This document shows, piece by piece, positions 1-29,970 of a stretch of 29,970 nucleotides of DNA. The translations under genes were made by a program, and so were the position numbers. This DNA is from Octopus sinensis (Eukaryota), in the NCBI RefSeq assembly GCF_006345805.1, contig NW_021834760.1:1-29970 (forward strand), read 5' to 3'. Positions within the stretch are counted from its first letter, which is position 1; each line of letters begins with the position of its first letter. The notes beneath the pieces were generated by a model. It was not told the origin of the DNA. It saw only the letters and a program-made list of their open reading frames with translations, and did no database searches.

Positions 1-15
1 CGTCCCCGTAACTTA

Positions 16-405
16 GCTGTGTGGTAAAGTAGCTGATTACCAACCACATGGTTCCGGGTTCAGTCCCACTGCGTGGTACATTGGGCAAGTGTCTTCTACT
101 GTAGCCTCGGGCTGACCAAAGCCTTGCGAGTGGATTTGGTAGATGGAAACTGAAAGAAGCCCGTCGTATATATATATGTGTGTGTGTGTGTATGTGTTTG
201 TCCCCCCAACATCGCTTGACAACCGATGCTGGTGTGTTTACGTCCCCGTAACTTAGCGGTTCGGCAAAAGAGACCGATGGAATAAGTACTAGGCTTACAA
301 AGAATAAGTCCTGGGGGGGTCGATGTGTTCGACTAAAGGCGGTGCTCTAGCATGGCCACAGTCAAATGACTGCAACAAGTAAAAAGAAAAAGAGAAAAAG
401 AGAAA
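16..405 (+). mobile_element. tRNA-derived SINE, family A (working name), near full length
   Basis: Head with A-box-like GCTGTGTGGT and B-box GTTCAGTCC (58-66), then TGGGCAAGTGTCTT, an internal (TA)n(TG)n tract and an A-rich AAAAGAG tail. Eight further homologous copies in the window. Confidence 0.9.
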
Positions 406-467
406 AGGAATGAAATAGTTCCACCTTTCGGGCGAAGGACCCCCCGGGTCCTATTTTATATATGAAT

Positions 468-522
468 GGCGGTGCCCCAGCATGGCCACAGCTCGTGAGC
501 TGAAACTAGATAAAATAAAATA
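468..522 (+). mobile_element. 3' end fragment of a family-A-related SINE
   Basis: GGCGGTGCCCCAGCATGGCCACAG matches the family A 3' region at 338-361 and is followed by an A-rich tail. Confidence 0.5.
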
Positions 523-1024
523 ATATGATTACCACTAAATAGAAACTGCAAGAAGTTCGTCTAAGATAAAAACAAATTTTATATGTAAAACCTTTGTAAC
601 TTCTTCCTATTCTTTAATTACAAATACAAGCTTCTAATCCCGCCTCACACTATGAAGAGAAAGTTAACTCCCCTTTTTTACGAATATTCAGAGGACACCA
701 TAAGTGCAGTTAGTAAAGTATAGTATTTTATTGTCTCTACAAACATGGATGACGCAAAATCGGTCTTTTTAAGAGGCATTTGATGGAAATGAGAATTTAC
801 TTAAATCACATTTCTAATCGTCGTACAGGAGACACAAACGAAAAGGGAGATGAGGAAAGCTTCTAACAATGCAGAGATGAAAGCTTCTAACCTTTCTATA
901 ATTCAGGAACAAAGGCCCATCTTGAGAAGGATACAGTTAAAGAAATATGAATGTATGTAGACCCTGCCATTTATATTGCTGAATGGCAGGATCTACTAAT
1001 GATATACAAAAAAGGACAGACCTT

Positions 1025-1610
1025 AGGCGGCGAGCTGGCAGGGACGTTAGCACACTGGGCGAAATGCTTAGCGGTATTTCATCTGCCGTTACATTCTGAG
1101 TTCAAATTTCGCCGAGGTCAACTTTGCCTTTCATCCTTTCGGGTTTGATAAATTAAGTACCAGTTACGCACTGGGGTCGATGTAATCTACTTAATACCTT
1201 TTTGTTTCCTCTATGTTTAGCACCTTGTGGGTAGTAAAGAAATAGGTATTTCGTCTGCCGCTACGTTCTGAGTTCAAATTCCGCCGAGGTTGACTTTGCC
1301 TTTCATCCTTTCGGGGTCGATAAATTAAGTACCAGTTACGTACTGGGATCGATGTAATCGATTTAGTCCGTTTGTCTGTCCTTGTTTGTCCTCTCTGTGT
1401 TTAGCCCCTTGTGGGTAGTAAAGAAATAGGTATTTTGTCTGCCGCTACGTTCTGAGTTCAAATTCCGCCTAGGTTGACTTTGCCTTTCATCCTTTCGGGG
1501 TCGATAAATTAAGTACCAGTTACGCACTAGAGTTAATTACATCGACTTAATCCCTTTGTCCTTGTTTGTCCCAACTATGTTTATCCCCTTGTGGGCAATA
1601 AAGAAATAAA
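1025..1610 (+). mobile_element. tRNA-derived SINE, family B: one head plus three tandem ~172-184 bp body units
   Basis: Head AGGCGGCGAGCTGGCAG. Units start at GGTATTT (1073, 1245, 1429) and each carries B-box GAGTTCAAAT. Degenerate TSD AAAAAGGACAGACC / AAAAAGGGCGGACC. Confidence 0.9.
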
Positions 1611-1734
1611 AAAGGGCGGACCATTTTAGTTCCATCCGAATTTGTCTATAACTAGCTGCAAGCAATTATTCCCTGTATAGTCCTGGAAATGTTGAACTTA
1701 TTTCCTCTTCACACAATGTCACAAAATTCGTCCA

Positions 1735-2175
1735 CGCTTTCATTGCGCCGCCCAATGTCAAAGGCAATTGTCATGAAACTTTGCCCATGGATTCCCTAAT
1801 ATAGCCAACTAACACTATGGATATTATCAACCATCTCGCTCACGGTCTACCTTAGGCGGCGAGCTGGCAGAAACGTTAGCACGCCGGGCGAAATGCGTAG
1901 CCGTATTTCGTCTGCGGTTACTTTCTGAGTTCAAATTCCGCCGAGGTTGACTTTGCCTTTCATCCTTTCGGGGTCGATATATTAAGTACCAGTTACTCAC
2001 TGCGGTCGATGTAATCGACTTAATCCGTTTGTCTGTCCTTGTTTGTCCCTTCTGTGTTTAGCCCCTTGTGGGTAGTAAAGAAATAGGTCTACCTTAGGTC
2101 TTCTGTCGGTTGAGTCGACTTGAAGCTTTGCCTGACCATTCCATCCTTCCTGTGGCATTCTAACTTCATGCTCAT
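1735..2175 (-). pseudogene. Decayed RTE-clade LINE ORF C-terminus, interrupted by a family B SINE
   Basis: Removing the SINE and one TSD copy, the minus strand reads across frameshifts HEVRMPQE...TDRRPKGRP*ARWL/DNIHSVSWLY*GI. This resembles the RTE (Expander/Rex3-type) terminal motif RRPRGRPRTRW.D.I...W..LGI. Confidence 0.55.
1857..2085 (+). mobile_element. Family B SINE, head plus one unit, with a perfect 13-bp TSD
   Basis: TSD GGTCTACCTTAGG at 1844-1856 and 2086-2098; homologous to 1025-1244. Confidence 0.92.
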
Positions 2176-2193
2176 AATAATAAATTAATAAAT

Positions 2194-2446
2194 GCGCCCT
2201 TTTAAAGCCTAACCAGATTCATGGGCCCGGTTTCCCGGTTTCTATGGTGTATGTGCTCCCCAGCTGGACGGGACGCCAGTCTATCGCAGCGTTACTCATT
2301 TTTTTGCCAGCTGAGTGGACTGGAGCAACGTGAAATGAAGTGTTTTGCTCAAGAACACAGAGCGCCCCCCCCCCCCGTCCAGGAATCGAAACCACAATCT
2401 TACGATCATGAAGCTGACACCCTAACCACCAAGCCACGCGCCTTCA
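2194..2446 (-). mobile_element. tRNA-derived SINE, family C
   Basis: Minus-strand head with A-box TGGCTTGGTGG and B-box GTTTCGATTCC, then TTGAGCAAAACACTT. The body motif CTGCGATAGACTGGCGTCCCGTCCAG is reminiscent of the V-SINE domain. Second copy at 27462-27697. Confidence 0.85.
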
Positions 2447-2468
2447 CCATGTTCATAATACGTGTCTC

Positions 2469-2788
2469 GTGAGGGCGCGTGGCTTAGTGGTTAGGGCATT
2501 CGGCTCATGATCGTAAGGTTGTGAGTTCGATTCCCGGCGACGCGTTGTGTCCTTGAGCAAGACACTTTATTTCACGTTGCTCCAGTCCACTCAGCTGGCA
2601 AAAATGAGTTGTACTTGTATTTCAAAGGTCAGCCTTTTCACTCTCTGTGTCACGCTGATTATCCCGAGAACTACGTTAGGGTACACGTGTCTGTGGAATG
2701 CTCAGCCATTTGCACGTTAATTTCACGAGCAAGCTGTTCCGTTGATCGTATCAGCTGGGACCCTCGTCGTCGTAACCGGCGGAGTCGT
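2469..2788 (+). mobile_element. tRNA-derived SINE, family D (C-type head + E-type tail), 13-bp TSD
   Basis: A-box TGGCTTAGTGG and B-box GTTCGATTCC. TSD TAATACGTGTCTC at 2456-2468 and 2789-2801. Confidence 0.92.
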
Positions 2789-3070
2789 TAATACGTGTCT
2801 CAAAACCAGTTTCATTAAAATGCACGCCCACTGGCCAACTTAAATTATATGATGATTCTCTTTTTTACTTAATTACTTGAATCAAGTTTCGAATGATTGC
2901 ATTGTTATGCAAATTAAGGTCGACCAATGTAGTTCTCTCCGAAATTTTGTTGATTATAATTAGCATTACATTAATATTCTGAATTTATCTGAATTTATTA
3001 TTAGCATAAATAAGTGGACAGAACAATGTAGTTGCTTTCTAGTTCGTGAACACAATAAGTGGCGTTGAAC

Positions 3071-3694
3071 AAGGCGGCGAACTGGCAGAATCGTTAGCAC
3101 GCCGGGCGAAATGCTTAGCAGTATTTCGTCTGTCGTTACGTTCTGTGTTCAAATTCCGCCGAGGTCGATTTTGCCTTTCATCCTTTCGCTGTCGATAAAT
3201 TAAGTACCAGTTACGTACTGGGGTCGATGTAATCGATTTAGTCCCTGTGTCTGTCTTTGTTTGTCCCCTCTGTGTTTAGCCCCTTGTGGGTAATAAAGAA
3301 ATAAGTATTTCGTCTGTCGCTACGTTCTGAGTTCAAATTCTGCCGAGGTCGACTTTACTTTTCATCCTTTCGAGGTCGATTAAATAAGTACCACTTATGC
3401 AATGGGGTCGATATAATCCGACTTAATCCGTTTGTCTGTCCTTGTTTGTTCCCTCTGTGTTTAGCCCCTTGAGGGCAGTAAAAAAGTAAATAACGTTAGC
3501 ACGCTGAGCGAAATGCGTTTGCCGTTACGTTCTGAGTTCAAATTCCGCCGAGGTCGACTTTGCCTTTCATCCTTTCGGAGTCGGTCGATTAAATAAGTAC
3601 CAGTTACATACTGGGGTCGATGTAATCGATTTAGTCCCTTTGTCTGTCCTTGTTTGTCCCCTCTATGTTTAGCCCCTTGTGGGCAATAAAGAAT
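3071..3694 (+). mobile_element. Family B SINE multimer (head + 2 units, then partial head + unit)
   Basis: Homologous to 1025-1610; unit junction at ~3304; second partial head at ~3491. Degenerate 17-bp TSD AATAAGTGGCGTTGAAC / AATAAGTAACGTTGAGC. Confidence 0.9.
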
Positions 3695-4287
3695 TGAATA
3701 AGTAACGTTGAGCTATTACATCATTTGTGACCAGAAAAACGACTAAACAATCACTGATGAAGCAGTAAATAGCTACGGAATCTAGTCAATTCGATCCTTT
3801 TTTCTAACTTCACAATAAAAACCATCTCACTTAAACATAATGTCTGTTGTTTACAGTCTACCAAAATATGAAGCGTTACTTAAACACACTCCAAAAAGTT
3901 TATCTTAAACCATTCTTTACGTATTGACATGTCTTATAGTCGAGGGAAAAGAATAGAATATTCTCACAATGATAAATATGGCATCCAATAAAACATTATT
4001 GTTTTACCTAAAGTGTATACACAGTGTCCACATTGTATGAACACTGTATTCACTATGTATTCACTATATACACATAATGTGGTCAGTTGAATGTATCAAT
4101 ACACACGGGACACTTGTTGCAAATTGCAAATTTATAAAAGTCGTTCCAAGGGAATACGTATAAAATTGTGAATTGGTTTTAGAAAATTAAAATGGCTACG
4201 GATGCAGACATGCACGTAGGATAGACACACGCACACATGCATACACATACACACTATGTACATGCAAATATATATATCTTAATTCAT

Positions 4288-4450
4288 CTTGTTTCGGTCG
4301 TTGAAATGCGGCCATGATGGAGCGCCGACATGAACAGGTTTTACACGAGTACTTATCCTTTTAATTCTACTATTTATTCTATCGGTCTCTTTACTCGGAC
4401 TGCTGGTTCACGAGGATGCAAACAACACAACACCGCTTGTCAAGCGCTCG
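4288..4450 (-). mobile_element. Old, diverged 3' half of a family A SINE
   Basis: TGCGGCCATGATGG, ATTCTATCGGTCTCTTT and TTGTCAAGCG match the reverse complement of family A. Confidence 0.6.
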
Positions 4451-4489
4451 AGTCCAGTTAAACGCAATCGTAAACACTCACTCATACAT

Positions 4490-4564
4490 TCATATACATA
4501 CACACATATATGTATATATGTATGTGTAAATATATTGTATATATACATATATATATATTATATG

Positions 4565-4662
<98 letters not shown>

Positions 4663-4674
4663 ATGTATATATAT

Positions 4675-4708
<34 letters not shown>

Positions 4709-4746
4709 ATATATATAATAATATATATATATATATATATAATATA
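4490..4746. repeat. Imperfect (TA)n microsatellite
   Basis: Direct reading; explains spurious ORF 4510-4776. Confidence 0.97.
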
Positions 4747-4945
4747 CAAAATAGAAAATGGAGAAACACATCTTAATCAATGATCAACTACCAGATAATA
4801 CCCAATCACATATTTATTAAACCACTACATATGAACATTAAGGTCAAACATAATAATATAGAACAAAACAATGTACATGAAAGAGTAATATGATACAATA
4901 AGTACAGTATGTATAAGTGAATATAAATAAATACAAATATAAATA

Positions 4946-6215
4946 CGAGGGGCGTTCAATAAGTAATGCCCCTGACCCACTTGCAGTTGTTTGATCTAGC
5001 TGAAATTTTGCATGTGCACTTATTTATACCTCTATAGATTAAGTAGCGAATTACAGCTCTGAACTAATTGTGGTTTCTGATTTACAGGTGTTTGAACTGA
5101 GTCAAGTGTGAAATGGAGCCTGTTGAGTGTCAAGCAGTGATCTGGTTTTTGTATTTGAAAGGACGCACACCACGGGAGACTTTTGATGAAATGAAAGTAA
5201 CTTATGGTGTTGATGCCCCATCATATGACCTTGTAAAACGCTGGCATTGTGAATTCAAACATAGTCGGAACTCTGTGGAAACAGCTCCCAGATCTGGTCG
5301 CCCCCTTCTGCCGTTGATGAGATGTCTGTCCGTCAAGTTGAGGCTGCCATTTTGGAAGGTCAACGCATAACTATTCGCCAAATAGCCCATAAGGTCAAGA
5401 TTAGTACCGGGTCTGTAGAAACTATCATTCATGACCATTTGCATATGCAAAAGGTCTCTGCCAGATGGATTTCCAGGTTGCTCATACCTTTCCAGAAGCA
5501 AGAACGCGTTGAGTGCTCGAGGATGAATTTGGAGATGTGCCAAGAAGATGAGTCAAAATTTATCAAAAGACTGATCACACAGGATAAAACCTGGGTCCAT
5601 CACTATGATCCATAGACCAAAGCCCAGTCAATGCAGTGAAAGCACCGTGACTCACCTCCTCCAAAGAAGACAAGGGTGCAGCCCTCCGCTGACAAGGTTA
5701 TGCTCACAGTCTTCTGGGACCAGGACGGAGTAGTGATGACAGATTTCCTGGCAAAGGGTACCACAATTACAGGAGCCTATTATGCTTCACTTTTGAGGAA
5801 ATTAAGAGAAGCTATCAAAATCAAGAGGCGGGGCAAGATCAGCAAAGGCATCCTCCTCCTGCAGGACAACGCTCCGGTCCACAACTCGCGTGTCGCCAGA
5901 TCAGAAGCATAGGCGTGCAGCTATGAACTCCTCCCCTTGCACCCTCTGATTTTCACCTCTTCCCAGCCATGAAGTTGATTTTGAAAGGAAAGCGTTTCCC
6001 AGATGATGCAGCCTTGATTTGTGAAGTCACGTCGTGGTTGGAGGACCAAGCTGGGGTCTTCTACAAAAACGGTCTCCAGAGCTGTATCAAACGACGGGAG
6101 AAATGCATAACTCTGGGTAGTTCCTATGTAGGAAAAGACTAATAACTGTGCCAAGTGTCGTTGCTCTACTACTATGGGAAGTGGGTCAGGGGCATTACTT
6201 ATTGAACGCCCCTCG
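4946..6215 (+). mobile_element. Full-length (1270 bp) mariner DNA transposon, irritans-like termini
   Basis: Perfect 37-bp TIRs CGAGGGGCGTTCAATAAGTAATGCCCCTGACCCACTT (4946-4982, 6179-6215). TA TSD at 4944-45 and 6216-17. Transposase relic inside. Confidence 0.97.
5113..6142 (+). pseudogene. Mariner DDD transposase pseudogene
   Basis: Stitched reading gives the HTH region ending RSGRP, VSARWI, catalytic QDKTW / LQDNAP / LAPSDFHLFP, and ends YVGKD*. There is a frameshift near 5305, in-frame stops, and a ~22-bp deletion of the HPPYSPD codons near 5935. Confidence 0.95.
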
Positions 6216-6684
6216 TATGTTTATATTTATATTTGTATTTATTTATATTCACTTATACATACTGTACTTATTGTATCATATTACTCTTTCATGTACATTG
6301 TTTTGTTCTATATTATTATGTTTGACCTTAATGTTCATATGTAGTGGTTTAATAAATTATGTGATTGGGTATTATCTGGTTGTTGATCATTGATTAAGAT
6401 GTGTTTCTCCATTTTCTTATTTTGAATTATTAATTTGTGGCAAAACATTTTACCTTTGCCCATATAATACAGTAAATGAATTAATTGCATCGCAATTCTT
6501 AACATTTATGTATTAATTTGTTGGGTGCTTTACTAGCAGTATATTGGATATATGTTATCCCATAGAGGGTTGCACTTACAACCCCTATCTCAATTTGTAT
6601 ATATATATATATATTAATAAAAGGAATTCCAACCTTGTCTGATTTTCACGTTTTATTTACAATCTTATAATGATATATTATAAG

Positions 6685-7021
6685 GGTAAAGACCCCCTTC
6701 GGTCATGAGTGACCATGGGTTTGCACCTAAGAGTTACCCTCTGAGGCACACAAGTCTGGGCAAGGTTGTTTTATGGAAGACCAGTAGTCGCCCATGCATA
6801 CCGGCCTCCCCTCTCCACGCCACCAGTGTTATCCAAGGGAAAGACAAAGGTCGATACAGCTTGGCACCTGTGACGTCGCAACTCATTTCTACAGCTGAGT
6901 GAACTGGGCAAACGTGAAATAAGTGTCTTGCTCAAGAACACAGCACGCAGCCCGGTCCGGGATTCGAGCTCACAACCTCACGATCGTAAGCTCGACACTC
7001 TAACCACTGAGCCATGCGCCT
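6685..7021 (-). mobile_element. tRNA-derived SINE, family G (C-type head + third tail type), 14-bp TSD
   Basis: A-box TGGCTCAGTGG, B-box-like GCTCGAATCC, and TTGAGCAAGACACTT. TSD TGATATATTATAAG at 6671-6684 and 7022-7035. Confidence 0.9.
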
Positions 7022-7097
7022 TGATATATTATAAGATAATATGTTATAATAGAATAAAATAAAATAAAATAGTAGAATGTTAAATGTTCATTCTGAT

Positions 7098-7142
7098 TGA
7101 ACTAGTACTTTCATGCATTAAATTCTGCAATCTTCGGGTTCA
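7098..7142 (-). ncRNA. Minimal type-I hammerhead ribozyme motif (U4C core variant)
   Basis: Minus strand: UGAAC-CCGAAGA-U-UGCA(gaauuuaa)UGCA-U-GAAA-GUAC-UA-GUUCA. Helix I is 5 bp, helix II 4 bp, helix III is the palindrome AGUACU. Lies 63 nt after a PLE endonuclease stop. Confidence 0.7.
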
Positions 7143-7204
7143 TGTAGTAGTGGTGACAGTCATGCTTCACAATTTTTGACTGTAGCAAGATGATTGATTA
7201 TGTG

Positions 7205-7474
7205 CTATAAATACAGCTGGGTAGGCTCCAGAGTGCTAGGTTTTGCAAACTGTATTAAAATTCTTTTCTCTGATTTCCTCTCGATTTCACTTGGGCTGTG
7301 TAATTTGTAGAACGGAAATATTATATACATTTTCCGGCCACATGTTGCTAGGTGGTTACTCAAAGGTATCTGACGGACCTCTGGGTCTCTAATTTGTTGC
7401 CGGTGTACACGTGAGCGTTCTGATAGTGCGTTTCCCGTCTGACCTACATATATTTCTTCACAATTTGGGCATGG
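7205..7474 (-). pseudogene. Penelope-like element GIY-YIG endonuclease, C-terminal part
   Basis: Open for 89 codons; absent from the ORF track because it has no upstream ATG. PCPNCEEIYVGQTGNALSERSRVHRQQIRDPEVRQIPLSNHLATCGRKMYIIFPFYKLHSPSEIERKSEKRILIQFAKP contains CxxC-YVGQT, the conserved R and His residues. 5' end cut off by the element at 7470. Confidence 0.85.
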
Positions 7475-7739
7475 GTGGTTCTTTCAACATCCTTAAACAA
7501 CCCTTTTTCAGGGACCTTTTGAGCGGGATGGGCTACTCAACCTGAAGAAAATTCTAACTAGGCCCCTATTGCAAGGTCATGTGCTGTTTATCTTGATATG
7601 AGATCACCATGTCGCGCACATATGGTTGTGATGCATGTGCCTGGTGTACCCTTATCAGACGGGTAGTCATGATGGGTATATTGGGCTTCGTATATTTTAC
7701 CCCAGTGTCATTTTGATAGCATGAACTGCTCTCTCACTC

Positions 7740-7740
<1 letters not shown>
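7470..7740 (+). mobile_element. 5'-truncated copy of AAT-tailed non-autonomous element H
   Basis: Homologous to the reverse complement of ~27764-28035; ends CTCTCTCACTC(AAT)n. Confidence 0.8.
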
Positions 7741-7773
<33 letters not shown>

Positions 7774-7925
7774 TAATAACATCGGAAAAATACCTTAGGA
7801 ATGAGAACCCAGGTTCGAAATTTCCTCAAGACACCTGAAGAAGGCTGGACGGTATATTAGCCGAAATGTTGTGTTAAAAACAAACAAGATGAGGACAAAT
7901 ATCCGTCGAATGTACATAATGTACA
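7741..7925 (+). mobile_element. (AAT)n + hammerhead-bearing module, without tRNA head
   Basis: Homologous to 27203-27410 and to the reverse complement of 26905-27124. Hammerhead at 7830-7875: GACAC-CUGAAGA-A-GGCU...AGCC-GAAA-UG-UU-GUGUU, with helix III C>U. Confidence 0.85.
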
Positions 7926-7981
7926 TTTAACCTATGTGCAACAGCATCGGTAAATATATACACACACATATATACATATAT

Positions 7982-8146
7982 ACGACGGGCTTCTTTCAAT
8001 TTCCGTCTACCATATCCACTTACAAGGCATTGGTCGGCCCTTGGCTATAGTAGAAGACACTTGCCCAAGGTACCACGCAGTGGGATTGAACCCGGAACCA
8101 TGTGGCTGGTAAGCAAACTACTTACTACACAGCCAGTCCTACGCCT

Positions 8147-8147
<1 letters not shown>
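7982..8147 (-). mobile_element. Family A SINE, 5' half ending at the internal microsatellite
   Basis: Reverse complement of the family A head and middle (TAGGCGTAGGACTGGCTGTG...AAGAAGCCCGTCG). Confidence 0.88.
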
Positions 8148-8185
<38 letters not shown>

Positions 8186-8287
8186 TATACATATACATAT
8201 ATATATACGCACACGCATATATATACACATACACACACATATATATATACATGTACATATATCCATATATATGTATGTATATATGTG

Positions 8288-8325
<38 letters not shown>

Positions 8326-8914
8326 GACATATTTGCATACCTGTGTGCGTTTTAACAGAGATGCATACATGTATATACATACGTGCATGCGAGTACATGT
8401 ATATAAATATAACTGTATTCGTGTATGTATAGACACCTGTATGTGTTTGTGTATGTATGGATATCTATGTATGCTTATGTATGTTATTTCGTTTAAGGTT
8501 ATTTCTACAGATATTTAATAGAAATTATCGCCTCCACTGATTTATAACATTTCGTATACATTTATAACATTTCGTATCCGAGTTGTCAGATACAAAGAAA
8601 CAATAAGATCGAAGATGAAAAATGGCTAATGGACGTATGCCATATTTCGGTGGTATTGACTAATAAAAGCATTTAATATACTTTATTGTTTATTTATGAT
8701 TGCATAACGAAATCCTACGTTCACACAAATCATTAGTTTGTCTATGTGTGTGTGTAGATGGCTCTGTATGTGTGTGTAAGAAGAAGTACATTTTTGTAGA
8801 AAAGTTATTTATTTCCTGGAGATATTGAAGTAAGCATAAAAGGTAGATGGTGGTAAACTGGAGAATACAATCTGTTTATAAAAAGGAAGAAGAAGGTCTG
8901 TACAAATGTATATG

Positions 8915-10486
<1,572 letters not shown>

Positions 10487-11249
10487 ATATATATATATGA
10501 ATATATATATATATATAAATATATATATATATGTATATGTATATATATACGCACACGTACATACACAGAAAGAATGTCTGCTCACAAAGACACAAACTAT
10601 AAAATATCACCAAGACACCACCAACGATTCTCACATTGCCACACACTATCACACTTGAACACACACACACACATACATGTCATCATACAACCACACACAC
10701 GCTCATGCGTACACGTGCTCGTTCGTACACTCGGTCACACGCATCTTAAAATGTATGAATTCAGTAGCAAAAGTATGGCGATAAAAAGAGACAGAATAGG
10801 AGTAACGAAGGCATGTTATTGGTGAGGTCACGAATGACAAACGAAAAGACTTACAAACCAGCATTTAGAAGCGAAGCAGACAATTTCCTGAATCAGGGAG
10901 AAACCGTTCCGCATACGACTGGAAAAGGAAGTCAAAGTTTGCTGCAAAAAGCCATCGTTCAACGAGAACTGGGGAGAAGAACTGTTGTAGATCAACAACG
11001 AAAAACACACGAGAATAAATAAAAGTAATATACGAGGTGATAAGAAAAAAGGATAACTGGAAGATGATAAAAATAAATATTTTACAGGAAAACAAAAGAG
11101 AAATACATTAACAGACACATCACCTCGGGTATTTCTGATAGCTAACAGTAGTTACATATCTACGTATATAAGAGATTTATTTGTGTGCGAGCTTGTGTGT
11201 ATACATACGCATATACATAAGTTAATATATCTGCCTACATGTATACATA

Positions 11250-11506
11250 AATGTATGTATATATATATATAATATATATATATATATTGTATATATATTT
11301 ATATATTATACTATATATTATACATATATATACATATATATATATATACATATATATATATACATATATATATATACATATATATATACATATATATATA
11401 AATAATATATACGTATATATGTATGTGTATGTATATATGGTGTATATATATATATATTATATACGTATAAATATATGTATATATATATATGTATATATAT
11501 AGTATA

Positions 11507-11538
<32 letters not shown>

Positions 11539-11569
11539 CGTAACTATATTATGTGTATATATATATATG

Positions 11570-11609
<40 letters not shown>

Positions 11610-11709
11610 TACGTATATATGATGTGTATATATATATGTATGTGTATATATATATATGTGTATATATATATGTGTATATATATATGTATATATATATAAT
11701 ATATCTATC

Positions 11710-11741
<32 letters not shown>

Positions 11742-11755
11742 TAATGTTATATATA
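11250..11755. repeat. Compound TA/CA/TG microsatellite
   Basis: Direct reading. Confidence 0.95.
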
Positions 11756-11829
11756 CCACGCAAATGTATGAACGTATTAGGAAAATCAATGGTGCTGCAG
11801 ACAAACAAAATTATATGTTACTTAGATAA

Positions 11830-12401
11830 TTTTTATGTTACTGCTCAATAAATTGCCAAAACAAGATTGGATGCCGCCACAATACATTGATAAATATTTA
11901 CAATGGAAACCAAAATCACATATTACAAGAACTGAGGACCAGGATTCGTCTCGGAACATTTTTTTTTTTTTGCGGTTTAACAATAAGAAATAACAATCTA
12001 GGCTAGGAAGCAAATGGAATGATCTTAAAGCTACCTATGCACGCAAATGTTCATACACACATACTGAGTCAAGGCCCACGATTTGAAGAAGCATTTGAAA
12101 CCATAGAATAATAAAAAGCAAGAGACAACCTAAATCCTTAAGTAAATTACTCACCAATGCAAAATTACCCACCACAAGCCTAACACCAACCGTCAGAAAA
12201 TGTGGTAGCTCTAATTACGGGGCTTGCATTCAACTCATTGACGGTACCATGTATGTATTTCAATCGGGATACACTTTTGTCGTAAAAAATAACTTCACCT
12301 GCATATCAAAAAATTTACTTTATGTCATTAAGTGTAAAGGGTGCCACAAAGATTACGTAGGGCAAACTAGCCTTACCCTCAGAGACAGAATGACCGCAAA
12401 C
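11830..12401 (+). pseudogene. Penelope-like element relic: RT-EN linker and N-half of GIY-YIG endonuclease
   Basis: 12105-12401 is open: RIIKSKRQPKSLSKLLTNAK...RKCGSSNYGACIQL...NNFTCISKNLLYVIKCKGCHKDYVGQTSLTLRDRMT, with LLYVI-CxxC-YVGQT-LRxR as the GIY-YIG signature. Not in the ORF track. The upstream 11830-12104 assignment is weaker. Confidence 0.8.
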
Positions 12402-12405
12402 AATT

Positions 12406-12486
12406 GCAGGGCCACGTAGTCGGAGTGAACCCGGAACAATGCGGTTGGGAGGCAAGATTTTTACCACACAGCCAGTCCTGCGCCTA
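12406..12486 (-). mobile_element. Family A SINE head fragment
   Basis: Reverse complement of TAGGCGCAGGACTGGCTGTGTGG...GTTCCGGGTTCAC; it truncates the PLE relic. Confidence 0.75.
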
Positions 12487-12606
12487 TGTACCTATATACA
12501 TATATATATTACAGGAAGGTTTACGAAAATAAACAAAAGACGAAGGCAGGTGGAGTACAAACAAACAATGTATTAGTATGGCGCTCAGGAATAGAAATAA
12601 AATAAG

Positions 12607-12644
12607 TCTTTTACGTTTCGAGCCTACGCTCTTCGACAGAAAGA
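12607..12644 (-). ncRNA. Minimal type-I hammerhead ribozyme motif (A6U core change)
   Basis: Minus strand: UCUUU-CUGUCGA-A-GAGC(guag)GCUC-GAAA-CG-UA-AAAGA. Helix I is 5 bp, helix II 4 bp, helix III is the palindrome ACGU, triplet GUA. Downstream of and on the same strand as the PLE at 13395-13936. Confidence 0.72.
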
Positions 12645-12789
12645 TACACAGAAAAGAAACACGGAGAGAAACAAGGAGAGAAAAAAATTGCGTGTAGGGG
12701 CTAACGATCCAACATGGCGTTCTGATTTCAGGAGAAGTCAGAGATCGGAGGTCAAATGTTAGAGGTCAGACGTTAGACGCTAGAGGGAT

Positions 12790-13390
12790 AGTAGGGGAGA
12801 TAACAGGGACAAGTGACCTCGCCCCAACATGAAGGGGTGCGTGTGTGTATAAGAGAGTATGTATGTGCATGTGAAAGAGGGCTGGTGGTCTGGACGTGTG
12901 TATGTATGTATGATGTGAATTTAATGTCGTATGATGTGATGTATAAGTAGTGTGGTGTGATGTTGTGGGGAGGTGGGGGCGAGAGTGGGGAAAGCCCATG
13001 TGGGGTGTGGTTCGGCTAGGGGTTAGGGTAGAGTGGGGGGTTGTGGGGAGAGTGAGAGGGGGAGAGAAGAGAGGGAGGGAGGGGAGGGGAGGGGAGAGAG
13101 GAGATGAGGGGGGGAGAGGAGAAGGAAGGAGAGAGAAGGAATGGGAGGGGAGGGGAAAGGTGGAGAGGGAGAGGGGGAGAGGGGAGGAGAGGAAGGGGTT
13201 GAGAAGGGGGAGTGAGGGAGCAGAGAAGAAAGAGAGAGGGGGAAGAGGGAAGAAGAAAGAAGAAAGACTAAGAGGGAATAAGGGAAAGGAAGGAAGAGGA
13301 GGGAAAGAGTAGGGTGAAAAGATGAAGGATTGAAGAGAAGTAGGAGTCGGGGGGGTTAGATGAAAAAAGGGGGTGAGATGAAATGGGGGG
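12790..13390. repeat. G/A-rich low-complexity tract (polypurine on +)
   Basis: Direct reading; explains the P/S/L-rich and G/R/E-rich spurious ORFs. Confidence 0.9.
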
Positions 13391-13394
13391 GAGA

Positions 13395-13936
13395 GTTGAC
13401 CAAATGGCGTAAAACGCGAAGAGAGAAGATTAATCCTGTTCACGGCGCAAACGGGAATCCGGATGGCCTCTGTGCAAGACAATCCGAACACAGACAGGTG
13501 TTGCAAGGAGTGACCGGTGGAGCGGAAATGGCTTGTGACCGGTGTGTCATTGGCACGGCGGATGTCTTGGAGGTGTCCGCGAACCGGTCAGCCAAGCGGC
13601 GTCCCGTTTCTCCGATGTACAGGGAATGGCAGAGAGACAGGAGATGCAATAGATGATATTGCTGAAGTTGCAGGTGAAGGAGTTGATGATGTGATAGGGT
13701 CGATGATGGGTGCCAGTGAGGAGGGTGGTGTTGGAGAGGTATGGGCAAGTGCGGCAACGTGGGCGGGAGCAGGGGAACGAGCCAGGTTGGGAGGTAGGGT
13801 CAGGGAAGAAGCTGTGAACCAAGAGGTCTCGTAGGTTATGGGCTCGTTTGAAAGAGGGGAGGGGTCGGTTAGGGAAGAGGTGTGAAGTGGACGGGTCGGA
13901 CTGGAGATGCCGGAAAGCTCGAAGAATGGTGCGTTG
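13395..13936 (-). pseudogene. Penelope-like element (Neptune-type Cys linker) GIY-YIG endonuclease relic
   Basis: Stitched: QRTILRAFRHLQSDP...FKRAHNLRDLLVHS...FPCSRPRCRTCPYL...FTCNFSNIIYCISC / LCHSLYIGETGRRLADRFA / ...SHFRSTGHSLQHLSVFGL, with several frameshifts. Confidence 0.9.
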
Positions 13937-14754
13937 TGTGCGTTTGTGTGTGGGGGGTGTTAGTGTGTGAGGGAGTGTTTGTGTGTGGGGTGTGTTTGTG
14001 TATGTATATGCATGTATATAAGTCTTTCTACGAAGCTACTGAAATGCGGATGGTGCAGACCCGAAATTCGATCTCTGTAATTTCGGTCACTTTACCCATA
14101 AATGAATATTTTACCACAAATCGTAAGAGTTAAAAAGTTTTTTTTTTCATATTTGTCAATTCTACAAAGTATAGGGATATAACTTCATATAAAATGTTTA
14201 AGTATATCAAAATACAAGCATATAATTTTTGGTCCTACCTATAGAGAGAAACAAGTCATTTACACTTTTAAGGAAGAATTCAACGATGACTAACGGAGTA
14301 AGTTACAAGGTCAAATGCGATAACCGACAATTTGATTCTCTCCTTTGGGAGAATGTCTAATATATAGAATTATACAAAAGTAGGTTGCACGAAAGCAACA
14401 AAAGGTAGTTTGTTTTTTGTGCATTCAAGAATGTTTCAAACCTCAACTAAAACAACTCAACGTTGACAAATGTAGGAAATTGCCCACGTACGTGTTCACA
14501 CATGCATGTAAGAATTGTATGTGTTAATGCGTGAACGTGTCAATGTATGCTTAGATAGGCGCGCATAGACTTGTATATAGAGAGAGATATTTGTGTATGT
14601 ATGTATATATATGTGTGTGGGTGTGTGTGTATGTCTGTAGGTGGTTAGTGGTTGTTTGGTATGACTATGAACATACATACACTGGCTCAGAGGCACAAAC
14701 CAATTTGTAAATTTACAGATATATGTATGCGTATGTTATATGACTAATGCCATA

Positions 14755-14819
<65 letters not shown>

Positions 14820-14833
14820 ATATGTACATATAT

Positions 14834-14871
<38 letters not shown>

Positions 14872-14972
14872 ATATGTACATATTATATATATATATATGT
14901 GTGTACATATATATATGTATATATGTCTATGTGTATATATATATTCTATATATATATATATATATATATATA
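14755..14972. repeat. (TA)n microsatellite
   Basis: Direct reading. Confidence 0.97.
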
Positions 14973-14978
14973 ACATGT

Positions 14979-15347
14979 ATTCTTTTATTCTTTTATTCCT
15001 TTTGTTGTTTCTGTCATTTGACTGCGGCCATGCTGGAACACACGCCTTTAGTCGAGCAAATCGATCCTAGGACTTATTCTTTGTAAGCCTAGTACTTACT
15101 CTATCGGTCCCTCTTGCCGAACCGCTAAGTGACGGGTACGTAAAGACACCAGCATCGGTCGTCAAGCGATGTTGGAGGAGACAAACACAGACACACAAAC
15201 ATATACATATATATATATTTATATATATATACGACGGGCTTCTTTCAGTTTCCGTCTACCAAACCCACTCACAAAGTTTTGGTTGGCCCGAGGCTATAGT
15301 AGAAGACACCATGTGGTTGGTAAGCAAGCTACCTACCACACAGCCAT
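14979..15347 (-). mobile_element. Family A SINE with internal deletion of the B-box region
   Basis: GAAGACAC|CATGTGG at ~15309 replaces the ~37 bp TTGCCCAAGG...GAACCCGGAAC seen in the copies at 20881-20930 and 21721-21770. Confidence 0.88.
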
Positions 15348-15734
15348 GCACTATATATATATATATCTATATATATATATATATATATACGTACATATAT
15401 ACAAGTATATGTGCGTATGTATACACACACATTGAGACATTCATGCAATTTGATATACAATCAATTTATGCAGACGTGAGCACAACTGCGTATATATACA
15501 CGTGCATATACATATACGTACATAGTGCATACAAACCTACATACATACATGTATATACACTTACACACTCATACGCATACAGAGACAGAGATGTATATAT
15601 ACCTATATTCCTACATACGGCACGAACAAATATACACAGATACGCATAAGTGTGCATGCGTATAAATTCATACATCCGTACGAATTTCCACAAGTGCGTG
15701 CTCACGCATAATACCTACATGTGCATATAATACA

Positions 15735-15786
15735 TTATATATATATAACTATATACTATATATAATAACTATATATATATACATAT

Positions 15787-15822
<36 letters not shown>

Positions 15823-15837
15823 ACTATATATAATATG

Positions 15838-15869
<32 letters not shown>

Positions 15870-15902
15870 TTATATATATATAGTATATATATATATATAT
15901 TA

Positions 15903-15937
<35 letters not shown>

Positions 15938-15943
15938 TATATT

Positions 15944-16008
<65 letters not shown>
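15735..16008. repeat. (TA)n microsatellite
   Basis: Direct reading. Confidence 0.97.
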
Positions 16009-16009
<1 letters not shown>

Positions 16010-16513
16010 CTTTAATATGTTCGTGTTATTTCGTGCAAGCAAACTGAGGGTAAATTACACGCATACATGCACACACAGTGACAAAGACACAAAGACACCC
16101 AAACGCTATCTATCGTTTGGAAAAAAGCATATTCTCTCATATACGAAGAATATAGAAGACATATAATATATAGAATATATAAGCGTATCACACAGAAATA
16201 AGCACCAAAAATAATAATAATAATAAAAACGAAATGGAATTGGGAACAAAAAACAAATAGAATAAAAAGTAAAAAGCGAAGGAAAAAATATAGATGGAAA
16301 AGTACGCATAAAAATACGCATTAAAAAAAATATTTAAAAGTATGTGAAAAGTAGATACCTGGTGGATGTAGGATGGGGGAGGATTTGAATGTTAGGAATA
16401 GGTTTGTGAGTTCGGTCAGGGAGAATGCGAAATGAAATGTGCAGAGAAAATGTGCTACAGCCTTCCACCCACACCCTAGGGGCCCATTATAGATTTTTAT
16501 TGCCATTTATATA

Positions 16514-17800
16514 TGAGATCATCCTATAAGTTCTGTCCGATTTTACCTTTTTTAAATCAAATGAAATTTAATAGTATTCTAGAATGTCTAATGGAATTAA
16601 AAATTATTTTTACGCATTTGTGTACTTTAAAACTAATTAAATATTATTTTACAGAATAATAGAATCAACATTACTTTGATTAAAACCCTTTCTAACAAGG
16701 AAGTACCCAAAGAGCATTTAAGGCACATAAAGCTTTATGAGTACAAAAAAGGAAACTCTGCAGCCGAAGCGACTCGAAACTACACTCAGTTTATGGTAAA
16801 GAATGCTTGAATGAAACAACTTGCAGAAGATGGTTTTCAAAATTCAGAAATGGAGATTTCAGCCTTTAAGATGAAGATCGAACAGGACGTCCGGATGAGT
16901 TTGATGATAAGCTCCTTGAGGCATTACTTGAAGAAAATCCTACATTATCAGTTGAAGAATTGGCAATAAAGCTTAGTTCAAACCATACAACTGTTCGTCG
17001 TCATTTTCAACAACTTGGAAAGTTTCCTAAACTTGGAAAATGGGTGCCCCATGAATTGTCCGAAAGCAACTGCAAATCCCGGGTTGACATCTGCTCTTCT
17101 CTCCATTCTCTCGAACTCATTTCACTCTCTTTTGGATAGACTTGTGACTGGTGGCGAAAAATGGATCATCTATCGAAATGTTAAACGTCGCAAACAGTGG
17201 CTCGGTAAAAGGTAAAAAGCTCAACCACAACAGAGAAGGAAACTTCATGAAAAAAGGTTCTTCTTTCTATTTGGTGGGATTGCAAAAGAGTAATTCACTT
17301 TAAATTGTTACCAACTAATGCAAGAATCAATGCTCAAGTCTACTGTCAGCAATTAGAGGGTTTGAACCAAGCTTTGAAGAAAAAAAAGACCCGCTTTAGT
17401 GAATCAGAAAGGAGTGATGTTTCATCAGGACAATGCGTGACCCCACACTGCAAATATCACATCACAGAAGAGCGGAGTGCTTGGTTGGGAAAAGATTCCT
17501 CATCCACCTTTTTCTCCCGACCTTGCTTCTTCAAACTACCATTTGTTTCGTAGTTTACAGAATCATTTGGGGAACATAACTTTCGCAAGCCAGGTGGAGG
17601 TCGAAACTGACATTTCAGAGTTCTTCGGTTTGAAACCAAAAGAGTTTTACATTGACGGGATTAAAAAGCTTGAAAATAGATGGAAAGAAATCATAGATAA
17701 TCAGGGAAAATACATTGATGATTAAATTTCAATTAAATATAACATTTGATCACTTGTTTTCTTTATTCAAAATTCGGACAGAACTTATGGGGTGACCAGA
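16514..17800 (+). mobile_element. Full-length (~1287 bp) decayed mariner, different lineage from 4946-6215
   Basis: Imperfect TIRs TGAGATCATCCTATAAGTTCTGTCCGATTT and (reverse complement) TCTGGTCACCCCATAAGTTCTGTCCGAATT. TA at 16512-13 and 17801-02. Confidence 0.93.
16697..17725 (+). pseudogene. Mariner transposase pseudogene
   Basis: (K)EVPKEHLRH...RTGRP...KWVPHEL...VTGGEKW...FHQDNA...HPPFSPDLASSNYHLFRSLQNHL...GKYIDD*. Start codon lost; first and third catalytic D changed to G and N; stops and frameshifts. Confidence 0.93.
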
Positions 17801-17811
17801 TATATAGATAT

Positions 17812-17962
17812 GACGGTTTTCTTTCAATTTTGGTCTACGAATTACACTCAAAAGACTTTTATCGGCTCGGGGCTATAACAGACGACGCTTGCCCAAGATG
17901 CAAACAGTGGCACTGAACCCGAAACCATGTAGTTGGGAAGCAAACTTCTTCCCACACAACCA
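17812..17962 (-). mobile_element. Diverged family A SINE 5' half
   Basis: TTGCCCAAGATGC...CTGAACCCGAAACCATG...CCACACAACC matches the reverse complement of the head. Confidence 0.75.
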
Positions 17963-18816
17963 CAGAGGCACCAGTTTTTGGGGTTTTTTCTCTATCCTTC
18001 TCTTTTTTAGACGTCAAGACATCGGGGGTTTTTTACCATCATTTTGACATGGCAGCCGCAGCCTTAATGTTTATTTAGCCTCTTTACAGTTTTGCCGTTG
18101 CTTCTCCTTTCCTCCATAACTATCAAACGTTTTAGCGACCATTTTGTTGGCTTCTTCGAAAGCAGAAAATAGCTTATATTCTTACCTTTCTTTTTTTTAT
18201 CCTTATTTTTTGGCTTTATTTTTGCTTTATTTTCGTTTTAGCTTGCCATATTTTAGTGCTGCGATACATAATATATTTCTGGTTGTAGAGAATGCTTAGT
18301 CACCAGTATTTTTGGTAGATTTATTTTTTAACTGTGTGTTTTTGTGTGACCCATTCTAAATACAGGCGTTAATTTTCGTTTTATGTCAAAAATATTGATG
18401 TCCAAAACTTTTATTTTTCTGCATTTATCTCTGTTTTATGTCTTTCTTCTGTCCGCCATATCTCAGTTCTCTTCTTTATTACCAACCAAAATAGTTTTGT
18501 CATCTTTTTATACAATTTCTACGCTTTTTAATCTCAACTTCCATTTCTTCTGAGAAGATATATTCTATCGATACTAGTTTTAGGATACAATAATACATTT
18601 TCGGTTTCCATTTTTCATGTTCTGATATCTACCCTAATTTAAACTTTCCTCCATTTTATAATCCCAACTCTGTACCTTATCATCGAAGCAGCTTACGTGT
18701 TTATTGTCATAACTGTGTATTTTTCCGTTCAATTGCATTTTTAAAAAAAAGAACTAATTTCTACTTTCTAAAATATTCGTTTTTAAATACCATTTCTCTT
18801 TCTTTTCCATTGATTA

Positions 18817-19053
18817 TGGCCGTTCGCCAGCCTCGTCTGGCACCTGTGTCGGTGGCACATAAGAAAACACCATCTGAGCGTGGCCGTCTGCCAGCCTCGT
18901 CTGGCACCTGTGTCGGTGGCACATAAGAAACACCATCCGAGCGTGGCCGTCTGCCAGCCTCGTCTGGCACCTGTGTCGGTGGCACATAAAAAACACCATC
19001 CGAGCGTGGCCGTCTGCCAGCCTCGTCTGGCACCTGTGTCGGTGGCACATAAA
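18817..19053 (+). repeat. 63-64 bp minisatellite, about 3.7 near-identical copies
   Basis: Unit starts TGGCCG at 18817, 18881, 18944 and 19007; no variable spacers. Confidence 0.97.
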
Positions 19054-19230
19054 ATCACCCACTACACTCTCGGAGTGGTTGGCGTTAGGAAGGACATCTA
19101 GCTGTAGAAACACTGCCAGATCTGACTGGCCTGGTGCAGCCTTCGGGCTTGCCAGACCCCAGTTGAACCGTCCAACCCATGCTAGCATGGAAAGCGAACG
19201 TTAAACGATGATGATGATGATGATGATGAT
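18817..19230 (+). mobile_element. 5'-truncated retroposon 3' end with (GAT)n tail, including the minisatellite
   Basis: After the repeats: GGTTGGCGTTAGGAAGGACATCTAGCTGTAGAAA, resembling the GGAAGGGCATCCGGC motif of many invertebrate SINEs, then CCAACCCATGCTAGCATGGAAAGCGAACGTTAAAC(GAT)n. Confidence 0.6.
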
Positions 19231-19342
19231 ATGTTCCCAGTATGTCTAAATATTTTTAGCTATTGTGCTTTAATCTCATCACCTGCCCATCTGGTAACGC
19301 AATGCCATAAGTTGATGAACTTCTTCTCATCTCCATAATCAT

Positions 19343-19758
19343 AGCCGTGTGGACAAGAAGCCCGCTTTGAAACTTTTCTGATCCCCTGTGCGGCACCTTG
19401 AGCAATCATCTTCAATTATAGCCCTAGGCTGACCAATGACTAGCGAGTGATGTCAGTAGACGGAAAGTAAAAAGAAAATCGTTGTGTGCGTGTATATATA
19501 TATATATGTGTGTGTTGTGTGTGTGTATGTGTGCGCGCGCGCGTTTGTGTGTCTGTGTTTGCCCCCCCCCCCAACATCGCTTGGCAACCGATACTAGTGT
19601 GTTTACGTCCCCGTAACCTAGCGGTTCGGCCAAAAGAGACCGATAGAGTAAGTACTAGGCTTACACAGAATAAGTCCTGGGGCCGATTTGCTCGACTAAA
19701 GGCGGTGCTCCAGCATGGCCGCTGTCAAATGACTGAAACTAGTAAGAGAGTAAAAGAG
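19343..19758 (+). mobile_element. Family A SINE, diverged head, followed by (TG)n to ~19866
   Basis: The 3' half 19550-19758 aligns closely to 190-400. Confidence 0.85.
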
Positions 19759-19787
19759 TATGTGTGTGTATGTGTGTGTGTGTGTGT

Positions 19788-19868
<81 letters not shown>

Positions 19869-20132
19869 TGCAAGCATAAGGCTGAAGAGAGGATTTAATA
19901 ACAAATTTCTGGCTATTAATATGCTGAACAACAGGCAACATCAGATATTATATTTTGGGTGATTTCCGGGCCTTGATAAGGCAAGAAAACCACCCAGTTG
20001 CATTGATATTAACGGCAAAGACACACAACACGAAGCTGAAGATCTACTATATCGGAGGACAGAGACTCCTGCTGCAACTTGTGGGATACATCTCGGTTTC
20101 CAGCCCCTTAAAAAAAAAAAGAAACTTTTAAC

Positions 20133-20192
20133 CAGTGGTTACCAAACTTTTTGGGGGCTGCCCCCTTAGCATCCGGACCACATTTCTAGCGT
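20133..20192 (+). mobile_element. Possible solitary hAT (Charlie-like) terminus
   Basis: CAGTGGTTACCAAACTTTTT resembles the CAGTGGTTCCCAAACTTTT hAT TIR. No partner TIR seen. Confidence 0.3.
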
Positions 20193-20489
20193 GGTCCCCG
20201 GTCACATGCATACACAATTTGGAATCTGTAGCACATTGCTGTCGACTGACGACCGTCGCAGAGCATTCGCTGACCGATTATCGATGCAAACGTAGCCTGG
20301 TTTTGAAACGGGTTCTAGAAACATGTTTTAACAAAAAACTAAGGGGCATCTCACTTCCAAGGGTCTTCCGGCATGCTGGGCACCAACCTAGAATTTCTGA
20401 GGGCCCGTGCTGTTGTTAGACAGTCGTTGAACCTACATATCTGATCTGATCTCTTTTGATATTTTCATTCATCTCCTTCCTTGATTCTT

Positions 20490-20764
20490 CTTCACACTTT
20501 AGCATTTAAACTCTTTACTCTTTTATTCTTTTACTTGCTTCAATCATTTGACTGCGGCCATGCTGGAGCAACGCTTTTAGTCGGGCAAATAGACCCCGGG
20601 ACTTATTACTTTGTAAGCCTAGTACTTATTCTATCGGTTCTTTTTGCCGAACCGCTAAGTTACGGTGACGTAAAACACACCAGCATCGGTTGTCAAGCGA
20701 TGTGGGGGACAAACACAGACGCACAAACATACACACACACACACATATATCATATATATATATG

Positions 20765-20812
<48 letters not shown>

Positions 20813-21140
20813 GACGGGCTTCTTTCAGTTCCGTCTACCAAATCCATTCACAAGGCTTTGGTCGGCCCGAAGCTATAGTAGAAGACACTTGCCCAAGATG
20901 CCACGCAGTGGGACTGAACCCGGACCCATGTAGTTCGTAAGCAAGCTACTTACCACATAGCCACTCCTACGCCTATAACTGGCTAAATCTGACCCCTCAC
21001 ACCTACCCTACAATGCCATTCTAAGGATAAATTGTCACCTGATCAAAATCTTGAAGCTTTGAGATAATGTGTGATTAATTCAAAACTGGGAATAAATAAG
21101 TATTACATTTGATAGAGTTATCTGAATGCCAAAGGGTTAA
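20490..21140. mobile_element. Possible piggyBac-type MITE split by the SINE at 20511-20975
   Basis: Right end TGCCAAAGGG-TTAA (21137-40), i.e. reverse complement TTAA-CCCTTTGGCA. Degenerate left end TTCACACTTTAGCA. Confidence 0.35.
20511..20975 (-). mobile_element. Family A SINE, full length
   Basis: Head, expanded internal (TA)n and tail are all present. Confidence 0.92.
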
Positions 21141-21149
21141 GAAAACAGT

Positions 21150-22540
21150 TTTACTTATTTTGGTGTATTCTCTGTATCTTTGTTTTTTTATCTAACTTCT
21201 TTCTCTGTTGCAGGTTTTTTTTTTATGTTATATTTTCTTTGTGAGTCAATATTCTTCCTTTGGGATGTCAGCTGAACTTTTCTTTGTCTTTCCAAATGAT
21301 ACGCATTATATATTTCGATTTTATATTTGGTTTACAAGATTCTTGATGTTGACTTGCGTCTTGAAACAAATTTTCTTGTATCCCAGGAGGATCATTATGC
21401 CAATAATAAACGCACTCTTCTACTCTTTACTCTTTTACTTGTTTCAGTCATTTGACTGCGGCCATGCTGGAGCGCTGCCTTGAGTCGAGCAAATCGACCT
21501 CAAGACTTATTCTTTGTAAGCCTAGTACTTATTGTATCAGTGTCTTTTGCCTAACCGCTAAGTTACGGGGACGTAAACACGCCAGCATCGGTTGTAAAGC
21601 GATGTTGGGGAGACAGACACAAACACACACACACACATATATATATATACGACGGGCTTCTTTCAGTTTCCGTCTACCGAATCCACTCACAAGGCTTTGG
21701 TCGGCCCGAGGCTATAGTAGAAGACACTTGCCCAAGGTGCCGCGCAGTGGGACTGAACCCGGAACCACGTGGTTGGTTAGCAAGCTACTTACCACACAGC
21801 CACTCCTACGCACTAAGTAGTTCTGTTTCACTTCATGTATTATTAGTCAATTCTTTATCTAACCAATAGACTATTTGACTAATCGTTTGGTCAGTCACTC
21901 AATCAATCAATCAATCAATCAATCATCAATCAATCAATAAGCTAAGTTTTTCGAAATCTTTTTCATCGTCATTCGCTCTCATTTACTAATAATAATAATG
22001 AAGATGAAGTGAAATAGAACCAGTGCGTGTGTCAATTGGCGTAATGACTCTTCCCTTAAACACCAGTATTTTTTTATATTTATACTTCCTCGTATTCTTT
22101 TCTACCATGACGGTTCTCACTTCTCAATTCCACTTGTGATGTCTTGCAATCCAAATGCCTTTGTCGCCAAAGTATTCATGTTCTCGCCAAATTGTTCGCT
22201 TCGGTTATATCACTTGTGTTTACATGACGGACAATTACATTCCCAGTTTTCGTTTGCTCTCCCACTTTAGCCCTATCAACATTCTGAAACGATTTTCTGC
22301 CACCAAAATCTTTCTATTCCATTTATTTGAACAACTTTCCTCTGCAAATCTTTATCTTCATTGCTTAATACATTCTAATCATTCAACGATGTATTTCTTC
22401 CCTCTTGCACCTCCATGTCACATTCAAGCTTTACATTTCCATGAGAATTCTTCCATTATTATTTTTTTTTCTTCTTTCAAATTTGCTTCCATTTCTTGCC
22501 GAGTGTCTTCCCGACACCTAGGGTAAAGAAATTCATAGTA
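21150..22540 (-). pseudogene. Heavily decayed Dong/R4-type LINE ORF (N-terminal region), interrupted by a SINE and (TCAA)n
   Basis: Minus-strand peptides in order: NTSDITEANNL (~22190-22215), EPSW*KRI (22093-22118) and QRKYNIKK...LQQR...KIQR (~21170-21241). These resemble the R4/Dong motifs ITETN.L, EPWWKRRI and RKYNIKKK. Confidence 0.5.
21414..21811 (-). mobile_element. Family A SINE, full length
   Basis: All domains present; possible short TSD ACGCACT. Confidence 0.92.
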
Positions 22541-22656
22541 TACATTGGTAGGCCATTAAACTAAACTCAATAGTTCGTTCATTTTTTTTTTTTTTAAGTT
22601 AAATTAAAATACATGGGTAGTAAAAGTTCTTTATTATTATCATTATTATTATTATT

Positions 22657-22810
22657 AAGGCGGCGAGCTAGCATAATCGTTAGTACGCCGGGTGAGATGC
22701 TTAGCGGCCTTTCATCTGCCGATACGTTCTGAGTTCAAATTGCGCCGAGGTCGAAGTAATTGACTAAACCCTCTGCCAAATTTTCAAGCCCTGTGCCTAC
22801 AGTAGAAAGG
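22657..22810 (+). mobile_element. Family B head with alternative short tail (B'), (ATT)n on both sides
   Basis: AAGGCGGCGAGCTAGC...GAGTTCAAATT...CCTACAGTAGAAAGG(ATT)n. Confidence 0.8.
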
Positions 22811-22879
22811 ATTATTATTATTATTATTGTTATTATTATTATTATTATTATTAGTAGTAGTAGTAGTAGTATCATTTTT

Positions 22880-22953
<74 letters not shown>

Positions 22954-22960
22954 TATTATT

Positions 22961-23141
22961 GAGGTATCGCGCTAGCAGAATCGTTACCGCGCCGGGCAAA
23001 ATGCTTAGCAGTGTTGAGTCCGTCTTTACGTACTGAGATCAAATTCCGCCGAGTTCGACTTAGCCTTTCATTCTTCCGGAGTCGATGTGATCAGCTATCC
23101 CCCTCCTCAAAGTTTCAGGCCTTGGGCCTATAGTAGAAAGG
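22961..23141 (+). mobile_element. Second B' SINE, (ATT)n on both sides
   Basis: Same head and same CCTATAGTAGAAAGG(ATT)n end. Confidence 0.78.
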
Positions 23142-23180
<39 letters not shown>

Positions 23181-23389
23181 TATTGTCTTTGCACAGCTTC
23201 TAACACTGGAGATGTACTACGGTACCAGCTGTTCACTACCAGTGAACTAGGGTAACACTCCTTTATTTTTCGAGCACCATCCAGAGTATTCGAGCGGTTC
23301 CAAGCAATGCTGTTTTCTGCAAGTGCTCCACCCTTATTGCAGCCCCTATATGTTCCATGTACTTCTCAAGATTTTTATGCACTCTTCTC

Positions 23390-23390
<1 letters not shown>
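23181..23390 (-). mobile_element. 3' end of a Dong/R4 LINE flanked by (AAT)n on both sides
   Basis: 23390-23263 reads RVHKNLEKYMEHIGAAIRVEHLQKTALLGTARILWMVLEK*. QKTALLGTARIL is the R4/Dong terminal motif; a short 3' UTR follows, then (AAT)n. Confidence 0.85.
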
Positions 23391-23424
<34 letters not shown>

Positions 23425-24062
23425 GCACGTAGAATGTCGCCAGGCGCTCACAGCCCTCTACCAGTCGGGCAATGGGTTCGGTGGATATTCTGCTTTAGAA
23501 ATTTACAGAGGATTAGTGGCGGGGAAGTGCGACGACGTTCTCGGGGAGACTCTGGATGCCGACGACAAAGAACTGACTAGTCTTTTCCGGTGGACTTTCC
23601 GGTTGGGAACTATCATGGATAATTTCCAGACGTCCTAGCCCTGGCTGTGCTACCAGGAGGGGCGCTACCGGTTCGAGATAAACTCTACAGTCACGGATGT
23701 GCTGTCAGACAAGCTAGTCTGAGGTGCGCGCAGAGTGACGAAACCGTTCTGCACGCCATCGCTCAGTGTTTCATTTGTGACTTATGGAGTTATGTCGCAC
23801 CGCTGCCCTCCTTCAATCGGGCAGGCAATGTAGTTTTCCTTTGCCTGATGGCTGTGTCGAAAGAGGTTTGGTGAACAAGGCTGAAAGACATGAAGACAGA
23901 TACATTCTTCTTTAATAGAGCTCTCACTGACTTCTTCAAGTTTCACTTGAAAAAGTAATCGAGAGTGGAGAGGGAAGTGCTGTCCTCGAGTGAGTTTATT
24001 GAAAGGTGAGTGAAAGTTGCGAAAATAGCAATAGTGGATGGTACCCCTCTGAGGGTTGAAAA
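23425..24062 (+). pseudogene. L1-Tx1-type LINE ORF2 C-terminal relic (zinc-knuckle region)
   Basis: ECRQAL...EIYRGLVAGKCDD...MDNFQTS*PWLCYQ / GALPVRDKLYSHG...LRCAQSDETVLHAIAQC...LWSYV...FLCLMAVSKEVW*TRLK; stops and frameshift. Confidence 0.75.
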
Positions 24063-24086
24063 AGTTGGGCCGGAGAACGAGACAGA

Positions 24087-24305
24087 AAGAAGAAGAAGAA
24101 GAAGAAGAAGAAGAAGAAGAAGAAGAAGAAGAAGAGGAGAAAGAAGAAGAAGAAGAAGAAGAAGAAGAAGAAGAAAAGGAAGAAGAAGAAGAGGGGGAGA
24201 AAGAAGAACAAGAACAAGAACAAGAAGAACAACAACAACATCAACAACAACAACAGCAGCAGCAGCAGAAGCAGCGGCAGCAACAGCAACAACGATGACG
24301 ACGAC
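24087..24305. repeat. Compound trinucleotide array (GAA)n > (GAACAA)n > (CAA)n > (CAG)n > (ACG)n
   Basis: Direct reading. Confidence 0.97.
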
Positions 24306-24577
24306 AAAACTATAAATAAGAAAATGTTTTTTTTTCCTGAAGCGATGACAACACAGGCTTTCCAGGGCAAGACGACAACGGTTTAAAAGTGCAAGAACTC
24401 TCTTGCACGCCATGGAGTTATTGCGGTTTCTGGCAAAAAAGAAATCAAGGAGACTGGAAATTATAGCACTTATCTCCGACAGAAGTTGAAAGATGTCTAG
24501 AGAAAAAGCGAATGGTAGTATTTATCACTATATCAGGAAGGAAACAACATACGAGGACAAAATCATTTCGTATTATA

Positions 24578-25146
24578 TTGAGCTGTCCGGAAAGTTCGTG
24601 CCGATTTTTAAAAGAAAGAAAAGGTCAATAAATACTTGCCATTACATTTTTAATCAACCAAATATGAACCATTTTGTTGCACAATGTGTCTCCATTTTTG
24701 AAAACTCCAACTGAAAATACCCTCTTCCCAGAATTGAGGTGGTTTCATGGCAAAGAATTTATCAAGGTATCTTTTTTACGTCATCCAAGGAATTGAAATT
24801 TTTACCATTAAGTCTATTCTGCAGAGACCTGAATAAGTGGTAATCCGAAGGAGCAACATCTGGTGAATGTGGAGGGTGGGGTAACACATCCCAGCGAAGC
24901 TGCAGCATTGTTTTGTCTTGTTCCCAAAGCATCAAGGGCGAAACTGAACTTTCTTATCTTCCATTTTAAAGGGTTACAGAATTAACACAGGTTATAGGAA
25001 CATAATCCTTCTTCCACGAAAAGATAGCTTAAGCTGTGCTCTAAATGGAGGTGTAGTTAAATCCTATTTTATGGACTCAACCATGTTCTAAAATAAGTCG
25101 GAAGGTAAGCTACTATAAATCGGCACGAACTTTGCGGACAACCCAA
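24578..25146 (-). mobile_element. Internally deleted mariner (569 bp, MITE-like)
   Basis: TIRs TTGAGCTGTCCGGAAAGTTCGTGCCGATTT and (reverse complement) TTGGGTTGTCCGCAAAGTTCGTGCCGATTT, with TA at 24576-77 and 25147-48. ATG at 24964 (MEDKKVQFR) is joined directly to WDVLPHPPHSPDVAPSDYHLFRSLQN...GSYLVD* (24650). Confidence 0.93.
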
Positions 25147-25151
25147 TATGT

Positions 25152-25539
25152 GGATGGAAGCACTCCGTCGGTTACGACGACGAGGGTTCCGGTTGATCCA
25201 ATCAACAGAACAGCCTGCTCGTGAAATTAACGTGTAAGTGGCTGAGCACTCCACAGACACGTGTACCCTTAACGTAGTTCTCGGGGATATTCAGCGTAAC
25301 ACAGAGAGTGACAAGGCCGGCCCTTTGAGATACAGGTACAACAGAAACAGGAAGTAAGAGTGAGAGAAAGTTGTGGTGAAAGAGTACAGCAGGGATCACC
25401 ACCATCCCCTGTCGGAGCCTCGTGGAGCTTTTAGGTGTTTTCGCTCAATAAACACTCACAACGCCCGGTCTGGGAATCGAAACCGCGATCCTACGACCGC
25501 GAGTCCGCTGCCCGAACCACTGGGCCATTGCGCCTCCAC
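25152..25539 (-). mobile_element. tRNA-derived SINE, family E, 11-bp TSD
   Basis: A-box TGGCCCAGTGG and B-box GTTTCGATTCC. TSD ACCCAATATGT at 25141-25151 and 25540-25550. Tail shared with family D. Confidence 0.92.
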
Positions 25540-25952
25540 ACCCAATATGTAGAGGTTTCACAAAACCAGGCAATTCGGTTCAAGCACAACAATCTAAATA
25601 TATTACACTGAATACGTTTTAAATATTTTACATACACAATGCGATTCTCAATTTCTGATGTCTGGTGGCTTTTAAAACGGTTTATATTGGAATATCACAA
25701 ACACAAGAGAAATAACAACTTATAATAAACAAATCCGTGACAAACAGATATAAATGTATCACAGCTGGAATAGATTCTAATCTCTTCGCAGCGTGGCGAA
25801 TTTTGTTTAGAGATTACAAAGGGAATGATAAGAGAAACTGAACACTCTATCAGTTACACACTTTTCTTACCGCAGTAGTTGGAATGTATAAATGCATGTA
25901 TCAATGTATGCAACTTTATCTTATAGTTTTCTATTCTTTTATAGGCTGTAGC

Positions 25953-25956
<4 letters not shown>

Positions 25957-26012
<56 letters not shown>

Positions 26013-26222
26013 TATATATACATATACATAGATACAATATATATATATACATATACATAGATACACATATATATATATACATAGATACACATATATATAT
26101 AATATACATAGATACATATATATATATATATATATAGATATATATATATACATAGATACATATATATATATCTATATATATACATAGATTATAAATATAT
26201 CTAGATATATATACATATCTAC

Positions 26223-26281
<59 letters not shown>

Positions 26282-26393
26282 CATATATATATATATATAT
26301 AACATATAATATACATTCATACATATATATATACATACATATATACATATATATATATATACATACATATATATATATAATTATATATACATA

Positions 26394-26424
<31 letters not shown>

Positions 26425-26465
26425 CATAATATATATACATACATATATATATATATATATTATAT

Positions 26466-26498
<33 letters not shown>

Positions 26499-26500
26499 TA
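25957..26500. repeat. Long compound (TA)n microsatellite
   Basis: Direct reading. Confidence 0.97.
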
Positions 26501-26659
26501 TGTCATTGAGACCCAAAGGTGTCAAGTAATGCTGAATAAGTGCTATAGACAGACCATAGTAAGTTCCAGATTCGGTAATCTCTATTTTCTTTCCTCCACC
26601 TCACTCTCTATTTTGCATCACATTGAAACTAACTATGACTTAATTTTTCCTCTCACACC

Positions 26660-26714
26660 GTCTCCGATGAAGGGATATTATTATTACTTAATATTCTAGA
26701 AACAGCTGTAAGAC
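26660..26714 (+). ncRNA. Minimal type-I hammerhead ribozyme motif (U4C core variant)
   Basis: GUCU-CCGAUGA-A-GGGAUAUUA(uuauuacu)UAAUAUUCU-A-GAAA-CAGCUG-UA-AGAC. Helix I is 4 bp, helix II 9 bp, helix III is the palindrome ACAGCUGU, triplet GUA. Lies in a ~275-bp island between (TA)n tracts. Confidence 0.72.
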
Positions 26715-26787
26715 TTTCTATCTATAAATGCTCAAATATCTATACACCCTTGGTTTTTATCTTATTACGCAAAAAAATTATATATAT

Positions 26788-26835
<48 letters not shown>

Positions 26836-26904
26836 GAATATATATGATATGTATACATATAATCATGAATATATACATGTACATATTTATAGATAGAATG
26901 ATAG

Positions 26905-27062
26905 ATTATTTACATTATTTATATTTGACGGATATTTGTCCTCATCTTGTTTATTGTTAACACAACGTTTCGGCTGATATACCCTCCAGCATTCATCAGG
27001 TGTCTTGGGGAAATTTGGAACCTGGGTTCTCCTTCCTAAGGTATTTTCCAATGTTATTGCTG

Positions 27063-27128
<66 letters not shown>

Positions 27129-27198
27129 TCACTGCCTGGAATCGAACTCGGAATCTTGGGGTTAGCAGCCCGCTTTCTTAACCACTACGCCATATGCC
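26905..27198 (-). mobile_element. SINE-like unit: tRNA-derived head + (AAT)n + hammerhead module + short-repeat tail
   Basis: A-box TGGCGTAGTGG (27192-27182), B-box GTTCGATTCC (27147-27138), (AAT)n at 27124-27065, hammerhead at 27004-26959, tail AATAATGTAAATAAT. Confidence 0.85.
26959..27004 (-). ncRNA. Minimal type-I hammerhead ribozyme motif with intact core
   Basis: GACAC-CUGAUGA-AU-GCUG(gaggguauau)CAGC-C-GAAA-CG-UU-GUGUU. Helix III is the palindrome ACGU; triplet GUU. Confidence 0.8.
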
Positions 27199-27202
27199 CT
27201 TT

Positions 27203-27209
27203 TAGTGGT

Positions 27210-27240
<31 letters not shown>

Positions 27241-27410
27241 CAACATCGAAAAATACCTTAGGAAGGAGAACCCAAGTTCGAAATTTCCCCCAATACACCT
27301 GATGAAAGCTCGAGGGTATATCAGCCGAATTGTTGTGTTAGAAACAAACAGGATGAGAACAAATATCTCTCAAATGTAAAAAATGTAAATAATCTACATA
27401 ATGTACATAA
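27203..27410 (+). mobile_element. Inverted second copy of the (AAT)n + hammerhead module
   Basis: Reverse-complement homolog of 26905-27124. Hammerhead at 27295-27339 has GAAA>GAAU; only TAGTGGTT of the head remains. Confidence 0.85.
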
Positions 27411-27461
27411 TTCTTTATCTCTTAAATATAGAACCAGATATATGTATATATATGTGTGTGT

Positions 27462-27693
27462 GAGGGGGGGGGGCTTAGTGGTTAATGTGTCAGCATCATG
27501 ATCGTAAGATTGTGGTTTTGATTCCTGGATCGGGCAACGCGTTGTGTTCTGGAGCAAGACACTTCATTTCACGTTGCTCCAGTCCACTCAGATGGCAAAA
27601 ATGAGTAACGCTGTGATGGACTGACGTCCCATCCAGCTGGGGAACACATACGCCATGGAAACCGGGAAACCGGGCCAATGAGTCTGGCTAGGC

Positions 27694-27697
<4 letters not shown>
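27462..27697 (+). mobile_element. Family C SINE with (ATT)n tail
   Basis: Homologous to the reverse complement of 2194-2446. Confidence 0.88.
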
Positions 27698-27750
<53 letters not shown>

Positions 27751-27763
27751 CATTATTATTATT

Positions 27764-28318
27764 GAGTGAGAGAGCAGTGCATGCCATCAAAGTGACACTG
27801 GGGTAAAATATACGAAGCCCAGTATACCCATCATCACTCCCCGACTGATAAGGGTACACCAAGCACATGTATCACAACCATATGTGCACGACATGATGAT
27901 CTCATATCAAGATAAACAGCACATGGCCTTGTAGGTGGGGCCCAGTTAGAATTTTCTTCTGGTCGAGTAACCCATCCTGCTCAAAAGGTCCCTGAGTAAG
28001 AGTTGTTTAAGGATGTTGAACGAAACACCCATGTTTCCAGAGGTGAGTTATTCAAACCCCAAAGAATCCCTCTCAACACATGGCTATGATATTCCCCCAC
28101 TACTTCTGCTCATGATCAGAGATGCACATATCGTCAGCCACTAAGGGACATGCTCAACTGGTTAAGGTCAAACAACTGACAAGCAAATCTGTGGTATTGA
28201 GCAGAATATTTGCTGTAGCCCATCTTTTATACCAAGACAAAACAATGTACATGATAACACTTCCAATCAGATAAGATCAGAAGCCATGAGAACCACTGCC
28301 TGGTACTGCATCAGGGCA
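27764..28318 (-). mobile_element. Element H, ~555 bp, (AAT)n at both ends, no ORF
   Basis: Shares ~270 bp with 7470-7740. ATT arrays at 27698-27763 and 28319-28340. Confidence 0.75.
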
Positions 28319-28486
28319 TTTATTATTATTATTATTATTATATATTTATTCATATGTGCCAAAACATTGCGTGGGCAGTGTGTGCTAGAAGATACCTCCA
28401 TGAGGCAGTGTGCCAAGTGGCAACGCTGTGTTTACTTCGCAAGTGTTTCTGTGACCACGTGTATACTGTAGTCTGCGATTTTTGCC

Positions 28487-28768
28487 ATGGACAGGAAATT
28501 GGAACGATTAGACCACGTGAAATTTTGCGGTAGACATGAGATGTCTGCTACAGAGACATTTAGCATGCTTCGGCAAGCTTACGGCGATGTGGCATTGGCT
28601 CGTACGCAATGTTTCGAATGGCGCGCGCGCTTCAAAAGCGGAACAGCGTTCCTGAAAGACGATGAGCGATCTGGAAGTCCTGCCATGAGCGTCACCTCCG
28701 AAAATATTGAGAACATTCGTCAGCTGTGCATGAAGAGTGTTGGAGCTCAATCAACGACATTGCTGATG
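28487..28768 (+). pseudogene. 5' fragment of a fourth mariner transposase (HTH region)
   Basis: MDRKLE...MSATETFSMLRQAYGDVALARTQCFEWRARFKSG...KDDERSGSP...ENIENIRQL / VHEE...INDIAD, then lost at a GTT/CTT array. Confidence 0.85.
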
Positions 28769-28858
28769 TCTTGTTGTTGTTGTGTTGTTGTTGTTGTTGT
28801 TCTTCTTCTTCTTCTTCTTCTTCTTCTTCTTCTTTTCTTCTTCTTCTTCTTCTTCTTC

Positions 28859-29324
28859 CAATCAGGACTCACGCCATTAGCCACAAAGAATAATCTCTAA
28901 TTCGAGCCTACTCTAAGCAACTAAGAATGCGTGTGGCAACTTGAAGATCCACCCACGAAATGCGATAGCCTGCACAGGCGCGAAAGCTACGTTGTTATCC
29001 TCATTCCGTATACGGTGGCTTTTAACGGGTGCAAAGCTGAACCATCCGGGGATACAGAGGATTCGTAATCTAGACTAGGGTCTGAAAGTTTACCACACCA
29101 TAGTGGCTTACACCATGGTTCCTCTGCTTTGTGGCAGAAGTAGGAAGAAAGAGTGAGAGAAAGTTATGGTGAAAGAGTACAGCGGGGTTTACACACAGAG
29201 CCCCGCCGGAGCCTCGTGGAGCTTAGGTGTGTTTGCTCAATAAACACTCACAATGCCCGGTCTGGGAATGGAACCCACGTTCTTACGACCGCGAGTCCGC
29301 TACCCTAACCACTGGGCCATTGCG
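28859..29324 (-). mobile_element. Probable SINE family F: E-type head + unrelated body + (GAA)n/(CAA)n tail
   Basis: 29140-29324 aligns to 25345-25534. The GC-richer body runs without a break into CCTGATTGG(AAG)n. No convincing TSD, so unity of head and body is inferred. Confidence 0.6.
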
Positions 29325-29349
29325 TGATGAGTAAAACAAGTAAAAGAAG

Positions 29350-29382
<33 letters not shown>

Positions 29383-29420
29383 TGTATGTATTTATATATA
29401 CAGTCTGGAGACTGTCAGAA

Positions 29421-29482
29421 TGATGAAGACACCTCTGATGAAAGCCCAGAATGGTTTGAAAATCGATTAAGGTTGTTCGTCA
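29421..29482 (+). ncRNA. Minimal type-I hammerhead ribozyme motif with intact core
   Basis: ACCU-CUGAUGA(29435-41)-AAGCC(cagaau)GGUUU-GAAA(29458-61)-AUCGAU-UA-AGGU. Helix III is the palindrome AAUCGAUU. Helix I is extended by UGAUGAA/UUCGUCA; triplet UUA. Confidence 0.8.
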
Positions 29483-29579
29483 TTTTTTAGACAACGGCGG
29501 TGCATCAGCTTGCTTGCAGCTCCGAGCTGAAACCACAGAAAAAAATTATATGCATGTGGTGTTATGTGTATATATATAA

Positions 29580-29651
<72 letters not shown>

Positions 29652-29888
29652 TGTATATACATATATGTATGCATGCGTTGTGTAGTGTATATATAGATAT
29701 GTGTGTGTGTACACACAGAATTTATGTTCATGTGCGTATGTATGTATATGCGTGTCTACAGTCCAAAGGTCTCTGTATTAGAAAATATTACAATAACGAT
29801 CTGAGATGTGAATATTTGTGTGTATGTGTGTGTGCTCGCACGTGTGTGTGCGTCTACATATTTCGTATACATATATGTGTATATGTTT

Positions 29889-29924
<36 letters not shown>

Positions 29925-29970
29925 CTATATATATATACGTACAGTTCAGTTGTGGGATCAGATATGAAGA

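What the first reader, a model, noticed from the sequence alone, without database searches (positions are those of the whole stretch)
4747..6424. Mariner inserted at the tip of a near-perfect ~400-bp palindrome
The ~200-bp flanks are reverse complements with only 3 differences. Removing the mariner and one TA gives ...ATACAAATATAAATA-TGTTTA-TATTTATATTTGTAT..., a hairpin with a 6-nt loop and the target TA directly beside the loop. Such palindromes are usually unstable; the 1.27-kb insert now acts as a spacer and extends the stem by the 37-bp TIRs. Arms and TIRs are almost identical although the transposase is full of lesions, hinting at arm-to-arm gene conversion or at formation of the palindrome after insertion. 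The outer ends (TA|CAAAATA...TATTTTG|AA) could be those of a TA-targeting foldback MITE, making a composite element possible.
Basis: partly seen in the sequence, partly recalled or inferred. Interest (0 to 1): 0.75.

Follow-up and report, generated by a model that had tools for sequence, protein, structure and literature searches.

The report
Dead mariner nested in octopus palindrome
A broken mariner "jumping gene" in an octopus genome sits almost exactly at the centre of a 406-base AT-rich DNA palindrome; this is most likely an ordinary nested transposon insertion, with two mild statistical oddities that only the host genome can settle.

Summary
Window 4747-4945 and 6224-6424 are reverse complements with one mismatch and two one-base indels, and the inner 134 nt are identical. 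They flank a 1270-bp mariner (4946-6215) with 37-nt perfect inverted ends and a TA duplication. Removing the mariner and one TA leaves a 406-bp hairpin with a 4-6 nt loop.

The host is an octopus. The mariner is a DD34D element. Four other full-length copies lie in non-palindromic DNA; the three with readable ends show the same TA|CGAGG...CCTCG|TA boundaries.

My best reading is cut-and-paste insertion into a pre-existing palindrome. The palindrome's symmetry axis lies a few bases outside the mariner, not on the mariner's own axis.

Two oddities remain:
- The copy has 28 private substitutions in 929 bp, which predicts about 7-9 arm-to-arm substitutions. One is seen (P about 0.002-0.005).
- Only 3 of 62 TA sites lie as close to the centre (p about 0.05).

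No second copy of the arm and no target-site duplication at the outer ends was found, but no octopus genome could be searched. Whether this is a MITE, a local inverted duplication or a case of gene conversion stays open. Interest is low to moderate.

The parts
4747..4945 (.). Left arm of the palindrome (199 nt, 76% A+T, no CpG)
   Evidence: Reverse complement of 6224-6424 with 1 mismatch and 2 one-base indels. Composition.
4944..4945 (.). Left copy of the TA target-site duplication (also the last two bases of the left arm)
   Evidence: Sequence. Mariner copies L004 and L005 show the same TA|CGAGG junction.
4946..6215 (+). Defective, non-autonomous mariner-like element of 1270 bp
   Evidence: Pfam Transposase_1 (E = 1.7e-22) and HTH_48. 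86% amino-acid identity to the intact 350-aa transposase P0001. 88-90% nucleotide identity to full-length copies L004, L005, L007 and L008, and 96.6% to L003.
4946..4982 (+). 5' terminal inverted repeat (37 nt perfect; consensus is 39 nt, with a C-to-G change at position 38)
5113..6142 (+). Transposase pseudogene with a 1-bp deletion at 5300/5301, a 22-bp deletion at about 5934/5935, and stops at 5613, 5637 and 5910
   Evidence: Three-frame translation. Alignment A1 shows both deletions shared with L003 and the stops private to this copy.
6179..6215 (-). 3' terminal inverted repeat (identical to the family consensus)
6216..6217 (.). Right copy of the TA target-site duplication
6218..6223 (.). 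Centre of the palindrome (TGTTTA). The outer T and A can pair, leaving a 4-nt GTTT loop. The symmetry axis lies between 6220 and 6221.
6224..6424 (.). Right arm of the palindrome (201 nt)
4506..4746 (.). (TA)n microsatellite that abuts the outer end of the left arm only. It is context, and may hide or have replaced any left-hand target-site duplication.
   Evidence: Tandem Repeats Finder row 4506-4746, period 2, 125 copies.

Best explanation
An already defective mariner-like element was mobilised in trans. It integrated by ordinary cut-and-paste into a TA dinucleotide 3-4 bp from the symmetry centre of a pre-existing palindrome in an octopus genome, and duplicated that TA. The palindrome is about 406 bp, 77% A+T and near-perfect.

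The 1.27-kb insert now separates the arms. By established knowledge of palindrome instability, this should make hairpin or cruciform extrusion much harder, and so favour survival of the structure.

I take the arms to be so alike because both the palindrome and this insertion are young relative to the copy's own lineage. On this reading the copy collected most of its private mutations at one or more earlier sites, and it needed intact terminal repeats to make its last jump.

Shown: the anatomy, the boundaries, the TA duplication, the inherited frameshifts and the octopus host.
Inferred: the order of events, the stabilising effect and the timing.

The origin of the palindrome itself is not settled. 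It could be a hairpin-type MITE or foldback repeat, or a local inverted duplication.
For: 1. The element ends are exactly TA|CGAGGGG...CCCCTCG|TA. Full-length copies L004 and L005 show the same junctions, and their flanks are not palindromic. L008 runs to the end of its contig, so only its left junction is available.
2. Removing 4946-6217 leaves a continuous hairpin (-207 kcal/mol against -29 for shuffles).
3. The arms' symmetry axis (6220/6221) lies outside the mariner. There are 0 nt between the left arm and the mariner but 8 nt (TA + TGTTTA) on the right. Insertion beside the loop of an existing hairpin predicts exactly this. Copying a flank across the paired mariner ends predicts flanks in register with those ends.
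4. Both frameshifting deletions are shared with L003, whose own private branch is short (4 substitutions against 28). The copy therefore belongs to a defective subfamily that must have been moved by transposase supplied in trans.
5. An intact 350-aa DD34D transposase of the same family exists (P0001).
6. Tc1-Mariner elements are reported as numerous and recently active in Octopus vulgaris (PMC13282606).
7. The terminal repeats of this copy are consensus-like (0 changes in 2 x 37 nt), as a recent jump requires.
8. The host is an octopus. The window shares 61 repeat matches, up to 93% identical, with a random O. bimaculoides locus. The window's SINE-derived reading frames hit three O. bimaculoides proteins and one unnamed metaclust entry.
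Against: 1. Only 3 of 62 TA sites in the palindrome are as close to the centre (p about 0.05). Random insertion does not predict the tip position, although survivorship of centrally interrupted palindromes and the way the finding was picked both inflate it.
2. If the 28 private substitutions arose at this site, the arms are too similar: 7.4-8.6 expected against 1 seen, P = 0.002-0.005. My explanation needs most of them to predate the last jump. Only one subfamily relative (L003) was available, so this is untested.
3. All three arm differences lie in the outer third (p = 0.04). Simple youth does not predict that.
4. Neither a second copy of the palindrome nor a target-site duplication at its outer ends was found, so where the palindrome came from is unexplained.
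Confidence: 0.58

Rival explanations
1. The order of events is the same (insertion into a pre-existing palindrome), but the insertion is old. The 236-nt stem (arms plus terminal repeats) has since been kept nearly identical by intrachromosomal arm-to-arm gene conversion or hairpin-templated mismatch correction. This would be a miniature version of what is documented for sex-chromosome palindromes.
For: - Arm-to-arm substitutions are 1, against 7.4-8.6 expected from the copy's private divergence (P = 0.002-0.005).
- The terminal repeats carry 1 change in 78 nt, against 4.4 expected from divergence to the family consensus (P = 0.07). Other copies carry 2-4 changes there.
- All differences lie at the outer end of the stem (p = 0.04).
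- Arm-to-arm conversion in palindromes with spacers is well documented (PMC3723533, PMC8600007).
Against: - The dating assumes every private substitution arose at this locus. A cut-and-paste element can carry old mutations to a new site.
- Known converting palindromes have arms of kilobases, not 0.2 kb.
- Three differences are too few to show conversion tracts or GC bias.
- The terminal-repeat result is not significant.
Confidence: 0.2
2. The palindrome was built around the mariner after it inserted. During replication or repair the mariner's own terminal repeats paired within one strand. The 3' end then copied about 200 nt of the opposite flank (fold-back template switching) before returning to its template.
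For: - It explains the central position of the mariner without coincidence (p about 0.05 otherwise).
- It explains arms younger than the copy.
- It explains the absence of a target-site duplication at the outer ends, and a (TA)n tract on one side only.
- Template switching is known to create perfect inverted repeats in one event (PMC10710096).
Against: - Copying across the paired terminal repeats predicts flanks in register with the mariner ends. The observed arms are offset by 6 nt (TGTTTA on one side only), so an extra slipped priming on the second TA must be assumed.
- The hairpin stems scored in that study were 30-55 bases (PMC10710096), against 199 nt here.
- I know of no precedent for this around a mariner.
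Confidence: 0.13
3. The second arm does not exist in the animal. It is an assembly or polishing artefact, such as a fold-back chimeric read.
For: Nothing positive. Reads could not be inspected, and exact look-ups of an open reading frame spanning the mariner/right-arm junction and of one inside the mariner found no independent assembly.
Against: - Fold-back chimeras invert everything up to the read end. Here the inversion is bounded to 199 nt, the 1.2-kb interior is asymmetric and complete, both outer flanks are unique, and the arms differ at three positions.
- The TA duplication and the 6-nt loop form a coherent biological structure.
Confidence: 0.04
4. The whole 1678-bp unit is one mobile composite element: a foldback or MITE-like transposon using the outer ends CAAAATAG.../...CTTATTTTG, with the mariner as cargo.
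For: Only the sharp outer boundaries of the arms.
Against: - There is no target-site duplication at the outer ends (left flank ...TA, right flank AA...).
- No other copy of the arms was found in any sequence held or searched.
- The other full-length mariner copies lack the arms.
Confidence: 0.03

Closest known systems
Nested insertion of a mariner (Tc1/mariner, DD34D) element into another repeat
   Same: TA target and TA duplication, about 1.3 kb, short perfect terminal repeats, HTH_48 and Transposase_1 domains, and a defective copy moved in trans. The copy interrupts another structured repeat.
   Different: The interrupted sequence is a near-perfect long palindrome, and the hit is 3-4 bp from its centre. 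I could not show that the interrupted sequence is itself a transposon.
Hairpin-type MITEs such as human Made1 (two 37-bp Hsmar1 terminal repeats around 6 bp; PMC1784062) and foldback elements
   Same: Near-perfect palindrome with a loop of a few bases, no coding capacity, below 800 bp, A+T-rich.
   Different: The arms are 199 nt and unrelated to the terminal repeats of the resident mariner. No TA or other target-site duplication and no second copy was found. Family membership is untested for want of the host genome.
Palindromic AT-rich repeats (PATRRs) of human chromosomes 11, 17 and 22 (from my own knowledge)
   Same: Several hundred bp, A+T-rich, near-perfect palindrome. It is expected to extrude a cruciform and to be unstable unless the centre is asymmetric.
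   Different: Different organism. Here a 1.27-kb transposon supplies the central asymmetry. No rearrangement is known.
Sex-chromosome palindromes with spacers, kept above 99% identical by arm-to-arm gene conversion (PMC3723533, PMC8600007)
   Same: Inverted arms around a unique spacer, with arm identity higher than the apparent age suggests.
   Different: The arms here are 0.2 kb, not 9 kb to 1.5 Mb. Conversion is only one of three explanations here and was not demonstrated.
Template-switch mutations that create hairpins in one step (PMC10710096)
   Same: They could produce a perfect inverted copy with a short loop and no target-site duplication.
   Different: The hairpin stems scored in that study were 30-55 bases. 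The register with the mariner ends is off by 6 nt.

Membership tests
mariner (Tc1/mariner superfamily, DD34D) | TA target-site duplication | tested here: met
   TA at 4944-4945 and 6216-6217. The same TA|CGAGG...CCTCG|TA junctions occur in L004 and L005.
mariner (Tc1/mariner superfamily, DD34D) | Short terminal inverted repeats and a length of about 1.3 kb | tested here: met
   37 nt perfect (consensus 39 nt); element 1270 bp.
mariner (Tc1/mariner superfamily, DD34D) | Transposase with an N-terminal Mos1-type HTH and the mariner catalytic domain | tested here: met
   Pfam HTH_48 (26.3 bits, cut-off 24.1) and Transposase_1 (79.5 bits, cut-off 24) on the stitched translation.
mariner (Tc1/mariner superfamily, DD34D) | Catalytic triad D, D, 34 residues, D | tested here: met
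   In the intact relative P0001 the acidic residues are D158, D252 and D287, with 34 residues between the last two. In the window copy the 22-bp deletion removes 7 codons of this spacer and shifts the frame.
mariner (Tc1/mariner superfamily, DD34D) | Autonomous copy (intact reading frame) | tested here: not met
   Two frameshifts and three stops. It is a non-autonomous member.
MITE or foldback transposon (for the palindrome) | Target-site duplication flanking the outer ends | tested here: not met
   Left flank ...AATATA, right flank AATTATT...; no direct repeat of 2-10 nt (by eye; the scripted check was off by one or two bases). A (TA)n tract on the left could have erased it.
MITE or foldback transposon (for the palindrome) | Many copies at unrelated loci | tested here: inconclusive
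   No copy in the 30-kb window or in 25 kb of O. bimaculoides and the other loci. None in 5.8 billion proteins using a six-frame query. None in the JGI metagenome, GTDB genome or IMG/VR contig collections. None of these holds an octopus genome in searchable DNA form.
MITE or foldback transposon (for the palindrome) | Small, non-coding, with terminal inverted repeats | tested here: met
   406 bp and only spurious short reading frames. The arms are inverted repeats by construction.
Palindrome maintained by arm-to-arm gene conversion | Arm identity higher than the age of the structure allows | tested here: inconclusive
   1 substitution against 7.4-8.6 expected (P = 0.002-0.005). But the age rests on the assumption that all private substitutions of the mariner arose at this locus.
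Palindrome maintained by arm-to-arm gene conversion | Observed exchange of variants between arms, across individuals or species | not testable with these tools
   Needs population or cross-species data for this locus.

The most novel reading that the evidence does not exclude
The 236-nt stem (arms plus mariner terminal repeats) is not just young. One possibility is that it is actively homogenised by arm-to-arm conversion or hairpin-templated repair across a 1.2-kb spacer. Another is that the palindrome was created around the mariner by fold-back copying anchored on its terminal repeats. Either way, a transposon's inverted ends would be shaping or maintaining a larger palindrome. A related reading is that mariner integration is drawn to the tip of an extruded hairpin.
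Probability: 0.25. Interest if true: 0.5.

Novelty: new member of a known kind. Interest (0 to 1): 0.25.

Why it matters
As it stands this is a tidy textbook-style example, and it yields no new mechanism. A dead mariner copy, moved by transposase supplied in trans, has landed beside the loop of a long A+T-rich palindrome, and now provides the central spacer expected to stabilise it.

It would matter more if the host genome showed one of three things:
- The empty palindrome is old and the arms are being homogenised. That would be gene conversion at a 0.2-kb scale.
- The palindrome exists only where the mariner is. That would mean terminal repeats seed larger palindromes.
- Mariners of this family are repeatedly found at hairpin tips. 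That would mean structure-directed target choice.

All three can be tested cheaply with public octopus assemblies, which these tools cannot search.

Tried and rejected
- Other copies of the arm in the window: only low-complexity AT matches.
- Six-frame translation of the arm against 5.8 billion proteins: 216 candidates shared words with the query, none scored.
- Exact look-up of an open reading frame spanning the mariner/right-arm junction, and of one inside the mariner, to find independent assemblies of the locus: neither is on record.
- Arm 22-mer and 26-mer scans of JGI metagenome contigs, and the 22-mer against GTDB genomes and IMG/VR: 0 hits. All are poor proxies for an octopus genome.
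- Arm against 25 kb of O. bimaculoides (L006) and all other loci: nothing beyond AT-rich noise.
- Rfam and tRNA scans of the window: nothing.
- Rejected: that the broken reading frame dates the insertion. The two frameshifts are shared with L003.
- Rejected: that the perfect terminal repeats are remarkable on their own (P = 0.07-0.11).
- Rejected: a crustacean host. The closest named mariner proteins are crustacean, but the window's SINE content is octopus.
- Rejected: that the arms derive from the mariner's own terminal repeats, as Made1 does. There is no similarity.
- My first scripted check for a target-site duplication used boundaries off by one or two bases. I redid it by eye on the true 4747/6424 boundaries.

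Full report
**1.

Reading the region and the repeat search show inverted arms around a 1.27-kb insert. A local alignment and BLAST put the arms at 4747-4945 (199 nt) and 6224-6424 (201 nt). They are 98.5% complementary.

The three differences, read by eye, are:
- a T/T mismatch at 4789 versus 6381;
- a one-base indel in the left arm between 4811 and 4812;
- a one-base indel in the left arm between 4752 and 4753.

The inner 134 nt are identical, and all three differences lie in the outer 68 nt.

The insert is 4946-6215, with 37-nt perfect terminal repeats and TA on both sides (4944-4945, 6216-6217). Six bases, TGTTTA (6218-6223), separate the right TA from the right arm.

With the mariner and one TA removed in a script, the arms fold as DNA into one uninterrupted hairpin with a 4-nt loop. 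Its energy is -207 kcal/mol, against -29 +/- 4 for shuffles (the folded stretch was 403 nt, one or two bases inside the true ends). Chance is excluded.

**2. What the insert is**

A three-frame translation gives a mariner transposase in three frame segments.
- Pfam finds Transposase_1 (E = 1.7e-22) and the Mos1-type HTH_48 domain.
- The best relative, P0001, is an intact 350-aa protein, 86% identical.
- P0001 has D158, D252 and D287, with 34 residues between the last two. That is the DD34D signature.

Four other full-length copies were fetched: L004, L005, L007 and L008. They are 88-90% identical in nucleotides.
- L004 and L005 show the same TA|CGAGGGG...CCCCTCG|TA junctions. L008's terminal repeats match as well.
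- L007 is a Logan contig that lacks the last 9 bases at each end.
- The flanks of L004 and L005 are not palindromic. No locus contains the arm (before L007 and L008 were fetched); the flanks of L007 and L008 were not searched for it, and L007 has none.

The element's limits and its TA duplication are therefore secure.

**3. The host**

- The window is dense in simple repeats.
- Its SINE-derived reading frames hit three Octopus bimaculoides proteins and one unnamed metaclust entry.
- An octopus repeat motif that I recalled from memory occurs four times in the window, against 0 expected.
- The window shares 61 repeat matches, up to 93% identical, with an arbitrary 25-kb O. bimaculoides locus, L006.

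The window is octopus DNA. A recent repeat annotation of O. vulgaris reports many recently active Tc1-Mariner families and also MITE families (PMC13282606).

**4. Order of events**

The arms' symmetry axis lies between 6220 and 6221. That is outside the mariner and 3 bp beyond its right TA.

On the left the arm touches the mariner. On the right, 8 bases (TA + TGTTTA) intervene. Insertion into a TA next to the loop of an existing hairpin predicts exactly this.

If a flank had instead been copied across the mariner's paired terminal repeats, the arms should be in register with those repeats. They are offset by 6 nt, so that scenario needs an extra slipped priming step.

I therefore favour a pre-existing palindrome. 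This is an inference from geometry, not a demonstration.

**5. How old, and why are the arms so alike?**

Alignment A1 shows that both frameshifting deletions are shared with L003, an independent Logan contig that is 96.6% identical. The three stop codons are private to the window copy. The copy thus belongs to an already defective subfamily, and its frameshifts do not date this insertion.

The substitution counts over 929 columns are:

| Class | Count |
|---|---|
| Private to the window copy | 28 |
| Private to L003 | 4 |
| Shared by both against the rest of the family | 22-28 |

L003 is therefore close to the subfamily consensus. Of the 28 private changes, 21 start from G or C, and 6 are CpG transitions.

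I corrected for the arms' composition (47 G/C sites per arm, no CpG). Arms as old as the private branch should then differ by 7.4-8.6 substitutions. They differ by 1 (P = 0.002-0.005). Counting the two indels as well gives P = 0.03-0.06.

The terminal repeats are clean, but not significantly so:
- 0 of 74 positions changed, against 2.2 expected (P = 0.11);
- 1 of 78 changed, against 4.4 expected from divergence to the family consensus (P = 0.07).

Three readings fit these numbers:
- **The copy carried its mutations in.** It picked them up at an earlier site and jumped here late, which requires intact ends. This is my preference.
- **The arms are homogenised.**
- **The palindrome is younger than the insertion.**

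With only one subfamily relative in hand, I cannot separate them.

**6. The tip position**

The empty palindrome holds 62 TA dinucleotides, and only 3 are as close to the centre as the one used (p about 0.05). This is suggestive at most. Centrally interrupted palindromes should survive better, and this case was picked because it looks striking.

**7. What the palindrome is**

I found no target-site duplication at the outer ends. The left flank ends in TA and the right flank starts with AA. A (TA)n tract (4506-4746) abuts the left end only.

No other copy of the arm turned up in any of these:
- the window;
- L006 or the other loci;
- a six-frame query against 5.8 billion proteins;
- JGI metagenomes, GTDB genomes or IMG/VR.

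None of these collections holds an octopus genome in searchable DNA form. The choice between a hairpin MITE and a local inverted duplication stays open.

The window does contain a second inverted pair (26902-27089 / 27210-27396, 87%). Its arm is a dispersed repeat, with a third copy at 7740-7926. Inverted pairs of repeats are therefore not rare in this genome.

**8. Artefact**

A fold-back chimera would invert everything up to a read end. Here the inversion is bounded to 199 nt, the interior is asymmetric and complete, both outer flanks are unique, and the arms differ at three sites. I rate an artefact as unlikely (0.04), but I could not inspect reads.

**9. Comparison with known things**

- In function this is a nested mariner insertion.
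- The palindrome resembles hairpin MITEs such as Made1 (two 37-bp repeats around 6 bp; PMC1784062) and human palindromic AT-rich repeats (my own knowledge).
- The high arm identity recalls converting sex-chromosome palindromes (PMC3723533, PMC8600007).
- A one-step origin by template switching is known for much shorter hairpins; the stems scored in that study were 30-55 bases (PMC10710096).
- Membership in the mariner family is met on every structural criterion, except that the copy is non-autonomous.
- Membership of the palindrome in a MITE family fails the target-site-duplication test and is inconclusive on copy number.

**10. Verdict**

The structure is real and neatly resolved. It is most likely ordinary nesting (confidence about 0.6). 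Two mild anomalies, the arm identity and the central position, keep alive a 0.25 chance of something more interesting. I classify it as a new member of a known kind, with interest 0.25.

Noticed in passing
L001 1-1607 and L002 (Logan SRR31412027 / SRR31412068); corresponds to window 5088-6210: These contigs carry an intact 350-aa DD34D transposase of this family. The contig's first 28 nt are not mariner. They join at the point where the genomic copies read TTTACAG|GTGTTTGAAC in the 5' untranslated region, which looks like a splice acceptor. The 3' terminal repeat is cut 6 nt short and followed by unrelated sequence. This could be an expressed, exonised or domesticated copy. The cluster has 79 member sequences.
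   Followed up: partly
L004, L005, L008 (ENA ERZ25073763, ERZ25067889, ERZ25072293) versus window 4946-6215: Full-length copies 88-90% identical in nucleotides to the octopus copy sit in contigs with no octopus SINE in about 16 kb of flanks. The closest named proteins are crustacean (Oratosquilla oratoria 83%, Scylla paramamosain). This suggests horizontal transfer of the mariner family between distant marine animals.
   Followed up: partly
window 26902-27089 and 27210-27396; third copy 7740-7926: A second inverted pair with arms of about 188 nt, 87% complementary. Its centre holds (ATT)n, a tRNA-like piece and (AAT)n. The arm is a dispersed repeat, with a single copy at 7740-7926 (89%).
   Followed up: partly
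window 28487-28900 (+): A 137-aa open reading frame with a Mos1-type HTH_48 domain (E = 5.6e-06). It is the remnant of another Tc1/mariner element. The overlapping stretch 28367-28660 matches L006 (O. bimaculoides) at 74%.
   Followed up: no
window 126-173, 7976-8023, 15225-15272, 21643-21690 and neighbours: At least four copies of an octopus SINE-like repeat ending in ...GAAAGAAGCCCGTCGTATATAT, each followed by a TA-rich microsatellite. Copies at 19631-19754 and 21426-21549 form an inverted pair (89%).
   Followed up: partly
window 1073-1608 and 18817-19059: Tandem arrays of longer units: 184 bp x 3.0 (85% matches) and 63 bp x 3.9 (96% matches). The latter gives a repetitive open reading frame on the minus strand.
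   Followed up: no
window 5113-6041 (mariner interior): 21 of the 28 substitutions private to this copy start from G or C, and 6 are CpG transitions. This indicates a strong GC-to-AT mutation bias, and probably cytosine methylation, in this genome.
   Followed up: partly
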